A stretch of DNA of 57,333 nt from Eubacteriales bacterium (GTDB lineage Bacteria; Bacillota; Clostridia; Oscillospirales; CAG-272), in assembly GCA_045631445.1 (NCBI GenBank), contig JAZQUS010000039.1, forward strand, positions 1 to 57,333, in the 5' to 3' direction. How positions within the stretch are numbered: the first letter of the stretch is position 1; every line of letters begins with the position of its first letter. Below are positions 1-57,333 of this stretch, in pieces. A model generated the notes under the pieces. The model worked only from the letters and a program-made list of their open reading frames with translations, had not been told where the DNA came from and ran no database searches. The position numbers and the translations under genes are program-made.

Positions 1-1
1 G

Positions 2-526
2 CTCACCGATGAGGCAGGGGTTGTTTTTTTGTCTTCTTGACAGAATTTGAATAACTCTTGCAAGTTCCTTTTCTCTACCAACTATAGAATCAAGCTTGCC
101 CGAAATTGCCTCTGCATTGAGATTTTTGCAATAAGAGTCAAGAAATTTTCTGCTCTTTTCTTTTTTCTTTTCATCATTATTTGACTTGCCCTTTTCAACG
201 TTAGGAGCATTGGCGGGAGTACCTCCAAAAAGCTTTTGAAGGTCAATCGCAGGAGTGGTTGCCTCGTCATCATTTGAGTCCCCCTCCATCATTGCAGGAA
301 GATTTCCACCCTCCTCCATCATCTTAGCCATATCATCCTCCATGCCTGCAAGCTCTTCGGATGAAATGCCAAGCTTATTCATCATATCACCAAGCATGTT
401 ATCAAGAGGAAGACCGAGTTCCTTAGCACAGGTAATGCAAACACCCTCGTTCTTCTTCTCACCATTTTCAAGCTTAGTGATGAAGACAACTGCCATTCTT
501 TTATGGCATCTTGAACACATTAACAT
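2..526 (-). CDS. ATP-dependent Clp protease ATP-binding subunit (ClpC/ClpE-like), N-terminal part; runs off the window start
   Basis: Not in ORF track; manual translation [18 protein letters not shown]...CITCAKELG (Zn-finger) ... [31 protein letters not shown] (Clp AAA+ D1 entry); ATG at 526, RBS GGAGGT at 533-538. Confidence 0.9.
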
Positions 527-544
527 ATAAATACCTCCTCGGTA

Positions 545-1237
545 TTAGAAAGTAAACAAACCGATTTTATAAATAATTCTTGCAACAACGGTACTTTCAA
601 TAAAAGCATTTCCAAAAATCAATGCAACAATACAAACCACAAGACTTGTTACAAGATATGCATTTGCAACACCCCAAAGAACGCCTGCTGCGTGATTGAG
701 CCAACCAAGAACAGGAAGCTCCCAGATATTCTCAATAATAAGAATTGCTACAGTACAGATAATAAACGCAACTACAAATGCCAAAACATATCCAATTACG
801 TTAGAAACAACACCAATTGCAATATTCTCAATTTTTGTTCCAATTTCATTAGCAATTTCAACCTTATTTCCCGAAAGTGTGTTATAGTATTCTTCTATTT
901 CATCCATAGGAACTATTTTTTTAGCAATAGCAGGAACATCACTTGTAAGAGCTTCAAATGTAAACTCGCCATCGATTTCTTCAACCTTTTCAACGAGCAC
1001 ACTGCTCACCTTACCTTCAAACCAGCCCTCTACGAACCAATTCTGACACAAAGATGCAACCAATGAACCAATAAGTATAGTTACAAGAATTACAAAAAAG
1101 ATTTTTGTGCTTTTAAAGAATGATTTAACAAATCCTCTTCTAATCCCAAGAAACACCAAAAGAGCAGCAAGTGCCACAACAACAACGTCAACGATAATTT
1201 TTAAAAGTTCCATAATGTCCTCCAAGTTAATTTTCAA
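545..1237 (-). CDS. CvpA (colicin V production) family membrane protein
   Basis: 230-aa ORF, N-terminal DxxxxxxxxxxxxxGIRRGF and C-terminal LNHAAGVLWG motifs, several TM segments. Confidence 0.75.
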   Translation of the reverse strand: MKINLEDIMELLKIIVDVVVVALAALLVFLGIRRGFVKSFFKSTKIFFVILVTILIGSLVASLCQNWFVEGWFEGKVSSVLVEKVEEIDGEFTFEALTSDVPAIAKKIVPMDEIEEYYNTLSGNKVEIANEIGTKIENIAIGVVSNVIGYVLAFVVAFIICTVAILIIENIWELPVLGWLNHAAGVLWGVANAYLVTSLVVCIVALIFGNAFIESTVVARIIYKIGLFTF

Positions 1238-2462
1238 AATTCAAATATTTTGCATAAGAATCGTCACAAACAATCAATGTATTTTTATCACTGACCATCA
1301 TCTTAAAATCAGTTGCAACGACATCAATTTTTTTCGACGTATTTAACGTCATATTTTTTTGTTCAAATCCGCCAAGGGTTTGAACGAACAAATAGTTATC
1401 GCAAAGAGCAACATCCAAAATCCTGTCATCAAACAGATAACTTTTATCAATTTTTCCTCGCTTATTAAGTACTACCACCTCGGTTTTTCCACTATCCTTT
1501 GAAAAATGGGATAGTGCAATACTATCTTCTCCAAAATAGTAACGGTATATTTCATCATCTGTGGAATATTCATTCAAAAGTCCAAGATTTGAACTAAACG
1601 CTTTAACCTCGTTTGCACCAACCACAATAATATTGCCAGCATCAAGAATTTTCACAGCATAAGGAATTTCGAAAAAACCTGCATCCACACTATTGTAATC
1701 TTCTTTTCCAATGCGGTATAAACGAAGCTCGGTGCGAAAATCGTCCCCATTCGCAAAAGCAAGTAAAATTGCCATTTCGGTTCCCTTTTCGTTTAAGGAA
1801 GCGGAAATAACTCGTCCTTGCGAAAAGCTATAATCGTATCTTGTGCCATTAGTCTTATAAACGCTCACAACTGACTCATATCTTTCCGCACGGGTAATCA
1901 AAGCAAACGTACCATTTTTAGAAATGCTTGCGCCAAAAATAGCATAATCGAGTGTTTCACCTTTTACCCTTGTAAACGAATTATACAAATCAAACTGCCT
2001 TCCACCAACATCATACAAAAGAACATATTTGTCACTTGATGCAAGAGCGGGATTCCCATAACTATGATTGGAGGTGAAAATTTCTCTTCCTCCTGCGGCA
2101 AATACGGAAAATCTCTCCCTGCTTGCCAAGGCAAGTCCCTCACGATATGTAATAAAGCTCTGCGAATTACCTACGTTATAGGTTATTGTATCGTGAATCG
2201 AATTAACGTAATTATTGGCAAGCTTTATATCCTTGGTGAGATAAAATAACTTTTCATACGAAAGACTTCCCGACAAAATAAAGGCAATAATCACTAAAAT
2301 CAAAAGAACGCAAAGAATTCTTTTGAAATAAGCATATCTATAGCTTGCCTTGGCAAGGTAAATATCCGTTTTTCCGTCGTAATCCTTCTTAACGGAATTG
2401 GGATTATACTTAAATTTATCTATTAAATTGTCAAAAAAATGCATTTTCCCAACTCCTTTCAA
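1227..2462 (-). CDS. Membrane-anchored beta-propeller-like hypothetical protein (DUF5711-like)
   Basis: 411-aa ORF with one TM helix followed by beta-rich repeats; position between truA and cvpA. Confidence 0.55.
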   Translation of the reverse strand: MKGVGKMHFFDNLIDKFKYNPNSVKKDYDGKTDIYLAKASYRYAYFKRILCVLLILVIIAFILSGSLSYEKLFYLTKDIKLANNYVNSIHDTITYNVGNSQSFITYREGLALASRERFSVFAAGGREIFTSNHSYGNPALASSDKYVLLYDVGGRQFDLYNSFTRVKGETLDYAIFGASISKNGTFALITRAERYESVVSVYKTNGTRYDYSFSQGRVISASLNEKGTEMAILLAFANGDDFRTELRLYRIGKEDYNSVDAGFFEIPYAVKILDAGNIIVVGANEVKAFSSNLGLLNEYSTDDEIYRYYFGEDSIALSHFSKDSGKTEVVVLNKRGKIDKSYLFDDRILDVALCDNYLFVQTLGGFEQKNMTLNTSKKIDVVATDFKMMVSDKNTLIVCDDSYAKYLNFEN

Positions 2463-2463
2463 A

Positions 2464-3222
2464 TTAGTATTCTACTTTGTTAAGATACAATCCGCAAGCG
2501 GGCGCAGTTGAGCCCGCGTTTTTTCTATTTTTGCTCTCGGTGATTTTGGCAATATCCGAAGGTTCAATTTTTCCTTGTGCAACAAGAAGCAGAGTCCCCG
2601 TCATTATACGCACCATATTATATAAAAATCCGTCAGCAGCTACCTTGAAAATAATAAAATCTCCTTCACGATAAACTTTGGCATATTTAACTTCGCGATT
2701 TGTATCAACTATTTTCGACCCTTGAGCCATATAGGAGCAGAAATCGTGCTTTCCACAAAGGTGCTGCGCCGCCTCGTTCATTTTTTCAACAAGCTCATTT
2801 GAATAGGTCTGCGGAATATGGTATGCTCTATCCGCAGAAAACGGATTTTTAATGGGGTTATTCCAAATTTTATAGATATATTCCTTGTGTTTTACATCAT
2901 ATCTTGGGTGAAATTCGCTATCAACAATTCTACCCTCGAGCACGGAAATATCCTCAGGTAAAACGGAATTGAACGCGAGGGGGATTTTGTCCATAGGAAT
3001 AGTGCATTCCAAACTATTTTCACCTTTTTTTGAAACGCAAACAAAAAACTCATTTGCATGCACTCCGCTATCCGTTCTACTGCAACCAACCACGTCACAT
3101 TCAAAGCCCAATATACGCTTTGCTGCATCATTTAATTCCCTTTGAACTGTTGGCTTATCGGGCTGAACCTGATATCCGCAATAGTTTGTTCCAAGAAAGC
3201 TTATTTTAAGCAATAATTTCAT
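2464..3222 (-). CDS. truA: tRNA pseudouridine(38-40) synthase
   Basis: GYQVQP, SRTDSGVHA, GKHDF, GFLYNMVR, TAPACGLYL motifs. Confidence 0.95.
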   Translation of the reverse strand: MKLLLKISFLGTNYCGYQVQPDKPTVQRELNDAAKRILGFECDVVGCSRTDSGVHANEFFVCVSKKGENSLECTIPMDKIPLAFNSVLPEDISVLEGRIVDSEFHPRYDVKHKEYIYKIWNNPIKNPFSADRAYHIPQTYSNELVEKMNEAAQHLCGKHDFCSYMAQGSKIVDTNREVKYAKVYREGDFIIFKVAADGFLYNMVRIMTGTLLLVAQGKIEPSDIAKITESKNRKNAGSTAPACGLYLNKVEY

Positions 3223-3234
3223 TTTATCACCTCG

Positions 3235-4056
3235 TTAAAAAGGTAAAAACTGACTTGCAAGCATATTAATACAAACAATCGCAGCACCAAATCCAATTAT
3301 CAATAAGAGTGCAAAAATGTCACTTGCTTGACATTTCAATATTTTCATTCTCGTTCTACCCTCTCCACCGCGATAGCAACGGCACTCCATCGCAGTTGCT
3401 AGGTCGAGCGCGTGTCTTATTGACGATGAGAAAAGGGGGATAAGAATCGGTATAAGCGCCTTCGCTCTTTGGATAAGTGAACCGTTTGTAAAATCCGCTC
3501 CCCTTGCCTTTTGAGCATTCATGATTTTTTCTGCTTCTTCCATAAGAGTGGGAATAAAGCGCAAAGCAATGGTCATAATCATTGCAAAATCGTGAACGGG
3601 CAAGCCAATTTTCTTAAGAGGTGAAAGCAATCTTTCAATACCGTCAGTAAGAGCTATCGGGGTTGTGGTATATGTCAAAAGAATGCTACTTCCTATGATA
3701 AGCACGAAAATTCTCACCATAAGAAATATCGCGTTTATTACACCCTTATCATAAATTTGAACAAAACCAAGATCAAACAGAATATTGCCCTCAGTAGTCC
3801 AAAAAATATTGATAATTGCAGTAAAGGCGATAATAAATAAAATCGGCTTAACTGACTTAATAACAATTTTAAAGGGGATATTGGAAAGAGCTAATATTGT
3901 GATAGCGGAAAGTAGCAACAGTGCCATTGAAAGCACGTTTGAACACAAAAATACTATCACGATATAAAGCATTGCAATAACGATTTTCACTCTCGGATCG
4001 AGATTGTGAATAGGAGATTTAACAGCATAGTACTGTCCAAGTGAAATACTTTTCAT
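3235..4056 (-). CDS. ecfT: ECF transporter transmembrane component
   Basis: LDPRVK, IALRFIPTL, AQKARG, AMECRCY motifs; follows two ECF ATPases. Confidence 0.93.
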   Translation of the reverse strand: MKSISLGQYYAVKSPIHNLDPRVKIVIAMLYIVIVFLCSNVLSMALLLLSAITILALSNIPFKIVIKSVKPILFIIAFTAIINIFWTTEGNILFDLGFVQIYDKGVINAIFLMVRIFVLIIGSSILLTYTTTPIALTDGIERLLSPLKKIGLPVHDFAMIMTIALRFIPTLMEEAEKIMNAQKARGADFTNGSLIQRAKALIPILIPLFSSSIRHALDLATAMECRCYRGGEGRTRMKILKCQASDIFALLLIIGFGAAIVCINMLASQFLPF

Positions 4057-4910
4057 TTCGCACCTCCCAAAAGTCTTGCTATTTCTTTAACGGCTTCTTC
4101 TTCGGTATAAATACCGTTATTAACCTTAATTCCACGAGCATTAAGCTCATGCATAAGCAATGTTATTTGAGGAACGGCAAGTCCTATTTTTTCAAGCATT
4201 TGGGACTGAGTAAACACCTCATCACGCGTGCCGTTAAGCACAACCTCACCGTGTGAAAGCACGATAATATCGTCGCAAAGACGAGCCATATCCTCCATAC
4301 TGTGACTTACAATGATAACCGTAGCACCGGTCTTTTCACGATATTTGAAAATCCCGTCCAAAATCACGTCACGTCCTTGAGGGTCAAGTCCCGCTGCAGG
4401 CTCATCAAGAACGAGCACCTCGGGGCGCATCGCAATAACACCCGCAATAGCAACTCTTCTCTTTTGACCGCCAGAAAGATCAAAGGGATTCTTTTGAAGC
4501 ACATCGGGAGAGAGTCCAACAAAATCGATAGCTTCATTTATTCTTTCGGCAATTTCAAGTTCGTTAAGTCCCATATTTTTAGGACCATAAGCAATATCCT
4601 TTTCAACAGTTTCTTCAAACAACTGATATTCAGGATACTGCATAACAAGTCCAACTCTAAAACGAACCTTGCCAATTTCCTTCGGCTTTTCCCAAATATC
4701 AACACCGTCAAGAAGCACCTTACCCTCGCTTGGGGTAGCAAGTCCGTTAAGAAGCTGAAGCATCGTGCTTTTTCCACTTCCCGTGTGTCCTATAAGACCT
4801 GTAATTGAACCTTCTTTTATTTCGATATTAACATTTTTTAATGCTTCTTTACAATATGCCGTTCCCTTGCCGTAGAAGAACGACACATCCTGAAGTTTAA
4901 TTTTTGCCAT
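4053..4910 (-). CDS. ecfA2: ECF transporter ATPase A2
   Basis: Walker A GHTGSGKST, QYPEYQLF, LSGGQKRR, LDEPAAGLDP. Confidence 0.93.
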   Translation of the reverse strand: MAKIKLQDVSFFYGKGTAYCKEALKNVNIEIKEGSITGLIGHTGSGKSTMLQLLNGLATPSEGKVLLDGVDIWEKPKEIGKVRFRVGLVMQYPEYQLFEETVEKDIAYGPKNMGLNELEIAERINEAIDFVGLSPDVLQKNPFDLSGGQKRRVAIAGVIAMRPEVLVLDEPAAGLDPQGRDVILDGIFKYREKTGATVIIVSHSMEDMARLCDDIIVLSHGEVVLNGTRDEVFTQSQMLEKIGLAVPQITLLMHELNARGIKVNNGIYTEEEAVKEIARLLGGAK

Positions 4911-5775
4911 TTTTCTTTTTAAGTGCTGCCTCTATCGCCTCTGCACACGCAGTAGGTGTATGGCATTCTCCTTCAATTATTATTCCTTGTTTTTTAAGTG
5001 AATGAACAAGCCCCACACATTGTGGAACGTCAAGTCCACATTCACGAAGCTTTTCGGATTTCTCAAAAATCTCGGCAGGGCTTCCGTCCATAAGAATTTT
5101 GCCATCGTCAAGAACAACGATTCTATTAGCTCTTGCCGCCTCGTCCATATAATGAGTAATCATAATTATGGTAATACCGTGCTCACAATTGAGTTTTTCA
5201 ATGGTATTCATAATATCGCGTCTACCAAGTGGATCAAGCATAGCGGTTGACTCGTCAAAAATCATACAGTCGGGCTTCATTGCAAGAATACCCGCTATCG
5301 CAATTCTCTGCTTTTGACCGCCCGAAAGTCGCGCGGGCTCACCCTTTGCATATTCACTCATACCTACTACAGAAAGTGCCTCATCAACTCTGCGACGGAT
5401 TTCTGCAGGCGCAATTCCAAGATTTTCAGGACCAAACGCAACATCGTCCTCAACTATAGTTGCAACGAGCTGGTTATCAGGATTTTGGAATACCATTCCT
5501 ACCTTCTTTCGAAGCTCGAAAACATCATCCTCCGTCATTTCAGGATTAGTAATGTCCTTGCCCTCAATGTATATTTTGCCCGAATCCGGCTCAAGTATCA
5601 TATTGAGAAGCTTTGCAAGAGTTGACTTTCCGCTTCCGTTGTGACCGAGCACCGCAAGATATTCACCCTTTTTAATATCAAGGGAAATATTCTTCAAAAC
5701 ACTCGTTCTAGCTCCGTCATCCTCTTCGTAGCTAACACATAAATTCTCTATTTTAATATAAGAATCAGAATTCAC
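4897..5775 (-). CDS. ecfA1: ECF transporter ATPase A1
   Basis: Walker A GHNGSGKST, FQNPDNQ, LSGGQKQR, DESTAMLDP; GTG start. Confidence 0.93.
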   Translation of the reverse strand: MNSDSYIKIENLCVSYEEDDGARTSVLKNISLDIKKGEYLAVLGHNGSGKSTLAKLLNMILEPDSGKIYIEGKDITNPEMTEDDVFELRKKVGMVFQNPDNQLVATIVEDDVAFGPENLGIAPAEIRRRVDEALSVVGMSEYAKGEPARLSGGQKQRIAIAGILAMKPDCMIFDESTAMLDPLGRRDIMNTIEKLNCEHGITIIMITHYMDEAARANRIVVLDDGKILMDGSPAEIFEKSEKLRECGLDVPQCVGLVHSLKKQGIIIEGECHTPTACAEAIEAALKKKNGKN

Positions 5776-5805
5776 CTTGTGACTTTCCTTTCTTTTTTGT
5801 TTAAA

Positions 5806-6672
5806 TTATTTTTCCTCCTGCCAACGCGCACTTGCTCCGCATGGCATAAATCCTCCGCTATATTTAACGGGGAGCGCAATCTCGCTTGCTTCACATTTGC
5901 CACCGTGAACCTTAGAAATGCGAAGATCAACAATATAACTCATAGTAAGGGGAGATAATCCTGTTGTATATGAGTTGATCAAGAAGAACAAGGGCTTGTC
6001 TGAAAGCACCTTTGATGTAAGCGCAACCAAATCGTCAATGCTATCCTCAATCTTCCAAATTTCACCCGAAGGCCCTCTACCGTAAGAGGGTGGGTCCATA
6101 ATAATTGCATCATATTTGTTACCGCGTCGAATTTCGCGCTCAACAAACTTTTTGCAGTCGTCAACAATATAACGAATGGGAGCATTTTCAAGTCCGGAAA
6201 GCTTTGCATTTTCCTTTGCCTGAGCAACCATTCCCTTTGCAGCATCTACGTGACAAACTGATGCCCCCGCCTTTGCCGCCGCAACTGTTGCACCACCCGT
6301 ATATGCAAACAAATTAAGTACCTTAATAGGTCTGCCCGCGTTCTTAATAAGGTCAGAAAACCAATCCCAGTTAGCCGCCTGCTCGGGGAAAAGTCCCGTG
6401 TGCTTAAATCCCATTGGGCGAAGCACAAAGCCAAGCTCACCATAAGTAATATTCCATTCTTCAGGGAGATTTTTCTTAACCCATTTACCGCCACCCGTGT
6501 TTGCGCGACGATAAATACCATCCGCCTTTTTCCATTCGGGCGCGTTTCTTTCACTGTGCCAAATTATCTGCGGGTCGGGTCTTATAAGTATATATTTTCC
6601 CCATCTTTCAAGACGTTCACCGTCAGATGCGTCAAGAAGCTGATAGTCTTTCCAATTATTTGCACTCCACAT
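5806..6672 (-). CDS. Class I SAM-dependent methyltransferase (RlmI/RlmK-like family)
   Basis: Start reassigned to MWSANNWKDY (ATG 6672); FKHTGLFPEQ, VLNLFAYTGG, DPPSYG motifs. Confidence 0.85.
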   Translation of the reverse strand: MWSANNWKDYQLLDASDGERLERWGKYILIRPDPQIIWHSERNAPEWKKADGIYRRANTGGGKWVKKNLPEEWNITYGELGFVLRPMGFKHTGLFPEQAANWDWFSDLIKNAGRPIKVLNLFAYTGGATVAAAKAGASVCHVDAAKGMVAQAKENAKLSGLENAPIRYIVDDCKKFVEREIRRGNKYDAIIMDPPSYGRGPSGEIWKIEDSIDDLVALTSKVLSDKPLFFLINSYTTGLSPLTMSYIVDLRISKVHGGKCEASEIALPVKYSGGFMPCGASARWQEEK

Positions 6673-6673
6673 A

Positions 6674-7195
6674 TCAATAAACCTTTCCGTAAGTTTGTTT
6701 TTTGTTGTAATATTTTGAAATCTTTGAGCTACCCGCGTGCGCGTGGCAAATTGCAATAGCAAGAGCATCCGCCGCGTCGTCGGGAGTAATCTTTTGCTTG
6801 ATGTTAAGAAACATCTGCACCATCGTAATAACCTGATTTTTCTCCGCCCTGCCGTATCCAACAACGCTTTGTTTAACCTGAAGCGGTGTATATTCAAAAA
6901 TTTCAACGCCAAGAAGCTCTGCACAAAGAAGAATTACTCCTCTTGCCTCTGCAACGGCAATACCGGTTTTTTGGTTGGTATTCCAAAATAGCTCTTCAAC
7001 CGCCATCGCATCGGGATGATATTTTTCAATAATATCCTTCAATTCACTGTAAATTGTAGCAAGTCGTTTTTCAGTATCCGTATGTGCAGGAGTACGAATC
7101 ACGCCGTAATCAAGAGTGCGAAACTTTGAACCGCTATATTCAATTACGCCAAAGCCCACAATAGCAACACCGGGGTCAATTCCTAGAATTATCAT
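6674..7195 (-). CDS. ruvC: Holliday junction resolvase
   Basis: MIILGIDPG, AVEELF, EARGV, DDAADALAIAICH; RBS GGGAGGAG upstream of ATG 7195. Confidence 0.95.
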   Translation of the reverse strand: MIILGIDPGVAIVGFGVIEYSGSKFRTLDYGVIRTPAHTDTEKRLATIYSELKDIIEKYHPDAMAVEELFWNTNQKTGIAVAEARGVILLCAELLGVEIFEYTPLQVKQSVVGYGRAEKNQVITMVQMFLNIKQKITPDDAADALAIAICHAHAGSSKISKYYNKKQTYGKVY

Positions 7196-7385
7196 ATTCT
7201 CCTCCCAAACACACTTTATCAATTTATCATTATATCATAAAAATCCTGAAAAGTCAAATATTTTTGTATGTAATATATTATAATATTATATAAAAAATAT
7301 TCAAAATAACCATTTACTTATAGCAAAATTTATGATATAATAACTTTATATATCGTTTTTTCATTTTTGTGAAGCGGAGGTAAAT

Positions 7386-7592
7386 ATGAAAATCATAAAA
7401 TTATTCGTTGGTGACGTGGTCGAAATGAAAAAGAACCATCCCTGCGGATCTAATCAATTCAAAATTTTACGAGTCGGAAGTGACGTTCGTGTTATATGCC
7501 TAAACTGTTCACGCGATATGACTCTTGATAGAATAAAATTCGAAAAATCAATAAAAAAATTCATCGTTTCACACAATCCCGAAAACGTTTGA
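7386..7592 (+). CDS. DUF951-like small protein
   Basis: VGDVVEMKKNHPCGS...RVGSDVRVICLNC pattern; RBS GGAGG. Confidence 0.85.
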   Translation: MKIIKLFVGDVVEMKKNHPCGSNQFKILRVGSDVRVICLNCSRDMTLDRIKFEKSIKKFIVSHNPENV

Positions 7593-7604
7593 TAGGAGCA
7601 ATAT

Positions 7605-10436
7605 ATGAAATTTAAAAATCCATTTAAAATAATTAAAAGTAATGAAAAACTACTTTCTATAAAAACGGAATACGGTTATCTTACCAATGCATTTTTCATT
7701 CCCGCAATGATAATGCTTGCAATTTACTTTGCATTTGGACATAAGCCACTTGGTGATTTAAGTGTCCTCACACTCGACCTCAACGCGCAATACGTTTACT
7801 TTTATGAGGCACTCCGTGAGTTTTTACACGGCGATGCTTCACTTCTCTATTCGTTCTCGCGTTCACTTGGCGGTGAGTTTATGGGAATTTATGCCTACTA
7901 TATAGCAAGCCCGCTTTCGTATATAGTTGCTCTATTTCCAAAGTCTATGATGCTCTATGCTCTTTTGACCATCATCGTTATTAAAATTGGACTTTGCGGA
8001 CTTTCATTCGGCTTCTATCTTCACAAGCAGGGCAAATGCGAAAACAAGAACAATATCATTTTGTTTGCAACAATGTACGCCCTCTCTGCCTACGCAATAA
8101 CATATCAAAACAACATAATGTGGCTTGACGGATTATTCCTTCTCCCCATTCTCACATATGCAATTGAACAACTTATCAAAAAAGGAAAAATCGTGCTTTA
8201 TATCGCCGTTTTGGCACTCGTTATGATGAGCCACTACTACATCGGCTATATGATGTGCTGGTACACGCTTTTCTGCTTCTTCTTCACTTATTTCAAGGAT
8301 AGTGATAGAAGCATCATCAATCCAAAAGGTGAAAAGCACCATTTCCTGAAATCCTTTGCAAGAATAGGCGTCGGCACAGCGGTTGGACTTGGAATGGCGG
8401 CGTTTATTATAGGTGCGGCTTACTATTCGCTTCAATTTGGCAAAAACGAATTTTCAAAACCAAATTGGGATATGGTTGCAAATTTTGATTTCTTCGATCT
8501 TTTCCCAAAGCTTCTTCCCGGTTCTTATGATACTGTAATGCACGAGGGACTCCCTCTTCTCTATAGCGGTGTCCTCACCCTCTTTATGTTACCAATTTTC
8601 GTAATGGCAAAGCGCGTTCCATCTCGCGAAAAAATATTCTACGGTGCGTTCTCATTTCTTTTCGTGCTTATTATGGCAATGAATCCCACCGATCTTGTAA
8701 TGCACGGATTCCAAGAGCCTAACTGCTTAAACTACCGTTATAGCTTTATTGTAATTTTCTTGATGCTTATAATGGCATATAAAGCTTTCTGCGAAATTGA
8801 AGAGCATTCTCCAAAGAAAATTTTCGCAACGGGTGCTTGTGTAATCACTCTACTCCTCATAGCACAGAAAATGGAATTTCCCAACTTCGTTCTACAAGAT
8901 AAAGATGAATACAAATATGGCTTTATTGCAAACAAGCTTCCATTTTTGTGGGTTATTGTTTTCTCAATCATAGCAATTTTTGCAATCGGTGCAATACTAT
9001 GCTACCTCATCAAATCACAAAATAAAAAACGCATGGCTCAAATTCTTTTCGTTGCAATATGTATTGAGCTTTTTGTAAATGGAGTTGTGCTTTTTGCCTC
9101 TATGCGATACAATATAGGTTGGGGTACTTATTCATCATATTACGATTACTTTAAAGAATTAACTCCCATCGTCGAAACTGTTCAAAATCAAGATAAAACC
9201 TTCTATCGTTCCGAAAAAACAACTCACCGTTGTACAAACGATAATATGGCACTTAACATTAAAGGCTTTTCAAACTCAACCTCAACTCTCAATCAAAAAG
9301 CTATCGATCTCATCGAGTATCTTGGTATATACGCAGATGCGCATTGGACACAATACCTTGGCTCAACTGCACTCGTAGATGCAATCTTCGGAGTTAAATA
9401 CATTTATTCTGCAAAGGAAAATCCATATAGCAATGAAACTCTTGCCCAAAACGGTTTTATGGATAAATATTTTGAAAAGGTTGCAGAGGACGATAATTAT
9501 TTCGCATATAAAAACCCTTACGCATTAGGCCTTGCCTTTGGCGTAAGTGATGCAATCAAAAATCTTGAAACAACGCTTTCCTATGACTATAAAGTAGAAG
9601 AAGGGCTCAAAAATCCCTTCGAGGTACAAAATCTTTTATTGAATACTCTCCTTGGCAACGATGAAGAAAATTCCATTGATTTCTTCACTCCAATCAAATT
9701 AAGTAAAGGCACAGAAATAATCGGTAGCCTTGGTACGATTGGCGGAAGTATGGAATATTCCTCGACCTCGTCCGATCCAACGGAAGAAAATTTGGAATTC
9801 AAATTTAAAGTAAAGAAAAGCGGCCCCCTCTATCTCTTCTTACCCACAGGATATGAAAGATCATTCACAATGAGCGTTAATGGTGAGCATTACGTTCAAA
9901 GCAGCAACTATTCAAGAATTATTTGCTTGGGATATAGAGAAGCAGGTGAGGAAATGAGCATAAAATTCAAGCTTGATGAAGGAAAGCTCTATTTCTTCAA
10001 AAATACAAATTATCTATATACACTCGATATGGATGAATTTGAACATGCAATCGAAAATCTTGCAAAAACGAATCTCGTAACCACTGAAAAATCAACTGAT
10101 GACAATATTTTTGGTTCTATTACCACATACGAAAACAACAAAACTATTATGACAACCATTCCCTACGATGCAGGATGGAAGGTTTATGTTGATGGGAAAC
10201 AGGTTGAAACATACTCAATCTACGGTGACTCACTCATGGCGTTCGATATTGACAACGCAGGTGATCACGAAATCGAATTCAAGTATATGCCTAAAATTTA
10301 TGTTGTAGGTGGTATTATTTCAGGTATTTCAACCGTTCTCTTTGCGGGAATTTGGATTTTAGAATCAAGAAAAAGCAAAAAGGAAGTTGTTTCAGTAACA
10401 AAAAACAATGAAGAAGAAACAGAAGGAGAAAACTGA
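7605..10436 (+). CDS. YfhO-family membrane glycosyltransferase (GT-C-like)
   Basis: 943 aa, DLNAQY, YYIASP, many TM helices, C-terminal IPYDAGWKVYVDGK. Confidence 0.85.
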   Translation: MKFKNPFKIIKSNEKLLSIKTEYGYLTNAFFIPAMIMLAIYFAFGHKPLGDLSVLTLDLNAQYVYFYEALREFLHGDASLLYSFSRSLGGEFMGIYAYYIASPLSYIVALFPKSMMLYALLTIIVIKIGLCGLSFGFYLHKQGKCENKNNIILFATMYALSAYAITYQNNIMWLDGLFLLPILTYAIEQLIKKGKIVLYIAVLALVMMSHYYIGYMMCWYTLFCFFFTYFKDSDRSIINPKGEKHHFLKSFARIGVGTAVGLGMAAFIIGAAYYSLQFGKNEFSKPNWDMVANFDFFDLFPKLLPGSYDTVMHEGLPLLYSGVLTLFMLPIFVMAKRVPSREKIFYGAFSFLFVLIMAMNPTDLVMHGFQEPNCLNYRYSFIVIFLMLIMAYKAFCEIEEHSPKKIFATGACVITLLLIAQKMEFPNFVLQDKDEYKYGFIANKLPFLWVIVFSIIAIFAIGAILCYLIKSQNKKRMAQILFVAICIELFVNGVVLFASMRYNIGWGTYSSYYDYFKELTPIVETVQNQDKTFYRSEKTTHRCTNDNMALNIKGFSNSTSTLNQKAIDLIEYLGIYADAHWTQYLGSTALVDAIFGVKYIYSAKENPYSNETLAQNGFMDKYFEKVAEDDNYFAYKNPYALGLAFGVSDAIKNLETTLSYDYKVEEGLKNPFEVQNLLLNTLLGNDEENSIDFFTPIKLSKGTEIIGSLGTIGGSMEYSSTSSDPTEENLEFKFKVKKSGPLYLFLPTGYERSFTMSVNGEHYVQSSNYSRIICLGYREAGEEMSIKFKLDEGKLYFFKNTNYLYTLDMDEFEHAIENLAKTNLVTTEKSTDDNIFGSITTYENNKTIMTTIPYDAGWKVYVDGKQVETYSIYGDSLMAFDIDNAGDHEIEFKYMPKIYVVGGIISGISTVLFAGIWILESRKSKKEVVSVTKNNEEETEGEN

Positions 10437-11074
10437 TGTTTTATTACATTGAAGGCAAGCTTGCCCACCTTGATTATGGCTTTGCCGTTGTAGATGCTAA
10501 CGGTGTTGGCTATAAATTAACAATAACACAAACGACCTATGAGGCAATGCCACCTCACCTCTCGGTGAGTGAAGCGCCCATAGTTCGTCTTTATACCTAT
10601 ATGGCAGTTCGTGAGGACGGAATTGAGCTTTTTGGCTTCGCAAGTGAAAGTGAGCTTGAGGCATTCAAGCTTCTAATCACTGTATCGGGCGTTGGTCCCA
10701 AGGCAGCCACTGCCATCTTGTCCTTGTTCACGCCCGATAAGCTCTTTATCACGATTATGAATGAAGACACAAAGGCAATTTCAAAGGCAAACGGAATAGG
10801 CGCCAAAACCGCCGCAAGAATTATTCTTGAACTTAAAGACAAGGTTTCAAAAACTTATAGTGAAAGTGTTCCTACAGCTCAAAACACATCTTCAACGAAT
10901 GTTTCCGTACCTGCAGGAAGCTCAAAGCTTTCTGATGCACAAAGTGCCCTTTTGGTGCTTGGTTACACCAAAAGTGAGGTTGTTGCCGCTCTTCGCGGAG
11001 TTGAACTTGCAGGTAAAGATACGGATGATATTATCCGTATTGCACTTAAAAATCTTAGTAAATTTGGAGGGTAA
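10436..11074 (+). CDS. ruvA: Holliday junction DNA-binding protein
   Basis: VREDGIELFGF, LITVSGVGPKAA, GIGAKTAARIILELKDK; start overlaps upstream stop (TGATG). Confidence 0.95.
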   Translation: MFYYIEGKLAHLDYGFAVVDANGVGYKLTITQTTYEAMPPHLSVSEAPIVRLYTYMAVREDGIELFGFASESELEAFKLLITVSGVGPKAATAILSLFTPDKLFITIMNEDTKAISKANGIGAKTAARIILELKDKVSKTYSESVPTAQNTSSTNVSVPAGSSKLSDAQSALLVLGYTKSEVVAALRGVELAGKDTDDIIRIALKNLSKFGG

Positions 11075-11078
11075 ATAA

Positions 11079-12146
11079 ATGCGTTACGAAGAAGATTTTG
11101 ATTTTGAAAATAGCTATGAAGAACGCGCAGTTTCCCCTTCTATGACAGGTGACGACGCGCGCGAAAACGAGCTTCGTCCCCAAAGCATTGAAGAATATAT
11201 CGGTCAGGAAAAAGCAAAGGAAAACCTCAAAATATATATTGAAGCAGCAAAGCTTCGTTCCGATGCTCTTGACCACGTGCTTCTCTATGGCCCTCCCGGT
11301 CTTGGTAAAACAACTCTTTCCCATATCATCGCAAATGAGATGGGAGTGAACATTAAAATCACATCCGGCCCCGCCATCGAAAAGCAGGGTGACCTTGTTG
11401 CAATTCTCACAGGACTTGAAAACGGTGACGTGCTTTTCATTGACGAAATCCACCGTCTTTCCCGTTCTATTGAAGAAGTGCTCTATCCCGCAATGGAGGA
11501 CTATTCCGTTGACATCATCATCGGTAAAGGTCCTGCGGCAAGAAGCATTCGAATTGATTTGCCCAAGTTCACACTCGTTGGAGCAACAACACGCGCAGGC
11601 CAGCTCACAAGCCCCCTTCGTGATAGATTTGGTGTTCTTTTAAAGCTCGAGCTTTACACCCCCGAGGAGCTTTCTACGATCGTTAAAAGAAGTGCAAAAA
11701 TTCTCGGCATTAGTATTACTGAGGACGGCGCACTTGAAATCGCAAGTCGTTCACGTGGTACACCTCGTATTGCCAACCGACTTTTAAAAAGAGTTCGCGA
11801 CTTTGCAATCGTTATGGGAGATGGAATTATCAACTGCGAAATTGCAAGATATGCTCTTCAAAAGCTCGAAATCGACGAGCTCGGTCTTGATAGTCTTGAT
11901 AGACGTATGCTTGAAACGATTATCCGCTTCTATAACGGCGGTCCCGTTGGTCTTGACACAATCGCGGCAACAATCGGTGAAGAAGCAATCACTATAGAGG
12001 ATGTTTGCGAACCATATCTCTTGCAAATCGGCTTCCTCTCCCGTACACCTAAAGGACGTTGCGTAACCCCTCTTGCTTATGAACACCTCGGTATTCCCTA
12101 CCGTGCAAATAGCAAAGTAGATGCAAATCAAACCACAATAATTTAA
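11079..12146 (+). CDS. ruvB: Holliday junction branch migration ATPase
   Basis: [41 protein letters not shown]. Confidence 0.97.
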
Positions 12147-12150
12147 CACA

Positions 12151-12179
12151 AAACCGCTTGGTAAAAAACCAAGCGGTTT
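12151..12179. terminator. Bidirectional intrinsic terminator
   Basis: AAACCGCTTGGT-AAAAA-ACCAAGCGGTTT between convergent genes. Confidence 0.8.
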
Positions 12180-12184
12180 GTTTA

Positions 12185-12442
12185 TTAATTAGTAGAAAAT
12201 TTTTGCTTCAACTGATTAACCTTATCCTGCTGAGCCATCTCGGGCGCGTACCAGCCCTTCTCTTTCATCTTGCTATAAATTTGATTTTGCAATTGCAAAG
12301 ATTTATTCAATGCATTTGAAAAAGACGCAAAAATGTTTTGGTCGCTTGCTTCGATTGCTCCGTGCATATAGAGGTCACATGCTCCTTTTTCAAGAAGGAG
12401 AAGATTCTCCATCACATTTCTGTCGTTTGTTGCTTCGTTCAT
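12185..12442 (-). CDS. Spore coat protein, Coat F-like (ferritin-like helical)
   Basis: LLLEK...LYMHGAIEAS...QNQIYSKMKEKGWY pattern; RBS GGAGG before ATG 12442. Confidence 0.7.
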   Translation of the reverse strand: MNEATNDRNVMENLLLLEKGACDLYMHGAIEASDQNIFASFSNALNKSLQLQNQIYSKMKEKGWYAPEMAQQDKVNQLKQKFSTN

Positions 12443-12453
12443 TTTAATCCTCC

Positions 12454-12627
12454 TCAAAGTAATTGATAGAAACCGTTAAAGATTTCACCGTGTTTTTGTG
12501 TTAAATCGGTTACAAGATTTTTCAAATCTCCATCCTGAAGTTGTGCAGAACACTCCTGACACTTCGTCTTAAAATACTTTTCGTGACCGAGTGCATCCTC
12601 AATGTAAAGTAGTTCCTTATTCGTCAT
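12454..12627 (-). CDS. Small spore-coat-associated helical protein
   Basis: MTNKELLYIEDALGHE... of the type usually paired with Coat F genes; RBS AAGGAG. Confidence 0.6.
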   Translation of the reverse strand: MTNKELLYIEDALGHEKYFKTKCQECSAQLQDGDLKNLVTDLTQKHGEIFNGFYQLL

Positions 12628-12790
12628 TTTTATCAAACTCCTTTCCGTTTGGTAATTTAATTATTGACACAATTATGACGAATATTCAAGTTGCGAAAAA
12701 TAGACTTCACAATCAACTCCACTTTGCATTTTTTTGTATATTTTCGACATTTTTTATCTGCAAAATAATATTTCTGACAAAAAGCTACAA

Positions 12791-12813
12791 TTTTGCAACT
12801 GCAAGTTGCAAAA
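12791..12813. promoter_or_regulatory. Palindromic candidate operator upstream of HTH-glmM
   Basis: TTTTGCAACT-GCA-AGTTGCAAAA, perfect 10-3-10 inverted repeat ending 27 bp upstream of the -35. Confidence 0.55.
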
Positions 12814-12840
12814 AATTCAAAGAAAAGTTGATAGAAACTG

Positions 12841-12869
12841 TTGCATTTTTGTGATATATTTAGTATAAT
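12841..12869 (+). promoter_or_regulatory. Sigma-A-type promoter of HTH-glmM
   Basis: TTGCAT-17 bp-TATAAT. Confidence 0.65.
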
Positions 12870-12910
12870 GAGTATAGAAATATACATTATTATATTAAGG
12901 AGATTTTTCT

Positions 12911-14530
12911 ATGACGATAGGACAAAAAATAATCGCACTCCGTAACAGTATGGGCATCTCCCAAGAAAAGCTCGCGGAGCTTCTTAACGTTTCTCGTCAA
13001 TCCATTTCAAAATGGGAGATGGATCACTCAGTTCCTCAAATTGATAAAATTTTGCAGCTTTCAGAGATTTTTATGATCTCCTGTGACGACCTGCTTCGCG
13101 ATGAAGTTGAACTTCGCAGAACAATAACCGCACCACTCACAAATAAGTATTTTGGCACAGACGGTTTCCGCGGTGAAGCAAACGTCAATTTGACTTCAAT
13201 GCACGCATATAAAATCGGACGCTTTCTCGGTTGGTACTATTCCCTTCAGCTTCAGGGTGAAGACAGAGGTACAAGACGTCCTAAAATCGTTATCGGTAAG
13301 GATACACGTCGCTCAAGCTATATGCTCGAGTATGCAATCGCATCGGGTATTGCAACATCGGGAGCGGACGCATATATTCTTCACGTTACAACAACCCCAA
13401 GTGTTTCCTACATTACAAGAATGGACGGATTTGATTGCGGTATTATGATTACCGCTTCGCATAACCCATTCCATGACAATGGAATTAAGGTAATTAACCG
13501 ATACGGTGAAAAACTTGATGACGAAACCACCGCGCTTATCGAAGCATATCTCGACGGAAATCTCGGTTTGCTTGGAATTAAGGGTGATGATCTTCCCTTG
13601 GCAGTTGGTGATAAAATCGGTAGCATTCACGACCACGTTAGTGGAAGAAACAGATACATTGGTTATCTCATTTCAGTTGCTTCCAACTCATACAAAAAGC
13701 TCCGCATCGGTCTTGACTGTGCCAACGGTGCCGCTTGGTCTATCGCACGCGCAGTTTTTGGAGCACTCGGTGCGCAAATTTACGTTATCGGTGACGAGCC
13801 CGATGGTCTTAATGTAAACCGTAATTGTGGCTCAACTCATATTGAAAATCTTGCAAAGCTTGTTCGCGAAAAGCATCTTGACGTAGGTTTTGCATTTGAT
13901 GGTGACTGTGATAGATGTCTTGCAGTTGACGAAAACGGCAATATTGTTGACGGAGATAAAATTATGTATCTTCTTGCGAAGCGTCTTAAGGCTCGCGGAA
14001 TGCTCAATGATAACACCCTTGTTGCGACTGTGATGTCAAATAGCGGATTTGTAGCATCTCTTAATAAAATTGGAATTAAATGCGTTCAAACCAAAGTTGG
14101 TGACCGCTTCGTTTACGAATGTATGCAAGAAAAGGATTATTCCATCGGCGGTGAGCAATCAGGACATATCATTATGAGAAAATACGCGACCACAGGTGAC
14201 GGACTTTTAACCGCCATTATGGTAACTGAAGAAATTTGCGATAGCAAATCTACTCTTTCCGCGCTCGTTAAGGACGTTATGGTTTATCCTCAATATTTAA
14301 AGAATGTTCGCGTAATTGACAAAGATGCTGCTATGAATGACAAAGATGTTCTTGCAAGTGTAAAGGAAGCCGAAGCACTCATAAACGGAAACGGACGCGT
14401 GCTTCTTCGTCCAAGCGGAACTGAACCGCTCATTCGCGTGATGGTTGAGGCAGAAACTGAAGAGAAATGTCACGAATATGCAGATATTATTGTTAAAGCA
14501 ATTATTGAAGGAGGTCATGCGGTTGAATAA
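12911..14530 (+). CDS. glmM: Phosphoglucosamine mutase with N-terminal XRE helix-turn-helix fusion
   Basis: Residues ~1-65 XRE HTH (SQEKLAELLNVSRQSISKWE); then KYFGTDGFRG, ITASHNP, FDGDCDR, GGEQSGH, RPSGTEP. Confidence 0.9.
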   Translation: MTIGQKIIALRNSMGISQEKLAELLNVSRQSISKWEMDHSVPQIDKILQLSEIFMISCDDLLRDEVELRRTITAPLTNKYFGTDGFRGEANVNLTSMHAYKIGRFLGWYYSLQLQGEDRGTRRPKIVIGKDTRRSSYMLEYAIASGIATSGADAYILHVTTTPSVSYITRMDGFDCGIMITASHNPFHDNGIKVINRYGEKLDDETTALIEAYLDGNLGLLGIKGDDLPLAVGDKIGSIHDHVSGRNRYIGYLISVASNSYKKLRIGLDCANGAAWSIARAVFGALGAQIYVIGDEPDGLNVNRNCGSTHIENLAKLVREKHLDVGFAFDGDCDRCLAVDENGNIVDGDKIMYLLAKRLKARGMLNDNTLVATVMSNSGFVASLNKIGIKCVQTKVGDRFVYECMQEKDYSIGGEQSGHIIMRKYATTGDGLLTAIMVTEEICDSKSTLSALVKDVMVYPQYLKNVRVIDKDAAMNDKDVLASVKEAEALINGNGRVLLRPSGTEPLIRVMVEAETEEKCHEYADIIVKAIIEGGHAVE

Positions 14531-15185
14531 GCTTGTTAAAACTAAAGACTTGTTTGATTGTACAGTCCCATATCTTACCGACTTTTTTGAAAATAACGAA
14601 TATCCTTGGGAAATGCTGCCCAAAATAAAAGACCTTACAAAAAAGATAATTGCTGAAGGTCTTGAAGGATACACTTTAATTTCGGACGGAGTTCTTGTTG
14701 GTGAAAACGTTAAAATATACCCCACCGCCACAATTGAAGGACCAACTGTTATCGGTTCAGGCACAGAAGTGCGACCTGGAGCATTTATTCGAGGCGGAGT
14801 TATCACAGGAGAAAACTGTGTTATCGGCAATTCAAGTGAATTAAAAAACTGTATTTTGTTGAATAAGGTACAAATACCTCATTACAACTACGTTGGTGAC
14901 TCAATTTTAGGCAACAAAGCGCACACCGGAGCAGGAACTATTTGCTCTAACCTTAAAAGTGACGGCAAAAACGTCGTGGTTCACGGAGATGTTGAATACG
15001 AAACGGGATTGCGCAAAATCGGTGGAATTCTCGGTGACGGCGCAGATGTCGGTTGTGGCTCGGTAATTAATCCCGGCACAGTAATCGGCAAAAACACAAG
15101 TGTTTACCCACTCACTTCCCTTCGCGGAGTTTACCCTGCGGATTGCATTGTTAAATCTCAAAAGGAAATTGTTAAAAGAATATAA
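14523..15185 (+). CDS. Stand-alone left-handed beta-helix acetyltransferase (GlmU C-terminal-like; glucosamine-1-P acetyltransferase candidate)
   Basis: Hexapeptide repeats, PHYNYVGDSILG, GAGTICSNL; no nucleotidyltransferase domain; TTG start 8 nt after GGAGG, overlapping glmM stop. Confidence 0.75.
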   Translation: MNKLVKTKDLFDCTVPYLTDFFENNEYPWEMLPKIKDLTKKIIAEGLEGYTLISDGVLVGENVKIYPTATIEGPTVIGSGTEVRPGAFIRGGVITGENCVIGNSSELKNCILLNKVQIPHYNYVGDSILGNKAHTGAGTICSNLKSDGKNVVVHGDVEYETGLRKIGGILGDGADVGCGSVINPGTVIGKNTSVYPLTSLRGVYPADCIVKSQKEIVKRI

Positions 15186-15188
15186 ACA

Positions 15189-15215
15189 AAAATGGCGGTC
15201 GATGACCGCCATTTT
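15189..15215. terminator. Bidirectional intrinsic terminator
   Basis: AAAATGGCGGTC-GAT-GACCGCCATTTT. Confidence 0.8.
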
Positions 15216-15221
15216 CATATT

Positions 15222-17357
15222 TTATTTCTTTTCAAAATAAACAGTTTCAGTATTACTATCAAAATAGATAGTGTAAGTTCCAAGCGCAACTTGAATATTC
15301 ATATTACCACCCTGATATTCAAACGAGGTATTAATCTTGCTTTCATCAACGGTGTTATACCAAGCATTATCTCCGCTTTCTCTATTGTTGTAAATCTTGA
15401 ACTTAAACGTACCCGCATCACCGCTACTTGAATAAGCAGTAAACGTTACGGAGTAGATACCATTTCCAATATGTTGGAGCTTATACTGTGAGTGATTTTG
15501 CCAGTTATTACTATCAAAATTACCGCGAACATAAAGCTCCCATTCCTTTTGAGCAGGAGTTGTTCCAGTATTAGAACCAGAACCCGAACCCGAACCCGAA
15601 CCTGAGCTTGAACCCGCATCGGGATTTGTTGTTGTTCCAACATTCATACTGAATCCACTAATATATTTAGCAAGAGTTGATGCCTTTTTAGTAATATAAT
15701 TACTGTATGACATATTAGAACCATTGGACGTACTTGCGTTAAATGAAACGCCGCGTCCACCGTTATTATACTGTTTGGAAGTGGTTGTATCATCCTTGTA
15801 AAGATTCTTTGCACGAAGATAATATTCCTCAAAAGTAGCAATCTTAAACAAATCGTCAGAAGCAACTGTTTTAAGAACCTCGGTATATTCATTCATATAG
15901 AAGCTTGAATTCAAAATACCCTTTGTGAAAAGAGGATTTTTTTGATTGCTTCCATTACCTATTGCCTTATTACTATAAGGACTATCCTCTGTCATATGGT
16001 TGCCTGATGGGTTCCAATCCTTGTTTACGCCAAGACCTCTGTCGGTATCGTAAGGTATAATCATCATCTTTCCATTGTCTGCACGGAAATAAATGTAACA
16101 GTTATTATAGTTGTTTCTCAAATCGTCGGGATTACCCATCATATATGAAATTGCCGCAAATTTGAGGAAGTTATCAACGTCAACAACTGAAGCAAAAGAT
16201 GTTTTATTGCAAGAATTTGAATTGATTGTGCTAATCAAATTTCTAAGTGATGAATGATCACTTGTCTTTTTATTGGTTTTAAGATCATAAACATAGAATT
16301 TAACCGCGTCCTCATCCTCAACACCATAGGATGAGAAGGATGTGAATGTCGCACCCTCACTTGTCCAACCGAGCTTGTAAAGGTCACCACCAAGCGCCTC
16401 TGCGGGAAGATTTTTTTCAAGGAAGATATCGTCAATTGGCTCATAGAACAACCAAACGCCTGCGTGATCATTGGAAATATCAACGGATGCAAGATTTGTG
16501 TGAGGAGCAAGAACGCCCATTTCACGATATATCTCATAAGAATAAAGTTCTCTAATATGAGTAGAGTCCTCATTCTTATTCCATCTCATATCAATTTTTT
16601 CAAGAGTAGCAAACGTTCTGTTTTTTCTTGCTTTTCTTGCGGAGCTATCTGACCAAACAAGAGCATCACTACCGTAATATTCTTCATCATCAAAGGTTTC
16701 CTTGAAACTGATTTTAAAGTGAACAAGATTATACATTCCATTGCTATCGCTATAAAAGCTTGTTCTTGAGGTGTTACCCTTCATTCTAACGCCAACCTGC
16801 TCAATGATGAACTTCCATTGAGTACCGTCGGGCTTAGTAATTGTAACGTGCAAATCTGCCATTCTGTAAATGGGAGATTTTGAACCCATAGAACTATATT
16901 TTTCATAGTCCTTCTGTATCTTTTTAAGCTCTGAATTACTTATATCAAGATAAAGAGATATGTGATTTTCATAACTGAAAAGCTCTTCAAAAAGGATCAT
17001 TTCATCAATATCGGGATTAAGAATAGGATCATCCTTGGGAATATCTACGTTGCCACCTGTGGTAGTTGTTGTAGTGGATGTAGTTCCCGAAGGTTTATTT
17101 GTAGTAGTAGTTGTTGTTGTAGTTGTTGTAGTAGTGCCCGATGGCTTATTTGTTGTTGTACTACTTGGAAGTGTAGAAGTTGTAGTAGAAGGACGAGTTG
17201 AAGTGCTTGTACTTGAACTACTTGAAGGACGAGTTGTCGAACTTCCTTGATTGGTAGTACTACTAAAAATAGGATTAGTGGGATCAACCATGCCATAGCA
17301 AGAGAAAAGCCCAAGTCCCATAACCAAAATCAAAAGAATTGATAATAATCTTTTCAT
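15222..17357 (-). CDS. CotH kinase-family lipoprotein with Thr/Ser linker and C-terminal carbohydrate-binding-like domain
   Basis: Lipobox LFSC; VGVRMKGNTS, IRELYSYEIYR, DDLRNNYNNCYIY, IIPYDTDRGLG (CotH motifs); C-terminal LYVRGNF..W...FKFK beta-sandwich. Confidence 0.75.
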   Translation of the reverse strand: MKRLLSILLILVMGLGLFSCYGMVDPTNPIFSSTTNQGSSTTRPSSSSSTSTSTRPSTTTSTLPSSTTTNKPSGTTTTTTTTTTTTNKPSGTTSTTTTTTGGNVDIPKDDPILNPDIDEMILFEELFSYENHISLYLDISNSELKKIQKDYEKYSSMGSKSPIYRMADLHVTITKPDGTQWKFIIEQVGVRMKGNTSRTSFYSDSNGMYNLVHFKISFKETFDDEEYYGSDALVWSDSSARKARKNRTFATLEKIDMRWNKNEDSTHIRELYSYEIYREMGVLAPHTNLASVDISNDHAGVWLFYEPIDDIFLEKNLPAEALGGDLYKLGWTSEGATFTSFSSYGVEDEDAVKFYVYDLKTNKKTSDHSSLRNLISTINSNSCNKTSFASVVDVDNFLKFAAISYMMGNPDDLRNNYNNCYIYFRADNGKMMIIPYDTDRGLGVNKDWNPSGNHMTEDSPYSNKAIGNGSNQKNPLFTKGILNSSFYMNEYTEVLKTVASDDLFKIATFEEYYLRAKNLYKDDTTTSKQYNNGGRGVSFNASTSNGSNMSYSNYITKKASTLAKYISGFSMNVGTTTNPDAGSSSGSGSGSGSGSNTGTTPAQKEWELYVRGNFDSNNWQNHSQYKLQHIGNGIYSVTFTAYSSSGDAGTFKFKIYNNRESGDNAWYNTVDESKINTSFEYQGGNMNIQVALGTYTIYFDSNTETVYFEKK
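17060..17262 (-). repeat. Low-complexity Thr/Ser-coding linker with internal duplication
   Basis: ACN-rich tract encoding STTRPSSS / STSTRPSTT and TTTNKPSGTT twice. Confidence 0.8.
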
Positions 17358-17424
17358 GATCTGCTCCTTTATACGCAAATTTATCTATTTTAATTATACA
17401 ATAATTATCCCCATTTGTCAACAA

Positions 17425-17455
17425 AAAAAGCACCCAAATTTTTTGAGTGCTTTTT
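17425..17455 (-). terminator. Intrinsic terminator after the transporter gene
   Basis: AAAAAGCAC...GTGCTTTTT stem with T-run on the minus strand. Confidence 0.6.
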
Positions 17456-17471
17456 GTTATTAAATACCAAA

Positions 17472-18734
17472 TCAAAGTATTCCGTAAACGATCCAAAGGT
17501 ACACATATGCAGAGATAACTGCAGCAAGCGTAAAAGGAATTCCAATTTTGAAGAAATCCTTATTTTTAACCTCATAACCTTCCTTGCGAAGAATTGCAGT
17601 ACCAGTAATATTAGCAGACGCACCGATAGGTGTAATATTTCCACCAAGAGTAGCGCCCGAAAGAAGTCCAAAATACATAAGAGTTGGATTAATACCAAGT
17701 CCTGTGATAATGGGAAGCATTGTTGCAACATATGGAATGTTATCAATAAATGCAGAAATAATAACTGAAAACCAAACAATAACAGTAAAGAGAATGAACT
17801 CATTACCACCGCCAAGATTTGCAAGAAGCTGAGCCGCCGCATCAATAACACCCTGCTCCTTGATGCCGCCAATCATAAGGAACAATCCAAGAAGAAGACC
17901 GAGTGTTTCGAAATCTATTGCTTTAATAGGACCAACAACTGCCTCTTTTGTTTGATTTTTGATAAAATTATAAACAAGTCCAACGACCAAAAGCGCACAA
18001 CAAATCAGACCATTTGTAACATCGGGCTTATTTGGAATAAATGATGCACCAATCAAAAGCGCAAGCATTATAAGAAGAAGATATGTAGGAACATAATCAG
18101 TTACCTTGGTAGTTATTCCCTGCTTGGGAATAGCCTGTTTCTCTTTTCTGAATATCCAAGCAAGGATTACAGCAGAAACCACCGCACCAAGTTCAACCGC
18201 AAAAAAGATACTCGGCTTACCCTCATACCAGAAGAAATCCATAAACGTCATCTTTGCTTCTCCGCCAAGCATAATAGCAGTAGTGTCACCAACAAGTGTT
18301 GCCGCACCCTGAAGGTTGGATGAAACTGCAATCGCGATAATGAAAGGAACAGGATTAGTCTTAAGCTTTTTACAAATTTGAAGTGCAACAGGAGCAATCA
18401 TAAGAACAGTTGCAACGTTGTCAACAAAAGCAGATATAACACCCGCAAAAAGTGCAAGAGCTACCGCCGCCATTTGCACGTTTTTAACCTTGTTAATTAA
18501 TATCTCTGCCAAAAGATCGGGCATTTTAGAGTCAATAAACAACTGAACAAGACCCATAGACCCCGCAATCATTAAAAGAACGTTAAAATCAATGGCAGGG
18601 ATAATATTAGCAAATGAAAGCATACCGGTGGCTACAAACAAAACACCGGAAGCAAGCGCAATGTATGTACGGTACTTGCCAAAGCTAAGAATAAGCACAT
18701 AGGTAAGCGCAAAAAGAATAAGGGCAAAAATCAT
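17472..18734 (-). CDS. ArsB/NhaD/CitMHS (IT superfamily) anion or Na+/H+ transporter
   Basis: ISAFVDNV, SNLQGAATLVGD, SAFIDNIP, TLGGNITPIGASAN motifs; ~12 TM. Confidence 0.85.
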   Translation of the reverse strand: MIFALILFALTYVLILSFGKYRTYIALASGVLFVATGMLSFANIIPAIDFNVLLMIAGSMGLVQLFIDSKMPDLLAEILINKVKNVQMAAVALALFAGVISAFVDNVATVLMIAPVALQICKKLKTNPVPFIIAIAVSSNLQGAATLVGDTTAIMLGGEAKMTFMDFFWYEGKPSIFFAVELGAVVSAVILAWIFRKEKQAIPKQGITTKVTDYVPTYLLLIMLALLIGASFIPNKPDVTNGLICCALLVVGLVYNFIKNQTKEAVVGPIKAIDFETLGLLLGLFLMIGGIKEQGVIDAAAQLLANLGGGNEFILFTVIVWFSVIISAFIDNIPYVATMLPIITGLGINPTLMYFGLLSGATLGGNITPIGASANITGTAILRKEGYEVKNKDFFKIGIPFTLAAVISAYVYLWIVYGIL

Positions 18735-18880
18735 TTTCTTTTCTCCTATTAATATAATATATCGTTTTAATTATACAACCTTTTTAACCAAAAGTCAACC
18801 TGAAAATTTGTTTATTTTGATAGTAGTTTTTTTAACGAAGTTATGGTACAATATACTTAAGAAAATTTTGGAGGTACAAA

Positions 18881-19999
18881 ATGAATATATTTCCCGAAGT
18901 AAAGAAAAATTTTGGATTTGGCTGCATGAGATTGCCAATGAAAAATAACGAAGTCGACACCGTAGAATTTTCTGCAATGATAGATACATTTTTAGATAAT
19001 GGTTTTAATTATTTCGATACCGCACAAGGGTATCTTGAGGGCAAGAGTGAGCTTGCACTTAAAGAATGCCTTACAAGCCGCTATCCAAGAGAAAGTTACA
19101 TATTAACCGATAAGCTTTCTCCTCATCTTTTTGAAAAAGAAGAGGACATTCGTCCTTCATTTGAGCGTCAGCTTGAAGCTTGCGGAGTTGAATATTTCGA
19201 TTTTTACCTAATGCACTCTCAAAATAAGGGATTATATGCTAAATATCAAGCTTGCCGTGCTTATGAAATCGCACAAGAATTGAAAGCCGAAGGTAAAGTA
19301 AAGCACGTTGGCTTCTCTTTCCACGATAACGCAGAATTTCTTGATAAAATCCTCTGTGACCACCCCGAAATTGACGTAGTGCAAATTCAGTTTAACTATG
19401 CCGACTACGATGATCCCTCGGTTGAGTCAAAAAAATGCTATGAGGTTTGCAGAAAACATAACAAACCCATTATAGTTATGGAACCCGTTAAAGGAGGACA
19501 TCTCGTTAATCTCCCCGATAAAGCAAAAGAGGTGTTCTCTTCCCTTGGTGATATGAGTCCTGCAAGCTATGCAATTCGCTTTGCCGCAAGCTTTGAAGGT
19601 ATCTTTATGGTTCTTTCGGGTATGGGGGATATGCAGATGATGAACGATAATATCTCCTATATGAAAAATTTTGAACCAATTAACGCAAAAGAACTTGAGG
19701 CAATACATAAAGTTCTTGAAATAGTGAAAGAACAAGGCACAATCCAGTGTACAGCTTGTCGTTATTGCGTTGACGGTTGCCCAATGAGCATCAAAATTCC
19801 TGACCTTTTTGCTTGTATGAACGGCAAAAAGATTTGGAATGCGTGGAACTATGGCTCCTACTACCGTTCACTCACAAAGGAAAACGGACACCCCAACACC
19901 TGCATAGAATGTGGCGCGTGTGAAGCAAGCTGTCCACAGCACCTCCCAATTCGCGACCTACTCAAAGAAGTTGCTAACACTTTTGAAAAGAAAGAATAA
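18881..19999 (+). CDS. Aldo/keto reductase with C-terminal 4Fe-4S dicluster
   Basis: GFGCMRLP, NYFDTA, VMEPVKGG; CTACRYC..CP and CIECGAC..CP. Confidence 0.9.
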   Translation: MNIFPEVKKNFGFGCMRLPMKNNEVDTVEFSAMIDTFLDNGFNYFDTAQGYLEGKSELALKECLTSRYPRESYILTDKLSPHLFEKEEDIRPSFERQLEACGVEYFDFYLMHSQNKGLYAKYQACRAYEIAQELKAEGKVKHVGFSFHDNAEFLDKILCDHPEIDVVQIQFNYADYDDPSVESKKCYEVCRKHNKPIIVMEPVKGGHLVNLPDKAKEVFSSLGDMSPASYAIRFAASFEGIFMVLSGMGDMQMMNDNISYMKNFEPINAKELEAIHKVLEIVKEQGTIQCTACRYCVDGCPMSIKIPDLFACMNGKKIWNAWNYGSYYRSLTKENGHPNTCIECGACEASCPQHLPIRDLLKEVANTFEKKE

Positions 20000-20037
20000 A
20001 AATATAATTCTACTCACATGTTTTTCTTTTAATATTA

Positions 20038-20063
20038 AAGGAACGTCCAGAAGGACGTTCCTT
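20038..20063. terminator. Bidirectional intrinsic terminator
   Basis: AAGGAACGTCC-AGAA-GGACGTTCCTT between convergent genes. Confidence 0.75.
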
Positions 20064-20065
20064 AA

Positions 20066-20809
20066 TTATTTTTTTATAGATATTGTAAATTTGCAATCAG
20101 GATAATGGCAACAAGCCCAATACTCACCGTATCTTCCTCTTTTTTTAATCAAATTCCCCTTGCATTTTGGACAAATATTATTATTCACATAATAATCGTT
20201 ATCAAATTTCTTTTGTTTAATATTTTCAACGTGTTTCCAACGGGATATAGTATCACTTATATTGTTATTTAACAATGTTTCATATATTGATTTCATTTCA
20301 TACGGACTTAGTGTGTATTCACTATACACATTCATTCTACTATTAAGTTCCCAAGGAGAACAAACATAACTTGATTTTATGTATTCTACATTTCCTCTAA
20401 TAAACACCACCAATGAATTAATCGCCACATATTCAGGAAAGAACTGCTTTATAACACAAACATGCTTATAATTTTGCCTAACAGGACTATAAATAGGATG
20501 TTTGACCTTGCCGTAGTTCAAAACCTGTGTCCATTGCTTTTGGTAATCATCACCATAAATTCTTCCTTTGTAATTTTTTGTTTCAATTACATATATTCCT
20601 GATGAATTAATAACAATATGGTCAATTTGAGTTGTATTATCACCATCGGTTCGCAACAATAAATCATGAATAACATATTTTTCTTGTCCATGTGCTTCTG
20701 ATGTTTCACCGATTATTAACTTAATAATAAATTCTCCAATCATCCCTTTAAATGTTGGTGTTTTAACAAATATAAATACAACAATAGCTAATATCAATAA
20801 TATTCCCAT
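20066..20809 (-). CDS. NERD-domain protein with N-terminal TM segment and C-terminal topoisomerase-type C4 zinc ribbon
   Basis: KGMIGE, TQIDHIVI..GIYVIETKNYKG, SPVRQN; CPKCKGNL...GEYWACCHYPDCKFT. Confidence 0.85.
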   Translation of the reverse strand: MGILLILAIVVFIFVKTPTFKGMIGEFIIKLIIGETSEAHGQEKYVIHDLLLRTDGDNTTQIDHIVINSSGIYVIETKNYKGRIYGDDYQKQWTQVLNYGKVKHPIYSPVRQNYKHVCVIKQFFPEYVAINSLVVFIRGNVEYIKSSYVCSPWELNSRMNVYSEYTLSPYEMKSIYETLLNNNISDTISRWKHVENIKQKKFDNDYYVNNNICPKCKGNLIKKRGRYGEYWACCHYPDCKFTISIKK

Positions 20810-21077
20810 AAACTCCCCTTGCAAAAATTTAATAGCTTATATATTTTAACACACTCTTTATACATTGGCAACCCTTTTCTTATTTCTAGCAATACAATTC
20901 ATCAAATTCCCATTTGAGTGGGTTTTCGTAGATGTATTTTGATATTTCTTCAAAATCGCGTTTGTTACGGATTACGTGGTCGTAATAATACCGTTGCCAA
21001 ATATTTTTGCCAATTTCCTTGTTGCAAAATCGTTTGAAGGTTGATACAAACGCAGGCACTACGGAATGTTGCTTAAC

Positions 21078-21105
21078 CGTAGGGGTCGGCGTCCTCGACG
21101 ACCCG
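21078..21105 (+). repeat. GTAG-tagged REP-like palindrome, copy 1 (inside RAYT CDS)
   Basis: CGTAG-GGGTCG-GCGTCCTCGA-CGACCC-G. Confidence 0.8.
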
Positions 21106-21242
21106 TCCTCGCGCACAAACAAAATCATGTGTATGTGATCGGGCATAATCACATATTGTTCAACAGATATATTTTCATAAAAATTATTTAATTGGTTGAT
21201 ATATTTGTCCGCAATTTTTCCATATGCCGTCAATTCAACACG

Positions 21243-21270
21243 CGGGTCGTCGGGGACGTCGACCCCTACG
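21243..21270 (-). repeat. GTAG-tagged REP-like palindrome, copy 2 (inverted, inside RAYT CDS)
   Basis: Reverse complement CGTAG-GGGTCG-ACGTCCCCGA-CGACCC-G; 26/28 identical to copy 1. Confidence 0.8.
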
Positions 21271-21408
21271 ATTTTGGATAATATTCTTCTACGCTTATCC
21301 GTACAAATCGTTATGAAATACGCCCCTGGCTCGGAATAATCGTAATTCTTTAATCTTATTTCTTTTCTCTTCGACAAATTTTCACTCATTTTTGTCACCA
21401 CCAAATAC

Positions 21409-21437
21409 ATTATATCACAAAATCCGCAGATAGACAA
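21409..21437 (-). promoter_or_regulatory. Sigma-A-type promoter of RAYT
   Basis: TTGTCT-17 bp-TATAAT with extended -10 TG; overlaps the glgB terminator. Confidence 0.6.
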
Positions 21438-21451
21438 GTCCATCTGCGGAT
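21422..21451 (-). terminator. Intrinsic terminator of glgB
   Basis: ATCCGCAGAT...ATCTGCGGAT stem followed by TTTT on the minus strand. Confidence 0.7.
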
Positions 21452-21457
21452 AAAATA

Positions 21458-23437
21458 TTATTTCTTAACAACTCTTCTAAGACAAACTGCCGTTCTTGCG
21501 GGAAGATAAATTTGGAACTGACGGTTTTCATTCGTCGAATAAACCTGTGTTTCACTGAGTCTATCCCAACCACCAAACTCATTGCGGTCAGTTGAAAATA
21601 CAACCTTATATTCACCGTTGAACTTGGGCTTGAGATAATATCCCCAATAATGATTTGTGGGGTGGAAATTAACAACGTAAATAAGTCCGTTTCTCTCAAA
21701 CATCATAACCTTATTGTCATCGTCAATCTGCAACCAATGGGGTTCTTTCTCAAATATGCGATATTCCTTTGCAAGCTTAACCATTTCCCTGTCAAATGCC
21801 TGAAGCTGACTGTATTTCAAATCAGGATTATCGGCAATGCTCCACTGACGGCGACAATAGAAATGTGACCAACCGTTGCCCTCTCGCGGGAAGTCAATCC
21901 ATTCTGGATGACCGAATTCGTTACCCATAAAGTTGAGATAACCCTCACCGCCAAGAGCATTCGTAACAAGACGAATCAACTTATGAAGAGCCATACCTCT
22001 TTCAACAACCATATCGTTTGACCACTTGCCCATATCAGTATACATCTTTGCATCGCAAAGACGGAACATAAGTGTTTTGTCACCAACAAGCGCTTGGTCA
22101 TGTGACTCTGCATATCCGATATACTTTTCTTGTGGACGTCGACCTGTAAGCTCGCACCAAATGTGCCACATGCTCCAATCCTCGTCGCGAACGTCCCTAA
22201 CAAGTCTTATCCACATATCAGGTGAGCCCATAGCAAGACGGTAATCAAAACCAATACCGCCATCCGCAATCGGCAAACACATACCCGGCATAGCGGACAT
22301 ATCCTCTGCAATAGTAATCGCGTTAGGATTAACCTCATAAATGAGTTCAGTCGCAAGCTGAAGATAAGTAACCGCCTCAGTATCAGTATTAAGTGAGAAA
22401 TATTTAGAATAATCAGTAAATGCAGTACCAAGACCGTGATCGTGATAAAGCATTGAAGTCACACCGTCAAAGCGGAAGCCGTCAAAACGGTATTCTTCCA
22501 TCCAGAATTTAAGATTTGAAAGAAGGAAGTGAATAACCTCTGGCTTGCCGTAATTGAAAAGTTTTGTTCCCCAAGCAGGATGATTACCCTTGTCTCCTGC
22601 ATGGAAATACTGCGTAACAGTACCGTCAAACTCAGCAATTCCCTCTGCAGTATTGCTAACCGCGTGAGAGTGCACAACGTCAAGTAGCACGGCAATCCCC
22701 ATTTTATGAGCAGTATCAATAAGACGCTTCAAATCATTGCATTTACCAAATTTAGATGAAGCAGCAAAGAAATTCGAAACCTGATAACCAAATGATCCAT
22801 AATAAGGATGCTCCATAATAGCCATAATTTGAATGGTATTATAACCCGCAGCCTTTATTCGAGGCAAAATATTGTCGGTAAACTCGTTATAAGTACCAAC
22901 CCCTTCTCTTTCCTGCGCCATACCGATATGAGTTTCATATATAAAGAGCTTTTTCTGAGGTTTGAAATTATTTTTCTGCCAAACATACTCGGGCTCGTCC
23001 ACAATAGCACCCGACCAAGTATAATTATATGGATCCTGAAGCACTCTCTTACAGTAAGAAGGAATTCTCTCAAGATAGCTATCCCAATGCTTAACAATTG
23101 TTTTAACGCGGCAATCATCCCAAAGTGTCCTCTGGTCGTGGATAAAGATTTCAAAAATACCGTTGCCAAGATTGTTAAGTCTATGTGACCATCTATTCCA
23201 ACCATTGAAGTCACCCATAAGATAAACTTCGTGCGCAGCGGGTGCCCACTCGCGATAGTACCAACCGTTTTCTACCTTATGGAAACCAAAATAGTGATGA
23301 CCGTTTGCAAAATCAATGAGTTTACCATTGTCACCAACAAGAAGTCTTTTCATGTTGTAATAGTTGTTCATTCTGAGTTGAATGTCTGACTCAAATGATT
23401 TGAGCGCGGGGTCGTATTCAAAAATCTTGTAGCTCAT
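21458..23437 (-). CDS. glgB: 1,4-alpha-glucan branching enzyme (GH13)
   Basis: Start reassigned to MSYKIFEYD (ATG 23437, RBS GGAGG); REWAP, FGYQVSNFFA, LDVVHSH, GFRFDGVTSM, AEDMS, YAESHDQ, FMGNEFGHPEW. Confidence 0.92.
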   Translation of the reverse strand: MSYKIFEYDPALKSFESDIQLRMNNYYNMKRLLVGDNGKLIDFANGHHYFGFHKVENGWYYREWAPAAHEVYLMGDFNGWNRWSHRLNNLGNGIFEIFIHDQRTLWDDCRVKTIVKHWDSYLERIPSYCKRVLQDPYNYTWSGAIVDEPEYVWQKNNFKPQKKLFIYETHIGMAQEREGVGTYNEFTDNILPRIKAAGYNTIQIMAIMEHPYYGSFGYQVSNFFAASSKFGKCNDLKRLIDTAHKMGIAVLLDVVHSHAVSNTAEGIAEFDGTVTQYFHAGDKGNHPAWGTKLFNYGKPEVIHFLLSNLKFWMEEYRFDGFRFDGVTSMLYHDHGLGTAFTDYSKYFSLNTDTEAVTYLQLATELIYEVNPNAITIAEDMSAMPGMCLPIADGGIGFDYRLAMGSPDMWIRLVRDVRDEDWSMWHIWCELTGRRPQEKYIGYAESHDQALVGDKTLMFRLCDAKMYTDMGKWSNDMVVERGMALHKLIRLVTNALGGEGYLNFMGNEFGHPEWIDFPREGNGWSHFYCRRQWSIADNPDLKYSQLQAFDREMVKLAKEYRIFEKEPHWLQIDDDNKVMMFERNGLIYVVNFHPTNHYWGYYLKPKFNGEYKVVFSTDRNEFGGWDRLSETQVYSTNENRQFQIYLPARTAVCLRRVVKK

Positions 23438-23534
23438 AATTACCTCCAAGGTTATTAATAAATATATTATATACCTAATTAACACCAAAGTCAAGAGAAA
23501 AAAGGCGATAATCAGTCGATTACCGCCTAAAAAA

Positions 23535-25421
23535 TTATTGTTTTTGGAGTTGTTCCTTCTGGTATTGAAGCATATAAAGATCATAATATCTTCCGCGCTT
23601 TGCCAAAAGCTCAAAATGATTGCCCTGCTCAATAATCTCACCGTGAGAAAGCACGATGATGTTATCCGCGTGCTGAATTGTGGACAAACGGTGTGCAACG
23701 ATGAGCATAGTACCAATATTCATCATCTTTTCAAGTGAATCTTGAATAAGAAGCTCAGTTTCGGTATCGATATTCGCAGTTGCCTCATCAAGAATCATTA
23801 CACTCGGCTTATGGATAATCGTTCTTGCAAACGAAAGAAGCTGACGCTGACCCGCAGAGAAGTTGTTACCTCTCTCTCTTACCTCTTCATCAAGACCATC
23901 CTTGAGTTTATCAATGAAGTGGTCAGCATTAACGTACTTGCAAGCTGCCATAATTTCCTCATCAGTGAAGCTTTCCTCACGAAGTACAATATTGGAACGA
24001 ATTGTTCCTGAGAAAAGGAAAACGTCCTGAAGCATCTGTCCAAAGTGACGGCGAAGTGAGGAAATCTTTATATCCTTAATATCAATTCCGTCAATAAGAA
24101 TTTGACCCCTTTGAATATCGTAATTACGACAAATAAGTGACAAAATTGTTGTCTTACCCGATCCCGTAGAGCCTACAAATGCAACGGTATCCTTTGCTTT
24201 AATCTTAAAGGAAACATCCTTGAGTACCCATTCTTCATCCTCATAAGCAAACCACACGTTTTTGAACTCAATATTACCCTCAATACGCTCAAGCTCAATA
24301 GCACCTTCACTGTCAACGATTTCCGGCTTCATATCCATAATCGTAAAAATCTTTTCCGCAGAAGCAAAAGCAGATTGAAGTCTATTAAACTGATCCGCAA
24401 GATTTTGAATAGGATCAAAGAAGGTTTGAATATACATATAGAACGAAACAAGCACGTCCGCGGTAATTACCAATCCCATAAATCCAACATTGTTAATGTA
24501 TCCCTTTGCAGAGAAATAAAACAAACAAAGAACGCTCGAAATATAGAGCATATAAATAATTGGGCGGAATACACTAAACACAAAAATCTGGTCGCGCATT
24601 GCCTTGCCGAGCTTGTTGTTTTTAGCAACAAATTCCCTTTTCTTTCTCTGTTCCTGATTGAAAATTTGGATAATTTTGATACCGGAAAGATTTTCAGAAA
24701 GGAACGTATTGATATCCGTTGTACCATCCTTAACTCGTCTGAAGGCTCTTCTTGAAAACTTACGGAAAATAAGTGTAAAGAAGAAAATAAACGGAACAAA
24801 GCAAAGCACCATAAGTGTCAATGCATAGTTAAGTATGAACATCGCAATAATTATCGCAACAACAAGGAAAATATTCTTAACAAGGTTGGTCAAAATCTGC
24901 GTAAACATCATAGAAATCGCATTGGTATCATTTGTAACACGGGTTACGAGCTTACCAACGGGCATATGATTGAGCTGCGCGTGAGAAAGTCCTTCAATAT
25001 GCGTGAAAACGTCCTCACGAAGCGCAGAAAGAATCTTTTGACCGATTTTCTGCAAAAGTATCGCCTGAATATATTGGAACACAAGCGATGTTATAAGAAT
25101 AACTGCATAAAGCGCAATATAGAGAAGCAACTTGCTCATTTCGAATTCAGTACTCAAAAAGTCAATAATGAATCCCATAAGAAGCGGAGAAACTACGCTA
25201 TATGCTATAGAAAAGACCATAAGAAGACCAACGACAATAAACTGTCCAATATGTGGCTTTCCGTAATGAAGCAAACGCTTCAAAATTTCGGAATCCTTCA
25301 TATTTCTATCAAAGCCAATTTCTTCTTTTTTGTTTTTAATGGTCATATAGGCGATGGTGAAAATCACACTAAATAATCCAACCACACCACCAACGAACAA
25401 AAGAGGATAGTATTCGTACAT
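23535..25421 (-). CDS. ABC exporter, fused permease/ATPase (heterodimer subunit B)
   Basis: TM domain plus GSTGSGKT, FSAGQRQL, LDEATANID. Confidence 0.9.
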   Translation of the reverse strand: MYEYYPLLFVGGVVGLFSVIFTIAYMTIKNKKEEIGFDRNMKDSEILKRLLHYGKPHIGQFIVVGLLMVFSIAYSVVSPLLMGFIIDFLSTEFEMSKLLLYIALYAVILITSLVFQYIQAILLQKIGQKILSALREDVFTHIEGLSHAQLNHMPVGKLVTRVTNDTNAISMMFTQILTNLVKNIFLVVAIIIAMFILNYALTLMVLCFVPFIFFFTLIFRKFSRRAFRRVKDGTTDINTFLSENLSGIKIIQIFNQEQRKKREFVAKNNKLGKAMRDQIFVFSVFRPIIYMLYISSVLCLFYFSAKGYINNVGFMGLVITADVLVSFYMYIQTFFDPIQNLADQFNRLQSAFASAEKIFTIMDMKPEIVDSEGAIELERIEGNIEFKNVWFAYEDEEWVLKDVSFKIKAKDTVAFVGSTGSGKTTILSLICRNYDIQRGQILIDGIDIKDIKISSLRRHFGQMLQDVFLFSGTIRSNIVLREESFTDEEIMAACKYVNADHFIDKLKDGLDEEVRERGNNFSAGQRQLLSFARTIIHKPSVMILDEATANIDTETELLIQDSLEKMMNIGTMLIVAHRLSTIQHADNIIVLSHGEIIEQGNHFELLAKRGRYYDLYMLQYQKEQLQKQ

Positions 25422-25424
25422 ATC

Positions 25425-27197
25425 TTATACCCCCTTCTCTTCTTCGAGCTTTTGAAGTTCAACCATAACCTTATAGTCAGGACATCTTTCAATAAGCTCG
25501 TTATGTGTACCAACGTCTTTGATTTTTCCGTCATCAACGAAAATAATCTTGTCCATTTTTTCAACTGTAGAAATACGGTGAGCAATCAAAATTGTTGTTC
25601 TTCCGCGTCTGTTTTCGCGAAGATTGTCAATAATAACCTTTTCGGTTTTTGTATCAACCGCACTAACGGAGTCATCAAGAATAAGAATTGATGCTTCCTT
25701 CATAAGAGCGCGAGCAATAGAAATTCTCTGCTTTTGTCCACCCGAAACGGTAACCCCGCGCTCACCGAGAACGGTTGCATACTTTGACGGAAATTCACTA
25801 ATATTTTCGTGTACATCAGAAAGCTTTGCAGCTCTAACAACCTCATCTGAGGTTGAAGCATCACGAGAAAATGCAATATTGTTCTCTATCGTGTCACTAA
25901 ACAAGAAGTTATCCTGAGGAACGTACGCGCAAAATTCACGAAGTGTCTTAATTGGTATTGTGTTAACGTCCTTATCATCAATAAACAAAGTACCATCAGG
26001 AACGTTGTAAACTCTTAAAATAAGATCAACTAGTGTTGTCTTACCCGAGCCCGTTTTACCAATAATACCGACGTTCTCACCTGCATTAATCTTGAAATTA
26101 ATATTTTCAAGAACATTGTAATCACCGTCAGGGTAAGCAAAATCAAGATTTCTAAATTCAATATCACCCTTGAGATGTTCAACATTTTCAACCGAAGTGC
26201 CATCAACAACATCGGGCTTCGCATCAAGAAGCTCAGAAATTCTCTTAAGAGATGCTTTTCCTCGGCTCGTCATATCAATAAGCATTGAAAGAGCCATGAC
26301 TGGCCAAACTATTGAGGTGAAATATCCATAGAACTCAATAAGCTCTCCAACTTGGAAATCCCCTTTGTAAACAAGATATCCGCCGTATCCTAAAATCACA
26401 CAAATAACCGAGTTGACAAAAAATGTTACGGATATATGCAAGAGAGTTGAAATTTTGGTAAATTCTATATTTACTTTTTCATTCTCTTTATTAAGCTTTT
26501 TAAATGCCCAAAGCTCCTTAAATTCCTTAACAAAAGCTTTGATTACTGCAATGCCAGAGAAGTTTTCCTGTGAAAAATCAGAAAGTTGAGAGAATTTTTC
26601 TTGTCTTTCTTCCCATTTTTTAGTCATATACTTACCAACAAACGTTCCCACAGCAAAAAGCAAAATCATCGGAATAAAAGCAAGTACGGTAAGCATTGGG
26701 TCCAGTCTTTGCATCTTATAAATCGCAAGTCCTGTAAGTGCCAAAGCATCAACAAGCATAAGTGTTCCATCACCGAAGCACTCATTTATTGTACTCAAGT
26801 CGTTCGTAAAGAGCGACATCATATTACCAACCTTATTAACCTGATAATACTGCTGTGAAAGGTCCTTGCAATGGTCGAACATTCTCTCTCTAAGGTCTGT
26901 TTCAACCTTAATAGCAGTTCCAAACATGCAAATTCTCCACAAAAATCTACCAATTGCCATAACGATTATAGTAACTATCATCGGTGCACAAATCTTGTCA
27001 AGCAAAAAATCAAGATCAAACGCAAGCTCTTGTCCGTCAACTACTACAACACCATCGTTAAGTCCTGTAACAACATAATTGTAAAACTCAGGTACCTTAA
27101 GTTGGAAATAGTCAACGGCAACAAGTGCAATCACACCCAAGAGCAATGCAAAAAAGTGCTTTAAATAATACTTATTAACGTGCTTTCCAAATACCAT
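25425..27197 (-). CDS. ABC exporter, fused permease/ATPase (heterodimer subunit A, degenerate site)
   Basis: GKTGSGKT, VSGGQKQR, degenerate Walker B LDDSVSAVD. Confidence 0.9.
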   Translation of the reverse strand: MVFGKHVNKYYLKHFFALLLGVIALVAVDYFQLKVPEFYNYVVTGLNDGVVVVDGQELAFDLDFLLDKICAPMIVTIIVMAIGRFLWRICMFGTAIKVETDLRERMFDHCKDLSQQYYQVNKVGNMMSLFTNDLSTINECFGDGTLMLVDALALTGLAIYKMQRLDPMLTVLAFIPMILLFAVGTFVGKYMTKKWEERQEKFSQLSDFSQENFSGIAVIKAFVKEFKELWAFKKLNKENEKVNIEFTKISTLLHISVTFFVNSVICVILGYGGYLVYKGDFQVGELIEFYGYFTSIVWPVMALSMLIDMTSRGKASLKRISELLDAKPDVVDGTSVENVEHLKGDIEFRNLDFAYPDGDYNVLENINFKINAGENVGIIGKTGSGKTTLVDLILRVYNVPDGTLFIDDKDVNTIPIKTLREFCAYVPQDNFLFSDTIENNIAFSRDASTSDEVVRAAKLSDVHENISEFPSKYATVLGERGVTVSGGQKQRISIARALMKEASILILDDSVSAVDTKTEKVIIDNLRENRRGRTTILIAHRISTVEKMDKIIFVDDGKIKDVGTHNELIERCPDYKVMVELQKLEEEKGV

Positions 27198-27413
27198 GGC
27201 AATACCTCCTTCATCAAAAAAATCTAAATTTTATTATATCACAAATATTATAATTGTGCAATAACAAAAAACAAAAAAAACAATAAAACAAAACAAAATT
27301 CAAGGTTTGTTCATAAAATCCTTAACAATTATTGTTAAAATACTATAAATTCCCCTTGTTATTTGTATTCGTTTGTGATAAAATGATTATCAAGATAAAT
27401 TAAGGAGAAAAAT

Positions 27414-28364
27414 ATGTTAATCCCAACTATTATTTCAGGCATTATATTTTTAGTTTTAGGCATTGTTTCACTTGCATCATATATCTGCTTTTCAATGGTA
27501 TTTAAAACCCCAAAAAGAAAAATATTAAAAGAGGGAGAATACGACCTCCCTCCCGGTGAAATTTATGAACCCTTTTATCCCCAAATGAAAATATGGACAG
27601 ACGATATCCGTTCAAGAAAAAGAGAGCTTTGTGAAGTAAAATCCTTTGACGGACTCACCTTGCGCGGTTACTATTATGAATATTCCTCCGACTCCCCCCT
27701 CGAGCTTATTTTTCACGGCTATACGGGAAATGCAGAGCGCGACCTCTCGGGTGGAGTTGAGCGTTGCGCAGCTTTGGGCAGAAGCTGTATTCTAATCGAT
27801 CATCGCGGTTCAGGAATGAGCGAAGGTAAGGTTTGCTCATTTGGAATCAACGAACGTCGCGACTGCCTTTCTTGGATAGAATTCGCAAGAAAAAAATTTT
27901 GTGAAAGCCGCCCTATAATCATTGGCGGAATTTCAATGGGCGCGGCGACCGTTATGATGGCGTCTGGGGAGAATTTACCCGAAAACGTGGTCTGCGTAAT
28001 GGCGGATTGCGGATATTCCTCTCAAAAGGAAATTATCTGCAAGGTGGTTAAGGAAATGAAATTACCTGTAAAACTTATTTACCCATTTATAAAACTCGGT
28101 GCAAAGCTTTATGGTAATTTCGACCTTGAAGAAACAACACCTATAGAAGCGGTTGCAAAATCCAAAACACCAATAGTTTTTATTCACGGTGATAACGACG
28201 ATTTTGTTCCCCATTCAATGAGTCTTGCGTGCTTTAATGCATGTTCATCTCCCAAGAAAATGGTAACAATCGAAGGCGCAGGTCACGGACTTGCCTTCCC
28301 TCAAAATCAACAAAAATACATTGAATCTTTAAGAGAATTTCAATACGAAGCAAACTTATTCTAA
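27414..28364 (+). CDS. Alpha/beta hydrolase with N-terminal membrane anchor
   Basis: FHGY, GISMG nucleophile elbow, HGDNDDFVP, GAGHG. Confidence 0.88.
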   Translation: MLIPTIISGIIFLVLGIVSLASYICFSMVFKTPKRKILKEGEYDLPPGEIYEPFYPQMKIWTDDIRSRKRELCEVKSFDGLTLRGYYYEYSSDSPLELIFHGYTGNAERDLSGGVERCAALGRSCILIDHRGSGMSEGKVCSFGINERRDCLSWIEFARKKFCESRPIIIGGISMGAATVMMASGENLPENVVCVMADCGYSSQKEIICKVVKEMKLPVKLIYPFIKLGAKLYGNFDLEETTPIEAVAKSKTPIVFIHGDNDDFVPHSMSLACFNACSSPKKMVTIEGAGHGLAFPQNQQKYIESLREFQYEANLF

Positions 28365-28372
28365 TAAATAGT

Positions 28373-28401
28373 AAGGGAGAATTCCAAGTGAATTCTCCCT
28401 T
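28373..28401. terminator. Bidirectional intrinsic terminator
   Basis: AAGGGAGAATTC-CAAGT-GAATTCTCCCTT. Confidence 0.8.
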
Positions 28402-28414
28402 TGTTTTTATCGCT

Positions 28415-30718
28415 TTATTCAAGAATCATATAATAGAGATTTATCGAGTCACCCTTCGTGATTGTGTGACTTCCCGCTTCAAGTTCAACAGTTACAATAC
28501 CATTTGCATTAGTTGTATAAGCCGTTCCATTAATCTTTACTGTTTTACTTGCAGTGCCAAAAACAAGTGTAAGTGTTTTTGATTCAGTAAGTGTAAATGT
28601 AATTGTAGTGGAGGACTCCATCTTCAAGCATTGAGTAAGCTCCATACCATTATATGTAATCGTACCCTTAGAGGAAGAGAGGTTGCCATTTATAGCAAAG
28701 AAGCTTGATGTTTTTCCGCTTTCATGGAAATTATGAACAATAGCACCTTCGGGAGTAGGAGTTACAACAGGAGTATCTGTTCCACCGTTTTCATTTCCGC
28801 CATTATCTCCGCCTTCATTTGTATCATTATCAACATTAGTAGAAACAAGAGTGCCATTATAATTAATTAATGCGGATTTGAGCGCAGAATTTACGTCATA
28901 AGACGAATTATCGGCATCTGTAAACGTCCACTCAAAGTCACCACCCTGAACACGACCTGCAAACTCTTTTACAGTTTCCATAGCCTGCTCCGCTGTTTGA
29001 ATATTGTACTCATACATAGATGAGCTTGTATCAAAGTTGTTGTATGTCGTGCCACCCTTATAAGTAACAACACTTGATGGAACCTTCTCATCTCTTGTAG
29101 ATGCAAGATAACAGTCAAATTGTGTATTATTCTGCTGATATGTAACAACGCTCTTGCCTTTTCCTGCAAAAATATTGCCAAATGCCTTAATAATACCACC
29201 ATTTTCACCGGAGAAAGTACCTTCGTTGTCACCTGCTACGTCAGTTCCCTGCATAGAAATAAGCATAGCATAGTTTGTGTTAAGGAAGTAGTTATTCTCA
29301 ACGAAAATTGATGAGCCCATTGTTGCACCGATAGCATATTTTGCAATGCCATCATAGAAGTTGTTGTAAACGTGAACTGTACACGTTCTAACTCTTGGAT
29401 GACGAGAGTCGGAATGGTCATACCAGTTGTGGTGATATGTGATATAGTTTTCGGTTGTTTCACTTGTCATTCCTTGAAGATTGGATTTACCTGTATCATA
29501 GAAATGGTTAAATGAATGTGTTACATAAGTGGATTTCTTTGTATCAAGCGCGCCATCACCTTTGGCTTGGTCGGAGTCACTGCCTGCATGACCGTAGAAA
29601 AAGTCGCAGTTATGTACCCAAATGTGATCATTATCCTGCTGCAAGCTAACGTTATCACCTTCATTTGAGTCACAGTTCATAAAACCAAGGTTTCTGATTT
29701 CGATATTGGTAGCACCTTTAATTCTCAAGCCAAATCCGTTGAACGTAGCATCGTTACCAACACCTTCAAGTGTGATACCGCCTGTGAATTTACCTTCACC
29801 ACAGTCAATGAGAAGGTCACCCTTATCAAGCACCGCAGGATCAGTAATATTACCAATAAATCTAATGCAAACGGGCTTAGTTTCATAGCCCTTCTTAAGA
29901 GCAGTAAGAATATTTTGAAGACCAACAATTGGTTCAGGACCATACTTACTAATTTGCACGTTCATAGTGATTGTGTCTTTATTAGTATTTGTGACGTAAA
30001 GAACCCTCGCATTGCTCTTGAGAGTACCGTCATCGTTATAAGCACCGCTTGATGTACCGTTTACAAATGCAAACCCTTCGCGAATATGATTAATAGTTTC
30101 CTGTCTAAAGCTTGTTTTTGCAGTTGTAACTTCCTCATCATTTTGAACGGGAAGAATATCAATTCTGTATTCCCCTGCTTTAAGGCCGAGAATGTCACAT
30201 CTATAGTATGTACCGTAATTTCTAATAAGTTCGGTGTCAATCTTCACACCGTCACAATATACGTTATAGCTATCTGCGCCATCAATAGGCTTCCATTCGC
30301 AATAAATAGTTTCAAATGAATATCCTGTGAGTGTTACCTCAATAGTGCCTGTAATTTCAGGCTTTTCATTTTGGTCGGGCTTTTGGAATGGATCCTCGGG
30401 CTTTTCAATAGTAGCACCACAATCGTCGCAAACGTAGTCAGTATTTGCATCCTTGTGCTCTGTGCATTCAGGATCGGGATCGGGTTTAGGATCAACCGGC
30501 TTTTCAAGTTCGACTCCACAGTTATCACAGAGATAATTTTCATCCGTGTCAACGTGAACGTTACAGGTTGGTGGTGTATCATCAGTATCATCGGGTTTAG
30601 TCGTTATCGTAGTGTCATTTTGTGTTGTTGTACTTTGCTCAGGAGGTACTTGCTTACATGCCGCAAGCATAGACGCAACCATTGAAAGCACAAGAAGGAT
30701 AGCTAATAATTTTTTCAT
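28415..30718 (-). CDS. Pectate lyase (PL1) lipoprotein with Fn3-like domain and C-terminal CBM77-like module
   Basis: Lipobox LAAC; NIEIRNL, HIWVHNCDF, GDGALD, ITYHHNWY, SRHPRVR, VHVYNNFY; C-terminal HNF...CLKMESST module. Confidence 0.85.
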   Translation of the reverse strand: MKKLLAILLVLSMVASMLAACKQVPPEQSTTTQNDTTITTKPDDTDDTPPTCNVHVDTDENYLCDNCGVELEKPVDPKPDPDPECTEHKDANTDYVCDDCGATIEKPEDPFQKPDQNEKPEITGTIEVTLTGYSFETIYCEWKPIDGADSYNVYCDGVKIDTELIRNYGTYYRCDILGLKAGEYRIDILPVQNDEEVTTAKTSFRQETINHIREGFAFVNGTSSGAYNDDGTLKSNARVLYVTNTNKDTITMNVQISKYGPEPIVGLQNILTALKKGYETKPVCIRFIGNITDPAVLDKGDLLIDCGEGKFTGGITLEGVGNDATFNGFGLRIKGATNIEIRNLGFMNCDSNEGDNVSLQQDNDHIWVHNCDFFYGHAGSDSDQAKGDGALDTKKSTYVTHSFNHFYDTGKSNLQGMTSETTENYITYHHNWYDHSDSRHPRVRTCTVHVYNNFYDGIAKYAIGATMGSSIFVENNYFLNTNYAMLISMQGTDVAGDNEGTFSGENGGIIKAFGNIFAGKGKSVVTYQQNNTQFDCYLASTRDEKVPSSVVTYKGGTTYNNFDTSSSMYEYNIQTAEQAMETVKEFAGRVQGGDFEWTFTDADNSSYDVNSALKSALINYNGTLVSTNVDNDTNEGGDNGGNENGGTDTPVVTPTPEGAIVHNFHESGKTSSFFAINGNLSSSKGTITYNGMELTQCLKMESSTTITFTLTESKTLTLVFGTASKTVKINGTAYTTNANGIVTVELEAGSHTITKGDSINLYYMILE

Positions 30719-30885
30719 AGTTAATTCCTTTCTAAAATGAATAGTATTTTTTATGAACATACCCATTTTATTATACATTATTAACAATAAAATATCAATG
30801 TTTTTTACAAAAAAACAATTTTTTGTAAAATTATGATATTTTATCTTTCTATTTTTGTCAACTTTATACAAAAAAATCACCCTTT

Positions 30886-31683
30886 TTAAGAGTGACTTTT
30901 TTCAGCAAAATAATTATTGGTTTTAATCATTCCGTCATTTGAAAGAGTAAACACATCAAGCTCAACATTTTTGTCAAGCTCTTGTTGTTTCACATCCTCA
31001 AACTTTTGCATAGGTGCTATAGTAATTCTATTACACTTAATTTCCTCAATAAGCTCCTCAATGCTAAAAATTTCTTTTTCAAGTCCAACGCCTGCAACGA
31101 CGTCGCGATTTTCAATAGAATGAATATCCGTACCCGCAGTCATTGGTAGTCCAAGATTTTTTGCATATTCATAAGAACGACGAGAATGCACGTCAAAATC
31201 ACCAAGATTTAAAACTTCAATAGCATCAACATAATCAAGTGATAGCTTAATATCGGAAACATAGTAACGAACACGGAAGGGATGCGCCTGAATAATAAAT
31301 CCACCCGCGTTGTGAATAACATCAAAAAAAGCAACTCTATCCATATCTCTTATTTCAGGATGTAGCTTTAACCATTCGGGGCTAATTCCAAGTACGATAT
31401 ATTCGTCATTTCCATCACAAAACTTCTGTTCAAAGCCAAAAAGAACCGTAAAACCTCTCTTGTCTCCCTCTTTTTTTGCTCTGTAATATCCTTCGCAATA
31501 TTCTTCCACAAAGATTTCCCAAGGCAATCTGCGATTTATTGAGGTGTTTCCATGATAAAAGTGATCAGTAATAACCATACCGGAAAAACCTTTATCTATA
31601 TAAAATTGTATATAGTCCTCAGGCTCAACAATCGAGCAAAGGCTTGCAGCATTAGTGTGTGAATGTAATTCGTAGTAAAACAT
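30886..31683 (-). CDS. PHP-domain metal-dependent phosphoesterase
   Basis: ELHSHT, ITDH, AHPFR, GTDIH metal ligands. Confidence 0.85.
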   Translation of the reverse strand: MFYYELHSHTNAASLCSIVEPEDYIQFYIDKGFSGMVITDHFYHGNTSINRRLPWEIFVEEYCEGYYRAKKEGDKRGFTVLFGFEQKFCDGNDEYIVLGISPEWLKLHPEIRDMDRVAFFDVIHNAGGFIIQAHPFRVRYYVSDIKLSLDYVDAIEVLNLGDFDVHSRRSYEYAKNLGLPMTAGTDIHSIENRDVVAGVGLEKEIFSIEELIEEIKCNRITIAPMQKFEDVKQQELDKNVELDVFTLSNDGMIKTNNYFAEKSHS

Positions 31684-31816
31684 TTTTTCTCCATAAAATA
31701 AATATCTATTTGACATTATATATCATTTTTCAAAAAATGTCAACAAAAAATGCATATTGACATTTTTATTTTTTTATGTTACAATAACAAGTCAAAATTT
31801 TTATTGGGAGAAAAAA

Positions 31817-32698
31817 ATGCACGAAATATTACATATTTTGGGACATAGTGTAATTGATTCCATCAAACTCATTCCCTTCTTGTTTGTTACATATTTGTTA
31901 ATGGAATATCTTGAGCATCATTCAGAGGAATTTGCAGAAAAAATTCTCAAGAAATCGGGGCAATTCGGCGCGCTTATCGGAAGCATATTGGGACTTATTC
32001 CCCAATGCGGATTTTCCTCTGCAGCCGCAGGATTTTATAGCGCACGCGTAATTTCCATAGGAACACTTGTTGCGGTATTTTTGTCAACAAGTGATGAGAT
32101 GCTACCCATCTTAATTTCCAACCAAGTTTCCGTTACGTTAATAGTTAAAATCCTTCTCACAAAATTTGTCATAGCGGCAATATCGGGTATAAGTGTAGAT
32201 TTAATATTTAAAGCAATATACAAGAAAAAATCTATAAATCAAGAAAGTAAAATTGAAGAGTTTTGCGAGCGTGAGGACTGCCATTGCCATCACGGAATCG
32301 TAAAACCTGCACTAATGCATACTCTCAAGGTCGGTGGGTTTATTTTACTAATCACCGTAATTCTTAACATTTCAATTCACTTTGTTGGTGAAGAAAATAT
32401 TGCAAAAATAATTTTAAACAAACCAGTTCTCGCAAATATTCTATCCGCTATAGTTGGCTTAATCCCGAACTGTGCTTCAAGCATTATAGTAACAGGACTC
32501 TATACCTCAAGCATTCTTTCAGCAGGCGCAATGATTTCAGGATTGCTTATAAATTCAGGCGTTGCATTAGCAGTATTGTTTAGAACAAATAGTCCTAAAA
32601 AGGATACACTCAAAATCGTGCTCATCCTTCTTGCAATATCCATTGCCTCGGGCATAATAATCGACCTTACTCCAATCGGACAATGGCTTGCGATATAA
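31817..32698 (+). CDS. Putative metal (Mn-type) permease
   Basis: Duplicated GLIPQCG / GLIPNCA motifs, STSDE, central CHCHH loop, ~8 TM; start MHEILH after GGGAG. Confidence 0.7.
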   Translation: MHEILHILGHSVIDSIKLIPFLFVTYLLMEYLEHHSEEFAEKILKKSGQFGALIGSILGLIPQCGFSSAAAGFYSARVISIGTLVAVFLSTSDEMLPILISNQVSVTLIVKILLTKFVIAAISGISVDLIFKAIYKKKSINQESKIEEFCEREDCHCHHGIVKPALMHTLKVGGFILLITVILNISIHFVGEENIAKIILNKPVLANILSAIVGLIPNCASSIIVTGLYTSSILSAGAMISGLLINSGVALAVLFRTNSPKKDTLKIVLILLAISIASGIIIDLTPIGQWLAI

Positions 32699-32715
32699 AG
32701 AATAAAATAATCTCA

Positions 32716-32746
32716 AAAAATCCTCTCGCAACGCGAGAGGATTTTT
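32716..32746. terminator. Bidirectional intrinsic terminator
   Basis: AAAAATCCTCTCGC-AAC-GCGAGAGGATTTTT. Confidence 0.8.
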
Positions 32747-32768
32747 CACCTTAATTATTCATTATTTA

Positions 32769-33311
32769 TTATTCATTCTTAATTTTCTCAACTGTGCATC
32801 TCGGATGATGAGGAGGCGCATAAATTGATGAAAGCTTCAAATTGCGTCTTCCAATGTTCACGATATTGTGCCAAGTTCCTGCAGGAATAAATATTGCTTC
32901 CCCCGAATTTAATCTGCATTTGTTAAAAAGCTCATCCCTGTTTTTTCCCGTAAAAGCCATAGCACATCCATTCTCAACTCTAATATATTGATCTGTATCG
33001 TAATGATTTTCTACTCCGATATCCTCTCCACAAGGAATGGACATAATCGTCATTTGAAGATAGTGCCCCGTCCAAGCACTCTCTCTAAAGTTATTGTTTT
33101 TCATCGTAATATTGCCAATATTAGCGCAATAAACCTCACCACCGTGCTCATTCTTACACTTTATTTCACAAGAATTACAAATATGTTTATTACAATCGTC
33201 TTTCCAAAGACTCTCCAAATGAGCATTCTCATTTTCCATTCTTCCCTGCGTTCCTCTTTCGTGCGCACGACAAGTATTATTCATAATGTGATTGTTATAA
33301 TTTTTGTCCAT
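32769..33311 (-). CDS. Cupin-domain protein
   Basis: NNNFR..WTG..LQMTIMSI, GVENHYDTDQY, IPAGTWHN, SIYAPPHH. Confidence 0.85.
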   Translation of the reverse strand: MDKNYNNHIMNNTCRAHERGTQGRMENENAHLESLWKDDCNKHICNSCEIKCKNEHGGEVYCANIGNITMKNNNFRESAWTGHYLQMTIMSIPCGEDIGVENHYDTDQYIRVENGCAMAFTGKNRDELFNKCRLNSGEAIFIPAGTWHNIVNIGRRNLKLSSIYAPPHHPRCTVEKIKNE

Positions 33312-33354
33312 AAATAATCTCCTTTAATTATTCATTACAGTATATGCTAAAATA

Positions 33355-33385
33355 AAAAAAATCGCTCCCAAAGGAGCTATTTTTT
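33355..33385 (-). terminator. Intrinsic terminator of ftsZ
   Basis: GCTCC-CAAA-GGAGC stem flanked by A/T runs. Confidence 0.6.
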
Positions 33386-33396
33386 ATGTATTGATA

Positions 33397-34485
33397 TTAT
33401 TTCTTAAACATTGAGAAGAGATCGTCAAAATCAAGATCATCATTTGACTCTTCAACAACTTCCTTCTTAGGAGCCACCTTAACTTCACTCTTTGCTTCAG
33501 CCTTAGGAGCAGCGGGAGTATCAGTCAACTTCTTTTCAAATCCTGTTGCAACGATAGTAATCTTCATTTCATCCTCAAGATCAGGATCAAATGCAACACC
33601 CCAAATAACGTTTGCATCAACACTTGCTTCTGCAGAAATCATTGCAGCAGCAACGTCAACATCCTGAAGACCGATGTCAGGAGATGCAGTAATACTGATA
33701 ATAACACCAGTAGCACCCTTGATAGTTGTTTCAAGAAGAGGACTGGAGATAGCAGCTTTTGCTGCAAGTTCTGCCTTATCCTTACCTGTTGCACTACCAA
33801 CGCCCATATGTGCGTAACCTGCATTCTTCATAATTGCAGTAACGTCTGCAAAGTCAAGGTTGATGAATGCGGGAACGGAAATGAGCTCAGAGATGCTCTG
33901 AACACCGCGACGAAGAACGTCGTCGGCAGCTTCAAAAGCATTAGCAAGAGTAATTCTTGTATCAGAAACCTGCTTAAGTCTTTCGTTGGGAATTACAACG
34001 AGAGCATCAACATAAGAAGAAAGAGCAGCAATGCCGTCCTCTGCCTGATGCATTCTCTTTGTACCTTCGAAAGCGAAGGGCTTTGTAACGATACCAACTG
34101 TAAGAATATCAAGTTCTTTAGCAATGCGAGCAACTACAGGAGCAGCACCTGTACCTGTACCACCGCCCATACCCGCGGTTACGAAGCACATATCTGCGCC
34201 GGAAAGAATTGCCTTAATTTCTTCTACTGATTCCTCAGCAGAACGAGTACCGATAACGGGGTTAGCACCTGCGCCAAATCCCTTAGTTACCTTTTCACCA
34301 ATAACAAGCTGAACAGAAGCATCGCTTCTTTTAAGTGCCTGTCTGTCTGTGTTAATAGCTACAAATTCAACACCGCGAATATTAGTATTAATCATACGGT
34401 TAACTGCGTTATTACCGCCGCCACCGACACCAATAACTTTAATATTAACGCCTGAACTCATGCTGTCGTCGTGTTCAAAAATCAT
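33397..34485 (-). CDS. ftsZ: Cell division protein
   Basis: [32 protein letters not shown]; ATG 34485 after GGAGG. Confidence 0.97.
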
Positions 34486-34610
34486 TTGATTTATCCTCCA
34501 AATTTCACAATAGTGTATAAGTGTTCGTCCATACACATATATAATAATACATTTTTGTGATATTTGCAAGTGTTTTTTTGTTTTTTTCTCAAAAAAATAT
34601 TAATTTTTTA

Positions 34611-35423
34611 TCAATTTTCACAAAAATCGAACTCTTTGCGTATATTTTCATCATCGATATAGCGCAAAATCACTTTTTTCTTATCTGTAGTATCAATTAT
34701 GCAGTTCTCATTTCGTTTAAAACCGTTAGAATTTACCACCTTAAAAGAAGCATCTATCTTTTCCTCAATATCAGCCATAGCGCCAATTACGAATTTAAAT
34801 TGCTTCCCAACCACGAATGAATTATTATATTTTTCTTCAACGTCAACGATATTCAAATACTGATAAAATCCATATTGCTTTATATATTTTATCAAATCAT
34901 CCGCCCTTTGTGAATCCTCGGCATCATAAACATCACCAACTTCACCGGAAATTGCCTTTTCAAGCTTAATACATATACCCGAAAAATCCTCAAAGCTCGG
35001 TGCTTTTTCAACTATTTCGAGAATTTCATATTCATCGTTCACATAGCAAAATCCGCGCTCGTGTTTGATGAGATAAATCGTATCAAATTGCTTAATCGAT
35101 ATGATAACCTTGTTGGGAAAATATGAATTAACCTCAACACCTTCAAGATAGGGCAAATTTTCTAAAATTCGACTTTCTGCCTTCTTTTCATTAACGTAAT
35201 AAAGACGCGCACCGATTCTAATTTTAGAAACGTCAATTATTTCAGAATAAGCATATCTGCTATCCCCCTCAACCTCTATTTCTCTAACGGGAAACATAAG
35301 CAGAACGAGTGATGTAATAAGACCTAAAGCCAAGAGAAACACAACGATAAGCAAAGAAATAAAAATAATTTTACTTCCCTTTCTATGCTCTCTTTTTTCT
35401 TCTTTTCTTTTATTTTCTTCCAT
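34611..35423 (-). CDS. ftsQ: FtsQ/DivIB-type POTRA-domain division protein
   Basis: Basic N-terminus, one TM, FPVREIEVEG...LPYL...FPNKVII POTRA pattern; dcw position. Confidence 0.75.
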   Translation of the reverse strand: MEENKRKEEKREHRKGSKIIFISLLIVVFLLALGLITSLVLLMFPVREIEVEGDSRYAYSEIIDVSKIRIGARLYYVNEKKAESRILENLPYLEGVEVNSYFPNKVIISIKQFDTIYLIKHERGFCYVNDEYEILEIVEKAPSFEDFSGICIKLEKAISGEVGDVYDAEDSQRADDLIKYIKQYGFYQYLNIVDVEEKYNNSFVVGKQFKFVIGAMADIEEKIDASFKVVNSNGFKRNENCIIDTTDKKKVILRYIDDENIRKEFDFCEN

Positions 35424-35424
35424 A

Positions 35425-36534
35425 TTATTTTTTTGTAAGCTTCAAAACTTCATCAAAAATCAACTGATTCGCATTTAAATTTGCAAACTGAACAATGTTC
35501 TGTGCAAGCTGTTCTCTTCTTTTAGAATCTGTAATAAGATTATCCAAATTTTCTCTAAATCCATCAAGTGTAAGACTGCTCTCCTCAAGCAATACAACTG
35601 CATTAGCATCTGCAAGAACCTTTGCATTTTTATACTGATGATTATCAACCACATTAGGAGAAGGAATCATAACACATGCCTTCTTCATCATAGCAAGCTC
35701 TGAAATTGTCATAGCACCTGCACGGCAAACAATAATATCCGCAGCACTCATACGAACGTGCATATCGTGTATATATTCCATCATCGAAAGATTCTTATAT
35801 TTTTCAAGACCTGCTTCGGCAAATCTATTACTAAAATCCTCATAATAATATCTGCCTGTTGCAAGATGACAAATAACCTTCTCATTATGACTAGCACTAT
35901 TGCCCATATAATCAAGCATCATTTCATTGATTTTAAGCGCGCCAAGACTTCCACCAAATGCAAGAACATAGATTTCATCTTTTTTTATACCTAATTTTTC
36001 ACGGGCTTCATTGTAATCAATTCCACCGAATCCACCGCGAAGTGGGTTGCCAACGTGAACCACCTTGCTTTGATTTTTTACGTATTTTGCAGTGTCCTTA
36101 AAGTTCACTAAAATCTTATCGAGGTTGCCTTGAAGCTGTTTTATAGCAAGACCCGGACGTGCATTGGATTCGTGAGCAAGTGTGGGAATTCCCATCTTTG
36201 CCGCCATCTTTAAAGCAGGCCAACAAACGTATCCTCCGGTACCAATAACAATATCAGGTTTAAATTCCTTAATAATTTTCTTAGCCTCAAATTGAGAGGT
36301 AATCATAAGCATTGCAGCTTTGATATTGCTTGGAGAAAGTGAACGGCTAACACCCATAATATTAACGTGATGGAGCTTATATCCCTCTTTGGTTACAAGA
36401 GTATTTTCAAGTCCTTTTTTAGTGCCAACAAACTCAATTTCCGCATCGGGAATATTCTTTTTTATAGTTGCGGCAATTGCAAGTGCAGGATTGATATGTC
36501 CCGCAGTGCCGCCACCTGTCATTAAAACTCTCAT
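35425..36534 (-). CDS. murG: Lipid I GlcNAc transferase
   Basis: GGGTAGHINP, GTGGY, HESN, GNPLR, GGSLGA, RAGAMTISE. Confidence 0.96.
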   Translation of the reverse strand: MRVLMTGGGTAGHINPALAIAATIKKNIPDAEIEFVGTKKGLENTLVTKEGYKLHHVNIMGVSRSLSPSNIKAAMLMITSQFEAKKIIKEFKPDIVIGTGGYVCWPALKMAAKMGIPTLAHESNARPGLAIKQLQGNLDKILVNFKDTAKYVKNQSKVVHVGNPLRGGFGGIDYNEAREKLGIKKDEIYVLAFGGSLGALKINEMMLDYMGNSASHNEKVICHLATGRYYYEDFSNRFAEAGLEKYKNLSMMEYIHDMHVRMSAADIIVCRAGAMTISELAMMKKACVMIPSPNVVDNHQYKNAKVLADANAVVLLEESSLTLDGFRENLDNLITDSKRREQLAQNIVQFANLNANQLIFDEVLKLTKK

Positions 36535-36544
36535 AATTAACTCC

Positions 36545-37855
36545 TTATTTTTTCTTTACCGTACTAAATCTTGAAACCGAAAGAACAATTCCCATTTCAA
36601 AAATCTGAAGTGCAAGAGCTGTACCGCCCGCACTAAAGAACGGAAGTGAAATACCCGTATTGGGCATTGAATTCGTAACAACTGCAATATTGAGTGCAAC
36701 CTGAAGTGCAAGCTTAAATACAAGTCCAAAAACGAGCAATGATGTGTATTTGTCAGGAGCTCTTGCCGCAATTTTAAAGCCACGAATAACAACAAGGGCA
36801 AACAATCCAATGAGAAGCGCTGCTCCAAAAAATCCAAGTTCCTCACAAATAATTGTGAAAACAAAGTCGTTTTGCACCTCAACTATGTATCCAAATTTTT
36901 GTCTACTGTTTCCAAGACCCACACCAAAAAGTCCACCTGAACCAATAGCATAAAGTCCCTGAAGCGTTTGATAAGCCTCACCAAGCGGATTCACTTCATC
37001 AATATTAAGCCAAGTATTAACACGAAGCTGAGCATATTCCGAAACGAGAATAAGTAAGCATCCTGCTGCTGCAACGGCGCCAATTATCAAGAATATCCAT
37101 TTTTGACGTGTTCCTCCCATAAACATAAGGGCAATACCTATCATACCGATAATCATCACACCTGAAATGTGTTTTTCAAGCATAACGAGAATGCAAATAA
37201 ATCCGAAAATAAAAGCAGGATAGAAAACACCGTATTTGAATTCACTCTTCAAACTTTTATCGTTAATTAGCTTTTTGTCATATTTTGCCATATAAAAAGC
37301 AAGCATCATAACAACACCTGTTTTAGCAAATTCAGAAGGCTGTATTGTTATAAAACCAAAGTCCAACCATCTTTGAGCACCATTAAACTCCGCACTGATG
37401 CCCGGAATATTAAGCAAAACCAACAAAAGCAAAAACGCAGATCCAACGTAGGTAACAGTACCGAAGCACTTCCAAAACCAAGGACGCGCGTAGATCACGA
37501 AAGGAATAGTAATAGCAATTGCAGCGATAGCAAAAATCACGTAACGAACGAAGAAATATGCTCCGTCACCAAATTTTTGCTCTGCGGAAACATAGGTCGC
37601 ACTATACATCATAACCGCCCCAAAACAAAGCAAAACGATTATATATATCAAAAAGCGCATGTCAACGCCGTTTCTATAAATAACCGTTTCCCTTTTACTC
37701 TCACTTTCGCGAGAATTGTCGGGCGTGATAGCATTATGAAATGCCTCGTCCTGTTTATAGGATTTCTCACGCCTTTGTTCCATATATTCATTTATTACTT
37801 TTCTAACGCTTTTAGATTCGGAAGATGCAGGGTTGTTCTTCTTATTATTTTCCAT
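36545..37855 (-). CDS. ftsW: SEDS peptidoglycan glycosyltransferase (FtsW/SpoVE)
   Basis: NGAQRW, IQPSEFAK, GSGGLFGVGLG, NDFVF..ICEELG, TGISLPFFSAGG. Confidence 0.9.
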   Translation of the reverse strand: MENNKKNNPASSESKSVRKVINEYMEQRREKSYKQDEAFHNAITPDNSRESESKRETVIYRNGVDMRFLIYIIVLLCFGAVMMYSATYVSAEQKFGDGAYFFVRYVIFAIAAIAITIPFVIYARPWFWKCFGTVTYVGSAFLLLLVLLNIPGISAEFNGAQRWLDFGFITIQPSEFAKTGVVMMLAFYMAKYDKKLINDKSLKSEFKYGVFYPAFIFGFICILVMLEKHISGVMIIGMIGIALMFMGGTRQKWIFLIIGAVAAAGCLLILVSEYAQLRVNTWLNIDEVNPLGEAYQTLQGLYAIGSGGLFGVGLGNSRQKFGYIVEVQNDFVFTIICEELGFFGAALLIGLFALVVIRGFKIAARAPDKYTSLLVFGLVFKLALQVALNIAVVTNSMPNTGISLPFFSAGGTALALQIFEMGIVLSVSRFSTVKKK

Positions 37856-37873
37856 ACCCCTACCTCCAATAAA

Positions 37874-38860
37874 TTAAATTCCAAAAAATGCAATTACGCA
37901 GAATATTGCCGTTATGAGTGAGAAAATTGCAACAATTTTAATTTCACTCCAACCGCATTTTTCAAAATGATGATGAATGGGCGCCATCTTAAATACTCTT
38001 ATTTTTCTGCCTGAAAGCTTGAAAACACCAACCTGAATAATATCGGATGCCGCTTCAATAAGATAAATAATTCCAACAAGGAATATAATCATCGGCTCAT
38101 CAAGAACAAATGTAGCACCAACAACAAGACCACCAAGGAAAAGTGAACCCGTATCCCCCATAAATACTCTTGCAGGATAGAAATTGTATACTAAAAATCC
38201 TGCTGTTGCACCTATAAGACACGCTCCAAGAAGCGCAAGCATTCTCATATCGTAAACAAATGCTACAACACTAAAGAAAATACCAACAACAAGCGTTACA
38301 GAGCTTGCAAGTCCGTCAATTCCGTCAGTAAGATTTACACTATTTACAAAGCCAATAATAAGAACGAACGCAAACACATAATAGAATATACCAAGCTCAA
38401 GAGTAACACTCGTGAAAGGAATATGAAGTGCTGTATTAATATTATCAGTAAGTCCCATTGTCGAAAGATAAATAATTGCCACAAGGGATTGAAGAACTAT
38501 CTTTTGTTTAGCTGTAAATCCTTCATTTTGTTTTTTAACTAATTTTGTATAATCATCAAAGAAACCAATCAATCCATTAAGAGTAGCAAGACCTAAAGCA
38601 AGTGCCAAAGGAATGAGTGATTTTGCCTCACCCTTTGTTGCCACGATGATGGATGTAATGGACATAATTACCAATATTGCCATAATAAAGCAGATGCCTC
38701 CCATAGTGGGTGTACCTGCTTTATTCTTGTGCCAACGCGGGCCAATTTCAAGAATTCTCTGTCCCACCTTATGGCTTTGAAGTATCGGAATTATGAGCTT
38801 TTCAAGTATAACTGTTAAAACGAAAATCGCAAGCGCGACTGAAATAAACTCAATAATCAT
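37874..38860 (-). CDS. mraY: Phospho-MurNAc-pentapeptide transferase
   Basis: KAGTPTMGG, GFFDDY, NSVNLTDGIDG, FMGDTGS, MAPIHHHFE. Confidence 0.96.
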   Translation of the reverse strand: MIIEFISVALAIFVLTVILEKLIIPILQSHKVGQRILEIGPRWHKNKAGTPTMGGICFIMAILVIMSITSIIVATKGEAKSLIPLALALGLATLNGLIGFFDDYTKLVKKQNEGFTAKQKIVLQSLVAIIYLSTMGLTDNINTALHIPFTSVTLELGIFYYVFAFVLIIGFVNSVNLTDGIDGLASSVTLVVGIFFSVVAFVYDMRMLALLGACLIGATAGFLVYNFYPARVFMGDTGSLFLGGLVVGATFVLDEPMIIFLVGIIYLIEAASDIIQVGVFKLSGRKIRVFKMAPIHHHFEKCGWSEIKIVAIFSLITAIFCVIAFFGI

Positions 38861-38877
38861 TTTGTACCTCTATTCTA

Positions 38878-40299
38878 TTATGCAAGTTGTGCTTTAACGT
38901 AATTGAGTACGTTTTCCGCGGCAATACCACGGCTCGCCTTAACGAGAAGAACGTCACCCGCCTTAAGAACTCCTAAAAGCTTTTTGCCAACCGCTTCAGG
39001 ATCTGTAACGGGATTTCTAAATACCTTCTTTTCACTCATGCCACCCTTAACGGCTCCGTTCGCCAAATTTTCAGATGAAAGCTCGCCGTATGTGAAAAGA
39101 TAATCCGCATTTTTCTCTGCAAGGTAAGAACCAACTCCCGCGTGAAGCTCTGCAGTTGTTGTACCAAGCTCACGCATATCACCAAGAAGTGCAATCATTC
39201 TGCCCCCCTTGAGCTTTGCAGTATCACCGAGAACGTTAATTGCTGCATTCATAGATTCAGGACTTGCATTGTAACAGTCCTCAATAACGGTAATGCCACC
39301 AATATTATAGATATTTTGACGCATCTTTGCCGCCTTGTAGGAAAGAAGTCCTGCACGAATTTCACTTTCAGGCATCTGCATCTTAAGGCCAACCGTGAAA
39401 GCAACCATAGCGTTATATACGTTATGCGCACCTGCAAGGTTAATTTCAACATTTTCATAAATGCCCAGGGGTGTTCGCATATCAAAAATAATTCCACCTT
39501 CAGCATTTCTAATATTACTTGCAAAATAATCACATTCTTCATTCTTCATGCCGAAATAAACCACATTATATCTATCACTTTCGTGTCCTTGAAGAAGGGG
39601 CTCGTCACCGTTCAAGAAAAGAGTGCCACCATCTTTAAGTCCTGCGGTTATTTCCATTTTTGCGCGACAGATATTCTCTCTTGAACCAAGCATTTCAAGA
39701 TGTGAAGAACCGATATTTGTAATAACAGCAACATCAGGCTTTGCTGCTTCACTCATAAACTCAATCTCACCAAGACCACTCATACCCATCTCAAAAACAG
39801 CCGCATTGTGATGCTGATTGAGTTCAAGCATACTCATAGGCATACCAATAGTAGAGTTAAAGTTGCCTTCTGTCTTATAAAGATTGAATTTTCTGTCAAG
39901 AACCGCAGAAACGAATTCCTTTGTAGTTGTTTTGCCAACAGAGCCAGTAATAGCAACCGTCTTGATTTCAACCTGACTCTTAACGTATTCCGCAATATCT
40001 CGGATAGCACGAATTGAGTCCTTAACAAGAATAACCGCAACGCCCTTAACGTCAAGTGGTAATCTTTCTGCAATCACGCAACGGCATCCTGCCTTAACCA
40101 CGTTGGAGATATATGAGTGTCCATCAACACGCTCACCCTTGATTGCAACAAACATTGATGTATTGTCAGCCTCGCGTGAGTCAGTGCAAACTGTTTCAAA
40201 AAGAACCTTATTCTCGCAAGCAACAGTATAAAGAGTACCGTCACAAATTGACGCCACCTTATCCGCTGTAAGTCTTCCGAGTCCAAGCTTGATTTTCAT
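38878..40299 (-). CDS. murF: UDP-MurNAc-tripeptide:D-Ala-D-Ala ligase
   Basis: ITGSVGKTTTK, GNFN, EMGM, DCYNASPESM, LGDMRELG, VKASRG. Confidence 0.95.
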   Translation of the reverse strand: MKIKLGLGRLTADKVASICDGTLYTVACENKVLFETVCTDSREADNTSMFVAIKGERVDGHSYISNVVKAGCRCVIAERLPLDVKGVAVILVKDSIRAIRDIAEYVKSQVEIKTVAITGSVGKTTTKEFVSAVLDRKFNLYKTEGNFNSTIGMPMSMLELNQHHNAAVFEMGMSGLGEIEFMSEAAKPDVAVITNIGSSHLEMLGSRENICRAKMEITAGLKDGGTLFLNGDEPLLQGHESDRYNVVYFGMKNEECDYFASNIRNAEGGIIFDMRTPLGIYENVEINLAGAHNVYNAMVAFTVGLKMQMPESEIRAGLLSYKAAKMRQNIYNIGGITVIEDCYNASPESMNAAINVLGDTAKLKGGRMIALLGDMRELGTTTAELHAGVGSYLAEKNADYLFTYGELSSENLANGAVKGGMSEKKVFRNPVTDPEAVGKKLLGVLKAGDVLLVKASRGIAAENVLNYVKAQLA

Positions 40300-40302
40300 A
40301 AC

Positions 40303-41778
40303 TCATTTCTCCTTTTCGTAGTATTTTTTATACATTTCACGCAAAATTTCTCTTTCATCAAAATTAAATCTTCCGTGAGCATTAATCTCGTAATTTTCAT
40401 GTCCTTTTCCAGCAAGAAGGATTATGTCACCCTCACTTGCAGTCGCTATCGCATATTCAATAGCTTTTTTTCTATCAGGAATCACCGCAAAATTATCCAT
40501 ATCGACAATTTCCGATAAAATATCATTAATAATCAAATTGGGCTTTTCGCTTCGAGGATTATCACTCGTTATTATGACAAAATCTGCATTTTCTATTGCA
40601 ATTTTACCCATAATCGAACGCTTTTGCACCTCTCTATCTCCACCGCATCCGAACACCAAAACAGTTCTTTGCCCTAACTTTTTAAAAGAATTGATAGTAT
40701 TTAAAACCTTAAAAAGTGCATCGGGAGTGTGAGCATAGTCAATAAAGACCGTAAAACCCCAACCCTCAAAAATCTCGCATTTTTCAAGTCTTCCCTTGAC
40801 ACCGCAAAAGTTTTTGAAGGCGTTCCTTATATCGTTTTCATCTATTTTTAGTTCAAGCGCACAAGCGCACGCTTGCATTGAATTCATAATCATAAAATGC
40901 CCGGGAACATTACAAAAATTTTCAAATAAATTGTCTTTAGTTTGAATTTTGTATCGCGTTCCCACTTCACCAAAGCTTTCAACTTCTTTAGCAAAGTAAT
41001 CGGCATTCTGCTTCATTGAGCAGGTTTTGATTTTCGACGGAGCAAGAGAAACAATCCTCTTTCCATAATCGTCATCAATATTTATTATTCCAATTTTGCA
41101 CTTTTCAAATAATTGAAACTTAGAATTGAAATAATCTTCCATAGAAGAATGGAAATCGAGGTGATCCTCGGTTAAATTTGTAAAAATTCCAATTTCAAAA
41201 TCAATCGGTGCAAGCTTTTGCAATTTCAACGCATGGGAGCTTGCTTCCATAATAACCGTTTTCACTCCACCGTCCCGCATCCTGCGGAGCAAGGGGAAAA
41301 GCTCCTCAGGATCGGGCGTTGTGAAATTTGCCGTGGAGTCATAATTTACTTGAGAAAAGGACGAACAATTCAAAGTACCAATGACTTCACTTGGATGTTT
41401 TATCTCATCAAAAATATTTTTCAGCATTGCAGCAACGCTCGTTTTTCCGTTCGTTCCTGTTATGCCAATAAACTGTAAATCTTTCGTTGGTTCCAAGCAA
41501 AAAGCATTCATCATTTTTGCAAGAGCAACCCTTGTGCTATCAACTAAAATTGAGTTTTCGCACAAAAAATTCTCATTTTCAATCACAATAATTGAAGCAC
41601 CATTCAAAATAGCCGCATCAATGTAATTATGACCGTCAACCTTAGTTCCTTTAAGACAAACGAAAACGTAATTTTTCTTTATCTCATTAGAACGAGAGCT
41701 AATTCCCTCAACCTCTATGTTTTCAAGAAGCTTAGGACATTTTATACCTGCCCTTTCGCAGATTTCAAGAAGCTTCAT
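40303..41778 (-). CDS. murE: UDP-MurNAc-dipeptide:meso-DAP ligase
   Basis: GITGTNGKT, TTPD, MEASSH, DHLDFH, DYAHTPD, DNPR (DAP-type), AGKGHE. Confidence 0.93.
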   Translation of the reverse strand: MKLLEICERAGIKCPKLLENIEVEGISSRSNEIKKNYVFVCLKGTKVDGHNYIDAAILNGASIIVIENENFLCENSILVDSTRVALAKMMNAFCLEPTKDLQFIGITGTNGKTSVAAMLKNIFDEIKHPSEVIGTLNCSSFSQVNYDSTANFTTPDPEELFPLLRRMRDGGVKTVIMEASSHALKLQKLAPIDFEIGIFTNLTEDHLDFHSSMEDYFNSKFQLFEKCKIGIINIDDDYGKRIVSLAPSKIKTCSMKQNADYFAKEVESFGEVGTRYKIQTKDNLFENFCNVPGHFMIMNSMQACACALELKIDENDIRNAFKNFCGVKGRLEKCEIFEGWGFTVFIDYAHTPDALFKVLNTINSFKKLGQRTVLVFGCGGDREVQKRSIMGKIAIENADFVIITSDNPRSEKPNLIINDILSEIVDMDNFAVIPDRKKAIEYAIATASEGDIILLAGKGHENYEINAHGRFNFDEREILREMYKKYYEKEK

Positions 41779-41816
41779 AAGACCTCCAAAATATTGAAAT
41801 GCCTTTAAACTTCCTT

Positions 41817-44084
41817 TTAATCATCGGGGTCTAAATATCTGAATGTCACCGTGACCACCGTACCCGGTGAAACCTTTGTGCCTGCAGGAATTGATTGCTC
41901 AATAACTATCGCACCTGCGCCACTCATATAGTTATCAGTACCTTCAATGCAAATATTTAACTTCGCATTAATTAGCATTTTGTTTGCCGCAACAGCACCC
42001 TTTCCAACAAGATCGGGAACCGTTACGCTGTTTTCTTCGGGATAATCGCCCGTGTATAGAGTAATAATTTTATTTGTTCTATCAATAGTAGTGCTACCCT
42101 TTGGGACTTGGCTTGTTACGAAATTTCCGTCACCCTTAACGATAACCTCGTATTCAAATCCCTCCGCCTGAAGAATTGCTTCTTCAACCGAAAGTCCCGT
42201 AAGATAAGGAACTTTAACACTGTTGTCCTGTGAAACGTCTTTTTCAATGCCAATGTATGGAAGAACGCTCTCCATAATCGCACCCATATAAGGAGCGGCA
42301 ATAACGCTTCCGTAAAGCACACCTCGGCTCGGTTCGTCAACCATAATAAGAACCGCAATTTCGGGATCATCCGCAGGAGCAAATGCAACGCAGGAACAAA
42401 TATAGGGTTCAACATTATCAACGCGGATTTCAGTTCCTTTTTTTTCACTCGTTCCCGTTTTGGCCGCTATTTTATATCCCGCAACGTAAACGTTTTTAGC
42501 ACCGCCATCACCCGAAACGCCTTCTTCCAAGATGACCGCAAGTTTATCGCAAACGTCTTTGCTTACTACTTGACGTTTAACGTTAGTTTCGTGTTGATAA
42601 GTAACGTTGCCGTTATTATCAGTAATTTGTTCAACAAGATACGGCTCCAGCAAGTAACCACCATTAGCAACCGCAGCTATTGCCATCATATGTTGAATAG
42701 GAGTTATATTGAAGTTTTGACCGAATGCATAAATGGCAAGGTCAAGTTCTGTAATGTCATTTTTAGCCTTAATTATGCTATTTCCTTCACCGGGCAAATC
42801 AATACCTGTTTTTTCAAGATAACCAAAGGATTTAAAATAATTAAAGAATTTATTTATCCCAAGTCGCTCGCCGATGGTCATAAACCAAACGTTGCACGAT
42901 TGAACAAGACCTTGTGCAAAGCTCAAAAGTCCGTGTCCGTCTGTTTCGTGGCAGTGAATTGTATGTCCAAACAAATGAAGTGAGCCACCGCAGAAAACGT
43001 CATCACCCGTGAGCTTAACCTTATTTTCTGTCAAAGCCATTGATGATGAAACAACCTTAAATGTCGAGCCTGGAATATAGGAATCAGAAACCGCCTTGTT
43101 TCTCCACATATCCATAAGATATTTTTGATACGCTTCATTATATTCGTCACTTCCCTCAACAAAAGCATCTTCTAAAAGAAAGTTAGAATAATATTCATTC
43201 AAGCTCCAAGGATCATTAAGATCGAATCCAGGAACCGTTGCCATAGCAAGAATCGCTCCTGTTTTAACGTTAACAACAATTCCACAAGCACGGTTCATAG
43301 CACCGCATTCATTCACAGTAGCAAGAAGCTGTTCTTCAAGCACACTTTGAATGTAGGAATCAATCGTTGTAGTTAAATTTCCGCCGTTTTGAGCAGGTAT
43401 GTAACTTTGGTATTCATAGGGAATTTCATTTCCATATGAATCACGCGCCGTAACATAATATCCGTCAGTACCCGCCAAAATATCGTGATATTGTGCCTCA
43501 AGTCCATATAAACCGTCACCGTCACTATTGGTAAATCCAAGAACGGAAGAAGCAAGCTCGGAATTTGGATAATATCTTGTGCTCATTGCCTCAAGATATA
43601 TCATATCATCATAATCGTTTTCAGTTATGAACTCTCTCACCTCATCGGCTTTCTCATCCATAACGTGCTTCATTATGGTTCTATCAAGCTTATCGGTGTA
43701 CTTAGTGTGCTTGTATACAGCTTCATAATCAACACCGAGTATTTCGGAAAGTCCTCTCGAAATATCCTCAGCATAGTTTATATTTTTACCGTCCTCATCC
43801 GCCTTATTTTGATTGTTCAAAATGCTTTTTGGCGCAATAAAAACTCTATAAGTCGTAATATTAGTCGCAAGAATGTTGCCATTCTTATCGTATATAGTTC
43901 CGCGCTCTGCTGAAACCTTTGATTGTGTAGTCATTTGATCAATGACCTTTGAAAGATATCTATTAAAATCTACCGTCTGTATCCAAAAAATTCTGCCAAG
44001 CAATATTGCAAACACAAGCAATATTCCAACAAGAACTACAGTTGCTCTTTTTAATCTTTCGTGACTAATGGATTCGCTGTTCAA
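41817..44084 (-). CDS. Class B penicillin-binding protein with two PASTA domains (SpoVD/FtsI-like)
   Basis: RGTIYDKNG, RYYP, GSTFK (SxxK), SCN (SxN), KTGT; C-terminal PASTA repeats; TTG start after AAGGAG. Confidence 0.9.
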   Translation of the reverse strand: MNSESISHERLKRATVVLVGILLVFAILLGRIFWIQTVDFNRYLSKVIDQMTTQSKVSAERGTIYDKNGNILATNITTYRVFIAPKSILNNQNKADEDGKNINYAEDISRGLSEILGVDYEAVYKHTKYTDKLDRTIMKHVMDEKADEVREFITENDYDDMIYLEAMSTRYYPNSELASSVLGFTNSDGDGLYGLEAQYHDILAGTDGYYVTARDSYGNEIPYEYQSYIPAQNGGNLTTTIDSYIQSVLEEQLLATVNECGAMNRACGIVVNVKTGAILAMATVPGFDLNDPWSLNEYYSNFLLEDAFVEGSDEYNEAYQKYLMDMWRNKAVSDSYIPGSTFKVVSSSMALTENKVKLTGDDVFCGGSLHLFGHTIHCHETDGHGLLSFAQGLVQSCNVWFMTIGERLGINKFFNYFKSFGYLEKTGIDLPGEGNSIIKAKNDITELDLAIYAFGQNFNITPIQHMMAIAAVANGGYLLEPYLVEQITDNNGNVTYQHETNVKRQVVSKDVCDKLAVILEEGVSGDGGAKNVYVAGYKIAAKTGTSEKKGTEIRVDNVEPYICSCVAFAPADDPEIAVLIMVDEPSRGVLYGSVIAAPYMGAIMESVLPYIGIEKDVSQDNSVKVPYLTGLSVEEAILQAEGFEYEVIVKGDGNFVTSQVPKGSTTIDRTNKIITLYTGDYPEENSVTVPDLVGKGAVAANKMLINAKLNICIEGTDNYMSGAGAIVIEQSIPAGTKVSPGTVVTVTFRYLDPDD

Positions 44085-44104
44085 TTCATCACGCTCCTTT
44101 AACT

Positions 44105-44240
44105 ATTTGCCAAATTTCGAAAAATAAACGGTGAGAGCCGGATTCAAGCAAATGGGCCGCTGCTTTTGCTCCGTGACAAAACACCCAACCTCCACGAAGG
44201 GTATTGTCCTGCTCTTCACCGTTTTTCAAGTGTGGCAAAT
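44105..44240 (-). ncRNA. Candidate structured leader RNA (long closing stem plus three-way junction)
   Basis: ATTTGCCA/TGGCAAAT and AAACGGTGA-GAGC/GCTC-TCACCGTTT close two inner hairpins; G-U pairs favour the minus strand. Confidence 0.5.
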
Positions 44241-44261
44241 GGAAAGAAATCTGCCTTCTTT

Positions 44262-44290
44262 ATATTATTCGCCGAAGGCAAGCTTTATGA
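44262..44290 (-). promoter_or_regulatory. Sigma-E-like promoter upstream of the PBP gene
   Basis: TCATAAA-14 bp-AATAATAT versus B. subtilis sigma-E consensus TCATATT-14-CATACGAT. Confidence 0.45.
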
Positions 44291-44294
44291 TTTT

Positions 44295-45104
44295 TCATTT
44301 AAATTGTTGAAAAATCCATTGTATAAGGGATTTAAACGAGATTTTTTCTGCATCAACCTTGTTAAATCCATCAGTTTTATTACTTTTAATATATTCTGCC
44401 TGTATGTGCTCCTGCTTAATCATACCAAGAGCTTCCTCAGCAAAAATTTCAATATCCGCATTTTCGTTTTTTCTATCAAGATCCGTCTTGAGTTCGGATA
44501 TTTCAAAATCAAGCGCCTTAATTTCATCCTCAAGAGCATTCTTCTCGTTTCTTGCAGAACCTAGAAGAACTATCGAACTAACGATGAGCAATAACGAAAT
44601 CGTTATAACAATTATTGCTAAAACAATTCCTTTCGGGAATCTCGTTTTATTCCCCTCAATTATTGTTTCGTTGTGTCTTTCCTCAAGAGGCACCCAAGTT
44701 TTTACCGTCTCTTGCGTTAAATCCTTGATTTTTGAGTTAGCTTTTTTGCTCTGTTTTATTGAATTGCCTTGCGTTTCCACACCATCACGCTTTGGATTAG
44801 AACGCGCCGCCTCTCTTTCGAGCTTAGCTTTTATATCATTTTTATTAGTATTCATTTTATTTTTATCGTCTTTATATCTTGCCTCGTCAATACCATCCAA
44901 AACAACTACCGTATCAAGACGTGCATTTGCCTCAGGAGTGTATTCGCGCTTCACCTTTTGCGAAGCAGCTCTCGAAGCAATTTCTCTTGCTCTCTGCTCG
45001 GTATATGCAGAAGAATTATCAAAACCACTCGCACGATTTTCATAATACTTCAAAAGTTCATTTTGCGCTCTGTTTTGTTTTTCAGAGTTTTGAACTTTTT
45101 TCAT
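44295..45104 (-). CDS. FtsL/DivIC-like division protein with long N-terminal extension
   Basis: Between rsmH and PBP; single TM, coiled coil, IEIFAEEALGM motif. Confidence 0.65.
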   Translation of the reverse strand: MKKVQNSEKQNRAQNELLKYYENRASGFDNSSAYTEQRAREIASRAASQKVKREYTPEANARLDTVVVLDGIDEARYKDDKNKMNTNKNDIKAKLEREAARSNPKRDGVETQGNSIKQSKKANSKIKDLTQETVKTWVPLEERHNETIIEGNKTRFPKGIVLAIIVITISLLLIVSSIVLLGSARNEKNALEDEIKALDFEISELKTDLDRKNENADIEIFAEEALGMIKQEHIQAEYIKSNKTDGFNKVDAEKISFKSLIQWIFQQFK

Positions 45105-45122
45105 CGTGCAAATTCCTTTCAT

Positions 45123-46049
45123 TTATATTCTTTCTGCAACTCTAAGCTTTGCGCTCTTGGAACGACTATTAATAGCAAGCTCCTCTTCGCTTGGGAGTAT
45201 TGGCTTTTTAGTAAGCACCTTAACCTTTGGCTTGTTGCCGCACACGCACACAGGAAAGTCTTTAGGGCAGGTGCATCCACTCGCAAGATTATTAAATGTC
45301 TGCTTAACGATTCTATCCTCAAGTGAATGGAATGTGATAATTACGATTCGTCCACCAGGATTCATTGAGTTAACCGCCGCTTCAATAGCAGGAGCAATAA
45401 CATCAAGCTCCTTGTTAACTTCAATTCTTATTGCTTGGAAAACTCTTTTAACCGAGCTCCATTCTTCCTTTCTCGCAAAAGAAGGAAGTGATTTTTTAAT
45501 TATTTCAACAAGCTCACCTGTTGTGTTAACAGGTCTTGCATTAATAATTCCCGAAACAATCTTGGGAGCAAATCTCTCCTCACCAAAATCGTAGATAACT
45601 TTTTTTAGTTCATCCGCGGAATATTCATTGATAACCGTATAAGCGCTTCTTACTGCTCTGTTGTCCATTCTCATATCAAGCGGCGCATCTGCCATATAAG
45701 AGAAACCGCGCTCCGCGGTATCAAGCTGATAAGATGAAACACCAAGATCCAAAAGAAGTCCATCAATCTTATCAATACCAAGATTTTCAAGAATGCTTTT
45801 GATATTAGAAAAATTATCTCTAACAATTTTAACCCTATCACCATATTTAGCAAGGCGCTCAGTGATAACCTTGATTGCATCTTCATCTTGGTCAATCGGA
45901 ATAAGCAAACCACCATCAAGTTGCTCCGCAATTTTCGAGGAGTGACCCGCGCCACCCGCCGTGCCGTCAACGTAAATTCCGTTGGGCTTTATATTGAGAT
46001 TTTCAATGCACTCATTAAGGAGCACAGAAAAATGTGAAAATTCGCTCAT
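45123..46049 (-). CDS. rsmH: 16S rRNA C1402 N4-methyltransferase
   Basis: HFSVLL, DGTAGGAGHS, DLGVSSYQLD, FQAIRIEVN, ITFHSLEDR, SAKLR. Confidence 0.96.
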   Translation of the reverse strand: MSEFSHFSVLLNECIENLNIKPNGIYVDGTAGGAGHSSKIAEQLDGGLLIPIDQDEDAIKVITERLAKYGDRVKIVRDNFSNIKSILENLGIDKIDGLLLDLGVSSYQLDTAERGFSYMADAPLDMRMDNRAVRSAYTVINEYSADELKKVIYDFGEERFAPKIVSGIINARPVNTTGELVEIIKKSLPSFARKEEWSSVKRVFQAIRIEVNKELDVIAPAIEAAVNSMNPGGRIVIITFHSLEDRIVKQTFNNLASGCTCPKDFPVCVCGNKPKVKVLTKKPILPSEEELAINSRSKSAKLRVAERI

Positions 46050-46051
46050 AA

Positions 46052-46474
46052 TCAAAGTCCGCAATCTTCAAGAGCCGCACGAAGTGCTTCCATGTCTTGC
46101 TCTTCCTGATTGTTTTCATAAGATTCTTCAGCCCAAATTTCCGCGTAGTCACCACAACCGATGATTACCGTTCCCTTTGTGATACTTGCAAACTGAAGCA
46201 TTGAATTTGGAAGAATAATTCTTCCCTGACCGTCGGGTGAAACCTCAATCGAATTACCGATAAGGAAACGGAGTGCTTCCTCACTCGTTTTACGAGGAAG
46301 GAGCTTGATGGGAGCAATGTATTTTTCCCACTCTGTGTGAGAATAAATTTTGAGATAATTTCCGCGAATGCTTTGAGAAACCACAAATGTTTCGCCAAGC
46401 TCTTCACGATATTTCGCAGGCACAAAAAGACGATTTTTAGAGTCAACATTATGCTTGAAATTGTTTGATAACAT
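46052..46474 (-). CDS. mraZ: Division/cell wall cluster transcriptional regulator
   Basis: DSKNRLFVPAKYR, DGQGRIILP, AEIW; first gene of dcw. Confidence 0.92.
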   Translation of the reverse strand: MLSNNFKHNVDSKNRLFVPAKYREELGETFVVSQSIRGNYLKIYSHTEWEKYIAPIKLLPRKTSEEALRFLIGNSIEVSPDGQGRIILPNSMLQFASITKGTVIIGCGDYAEIWAEESYENNQEEQDMEALRAALEDCGL

Positions 46475-46517
46475 ACTCTCCACTCCTTTCATAAAATCGG
46501 TCAAAAATCTCAATTTT

Positions 46518-46554
46518 CACCACTTTTAAACACTTCTATGGGTTTTTTCACCAC
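46518..46554 (-). promoter_or_regulatory. MraZ-type binding repeats
   Basis: GTGGTG at 46549-54 and 46518-23 with degenerate GTGTTT at 46528-33, roughly 10-bp phased, between promoter and RBS. Confidence 0.6.
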
Positions 46555-46565
46555 GAAGCATCACT

Positions 46566-46594
46566 ATTATACTATATAGAGCCAAAAAATGCAA
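46566..46594 (-). promoter_or_regulatory. Sigma-A-type promoter of the dcw operon
   Basis: TTGCAT-17 bp-TATAAT. Confidence 0.65.
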
Positions 46595-46817
46595 TAGTTT
46601 TTTCAAAAAAAGTTCAATAAATTTTATGAATTTTTTGTAAACAAATAATTGACTTTTTGTTAATATTTGCCTGTTTTGACAAAAAACAGCCCCAAAATCC
46701 ACTCAAAATGAATTTTGGAGCATTTTAATCACCCCTCCACCACTCAACCATATTTCAGGTGGGGGATTTTCCCTGTTTTTTTTCGTTTTTTGGATATTTT
46801 TAATATTGAAAACACAA

Positions 46818-46841
46818 AAAGGAGCACCGAAGTGCTCCTTT
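46818..46841 (-). terminator. Intrinsic terminator
   Basis: AAAGGAGCAC-TTCG-GTGCTCCTTT (cUUCGg loop on the minus strand) followed by T-run. Confidence 0.85.
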
Positions 46842-46852
46842 AGCATCTAGAA

Positions 46853-48259
46853 TTAATCAACCATCTTTCCCTGCCACATATTGTGGATGAAAAGGTATTT
46901 ATCAATATCGTTGATTACAGTTGTTTTTTTACGCGACCAATCGGGCGCAAGCAAATCGTCTGCAACACCGTCACCCGTGAGTCGAGCAATGACTGTATCC
47001 TTATGAAAATACTGCAAGGCAGTAGCTACAAGCTCGATATATCGTTCCCTTTCAAGAGGGGTATATTCCCCACTTTCATACCATTTCGCGAGAACCGTAC
47101 CTCTTATCACGTGCAAAAGATGTATTTTTACCATGTCAGGACGCAATGCCCCCACCACTTTGGCGGTTTCGAGCATCATCTCGTCAGTTTCAGTCGGAAG
47201 TCCAAAAATGATATGCACACAGATACGAATTTTAGGATTTGCTCGTCTTAATCTTTCAAAACCATCAACAAACTGAGCATAACTATGTCCCCTATTTATA
47301 AGTGCCGCCACCTCATCGTGAATCGTCTGAAGCCCAAGCTCAACCGTCAAATCAACCCTATTTCCAAGCTCTGCAAGATATTCAACCACATCGTCGGGCA
47401 AGCAATCAGCTCTTGTGGCAACATTCATCGCCACAACACCCTCACAAGTAAGAGCTTCTTCAAATTTTTCTTTGATTTTTTCAAGTGGCGCATAGGTGTT
47501 TGTGCGCGCCTGAAAATATGGAATTGTTCTTTCGGTGCTCCATTTTGACGAGAGTTTTGCACGAGTCAATTCAAATTGCTCCGCAATAGAAAGCATTGCA
47601 CTTTCAGCAAAATCGCCACTTCCACGAGAGGAACAGTAAATACAGCCGCCAATACCACATTTTCCATCCATATTCGGACAAGAAAATCCTGCATCGAGGG
47701 GAATTTTAGCACATTTTCCACCGTAAGTTTTCTTTAAAAAATAGTCATAAGTATAATATCTTTTATTGCTATCACTATTTTCAAAGGGGTTTACATCTGA
47801 TTGTTTTCTTCTCCCTTGCTTTTGGAGCAATAGCTTACTAGCTTCCGCATAAAATACAGGAGAGGTTAGTGGATAGGTAAGTTCCTTCGGCAACTCTTGA
47901 AAAAGAGCAATTTCCTTCATTTCACTTTCGGGTAATTCTCCCACCGAATGAACTATAGCCAAGAACACCATTCCGTTTGCGTTGCTCTTGGAATTATACC
48001 CATTATAATCACAAACTGGATAAACGTCGGCATCAACAATACCGCTTTCTTCAAACAGTTCTCTTTTTGCCGCTTCAAGAGGTGTTTCACCATTTTCAAT
48101 ATGACCGCCCTGCGTTTCCCAAGTATTGCGGTTTTTATGCTTTGAAAGTATCCATTTTCCTTTGAAATTGGAACAAATAACCGTATATTTATAAGTTTTC
48201 AAGGAATTAAGAGGGTGGATAGTACATCTCAATTCTTTTCTTATGCTTTCTCTATCCAT
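46853..48259 (-). CDS. NUDIX hydrolase fused to YhcC/YtqA-type radical SAM protein
   Basis: Nudix box GGHIENGETPLEAAKRELFEESG; then DAGFSCPNMDG...GGCIYC, TRADC, VELGLQT, KIHLLHV, RLTGD. Confidence 0.85.
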   Translation of the reverse strand: MDRESIRKELRCTIHPLNSLKTYKYTVICSNFKGKWILSKHKNRNTWETQGGHIENGETPLEAAKRELFEESGIVDADVYPVCDYNGYNSKSNANGMVFLAIVHSVGELPESEMKEIALFQELPKELTYPLTSPVFYAEASKLLLQKQGRRKQSDVNPFENSDSNKRYYTYDYFLKKTYGGKCAKIPLDAGFSCPNMDGKCGIGGCIYCSSRGSGDFAESAMLSIAEQFELTRAKLSSKWSTERTIPYFQARTNTYAPLEKIKEKFEEALTCEGVVAMNVATRADCLPDDVVEYLAELGNRVDLTVELGLQTIHDEVAALINRGHSYAQFVDGFERLRRANPKIRICVHIIFGLPTETDEMMLETAKVVGALRPDMVKIHLLHVIRGTVLAKWYESGEYTPLERERYIELVATALQYFHKDTVIARLTGDGVADDLLAPDWSRKKTTVINDIDKYLFIHNMWQGKMVD

Positions 48260-49497
48260 TATATTATAATGTGCTTAGGAATTCCGTTTTCGTATTTAAC
48301 ATCAAGTTCACCCTGGATAAGTGGCAAGAGGTAACGAGCGCATTCGTCGGTTACGGAATTTCCTCTTTCATTTATATATTCGTCGTTAACGTGCTTAACC
48401 TTATTTGCAATTTCGCTCACATCACGGTGAGAAATTTCAGTTACATAAGGAACAGTTGACACTCTTTCGATTGTCATCATCTGACGAGTTACCCCCTCAC
48501 TTGCCGCCTTAACCGCCGCACGTCCAACACGTACGCTTTCTTCAATATCAGTTTTAGAAGCAAGATGTGAGGCGCATCTTTGAGGAAGATTGAGTTCAAT
48601 AGAACGAACCTTACATCCAAATTCATTCTTTATTGCAATTTCAAGTGCTTTTCCCGTTCCCGAAAGTTGTTTGTGACCAAAAACGTCAGTCGAAGCAATT
48701 CCAAAGCCCTCGCAAACGTAAGTTCCGTCTGCAAATCTAATGCCCTCACTTACCGCAACAACAACATTAGGCTTAACATCAAGAATTGCCTTCAAATCCG
48801 CAAAGAATTCTTCTTTATTAAATGCACGTTCAGGCAAATAAATAAGATCCGCAACTGCTCCACCAAACGCTTTAGGGATCCCCGCAGAAGCAGTAAGCCA
48901 ACCTGCATCGCGTCCCATAATTTCAACAACAGTTACCGCTTTAGTGGTATAAACCGCGCAGTCGCGTATAATTTCGGTCATTGTGGTTGCAATATATTTT
49001 GCCGCAGAAGCAAAACCGGGAGTGTGATCAGTGCCAACAAGGTCGTTATCAATGGTTTTAGGCACACCGATAACTCTCATTTCATAGTCGCACTCCTTTG
49101 TATATTCAGAAAGCTTTGCAACGGTATCCATTGAGTCATTTCCGCCGATGTAGAAGAAATATCGAATATCGTATTTTTTGAATATTTCTATTAACTTTTC
49201 ATAAGTTTCTCTACACTCGTCAATTTTAGGCAGCTTCTTTCTGCAAGAACCAAGAGCCGCAGCAGGAGTTTGTTCAAGAATATCTATCTTTTCAAAGTCC
49301 GAAAAAAATACAGAAAGATTAACAATATCCTCCCTCAAAAGCCCTTCAACTCCGTTTTTCATTCCATAAAGAACATTTATAGAACCGTCGTGGACGTTTT
49401 CAAGCACTCCACGAACAACACCCGCCAATGTTGCATTTATTGCCGCAGTAGGTCCACCGCTTTGTCCCACTATTGCGTTACCAATAAGTTTTGACAT
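48259..49497 (-). CDS. 6-phosphofructokinase, probably PPi-dependent
   Basis: QSGGPT, IGGNDS and PKTIDND (Asp/Lys signature of PPi use), EIMGRDAGW. Confidence 0.88.
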   Translation of the reverse strand: MSKLIGNAIVGQSGGPTAAINATLAGVVRGVLENVHDGSINVLYGMKNGVEGLLREDIVNLSVFFSDFEKIDILEQTPAAALGSCRKKLPKIDECRETYEKLIEIFKKYDIRYFFYIGGNDSMDTVAKLSEYTKECDYEMRVIGVPKTIDNDLVGTDHTPGFASAAKYIATTMTEIIRDCAVYTTKAVTVVEIMGRDAGWLTASAGIPKAFGGAVADLIYLPERAFNKEEFFADLKAILDVKPNVVVAVSEGIRFADGTYVCEGFGIASTDVFGHKQLSGTGKALEIAIKNEFGCKVRSIELNLPQRCASHLASKTDIEESVRVGRAAVKAASEGVTRQMMTIERVSTVPYVTEISHRDVSEIANKVKHVNDEYINERGNSVTDECARYLLPLIQGELDVKYENGIPKHIII

Positions 49498-49522
49498 AAT
49501 TATTTTCCTTTCTATAAAGCAA

Positions 49523-49575
49523 GCGCCCAAGATCCTTCGCTTTTATCGAGGATGACACCTTGCGGTGTCGGGCGC
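49523..49575 (-). repeat. Compact three-stem palindromic element in sufB-pfk spacer
   Basis: GCGCCC/GGGCGC enclosing GACACC-GCAA-GGTGTC and ATCCT...AGGAT. Confidence 0.55.
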
Positions 49576-49584
49576 ATACTCAAA

Positions 49585-50502
49585 TTATTTCAAAAATCCG
49601 TTAACAATCTGCTCTTCGGCTTCCTGCTCGGTAAGCCCAAGAGTCATAAGTTTTATGAGCTGTTCACCTGCAATTTTACCGATTGCCGCCTCGTGAATAA
49701 GAGAAGCATTGATATCGTTTGCAGTAATTTCAGGAATTGCTCGAACACTTGCATTATCCATAATAATAGCATCACATTCCGTATGACCGTAGCACTCGTT
49801 GTTTCCATTGATTTTGGAAAGGAAAGTTTGTGTTGAATTATCCTTTGCAACGGAACGTGAAATTACGTTTGTACTTGAGCCCTCTCCATTAAGGTCAACG
49901 TTAAACACGGTTTCAGCATGTTGCTTTCCGTGTGTCATTATTTTCTCTTTAACGATAAGGGTTGCACCCTTGCCAACCACCGCTTCGGTATTACGGATTG
50001 TAGAGTCAATTCCCTTAATTTGAGTGGTTTCCATTTCAAGATAGCCACCCTCATCAATTTCAATGATTGTAGTAGGGTTCATAATGTTTTCACCAGTACC
50101 CTCTTCCTCACCGTAGTGACGTTCAACGTAACGAACGCGCGCGTCTTTGCCTACGTGGAAGGAGTGAATACCGTCGTGAGCAGAGTCTTGATCACCACAG
50201 TTATGAATTCCACAACCTGCAATAATGGTTACGTCCGCGCCCTCTCCAATATAGAAATCGTTATAAACCATATCCTTTAGTCCGCTCTCACTTATGATTA
50301 CAGGGATATGCACACTTTCATTTTTAGTTCCTGCTTTAATGATTATATCAATTCCGGGCTTGTCCGTTTTAGATACGATATCAATATTCGCAGTTGTTTT
50401 TCTACCTGCAGCAGCACCGTTTTCACGGATATTATACGCTCCTTCTGGAACTGTGTGAAGATCGGCTACCTGCATAAGCAAATTCTTTTTAATCTGATCC
50501 AT
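49585..50502 (-). CDS. sufB: SufB/SufD-family Fe-S scaffold (short, SMS-type)
   Basis: AGCGIHNC, GHTECDAIIM, AIPEI, LIHEAAIGKI, IVNGFL. Confidence 0.85.
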   Translation of the reverse strand: MDQIKKNLLMQVADLHTVPEGAYNIRENGAAAGRKTTANIDIVSKTDKPGIDIIIKAGTKNESVHIPVIISESGLKDMVYNDFYIGEGADVTIIAGCGIHNCGDQDSAHDGIHSFHVGKDARVRYVERHYGEEEGTGENIMNPTTIIEIDEGGYLEMETTQIKGIDSTIRNTEAVVGKGATLIVKEKIMTHGKQHAETVFNVDLNGEGSSTNVISRSVAKDNSTQTFLSKINGNNECYGHTECDAIIMDNASVRAIPEITANDINASLIHEAAIGKIAGEQLIKLMTLGLTEQEAEEQIVNGFLK

Positions 50503-50512
50503 AGCAGCCTCC

Positions 50513-51238
50513 TTAAATATTATCCGTCAAAACCGAGCAGGGTGCACCCGAGCCGAGAACCGAAGGCATAATTTCATCCTTTGTTCCGCTCTCGCGAATC
50601 TCACCGTCGGCAATAACTATAATTCTATCGGCAATATTCAAAATTCTCTCTTGGTGGGAGATGATAAGAATAGAGCCGTGTGTTTTTTCGTGCATTCTTT
50701 CAAATACTTTAATAAGATTGTTAAAGCTCCAAAGGTCAATTCCAGCTTCGGGCTCGTCAAACACAGAAAGCTTTGTTGAACGCGCGATAATAAGTGCAAT
50801 TTCAATTCTCTTAAGTTCACCACCCGACAAAGATGCATTAACCTCGCGGTTAATATAATCTCTTGCGCAAAGTCCAACCTCTGAAAGATAGTTACACGCC
50901 TCTGCAACACTAATAGGCTTACCTGCCGCAAGTGTAATCAAATCCTTAACTGTAAGCCCCTTAAAGCGAACGGGCTGCTGGAATGCAAAGCTAATTCCCT
51001 TTCTAGCTCTGTCGGTAATTGATACGTTTGTAATATCCTCACCGTCAAAAAGAATTTGACCACCAGTTGGTTGATAAATTCCTGCTATTATTTTTGCAAG
51101 CGTTGATTTGCCACCACCGTTAGGACCTGTAATAGCAACAAAACGCTCGTCTATTGTTAAATTAATATTTTTTAATATTTCCTTGTCCGCGCCGTTTTCA
51201 TCCTTAACGACATAAGACACATTTTTTAATTCAAGCAT
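50513..51238 (-). CDS. sufC: SufC-like ABC ATPase
   Basis: GPNGGGKST, FAFQQP, LSGGELKRIE, FDEPEAGIDLWS; adjacent to sufB. Confidence 0.85.
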   Translation of the reverse strand: MLELKNVSYVVKDENGADKEILKNINLTIDERFVAITGPNGGGKSTLAKIIAGIYQPTGGQILFDGEDITNVSITDRARKGISFAFQQPVRFKGLTVKDLITLAAGKPISVAEACNYLSEVGLCARDYINREVNASLSGGELKRIEIALIIARSTKLSVFDEPEAGIDLWSFNNLIKVFERMHEKTHGSILIISHQERILNIADRIIVIADGEIRESGTKDEIMPSVLGSGAPCSVLTDNI

Positions 51239-51410
51239 TTTTGCTCCTTTCTGCTTAGTTTGTATATAAGTAAATTATTAACATTATTTGCCAAATTACA
51301 CTTTGACATTATATTATATCATATAATTATTGTTTTGTCTATAAATTTTAACGATAATTTTTTATTCAAAATGCACAAAAATAAATAGTAATAATTATCA
51401 TTATTGATAA

Positions 51411-51439
51411 TTGACATTTAATTACTTTTTTGATATAAT
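51411..51439 (+). promoter_or_regulatory. Consensus sigma-A promoter of small lipoprotein gene
   Basis: TTGACA-17 bp-TATAAT with extended TG. Confidence 0.75.
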
Positions 51440-51492
51440 CAGTATAGTAAGAACACCTTACAACAATCAAATTTCAAAAGGAGTACATTTTT

Positions 51493-51837
51493 ATGAAGAA
51501 AACAATTAGAATTTTATCTGCGGTTATGGTTATTGCAATGCTTGCTATCACACTTGTTTCATGTTCAAAAGTAATTTTGGGAAAATACAGTAATGAGTTA
51601 ACATCTACAACGTATGAATTTAAATTCAACAAAGTCATCAAAACATATGAAATCGGTGGTTTCACAAAAACTACCGAAGGCACTTATAAAATAGTAGATA
51701 GTGAAAAGAACGCGGGCGAGTTGGTTATCCAATTCACCTTTGGAGATGAAACCGAAAGTCACTCCTTTGCGCAGGGTGAAGAAAATGGTGTTAAATACAT
51801 CAAAATCGGTCTTTTCCAATACAATGAAGTAAAATAA
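51493..51837 (+). CDS. Small beta-rich lipoprotein of unknown function
   Basis: Signal peptide with lipobox LVSC; G.Y...YEF...GTYKI pattern; own promoter, RBS and terminator. Confidence 0.75.
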   Translation: MKKTIRILSAVMVIAMLAITLVSCSKVILGKYSNELTSTTYEFKFNKVIKTYEIGGFTKTTEGTYKIVDSEKNAGELVIQFTFGDETESHSFAQGEENGVKYIKIGLFQYNEVK

Positions 51838-51840
51838 TTA

Positions 51841-51871
51841 AAAAGTCGAGAGGCGTTGCCTCTCGACTTTT
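51841..51871. terminator. Bidirectional intrinsic terminator
   Basis: AAAAGTCGAGAGGC-GTT-GCCTCTCGACTTTT. Confidence 0.85.
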
Positions 51872-52825
51872 TTATTTCAAATCTATTCTATTTCTTATTT
51901 CACCACTAAAATATGATTTTATATTTTCCTTAACTTCCCCAAGAAGTCTAACTCTTGCTTCATATGAGCCCCAAGCCATGTGGGGAGTGAGAAGAACGTT
52001 ATCCTTATCTTTGATTTCATAAAATGGATGGCTTGTACCAAACGGCTCACAGGAATAAACATCGCATCCAAATCCTGAAATTTTACCGGATTTCACAGCA
52101 TCAACAATAGCGGACTCATCAGTAACCGCACCTCTTGCAACGTTTACAAGTATAACTCCATCACGCATACTTGCAATTCTCTTTGCATCAATAAGTCCTC
52201 GCGTACCTTCATTAAGTGGAGTATGAAGCGTAATAATATCACATTCCTTGCAAATCGTATCAATATCAACACATTTGTAATCAGATACTTCTTTCCTCTT
52301 ATTTACAAGCACCTCGCAACCAAGTGCTTCGGCTACTTTGGCTACAGCTCTACCGATATTTCCAAACCCAATAATTCCCCACTTAAGACCGTTAATTTCG
52401 TGATATGTCGGCGCAAGAATATTGGCAACTCCGCGTTCGCTATAATAACCATTTGCAACGCTTCTTTGATATTCCTTGCTCTTATTAATAAGTTGAAGAA
52501 CAAACCCAACCGTTATCTGCGCAACATTGTTGGTTGAATAGCCAACCACGTTACAAACACCGATGCTTCTATTTTTAGCGTAATTAACGTCAATATTGTC
52601 AAAGCCCGTAGCAGTAACGCAAATGAGTTTTAAATTCTTCGCATTTGCGAGCGTTTTTTCATTCAATTTCAGTTTGTTTGTGATAACCACATCACAATCA
52701 GCAGTTCTTTCTTTAATTTCTTCTTCGGTGCTTGAGCCATACACCTCAACCTCACCCAAGTCATTAAAATTCGAAAGGTCAATATCTCCGCCCAAAGCAA
52801 GAGCATCTAAAAATACTATTTTCAT
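51872..52825 (-). CDS. D-2-hydroxyacid dehydrogenase family protein
   Basis: ATGFDNID, GIIGFGNIG, LHTPL, VNVARG, LTPHMAW. Confidence 0.9.
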   Translation of the reverse strand: MKIVFLDALALGGDIDLSNFNDLGEVEVYGSSTEEEIKERTADCDVVITNKLKLNEKTLANAKNLKLICVTATGFDNIDVNYAKNRSIGVCNVVGYSTNNVAQITVGFVLQLINKSKEYQRSVANGYYSERGVANILAPTYHEINGLKWGIIGFGNIGRAVAKVAEALGCEVLVNKRKEVSDYKCVDIDTICKECDIITLHTPLNEGTRGLIDAKRIASMRDGVILVNVARGAVTDESAIVDAVKSGKISGFGCDVYSCEPFGTSHPFYEIKDKDNVLLTPHMAWGSYEARVRLLGEVKENIKSYFSGEIRNRIDLK

Positions 52826-52848
52826 AAAGTTTCTCCAAGATTTTTATT

Positions 52849-53282
52849 TGATAAATTAGGATTTAGCGAGTAGTTACAAAGATAAAAAAGGTCGCTTTTG
52901 AAAAAGCTCCGCAAAACTTTTAATCAGCTTCGCGCAAGATTTTGCGCAAATTGTGTCAACAAGTTGACACATAACGTTTTTCTCGGTGTATGACAGGCAC
53001 CTCGAAAAACTGTAATTTGCTACTAAATGGATAGACATGTTGATAACAAAATGTCTATGCGCAGAGTAGCAAGGCGCGGTTTTTATCGCACTTGTGCGGT
53101 GAAAACGATTGTGACGAGCGCGTCAGAAGTGAGTCACGCGCGTTGCGCGGAATTTGGTAGAATTTTTACAACTGTACGGCTACACTAATACCCACATTTT
53201 AAAGTTTTTCAGGGTGTGGGGCGGTTTTTCAAAAAAGCCCCATATCTTTGCTCAACTAACTTCCAAATAAATCAAAATTTGA
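52849..53282. repeat. Hairpin-dense non-coding element with imperfect inverted termini (MITE-like or ncRNA), copy 1
   Basis: Shares blocks with 57048-57333 including an identical 36-mer (52890-52925 = 57090-57125); right end is an inverted homolog of the left end; at least five internal hairpins. Confidence 0.75.
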
Positions 53283-53292
53283 ATACTAGTAC

Positions 53293-53321
53293 ATAATAAC
53301 ACAAAAAAGGCGCAAATTCAA
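53293..53321 (-). promoter_or_regulatory. Sigma-A-type promoter firing through element copy 1 toward the dehydrogenase
   Basis: TTGAAT-17 bp-TATTAT with extended TG. Confidence 0.6.
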
Positions 53322-53337
53322 GTGAAATGCGCCTTTT
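53305..53337 (-). terminator. Intrinsic terminator of the XRE/S24 repressor gene
   Basis: AAAAGGCGCA...TGCGCCTTTT. Confidence 0.75.
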
Positions 53338-53342
53338 ATTTA

Positions 53343-54161
53343 TTATTTTCTTTTCAATTTACCAATTACTCGACCAACGCAGCTAACGTTTTCAAAATCC
53401 TTAAGCAAAATGTCACCGTACATCGTGTTCATAGAGATGAGGCGGTCACCACCGTAAATCTTGAAAAATCCGTTTCCGTCGAGAATGAAAATACCAAGCT
53501 CACCAACCTCAACGTAATCGGAATTAGCAACCAAAAGAACGTCGCCATCGCGATATTTGGGTTCCATACTGTTACCACTAATTCGGAGCGCGAAATCTGC
53601 CTCGCGAGTTCTTTCGTTATCTGGAATCATAATTTCCTCGCTAGCAGGAGAATCTACGAAAACACCAACACCGGCAGAAACAGGCATATCGAAGAGTGCA
53701 ACCGCACGTTTTCCAAGTCCTCTGTTTTGAGCAAGCTCGCGAGCAGAAATTCTCTCTGTTGGAACAGCAATAGAAGGCAAAATCTTGGGTGATTTCTCCT
53801 TAACATCAACAGAATGATCCTGATATGGCGCGCGTGCTACTCTTTCCTTTTCTTTATCAAGAACGAGGGTCACAAGCTCCTTTCCGTGTGTATCGAGTGC
53901 GCGATAGTTTTCAATAAGGCGCATCTCTCCCCTATCAAGAGTGAAGTTGTTTGTATTTTCAGGAACACCGTTCACAACGTATTCAAGAGTTGTTCCGAGC
54001 GCATCGCAAATAGAAACGATGTTTGAAAGCTTGGGACTATCACTAATCCCTGCAAGAATTTTAGAAAGTGTTCCGAGTGGAATTCCGGTCATTTCCGAAA
54101 GCATATCGTTAGTTATTTTCTTTTCACTTTTGAGTAATTTTATTCTATCAATATAATCCAT
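53343..54161 (-). CDS. XRE HTH / S24 peptidase (LexA/CI-like) self-cleaving repressor
   Basis: N-terminal HTH (LSEMTGIPLGTLSKI); cleavage-site motif VSAG, catalytic GNSMEP and FFK. Confidence 0.88.
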   Translation of the reverse strand: MDYIDRIKLLKSEKKITNDMLSEMTGIPLGTLSKILAGISDSPKLSNIVSICDALGTTLEYVVNGVPENTNNFTLDRGEMRLIENYRALDTHGKELVTLVLDKEKERVARAPYQDHSVDVKEKSPKILPSIAVPTERISARELAQNRGLGKRAVALFDMPVSAGVGVFVDSPASEEIMIPDNERTREADFALRISGNSMEPKYRDGDVLLVANSDYVEVGELGIFILDGNGFFKIYGGDRLISMNTMYGDILLKDFENVSCVGRVIGKLKRK

Positions 54162-54188
54162 AAAAGTTCTCCTTTGCAAATCAAGAAT

Positions 54189-54425
54189 TTCCTTTTGTGG
54201 AATTATTATAACACACATTTTCCTATTTGTAAAGTGGTTTTTAAAATTTTTTAAAATATTTTTCCAAAATTAGAAAAAATCTATTGACAAACAATATCAA
54301 ATGTGGTATTATGATGTCACAAGATTTCCAAAACAAGAAAAGGACCACAATTATGAACGCTACATATACATACAAATCAGGAAGAAACAACATCACATTT
54401 GATAACGGAAATTCCAAAAAAGGAA
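54189..54425. promoter_or_regulatory. Divergent promoter pair with five TTCC-N6-(G/A)GAA candidate operators
   Basis: Minus promoter TTTACA-17-TATAAT (54233-54205), plus promoter TTGACA-17-TATTAT (54284-54312); sites start at 54189, 54220, 54262, 54326, 54412. Confidence 0.7.
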
Positions 54426-54691
54426 CTTGCCGTCCATTCGTTCGCAAACGTCCTGCATACATGGATTTTGCCGACAATTGTCTCTCTTTTATAGATATGA
54501 TACTTGACTTTTTCTGCTCTGCAAGATTTATCGTAGCAGCTAAAGCAGTGTTTGCTTTTGTTGTTCTTCTCGGCTTTATAGGTATAATCGGCGGCATGGA
54601 ATTTGGCAGAGTTTCTCTCCTTTCAGGTGTTATTTGCTTGGCACTTGTCATAGCACTTGAATTCGTAATTTTACGAGAAGAAAAGTTTTAA
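54353..54691 (+). CDS. Small hypothetical membrane protein (two C-terminal TM helices)
   Basis: ATG after AAAGGA, strong promoter, downstream terminator, hydrophobic C-terminal half. Confidence 0.7.
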   Translation: MNATYTYKSGRNNITFDNGNSKKGTCRPFVRKRPAYMDFADNCLSFIDMILDFFCSARFIVAAKAVFAFVVLLGFIGIIGGMEFGRVSLLSGVICLALVIALEFVILREEKF

Positions 54692-54698
54692 TATACGC

Positions 54699-54730
54699 AA
54701 AAATCCCACGGCAAGTGCCGTGGGATTTTT
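54699..54730. terminator. Bidirectional intrinsic terminator
   Basis: AAAAATCCCACGGCA-AG-TGCCGTGGGATTTTT. Confidence 0.85.
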
Positions 54731-54742
54731 TATTACAAGTTA

Positions 54743-56467
54743 TTATTCAACAATAACGTATTCGGGAAGTTCAACAACAGTTGTGCCTACGTTTGAAACT
54801 AATATTTCTCCTACTAATTTCATATCGTATTCATCAACATACGCAATCATTCCAATTTTTTCAAGCTCACCATCATTGAAATACAAATACATCTGATATA
54901 CAATGCCGTCAGAGGTTACGTTGCCCTCGTATCTACCTTGATATTCATTGTATGTGAAATCAGAGTAATTAAGCTTAGTTTCAACTGTTTGAGAGCTTAT
55001 GCTAAAATCCTCAACAGAATAATTTGTTTTTCTTGCCTCGTATCTTTCGGTTTCTTCATTATAAGTGATGTTATATACTCCATCATCTAAATAGGCGCGG
55101 TAAGGATAATTATGTCCGGGTTCGCAGTAACCATTTTCTGCACCTTTAGCGTGTGTGGAATATACACCGAGTGACTCACCCGTAGAAATTTTAGTACGTT
55201 CAACTGACGATTCTACCGTATAGTTAATGGAATTCGTTTGCTCGTTCCACTGCTCTTCGGTAACAACACCTTCATAAGTTGGAGGAATTTCAGTTCCTAC
55301 ATTCTCTTCATCAATAGTAAATTCAGGAAGTGTAACGGTGGTTGTTCCAATATCTGCCAAAGCCAAAATAATTTCTACTCCCTCAGTTATATAAACACCC
55401 TTAATAAGCTCTCCGTTTTCAAAGTAGAGGTAAAGTTCAACACCTTCAACGTTAACCTTATAATATCTTCCCTCTTCATCATATGTGAGGTATTCGGTGC
55501 TCATATATTCTCTTGCGGTTTCGATAGCAGCATTAAAATCGTCCATAGTTGCGTCCATATCGGTTGCAAGATATCCGTCACCGTATTGTTCAATAGAATA
55601 GAACTTGCCGTCAACCAAAGCAACGTATTGCTGCATCACTTCACCCATATAATCGGCATACAATTCGAGCGCAGTATCAGCAACCTTCAAGCTTACATCA
55701 ACACCCATATAAGCAATCATTATACCTGCATTGATAGTGAAATTTCTCAATTCAAGATATGGAGCAAGCTCTTCATTAGTAACTGTTGTTCTAACGTCTG
55801 CAGATGCCTTGCTTGGATCAACCTTACCGTCATTAATAATAGTGTATTCAGGAATTTCGATAACGGTTGTGCCAACGTTTGTGATTTCATAGGATTGAGC
55901 ATAATCTCCTTCTCCTGCAGAAATCGTTCCCTTGGCAAGCAAACCATCTTCAAAGAAGAATTCAGCATTTACACCATCTTCATTTAATGTATAAGACTCA
56001 GTTTCTTCATTGTATACAAGTTTATCAAATGAACCTTCCTCAGGGGACATTCCAATCATTTCTAAAGTAACTCCACCAGATTCTCCAAGTTCTGCGGAAA
56101 GTCCTTCCATATAGAAAGCTAACCATCCTGCCTTGGTTTCGGAAAGCATACATTCGTTTTCAACATCTACCAATATACTCACTGAATATTCGCCTTCATT
56201 TACTTCGTACTTTATAGCGGAATCATCAACAACCATAAGGGTGACCATTTCTCCGACAACAATTTCAATGGTAAAGTTATTTGCATTAAATACAGAATTC
56301 CATTCTTCTTCAGTGATAGTTGTTCTAAATTCCTCTTGTGTTTCAGGAGTTGTTGTAAACTGTTCAAGGAAGTTAATGAGATAACCCTTCGCAGTTTCCA
56401 TATCACAAGAAACAAGAGATGTGAGTAACACGAGTGCTACAAGTGTAAGTGATAATAATTTTTTCAT
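54743..56467 (-). CDS. Acidic lipoprotein with three tandem domains, function unknown
   Basis: Lipobox LVSC; three repeats bounded by (I/V)T.E(E/Q)...N(F/Y)T and (F/Y)F..G.L...(V/I)GTT...PE(Y/F). Confidence 0.75.
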   Translation of the reverse strand: MKKLLSLTLVALVLLTSLVSCDMETAKGYLINFLEQFTTTPETQEEFRTTITEEEWNSVFNANNFTIEIVVGEMVTLMVVDDSAIKYEVNEGEYSVSILVDVENECMLSETKAGWLAFYMEGLSAELGESGGVTLEMIGMSPEEGSFDKLVYNEETESYTLNEDGVNAEFFFEDGLLAKGTISAGEGDYAQSYEITNVGTTVIEIPEYTIINDGKVDPSKASADVRTTVTNEELAPYLELRNFTINAGIMIAYMGVDVSLKVADTALELYADYMGEVMQQYVALVDGKFYSIEQYGDGYLATDMDATMDDFNAAIETAREYMSTEYLTYDEEGRYYKVNVEGVELYLYFENGELIKGVYITEGVEIILALADIGTTTVTLPEFTIDEENVGTEIPPTYEGVVTEEQWNEQTNSINYTVESSVERTKISTGESLGVYSTHAKGAENGYCEPGHNYPYRAYLDDGVYNITYNEETERYEARKTNYSVEDFSISSQTVETKLNYSDFTYNEYQGRYEGNVTSDGIVYQMYLYFNDGELEKIGMIAYVDEYDMKLVGEILVSNVGTTVVELPEYVIVE

Positions 56468-56567
56468 AGTGTTTTTTCCTTTCTTTAGATAAATTAGATG
56501 TAACTCATCTTGTAACAATTTTAGCACATATTTATTAGTTTTGCAATACATTTTATAATATTTATAC

Positions 56568-56595
56568 AAAAAACGGCTCATTTGAGCCGTTTTTT
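56568..56595 (-). terminator. Intrinsic terminator after HIT gene
   Basis: AAAAAACGGCTC-ATTT-GAGCCGTTTTTT. Confidence 0.8.
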
Positions 56596-56601
56596 TAAGA
56601 A

Positions 56602-56940
56602 TTATGCCATTTTATCCGAAAGCTGCGCTCCGCCAAGAATATGGAAGTGCAAATGATGAACGCTTTGGCAAGCATCGTCACCGCAGTTTGAAATTACGCG
56701 ATATCCGTTTTCAATTCCCGCTTCCTTAGCAATTTTAGGAATATTTTCAAAAATCTCTGCAACAATCTTGCTATTTTCTGCATTGATTCCGTCAACACTC
56801 TCGATATGTGCTTTAGGGATTACCAAAATATGCACGGGAGCTTGGGGCGCAATGTCGTAAAATGCAAAAATATTTTCATTTTCAAATGCCTTTTTAGATG
56901 GGATTTCTCCGTTAATTATTCTGCAAAATAAACAACTCAT
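56602..56940 (-). CDS. Histidine triad (HIT) nucleotide-binding protein
   Basis: CLFCRII, DIAPQAPVHILVIPK, QSVHHLHFHILGG; ATG 56940 after AGGAG. Confidence 0.93.
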   Translation of the reverse strand: MSCLFCRIINGEIPSKKAFENENIFAFYDIAPQAPVHILVIPKAHIESVDGINAENSKIVAEIFENIPKIAKEAGIENGYRVISNCGDDACQSVHHLHFHILGGAQLSDKMA

Positions 56941-57004
56941 AGTTTTTCTCCTTTTGTTTAGTAGCTTAATTTTATCACTTTTTAATCGAGTAGTCAATAA
57001 GTTG

Positions 57005-57033
57005 TTGATATTTTTTTGATTTTGTGATATAAT
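57005..57033 (+). promoter_or_regulatory. Sigma-A-type promoter firing into element copy 2
   Basis: TTGATA-17 bp-TATAAT with extended TG. Confidence 0.7.
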
Positions 57034-57047
57034 TGGGAACAGTTGAA

Positions 57048-57333
57048 TGATAAATTGGGATTTAGCGAATAGTTAGTTGAGTAAAGATGGGTCGCTTTTG
57101 AAAAAGCTCCGCAAAACTTTTAATCGTGGGTATTGAATTAAGACCGCGCAAATTGTGTCACGCCTCGCGCAAAAAAACAATAGTTAATAGAAAATAAATG
57201 GCGAGGCAAACAAACCGTTTGATGTCTACACGACATCATTTTGCGAGCAAAAACACGGTTTGTCTATGTGCCGTTATAGAACTAATGATTTTTCTCGGTG
57301 TTAGCAGGCACCTCGAAAAATCCAATTTGCTAC
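57048..57333. repeat. Hairpin-dense non-coding element, copy 2 (truncated by window end)
   Basis: Shared blocks with 52849-53023; different internal hairpin module between shared blocks. Confidence 0.75.

What the first reader, a model, noticed from the sequence alone, without database searches (positions are those of the whole stretch)
21078..21270. RAYT transposase with its own REP pair embedded in frame, bracketing the HUH motif
Seen: two 28-bp inverted copies (26/28 identical) of CGTAG-GGGTCG-RCGTCCYCGA-CGACCC-G at 21078-21105 and 21243-21270, each a GTAG tag plus GC-rich hairpin, within an AT-rich gene. They are translated as VGVDVPDDP and GSSRTPTPT and enclose 137 bp containing the PDHIH codons. 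I saw no flanking REPs. Known: classic RAYTs (E. coli TnpA-REP, Pseudomonas) act on GTAG-REPs that flank the gene. Inference: the enzyme's substrate lies within its own ORF, forming a REPIN-like unit whose cargo is the active-site segment; this could allow self-cleavage, autoregulation via a long mRNA/ssDNA stem, or module exchange between RAYT alleles.
Basis: partly seen in the sequence, partly recalled or inferred. Interest (0 to 1): 0.75.

Follow-up and report, generated by a model that had tools for sequence, protein, structure and literature searches.

The report
Swappable REP-specificity cassette inside RAYT gene
This gut-clostridial DNA-hairpin transposase gene carries two inverted copies of its likely target hairpin in frame (a published oddity of this enzyme subclass), and relatives show the gene's middle, holding both hairpins, the metal-binding motif and the predicted hairpin-reading helix, being exchanged as one block, so a new specificity would arrive together with its own target.

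Summary
An intact RAYT gene (20886-21389, minus strand) holds two inverted GTAG-REPs (26/28 identical) around the HUH codons; no other REP was found in the window. In-frame REPs inside tnpA-REP genes were published for subclass 2.4 (PMC6006769), and this scan saw the conserved pair earlier (e1-4961498).

The pair sits at the same two loops in 117 of 137 and 57 of 93 relatives. Both copies change together across about 30 REP types, are kept as DNA hairpins rather than as peptides, and match an extragenic family of the host.

I found no prior description of the following: the gene is a mosaic. Shared N- and C-terminal arms frame a 315-bp middle (REP, HUH, REP, helix alphaC) that comes in at least six types. 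One public contig continues into the same neighbouring gene with a different, 333-letter middle. Helix alphaC co-varies with REP type more than any other segment.

Breakpoints lie outside the REPs, so exchange likely occurs by homologous recombination, not at REP ends. A selected mRNA stem, inversion and excision are unsupported; self-cleavage is untested. Verdict: new variant of a known kind; interest 0.58.

The parts
20886..21389 (-). Intact RAYT / TnpA-REP gene, 167 aa, ATG at 21389
   Evidence: fold match to 4ER8 Z 12.7, rmsd 3.7, 126 aligned
21243..21270 (-). REP copy 1 (site 1): GTAG on the coding strand; encodes VGVDVPDDP in a beta-hairpin excursion between beta1 and alphaA
21078..21105 (+). 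REP copy 2 (site 2): GTAG on the template strand; its complement encodes GSSRTPTPT in the low-confidence loop just before helix alphaC
21129..21137 (-). HUH motif codons (H85-I86-H87)
   Evidence: sequence; (H87 invariant, H85 nearly invariant)
21012..21062 (-). Helix alphaC (residues 110-126), aligned to the E. coli helix that inserts into the REP hairpin minor groove; co-varies with REP type
20967..20999 (-). W131-Q132...D137-H138...R141, aligned to E. coli W94/Q95/E100/H101/R104 (GTAG-contacting region)
20922..20936 (-). Catalytic Y152 and N156 (YxxxNP motif of class 2)
   Evidence: invariant in 116 sequences; motif definition from PMC6006769
20986..21300 (-). Exchangeable middle module (315 bp): REP1, HUH, REP2, alphaC and the start of the WQ strand
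21301..21389 (-). N-terminal homology arm, closer to type-C paralogs of the same genome (0.84-0.86) than to some same-type alleles (0.63-0.72)
20886..20985 (-). C-terminal homology arm carrying the catalytic tyrosine, shared with other REP types
21409..21451 (-). Predicted sigma-70 promoter (TTGTCT-17-TATAAT, extended -10) whose -35 lies inside a 13-pair palindrome (21422-21451)
   Evidence: consensus match only; similar element upstream of several relatives at other loci
20066..20809 (-). NERD + topoisomerase Zn-ribbon gene inserted together with the RAYT at this site; not shown to belong to the system

Best explanation
The two repeats are a REP/inverted-REP pair, likely the enzyme's own substrate type, held in two tolerant loops of a mosaic RAYT gene whose middle (both REPs, the HUH strand and the predicted hairpin-reading helix alphaC) is exchanged as one block between paralogs, likely by homologous recombination in the conserved N- and C-terminal arms. 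SHOWN: the pair is conserved in position and frame, both copies change together, they are kept as GTAG-strand DNA hairpins, they match an extragenic family of the host, and the middle has a different history from the arms. INFERRED from E. coli TnpA-REP: the protein binds single-stranded GTAG+hairpin through alphaC and the WQ strand and nicks at CT sites, one REP serving each strand. INFERRED: because specificity moves between alleles by an exchange inside the gene, only REPs lying inside the exchanged block stay linked to the helix that reads them. The internal pair would therefore replace the flanking REPs of a classic REPtron and seed, or be refreshed from, the genome's REP family.
For: Pair present in 117 of 137 distinct homologs and 57 of 93 in a second, more divergent set. 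Identity between the two copies is 0.94 within genes against 0.44 between genes; frames are (0,2) in 103 of 117. Codons are fixed: Val GTA 93 of 93 vs 138 of 559 elsewhere; Gly GGG 92 of 93 vs 33 of 331; Pro CCT 108 of 110 vs 74 of 455. Identity stops at the REP edges; copies differ by 16 compensatory double changes; G-A and G-T pairs dominate on the GTAG strand at both sites. Type-A extragenic REPs occur in 10 of 11 genus genomes with a type-A RAYT and 3 of 12 without. The sub-variant follows the internal copies: G003 33 of 36, G010 17 of 17, G018 21 of 26, G009 6 of 8 (counted by hand). Flanking REPs occur at 14 of 19 genes lacking the pair vs 26 of 105 with it, and 20 of 36 vs 4 of 57. Mosaic: 7 of 8 hand-picked triplets reach p=0.001, with the window gene's breakpoints near -160 and +152 nt from the HUH. 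20 of 37 genus genes have a best-triplet chi-square above 40 (no multiple-testing control); 18 of the 20 best segments enclose both REPs and most or all of alphaC. The middle tree groups largely by REP type while arm trees mix types. 17 of the 28 proteins with both arms close to the query carry a non-A middle with 0.3-0.38 identity (61 of 76 hits examined). Run X6 contig 11 matches the C arm, the N arm, the promoter and glgB but has 333 other letters in place of 20986-21300, the length of C/R-type middles. Partial correlation of REP distance is 0.31 with alphaC and at most 0.16 with other segments. E. coli alphaC inserts into the hairpin minor groove (PMC3479197).
Against: No binding or cleavage data exist for this clade. 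The pair is dispensable: only 75 of 149 cluster representatives keep both peptide signatures (crude regex), and 11 of 93 genes in the second set show neither internal nor flanking REPs. Three genus genomes have type-A REPs without a type-A RAYT found, one with 70 copies, and this genome's 33-copy type D has no RAYT in the assembly. At a 7-nt stem label only 81 of 106 genes have matching sites. G005 shows no sub-variant match (6 vs 5). Related genes are not independent, so the Fisher and correlation values overstate. The 333 letters of the X6 contig were not shown; its type is inferred from length, and one type-B gene has the same length. Arm trees are short (86 and 97 columns) and weakly supported. 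One triplet was not significant (p=0.28). Linkage as the reason for keeping the REPs is an inference.
Confidence: 0.6

Rival explanations
1. Neutral landing sites: the RAYT acts near its own gene and REPs repeatedly land in, or overwrite, the two loops that tolerate them. The pair does nothing, and the mosaicism is ordinary paralog recombination.
For: Both peptides sit in low-confidence loops. Tandem REP duplications occur at these sites in 8 intact genes. Many lineages lost one or both copies. Quentin et al. read intragenic REPs as tolerated insertions.
Against: One copy per site, in fixed opposite orientation and frame, across relatives down to about 35-40% protein identity. Absence of the pair goes with flanking REPs in two sets. 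Compensatory changes keep each hairpin.
Confidence: 0.2
2. Self-nicking: the enzyme uses the internal REPs to nick its own gene on transient single-stranded DNA, as feedback or to start the recombination that swaps the middle.
For: E. coli TnpA-REP cuts at C|T within the inverted REP and over more than 400 nt on both sides of a bound REP (PMC3333891). Both copies keep the GTAG-strand polarity. GTAG-contacting and catalytic residues are conserved.
Against: Breakpoints fall in the conserved arms, as plain homologous recombination predicts, and not at REP ends. No read evidence. Compatible with the best explanation rather than exclusive.
Confidence: 0.2
3. RNA-level autoregulation: the two copies pair in the mRNA as a long stem that closes the HUH segment and lowers expression.
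For: Predicted stem of -84.6 kcal/mol, z -7.3.
Against: Any inverted pair gives this fold. Differences between copies show no bias to mRNA-compatible wobbles (27 vs 33), and 41 of 101 are transversions that break the long stem. Compensation is within each hairpin, and identity does not extend into the flanks.
Confidence: 0.07
4. Invertible or excisable active-site segment: recombination between the two REPs flips or removes the HUH segment as an on/off switch.
For: Inverted geometry. One contig joined 21104 to 21243.
Against: That joint has 27 letters on its short side and an unknown middle, as any extragenic REP doublet would give. No strand-changing joint was listed in 8 runs (contigs drop rare variants). 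My homolog pipeline required an HUH, so it could not count deleted alleles.
Confidence: 0.03

Closest known systems
TnpA-Y1 subclass 2.4 (= RAYT group 4 of Bertels 2017) with intragenic REPs; Quentin et al. 2018, PMC6006769
   Same: Class-2 motifs (HUH, WQ, YxxxNP), variable beta3-alphaC insertion, in-frame REPs inside the gene, long REPs with a G-C foot.
   Different: [quoted passage not shown] In the parts I read it describes no fixed inverted pair with one copy upstream of the HUH, no joint change of the copies and no exchangeable middle. Four of six stem prefixes I searched, including this gene's, are absent from its Table S1. I could not see Figure S10, which may show such pairs. Distant relatives examined here lack the upstream copy.
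E. coli TnpA-REP and its REPtron/BIMEs (PDB 4ER8; PMC3333891, PMC3479197)
   Same: Same fold (Z 12.7), aligned GTAG-contacting residues, imperfect stem with a purine mismatch, REP plus inverted REP with a linker.
   Different: There the REPs flank the gene and the gene sits at one locus. Here the pair is inside, the linker encodes the HUH strand, four paralogs coexist (two frameshifted), and alleles occupy several variably filled loci.
Group 3 RAYT/REPIN systems (PMC8266576; RAYT-REP coevolution, PMC2817692 seen as a listing only)
   Same: REP sequence tracks the RAYT phylogeny (38 changes vs 84 in shuffles).
   Different: No intragenic REPs were described in the parts read. PMC8266576 states there is no evidence of tnpA-REP mobility, whereas this site is empty in 17 of 22 sister genomes.
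Specificity-domain exchange in type I restriction hsdS genes (recalled, not checked by any search)
   Same: A variable recognition segment is swapped by recombination in conserved flanking sequence.
   Different: There the exchanged segment does not contain the DNA target; here it carries two copies of the likely target.

Membership tests
RAYT / TnpA-REP (TnpA-Y1 class 2) | HUH motif plus catalytic Tyr in YxxxNP | tested here: met
   H85-I86-H87 and Y152-I-Y-E-N156-P157 (sequence)
RAYT / TnpA-REP (TnpA-Y1 class 2) | Y1_Tnp family and TnpA-REP fold | tested here: met
   PF01797 above cut-off; 4ER8 best by sequence (E 4.4e-6) and by fold (Z 12.7). NF047646 scores 70.5, under its cut-off of 80
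RAYT / TnpA-REP (TnpA-Y1 class 2) | GTAG-contacting residues W94/Q95/E100/H101/R104 | tested here: met
   W131, Q132, D137, H138, R141 align to them
RAYT / TnpA-REP (TnpA-Y1 class 2) | Associated GTAG-REP family dispersed in the genome | tested here: met
   11 type-A copies, 9 outside this gene; family tracks the gene across the genus
RAYT / TnpA-REP (TnpA-Y1 class 2) | Binds and nicks single-stranded REP at CT | not testable with these tools
   needs purified protein
Classic REPtron | Gene flanked by REPs/BIMEs | tested here: not met
   no GTAGGG hairpin on the contig outside the gene; the pair inside works like one BIME
Subclass 2.4 (RAYT group 4) | In-frame REP insertions in the gene and variable beta3-alphaC loop | tested here: met
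   definition
Subclass 2.4 (RAYT group 4) | Motifs NH[IFV]H, WQ, YIxNNP; median HUH-Y distance 88 | tested here: inconclusive
   DHIH here (NHIH in the alignment consensus), WQ, YIYENP; distance 67
Subclass 2.4 (RAYT group 4) | Assignment by the authors' profiles or tree | not testable with these tools
   their HMMs and reference proteins were not available
IS200/IS605 transposase (subclass 1.1) | YxxxQ motif, near-identical multicopy elements | tested here: not met
   motif is YxxxNP; paralogs are 41-62% identical over their main segments; NF033573 scores 19.5 vs cut-off 55

The most novel reading that the evidence does not exclude
A self-diversifying, mobile RAYT: the enzyme nicks its own gene from the internal REPs, and those nicks drive exchange of the REP-HUH-REP-alphaC cassette between paralogs and entry of the gene, with passenger genes, into new sites just upstream of terminators. 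Enzyme specificity and target would then be one selfish unit written in the same 315 bp.
Probability: 0.2. Interest if true: 0.85.

Novelty: new variant of a known kind. Interest (0 to 1): 0.58.

Why it matters
How a RAYT and its REPs stay matched while both diverge is open, and no subclass 2.4 enzyme appears among the experimentally studied ones in the papers read. Here each gene carries a label of its likely substrate, giving more than 170 natural alphaC-REP pairs over about 30 REP types. At least six middles exist on nearly the same arms, so recognition rules can be tested by swapping one block. It also offers a reason for the intragenic REPs that the 2018 paper noted only as tolerated insertions, and shows RAYT genes gained or lost at several loci, against the usual picture of a fixed single-copy gene.

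Tried and rejected
Reads: only assembled contigs were available, and no run held half of the stretch's words. Eight runs showed no inversion; the 21104-21243 joint was rejected as an extragenic doublet. The one RNA run laid (X5) cannot show expression.

A selected long mRNA stem was rejected. REP ends as breakpoints were rejected.

Peptide-level conservation was rejected: codons are fixed while peptides vary, and 9 of 117 genes use another frame at site 1. Template switching between the two copies with co-converted flanks was disfavoured because identity ends at the REP.

Slower evolution of the arms as the cause of the mosaic was disfavoured: the window gene's N arm is 0.86 identical to a type-C paralog but 0.70 to a same-type allele whose interior is 0.88 identical. 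Misassembly was disfavoured because the shared arms are about 85% identical, not identical.

'Arms simply follow the chromosomal slot' holds only in part: same-slot, different-type pairs show N 0.66 and C 0.76 against 0.63 and 0.69 for different slots. Extragenic spacers are not derived from the gene.

Carriage on mobile elements is rare: 6 viral loci, one close, and 4 plasmid records. A PF01797 search found no further RAYT for types D and E in this assembly; it also missed two known paralogs, so it is weak. The treekit change counts failed and were not used. The 25 genes flagged 'broken' include motif mismatches, so no pseudogene rate is claimed.

Full report
OBSERVATION. The minus-strand ORF 20886-21389 encodes a 167-aa HUH/Y1 protein. 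Its best solved relative is E. coli TnpA-REP by sequence and by fold (Z 12.7, rmsd 3.7, 126 aligned). The two 28-mers are 26/28 identical, inverted, and 137 nt apart. GTAG tags point outward, so one REP is readable on each strand. In the model (mean pLDDT 82) copy 1 encodes part of a beta-hairpin excursion and copy 2 a disordered loop just before helix alphaC. No other GTAGGG hairpin lies on the contig.

THE GENOME. It holds four RAYT paralogs: this one (REP type A), C135 (type B), and two frameshifted genes on C7 and C23 (type C). Each has its own internal inverted pair, and each type also occurs outside the genes: A 11 copies, B 5, C 53. Types D (33) and E (6) have no RAYT in this 95%-complete assembly. 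Type A is therefore a minor family here.

WHAT IS PUBLISHED. Quentin et al. [quoted passage not shown] Figure S10 shows these insertions but is an image I could not see, and it may bear on novelty. I read passages of PMC3733652, PMC5581495, bioRxiv 10.1101/2021.07.10.451892, PMC3333891 and PMC3479197, and parts 1, 4 and 5 of PMC8266576. PMC2817692 was seen as a listing only. Five searches returned no title or abstract describing a fixed HUH-bracketing pair or an exchangeable RAYT middle; subscription journals are not covered. A word search for mosaicism found no note holding all the words.

THE PAIR IS A CLADE TRAIT KEPT AS DNA. Of 150 loci, 144 had a detectable HUH and 7 more were dropped (1 with N, 3 at edges, 3 duplicates). 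Of the 137 left, 117 carry the inverted pair at the same two sites, against 2 of 5000 random windows. A second set of 101 loci (7 duplicates and 1 without HUH dropped) gave 57 of 93. Named relatives are gut Clostridia MAGs and Ruminococcus. The Chloroflexota and Bacteroidota plasmid genes and the most distant Bacillota genes lacked the upstream copy. Only 75 of 149 cluster representatives keep both peptide signatures, so the pair is common but dispensable.

Copies are 0.94 identical within a gene and 0.44 between genes. Val, Gly and Pro codons at the REP feet are fixed (93 of 93, 92 of 93, 108 of 110) while the peptides vary. Identity stops at the REP edge. Among 86 distinct pairs, copies differ by 16 compensatory double changes, 18 single stem changes and 41 loop changes, and G-A and G-T pairs dominate on the GTAG strand at both sites. 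Differences show no bias to mRNA wobble pairs (27 vs 33; 41 transversions). Selection, or copying, therefore acts on each single-strand DNA hairpin and not on the long RNA stem that folding predicts.

THE INTERNAL REP IS LIKELY COGNATE. On a tree built without the REP peptides (106 genes) REP type needs 38 changes against 84 in shuffles, though only 81 of 106 genes match at both sites by a 7-nt label. Extragenic type-A REPs occur in 10 of 11 genus genomes with a type-A gene and 3 of 12 without. The commonest extragenic sub-variant follows the internal copies in G003, G009, G010, G018 and G019 but not G005 (counted by hand). The same search for type B found it in 19 of 22 sister genomes, too widespread to discriminate. 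Genes without the pair usually have flanking REPs (14 of 19 vs 26 of 105; 20 of 36 vs 4 of 57). Helix alphaC aligns with the E. coli helix that enters the hairpin minor groove and is the segment most correlated with REP distance (partial 0.31 vs at most 0.16), with distinct motifs per REP class. Kin are not independent in any of these counts.

THE GENE IS A MOSAIC. The window gene's N arm is 0.84-0.86 and its C region 0.83-0.85 identical to the type-C paralogs, while the interior is 0.49 and alphaC 0.34-0.37. Triplet tests put breakpoints near -160 and +152 nt from the HUH (7 of 8 triplets p=0.001). Across 37 genus genes, 20 have a best-triplet chi-square above 40. One of these segments lies wholly in the N arm and one starts just inside the first REP; the other 18 enclose both REPs and most or all of alphaC (best-of-many, uncorrected). 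The middle tree groups largely by REP type and the arm trees mix types, with weak support.

A search with the C-terminal 40 residues (61 of 76 hits examined) found 28 proteins with both arms close to the query, 17 of them with a non-A middle, each with its own REP peptides and alphaC. In run X6 one contig matches 20936-20985 without difference and 21301-21600, reaching into glgB, but has 333 other letters in place of the 315 between. A contig in X7 does the same at another locus. Both lengths equal those of C/R-type middles; the letters themselves were not shown. Five further loci in the genus each hold different REP types in different species.

THE SITE. glgB and the aldo-keto reductase gene are adjacent in 17 of 22 sister genomes, filled in 2 and undetermined in 3. 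Ten empty sites read directly show only a terminator hairpin, and the three filled sites have different junctions just after the glgB stop. How the gene enters such sites is unexplained.

MECHANISM. Shown: conserved pair, DNA-level upkeep, match to a host family, exchange of the middle. Inferred: binding and nicking as in E. coli, where cuts fall at C|T in the inverted REP and more than 400 nt away; exchange by homologous recombination in the arms; and retention of the REPs because only copies inside the exchanged block stay with the helix that reads them (confidence 0.6). Neutral landing (0.2) and self-nicking (0.2) remain open; an RNA stem (0.07) and an invertible switch (0.03) are unlikely.

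VERDICT. The feature is real and its core is published. The exchangeable cassette that carries target and recognition helix together was not found in the literature searched, and it makes RAYT specificity directly testable. New variant of a known kind; interest 0.58.

Noticed in passing
window 21409-21451; upstream of L004, L005, L006, L016, L036, L042, L069: A palindrome centred on the predicted -35 box, followed by TG-n-TATAAT, precedes RAYT genes at several different loci; its arms vary between alleles. Possible operator or terminator-promoter overlap.
   Followed up: partly
window 20066-20809; L012, L055: The NERD + Zn-ribbon gene follows a RAYT at three different loci in three genomes, so passenger genes move between these sites.
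   Followed up: partly
L002, L003, L007, L010, L013, L025 and relatives: RAYT genes of this genus lie in a few variable sites, often between a host gene's stop codon and a terminator, with changing small genes (NUDIX, pyrophosphatase-like, HIT, 2H-ligase-like, NERD). Cassette-like; mechanism unknown.
   Followed up: partly
L151-L159, L166, L168: Extragenic type-A doublets have GTAG tags pointing inward, the reverse of the intragenic pair, with about 84-nt spacers holding an inner dyad and shared motifs 30-45 nt beyond each REP. They look like a larger MITE-like unit.
   Followed up: no
G000 C97:12198-12529 and many contig ends: Type C and type D REPs form heterodimers and a 127-bp tandem array. 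Type C is the most abundant family although both type-C RAYT genes are frameshifted.
   Followed up: no
L165, L007, L014, L118; P0007, P0008, P0009: In-frame tandem duplications of the REP at either site; in L165 the linker resembles flanks of extragenic REPs, hinting at insertion from the genomic pool.
   Followed up: partly
P0271: Site-1 peptide of the R type with site-2 peptide and alphaC of the C type: a likely crossover inside the middle between two close types.
   Followed up: no
G021: 70 type-A-like REPs with only a decayed type-A-like RAYT found.
   Followed up: no
window 15222-17378 (-): 718-aa predicted lipoprotein with long Thr/Ser and Gly-Ser linkers; not examined.
   Followed up: no

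Follow-up and report, generated by a model that had tools for sequence, protein, structure and literature searches.

A hairpin-dense, gene-less sequence of about 430 bp lies between two genes of an uncultured clostridial genome, and raises the question of what it is and how it came to be there. The stretch of DNA analysed, here called the window, is 57,333 nucleotides long and constitutes contig C39 of a 1.77-Mb draft genome (G000; 148 contigs, 39.4% G+C). A sequence-only reading had described the sequence as an element present twice, with exchangeable internal stems, and had proposed a new family which would be either a non-autonomous mobile element or a large structured RNA. The first part of this proposal stood: the element is very probably a copy of a non-autonomous repeat family, as indicated by its hundreds of sharp-ended copies, by presence and absence at an orthologous site and by the failure to find any copy that bears an ORF. 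The second part, an RNA gene or a cis-regulatory RNA, did not, since the element has no orientation bias relative to flanking genes, no internal promoter and no Rfam match.

Setting and anatomy of the element

The element is located in a 517-bp gap bounded by two minus-strand genes, which family searches identified as a D-2-hydroxyacid dehydrogenase (51872-52825) and an HTH plus S24 peptidase repressor-like protein (53343-54218). The ORF scan found no ORF of meaningful length in the gap, in keeping with the earlier view of the element as non-coding. Its end motifs were found at 52853 (plus strand) and 53280 (minus strand) by the end-motif search, and BLASTN coverage drops from about 50 to about 2 at positions 52851 and 53283. 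Because a promoter-like site overlaps the terminator hairpin of the upstream gene, the element appears to lie between the -10 box and the ribosome-binding site of the dehydrogenase gene. The TGTTAAAAT that adjoins this terminator is retained in the empty sites of relatives. The features of the locus are as follows.

52850..53283, plus: whole element, 428 bp from AAATT.. (52853) to ..AATTT (53280), with its conserved flanks
52850-52 (GAT) and 53281-83 (GAA), plus: conserved flanks of the element, the edges where genome-wide BLASTN coverage falls
52853..52889, plus: T2-type terminus (AAATTAGGATTTAGCGAGTAGTTACAAAGATAAAAAA), from position counts in the 107-end alignment
52894..52907, plus: H1, left-arm T/A-run hairpin (GCTTTTgAAAAAGC), with compensated variants among copies
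52913-52925, plus: conserved AAAACTTTTAATC after H1, from the copy alignment
52932-47, plus: small hairpin, from the folds
52944-54, plus: conserved left box GCGCAAATTGT, within the module 52932..52971
52952-71, plus: H3, hypervariable hairpin, from the folds
52976..53010, plus: H4, with outer stem TTTTTC/GAAAAA, a 2x2 internal loop and a co-varying inner stem
53016..53072, plus: stem of TTTGCTAC (53016-23) and GTAGCAA (53066-72) around H5
53032-57, plus: H5, enclosed by that stem
53079..53106, plus: H7 (GTTTTTATCGCACttGTGCGGTGAAAAC), with two T·G wobbles on the plus strand
53111-37, plus: H8, GTGAC..GTCAC, from the folds and the alignment of full copies
53138-50, plus: right box GCGCGTTGCGCGG, inverse of the left box
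53157..53184, plus: copy-specific 28-nt stretch, whose one BLASTN match is itself
53185..53280, minus: right arm, consisting of H1' (53218-41) and the T1-type terminus (AAATTTTGATTTATTTGGAAGTTAG.., preceded by TTC)
53295-53347 (setting 53293..53347), minus: terminator hairpin of the upstream gene, from sequence inspection
53321..53293, minus: promoter-like TTGAAT-17-TG-TATTAT, overlapping that terminator hairpin
57049..57333, plus: second copy, with T2 end at 57052, H1, box, a 120-nt insert replacing H3, and the start of H4

The second copy (57052-57333) is cut off by the contig end, and its 120-nt insert is also found in contig C144. The blocks that the sequence-only reading had seen in both copies were recovered at their positions: a 28-mer (52849-76 and 57048-75, 93% identity), an identical 36-mer (52890-52925 and 57090-57125), GCGCAAATTGTGTCA (52944-58 and 57146-60) and CAGGCACCTCGAAAAA (52994-53009 and 57305-20). 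The right end of the first copy is indeed complementary to the left end of the second (48 nt, 73%), and all five of the hairpins named earlier are present in the minimum-energy folds.

As a whole, the element is a nested imperfect palindrome, in which a pseudo-palindromic core of five hairpins is enclosed in a shell of about 75-100 nt per side. The shell is formed by two unlike inverted ends, T2 (AAATTGGGATTT..) and T1 (AAATTTTGATTT.., flanked by TTC). Position counts over 107 aligned ends give the T2 consensus as nAT followed at the boundary by AAATTGGGATTTAKCG, and there are 131 such GG-type ends in the genome; the T1 consensus is TTC followed by AAATTTTGATTTATCG, and a looser motif detects 185 TT-type ends genome-wide, 126 of which are preceded by TTC. 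One T2 and one T1 end are joined in 56 of the 74 in-contig pairs. Reading inward, the family order is end, H1, AAAACTTTTAATCG and the box CCGCGCAAATYGT; the other side carries the inverse of this box, such that the two boxes close the core. Between the boxes are found, in order, H3, H4, the stem around H5, H7 and H8, and the stem around H5 places two inverted GTAG words at the core centre.

The modules differ from copy to copy in both sequence and arrangement. The compensated variants of H1 include CTTCTTTTTcgagAAAAAGAAG and GTTCTTTTTgaAAAAAGAAC, while H3 is swapped in other copies for unrelated perfect hairpins, or for the 120-nt insert of the second copy and C144. In 16 aligned full copies GCGCC/GGCGC is replaced by GTGAC/GTCAC in H8; the loop of H4 is conserved (..CAGG). 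Modules A-E differ in copy number, and the modules other than the copy-specific stretch have 59-113 BLASTN matches each, except the B module (14). The core occurs in either orientation relative to the ends (33 vs 9). Combination of modules in differing orders, numbers and orientations is a BIME-type trait. Among the 66 paired elements above 150 bp in length, 45 cluster as the main subfamily; the window element, a typical member, is close to its mode of about 420 bp. The rest, with other interiors between the same ends, form two smaller subfamilies (10 and 3 members) and 8 singletons. Pair lengths range from 57 to about 680 bp (the longest genuine pair in G000 being 683 bp), and in the mini-forms of 57-140 bp nothing but the two ends is left, fused at H1 in some copies.

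Copies, sites and interiors across the genus

The estimate of two copies proved far too low. A BLASTN search of the genome with its own 517-bp gap gave 318 HSPs in 185 loci, amounting to 38,001 bp or 2.1% of the genome, and a two-copy duplication is thus not what is observed. A 16-nt end motif with at most one mismatch was found 254 times in the genome, compared to 3 times in a reversed control, and a looser end motif gave 388 matches against 52 in a shuffled genome. The similarity ends at a single base in the alignment of 107 terminal modules. Ends that lack a partner on their own contig number 240, of which 123 are no more than 700 bp from where a contig stops, and the family is therefore behind much of the fragmentation seen in the assembly. 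The copies of this genome are only 70-85% alike, and gaps between convergent genes are enriched for elements (22 of 69, against a background of 182 of 1142). Outside G000, 20 of 22 genomes of the genus have DNA matches to the element; 18 genomes that represent 18 other genera of the family and order have none, and the plasmid and phage collections contained no match either.

The site of the window element was compared in 15 genomes with both flanking genes on one contig. Empty sites were present in ten of these, with a 91-103-bp gap that lacks the element. In G000, G002, G014, G003 and G006 the same two ends stand in the same place and enclose 428, about 115, about 330, about 400 and about 45 bp, respectively, of sequence that is otherwise unrelated between the five occupied genomes. 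In a single-gene tree with midpoint root, taken as a topology without support values, the occupied genomes fall in one clade of nine that has two empty members. A single old insertion, later subject to replacement, shrinkage and loss, would fit the pattern; insertion more than once at this site is an alternative reading. At two other sites, C17:17462 and C17:13047, the ends are likewise the same and the interiors differ between G000, G020 and G002. At C45:11018, the difference between G000 and G020 consists of the element and one further terminator.

Most traceable sites are occupied in the three closest relatives as well, and the copies are therefore old. Between species in which the remaining intergenic DNA can no longer be aligned, the ends are still conserved. 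The family is thus an old, vertically inherited population and not the outcome of a recent burst. No clean, recent empty site was found among the sites traced, those of the window being too diverged, and this counts against the single-stranded DNA mechanism with a RAYT enzyme that is considered below. An indel at C17:4357 was also considered as an empty site and was rejected as an unrelated small-gene cassette.

A fold kept by compensatory changes

The element folds better than shuffled sequences as DNA (z -5.5) and as RNA on its two strands (z -6.2 and -5.6), with none of 100 shuffles as stable in the DNA or the RNA folds, and in both the T2 and T1 ends pair with each other. For the covariation alignment, 28 central cores spanning H4 to H7 were taken from G000 and its relatives. 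Paired cells make up 96.5% of it, compared to 90.6% in shuffles, and 43 double-sided changes are seen where 14.8 are expected; neither value was reached by any of 500 shuffles, and sliding the partners as a control lowers pairing to 49-63%. In H4, the pairs 15:32 (GC/AU), 16:31 (CG/GC) and 17:30 (UA/CG) have no unpaired cell, and the inner stem appears as GGTG/CACC, ACTG/CAGT, CGCC/GGCG and AGGC/GCCT. Helix 2, which is the stem of TTTGCTAC and GTAGCAA, is 96.4% paired over the 28 copies; about 7 of the 28 do not conserve H5. H7 exists in four unrelated stem variants, each with a 5'-U·G-3' wobble, and in the alignment U·G occupies 52 cells against 8 for A·C or C·A, with U always on the 5' side.

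The stems are kept by compensatory changes, and the conserved U·G wobbles are on one strand only. As RNA, one and the same strand is the more stable in 35 of 42 full copies, by a mean of 9.9 kcal/mol, and in the window copy that strand runs antisense to local transcription. The cores also share conserved loop and junction motifs. Modules reassort, because the H4 and H7 variants are found in all four combinations (a1, a2, b1, b2). The notion of exchangeable internal stems is hence borne out by fully compensated stem variants as well as by the free combination of modules.

Candidate enzyme, rival explanations and known repeats

The window also codes for a protein that may be involved in the spread of the family.

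20886..21443, minus: candidate RAYT-like Y1 HUH gene, with matches to NF047646 and PF01797

Its scores are 70.5 bits for NF047646 (cut-off 80) and 26.2 bits for PF01797 (cut-off 23), and it shows HIH and YYYDHVIRN. Within the gene, in-frame inverted GTAG-headed REPs at 21075-21105 and 21243-21273, with arms of 31 nt that are 90% complementary, bracket the HUH motif. The genome has four RAYT-like loci, of which the window gene and that on C135 are intact and those on C7 and C23 are split. A GTAG REP pair lies inside the gene in 27 of 29 RAYT homologs, with arms matching at 20-22 of 22 positions, and the arms differ between RAYT paralog groups. REPs inside the transposase gene are described for TnpA-REP subclass 2.4 in the sections of Quentin et al. 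2018 (PMC6006769) used here, and this arrangement is thus not new. Extragenic copies number 10, 10 and 49 per RAYT arm type, where none are expected by chance. Of the commonest type, 41 of 53 copies are located inside, or just inward of, T1/T2 ends, in several cases as a 127-bp cassette next to H5, which is tandemly repeated in C97.

RAYT and the family occur together in 17 of the 22 other genomes of the genus, and both are missing from 2. The remaining 3 (G004, G016 and G022) show DNA matches to the element but no RAYT, and RAYT alone is never seen. In G008, G011 and G016, all without RAYT, end motifs do not exceed background (4, 2 and 1, respectively). RAYT follows the distribution of the element better than rve and DDE_Tnp_1, the two families of DDE transposase that were tested; these occur in 9 and 7 of 23 genomes, respectively, and neither tracks the family. 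G008, G011 and G016 group together, however, and the co-distribution with RAYT consequently represents one or two evolutionary events. In two genomes with end motifs, G004 (54 motifs, assembly 78% complete) and G022 (33 motifs, 90% complete), no RAYT was found by protein query and family search.

Several results count against a link to RAYT. T1/T2 ends bracket none of the 29 RAYT loci searched, so that the defining REPtron arrangement is lacking for the shell, and a good end motif occurs within 1.5 kb of only 7 of the 29. Canonical REPs are absent from the window copy, and four genomes outside the genus have RAYT homologs without a DNA match to the element. The GTAG words of the window copy, at 53020-23 (minus strand) and 53066-69, are 9-10 nt from the feet of H4 and H7 and are paired together, and position counts in the 107-end alignment reveal no fixed GTAG in the T1/T2 ends. 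Elements of the IS200/IS605 type show replication-strand bias, and long inverted ends are typical of DDE-type MITEs and not of HUH elements. Relative to GC skew, neither whole elements (20 vs 23) nor cores (17 vs 18) were biased; single ends, when pooled, gave a weak bias (94 vs 64).

The search for an autonomous copy covered this genome and stretches of other genomes that contain the family. By a strict definition of ends, G000 has no facing pair longer than 683 bp with genuine ends; long pairs under a relaxed definition (629, 874 and 1452 bp) proved to be ordinary genes with chance end-like words. No gene-bearing copy was found among 112 stretches of other genomes, in which six of seven long pairs were inspected, none of them resembling a transposase element when their ORFs were judged by eye, and the seventh (L115) was left out as belonging to an unrelated phylum. 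The only inspected long pair with two real ends, L070, encloses two lipoprotein-like ORFs (again by eye). Neither a TnpB domain nor a nuclease-bearing small full-length form was seen in G000, and a full-length IS with T1/T2 ends was found neither there nor among the stretches of other genomes. The larger ORF-carrying copies suggested by the sequence-only reading thus did not come to light. Two candidate parents in G000 were set aside: IS110, present as one copy on a 1.7-kb contig without an element match, and the rve IS481-like element, which is the only multi-copy IS and has unrelated ends of its own.

On balance, the best reading, to which somewhat less than an even chance is given, is a REPIN/BIME-like mosaic repeat copied as single-stranded hairpin DNA, likely via RAYT. 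The mechanism in itself is advanced tentatively, since we infer both the single-stranded intermediate and the role of RAYT as the enzyme. The family would have come to occupy its intergenic sites in an ancestor shared by part of the genus, and would since have been inherited mostly vertically, while its interiors were presumably shuffled, swapped, shrunk to mini-forms and colonised by GTAG-headed REPs. The element may be handled as single-stranded DNA, one strand of which would fold into a rod-and-branches structure; a Y1 HUH enzyme could then cut and rejoin the folded strand, with no target duplication being made. The best candidate for this enzyme would be the RAYT-like transposase of the genus.

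A different origin, unlikely on the present evidence, would be that of a classical MITE superfamily: its parent would have been a DDE-type IS bearing these ends, now lost or missing from the drafts, and the REPs would be later squatters. Terminal inverted repeats without coding capacity are a MITE-type trait, the sharp inverted termini differ between left and right as in IRL/IRR, and several interior subfamilies on one end pair are usual for MITEs. The two genomes that have ends without RAYT would also be accommodated, and drafts break at repeats, so that an IS could be missing. Nevertheless, the flanks of 56 T2-T1 pairs share no 2-8-nt k-mer above re-pairing controls (16 offsets), and hence bear no target duplication; no ORF-bearing copy was found in G000 or the 112 stretches, and the one multi-copy IS of G000 has ends unrelated to T1 and T2. 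The two DDE families are patchy, rve being present even in the element-free G008 and G011, and the conservation of the ends across species points to an enzyme that is still in most genomes. The reading in which the DNA is a resident architectural sequence, kept by the host for protein binding, termination or insulation, immobile and homogenised by gene conversion, is distinctly unlikely. It would account for the age of the copies, as most checked sites are occupied in the closest relatives, for their being only 70-85% alike, for the enrichment in convergent gaps and for the reassortment of H4 and H7 variants. Spread to hundreds of sites must have happened at some time, though, and ends that are far better kept than interiors fit recognition by an enzyme, while the mini and tiny derivatives and the losses at the same site resemble decay and not maintenance.

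The properties of the fold could themselves be taken as the selected feature, in a multicopy structured non-coding RNA acting as a gene or as a cis-acting leader or trailer. The compensatory changes, the U·G pairs conserved on one strand, the consistently more stable strand (35 of 42 copies) and the conserved loop and junction motifs would suit such an RNA, which is nonetheless the most improbable of the readings considered. Relative to tandem flanking genes, the T2-to-T1 direction is the same in 8 cases and opposite in 15, and the core strand is the same in 8 and opposite in 10. The element contains nothing promoter-like, and the one such site in the vicinity would drive transcription of the other, less stable strand through it into the dehydrogenase gene. 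Rfam gave nothing at gathering score in the whole window, so that no described RNA family is matched; at E up to 10 there were chance-level matches only, almost all of them on the neighbouring terminator, and the single one inside the element, RAGATH-7-assoc (15.7 bits, cut-off 88.5, E 5.1), is at chance level too. The window contains no tRNA or tmRNA. Orthologous sites retain the ends around entirely different interiors, and a family that covers about 2% of the genome is also difficult to reconcile with an RNA. The constancy of the ends suggests one more idea, improbable as it is: the conserved unlike ends may be fixed docking sites, between which non-coding hairpin cargo is swapped as cassettes. 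It derives from the three orthologous sites that keep both ends around unrelated interiors, be these the structured core, REP doublets or other modules. If true, the docking system would loosely resemble an integron for non-coding modules, with the strand-specific, wobble-keeping five-hairpin core as its recognised substrate; and if the exchange were enzymatic and not due to gene conversion, a shell-and-cargo system for single-stranded DNA hairpins would constitute a new class of mobile element.

Under the preferred reading of a REPIN/BIME-like mosaic repeat, comparison with described systems is instructive in both directions. In the parts of the literature drawn on (PMC6006769, PMC5581495), REP, BIME and REPIN sequences are high-copy extragenic palindromic repeats, whose inverted doublets fold as one hairpin, and the same is seen here, with two inverted units folding as one. 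Further points of likeness to the repeats described there are mosaic clusters of modules in alternating orientation, the lack of a target duplication, long vertical persistence, RAYT-like genes in the genome, in-frame GTAG REPs and REP copies inside many family members. Compared to the REPs of these sources, the unit is 10-20 times longer, and it has an asymmetric T2/T1 shell without a GTAG foot; the GT[AG]G word at the hairpin foot that marks REPs is absent from the T1/T2 ends and from the window copy. As far as the consulted sections of Quentin et al. 2018 (PMC6006769) and Bertels et al. 2017 (PMC5581495) extend, Clostridia are named only for RAYT group 1 and subclass 1.1.

Bacterial MITEs listed in the part of Di Nocera et al. 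2013 (PMC3733652) used here include Correia/NEMIS, RUP, bcr1, ERIC, Nezha and EFAR. The element resembles the MITEs of this source in being gene-less and intergenic, in its terminal inverted repeats and strong hairpins, and in its occasional position between a promoter and a gene; it differs from them in having modular exchangeable interiors and neither a target duplication nor any same-ended parent IS that could be found. With 380-680 bp and arms of about 75 nt it is at or above the 70-300 bp given there for MITEs (PMC3733652). The same excerpts (PMC3733652) describe TIRtrons, in which RAYT-like TIRYT genes are flanked by long inverted repeats that form moderately abundant families. The likeness to TIRtrons, as portrayed in these excerpts, extends to long inverted-repeat families beside Y1 transposase genes, sometimes with GTAG REPs, yet TIRtron repeats flank the transposase gene and the T1/T2 repeats do not. 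The hairpins near the ends, the TTC next to T1 and the one-strand signature recall a further group. Palindrome-associated elements derived from IS200/IS605 have subterminal hairpins, no target duplication, one conserved flanking word and a one-strand signature, and elements of the IS200/IS605 type have unlike ends without a long inverted repeat and a TnpA/TnpB partner. In contrast to these, the ends of the present element are inverted repeats, with no TnpB found in G000 and no skew bias.

The family is real, abundant and genus-restricted, and consists of non-autonomous mosaic palindromic repeats that are closest to REP/BIME/REPIN sequences and hairpin MITEs. It falls outside the REP type, having no GTAG foot and leaving RAYT unflanked, and outside MITEs, having no target duplication and no parent IS; despite this, it works like both. 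Within the literature searched, supplements apart and in the portions of the papers covered, no description of a T1/T2 shell element was found, and the earlier designation as a new family holds as far as the searches reach. Three of its features are not described in the same portions of that literature: a shell that is asymmetric, a core of five hairpins that co-vary in a strand-specific manner, and the turnover of interiors at sites that stay fixed.

Repeats are rarely tolerated in small bacterial genomes, yet here a gene-less family occupies at least 2% of a 1.77-Mb genome, its members sitting between promoters, terminators and start codons. Knowledge of the family would aid the assembly and binning of these genomes. 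REP/BIME-like biology is known mostly from Proteobacteria, and the family extends it to a genus of uncultured gut Clostridia, and adds traits absent from the known families: a shell that is long and asymmetric, nested hairpins that co-vary and bear a one-strand signature, and interiors replaced at fixed sites. It thus offers a test bed for what RAYT-type enzymes recognise beyond the GTAG hairpin, for how mosaic repeats reshuffle and for how their inserts affect neighbouring genes.

Inverted palindromes within the RAYT-like gene

The candidate enzyme for the element family, a Y1 HUH transposase encoded in the window by a RAYT-like gene, carries two short GTAG-headed palindromes (REPs) within its coding sequence.

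20886-21443, (-) strand: RAYT-like gene
21075-21105 and 21243-21273: its REP arms
20066-20824, (-) strand: protein with a NERD nuclease domain and a topoisomerase-type zinc ribbon, immediately downstream, 61 bp from the RAYT-like gene

The arms form an inverted pair that flanks the HUH motif; both are in frame and encode the peptides VGVDVPDDP and GSSRTPTPT. The match of one arm to the other within the gene is found in 27 of 29 RAYT homologs, and the arm sequence varies from one paralog group to another. Exact 26-mers of the window gene's arm occur again at 5 extragenic places. An in-gene inverted REP arrangement has already been reported for TnpA-REP subclass 2.4 (PMC6006769).

REP copies, cassettes and insertion sequences in the genome

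Additional transposase genes are encoded elsewhere in the window's own genome, G000.

C7:19030-19546 and C23:2235-2752: split RAYT-like copies, two reading frames each
C73: about 4495-5895: insertion sequence of IS481-like (rve) type; ends of its own, TGTATACAATC..
C117:826-1299: IS110-family (DEDD) transposase, 404-aa frame, alone on a 1.7-kb contig

The two split copies are 90% alike. As internal arms they carry GTAGGGGRGCACTCCGTGCRCCCGC, which with 53 copies is the most abundant REP in G000. This common REP is also part of a 127-bp unit, repeated three times in tandem at C97:12250-12531, which comprises a hairpin like H5 of the element core, the common REP, a spacer and a second GTAG REP, inverted; a single such unit adjoins H5 in about 10 elements. 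The IS481-like sequence, present in three copies in G000, two of them at contig ends, interrupts on C73 a GTAG REP at its middle, and that REP itself lies within an element bearing the unlike inverted ends T1 and T2. BLASTN of the window gap against G000 gave no element match on the IS110-bearing contig.

Variable and regulatory stretches

Beside the element, in the stretch 53293-53347, a -35/extended -10 pair for the next gene and the terminator of the repressor-like gene overlap. The terminator and promoter thus have about 55 bp in common, since relatives with an empty site keep TGTTAAAAT at this stretch.

54743-56581, (-) strand: 612-aa ORF with internal DNA repeats (period about 525-560 bp)

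This ORF, which has no Pfam match, may encode a repetitive surface protein. A variable small-gene cassette with conserved flanks was observed at C17:4357-5266 by comparison with the same-genus relatives G020 (C59) and G002 (C25); the site holds about 900 bp in G000, a different 640 bp in G002 and nothing in G020, and each version adjoins the same promoter-like TTGACA..TAAAAT stretch.
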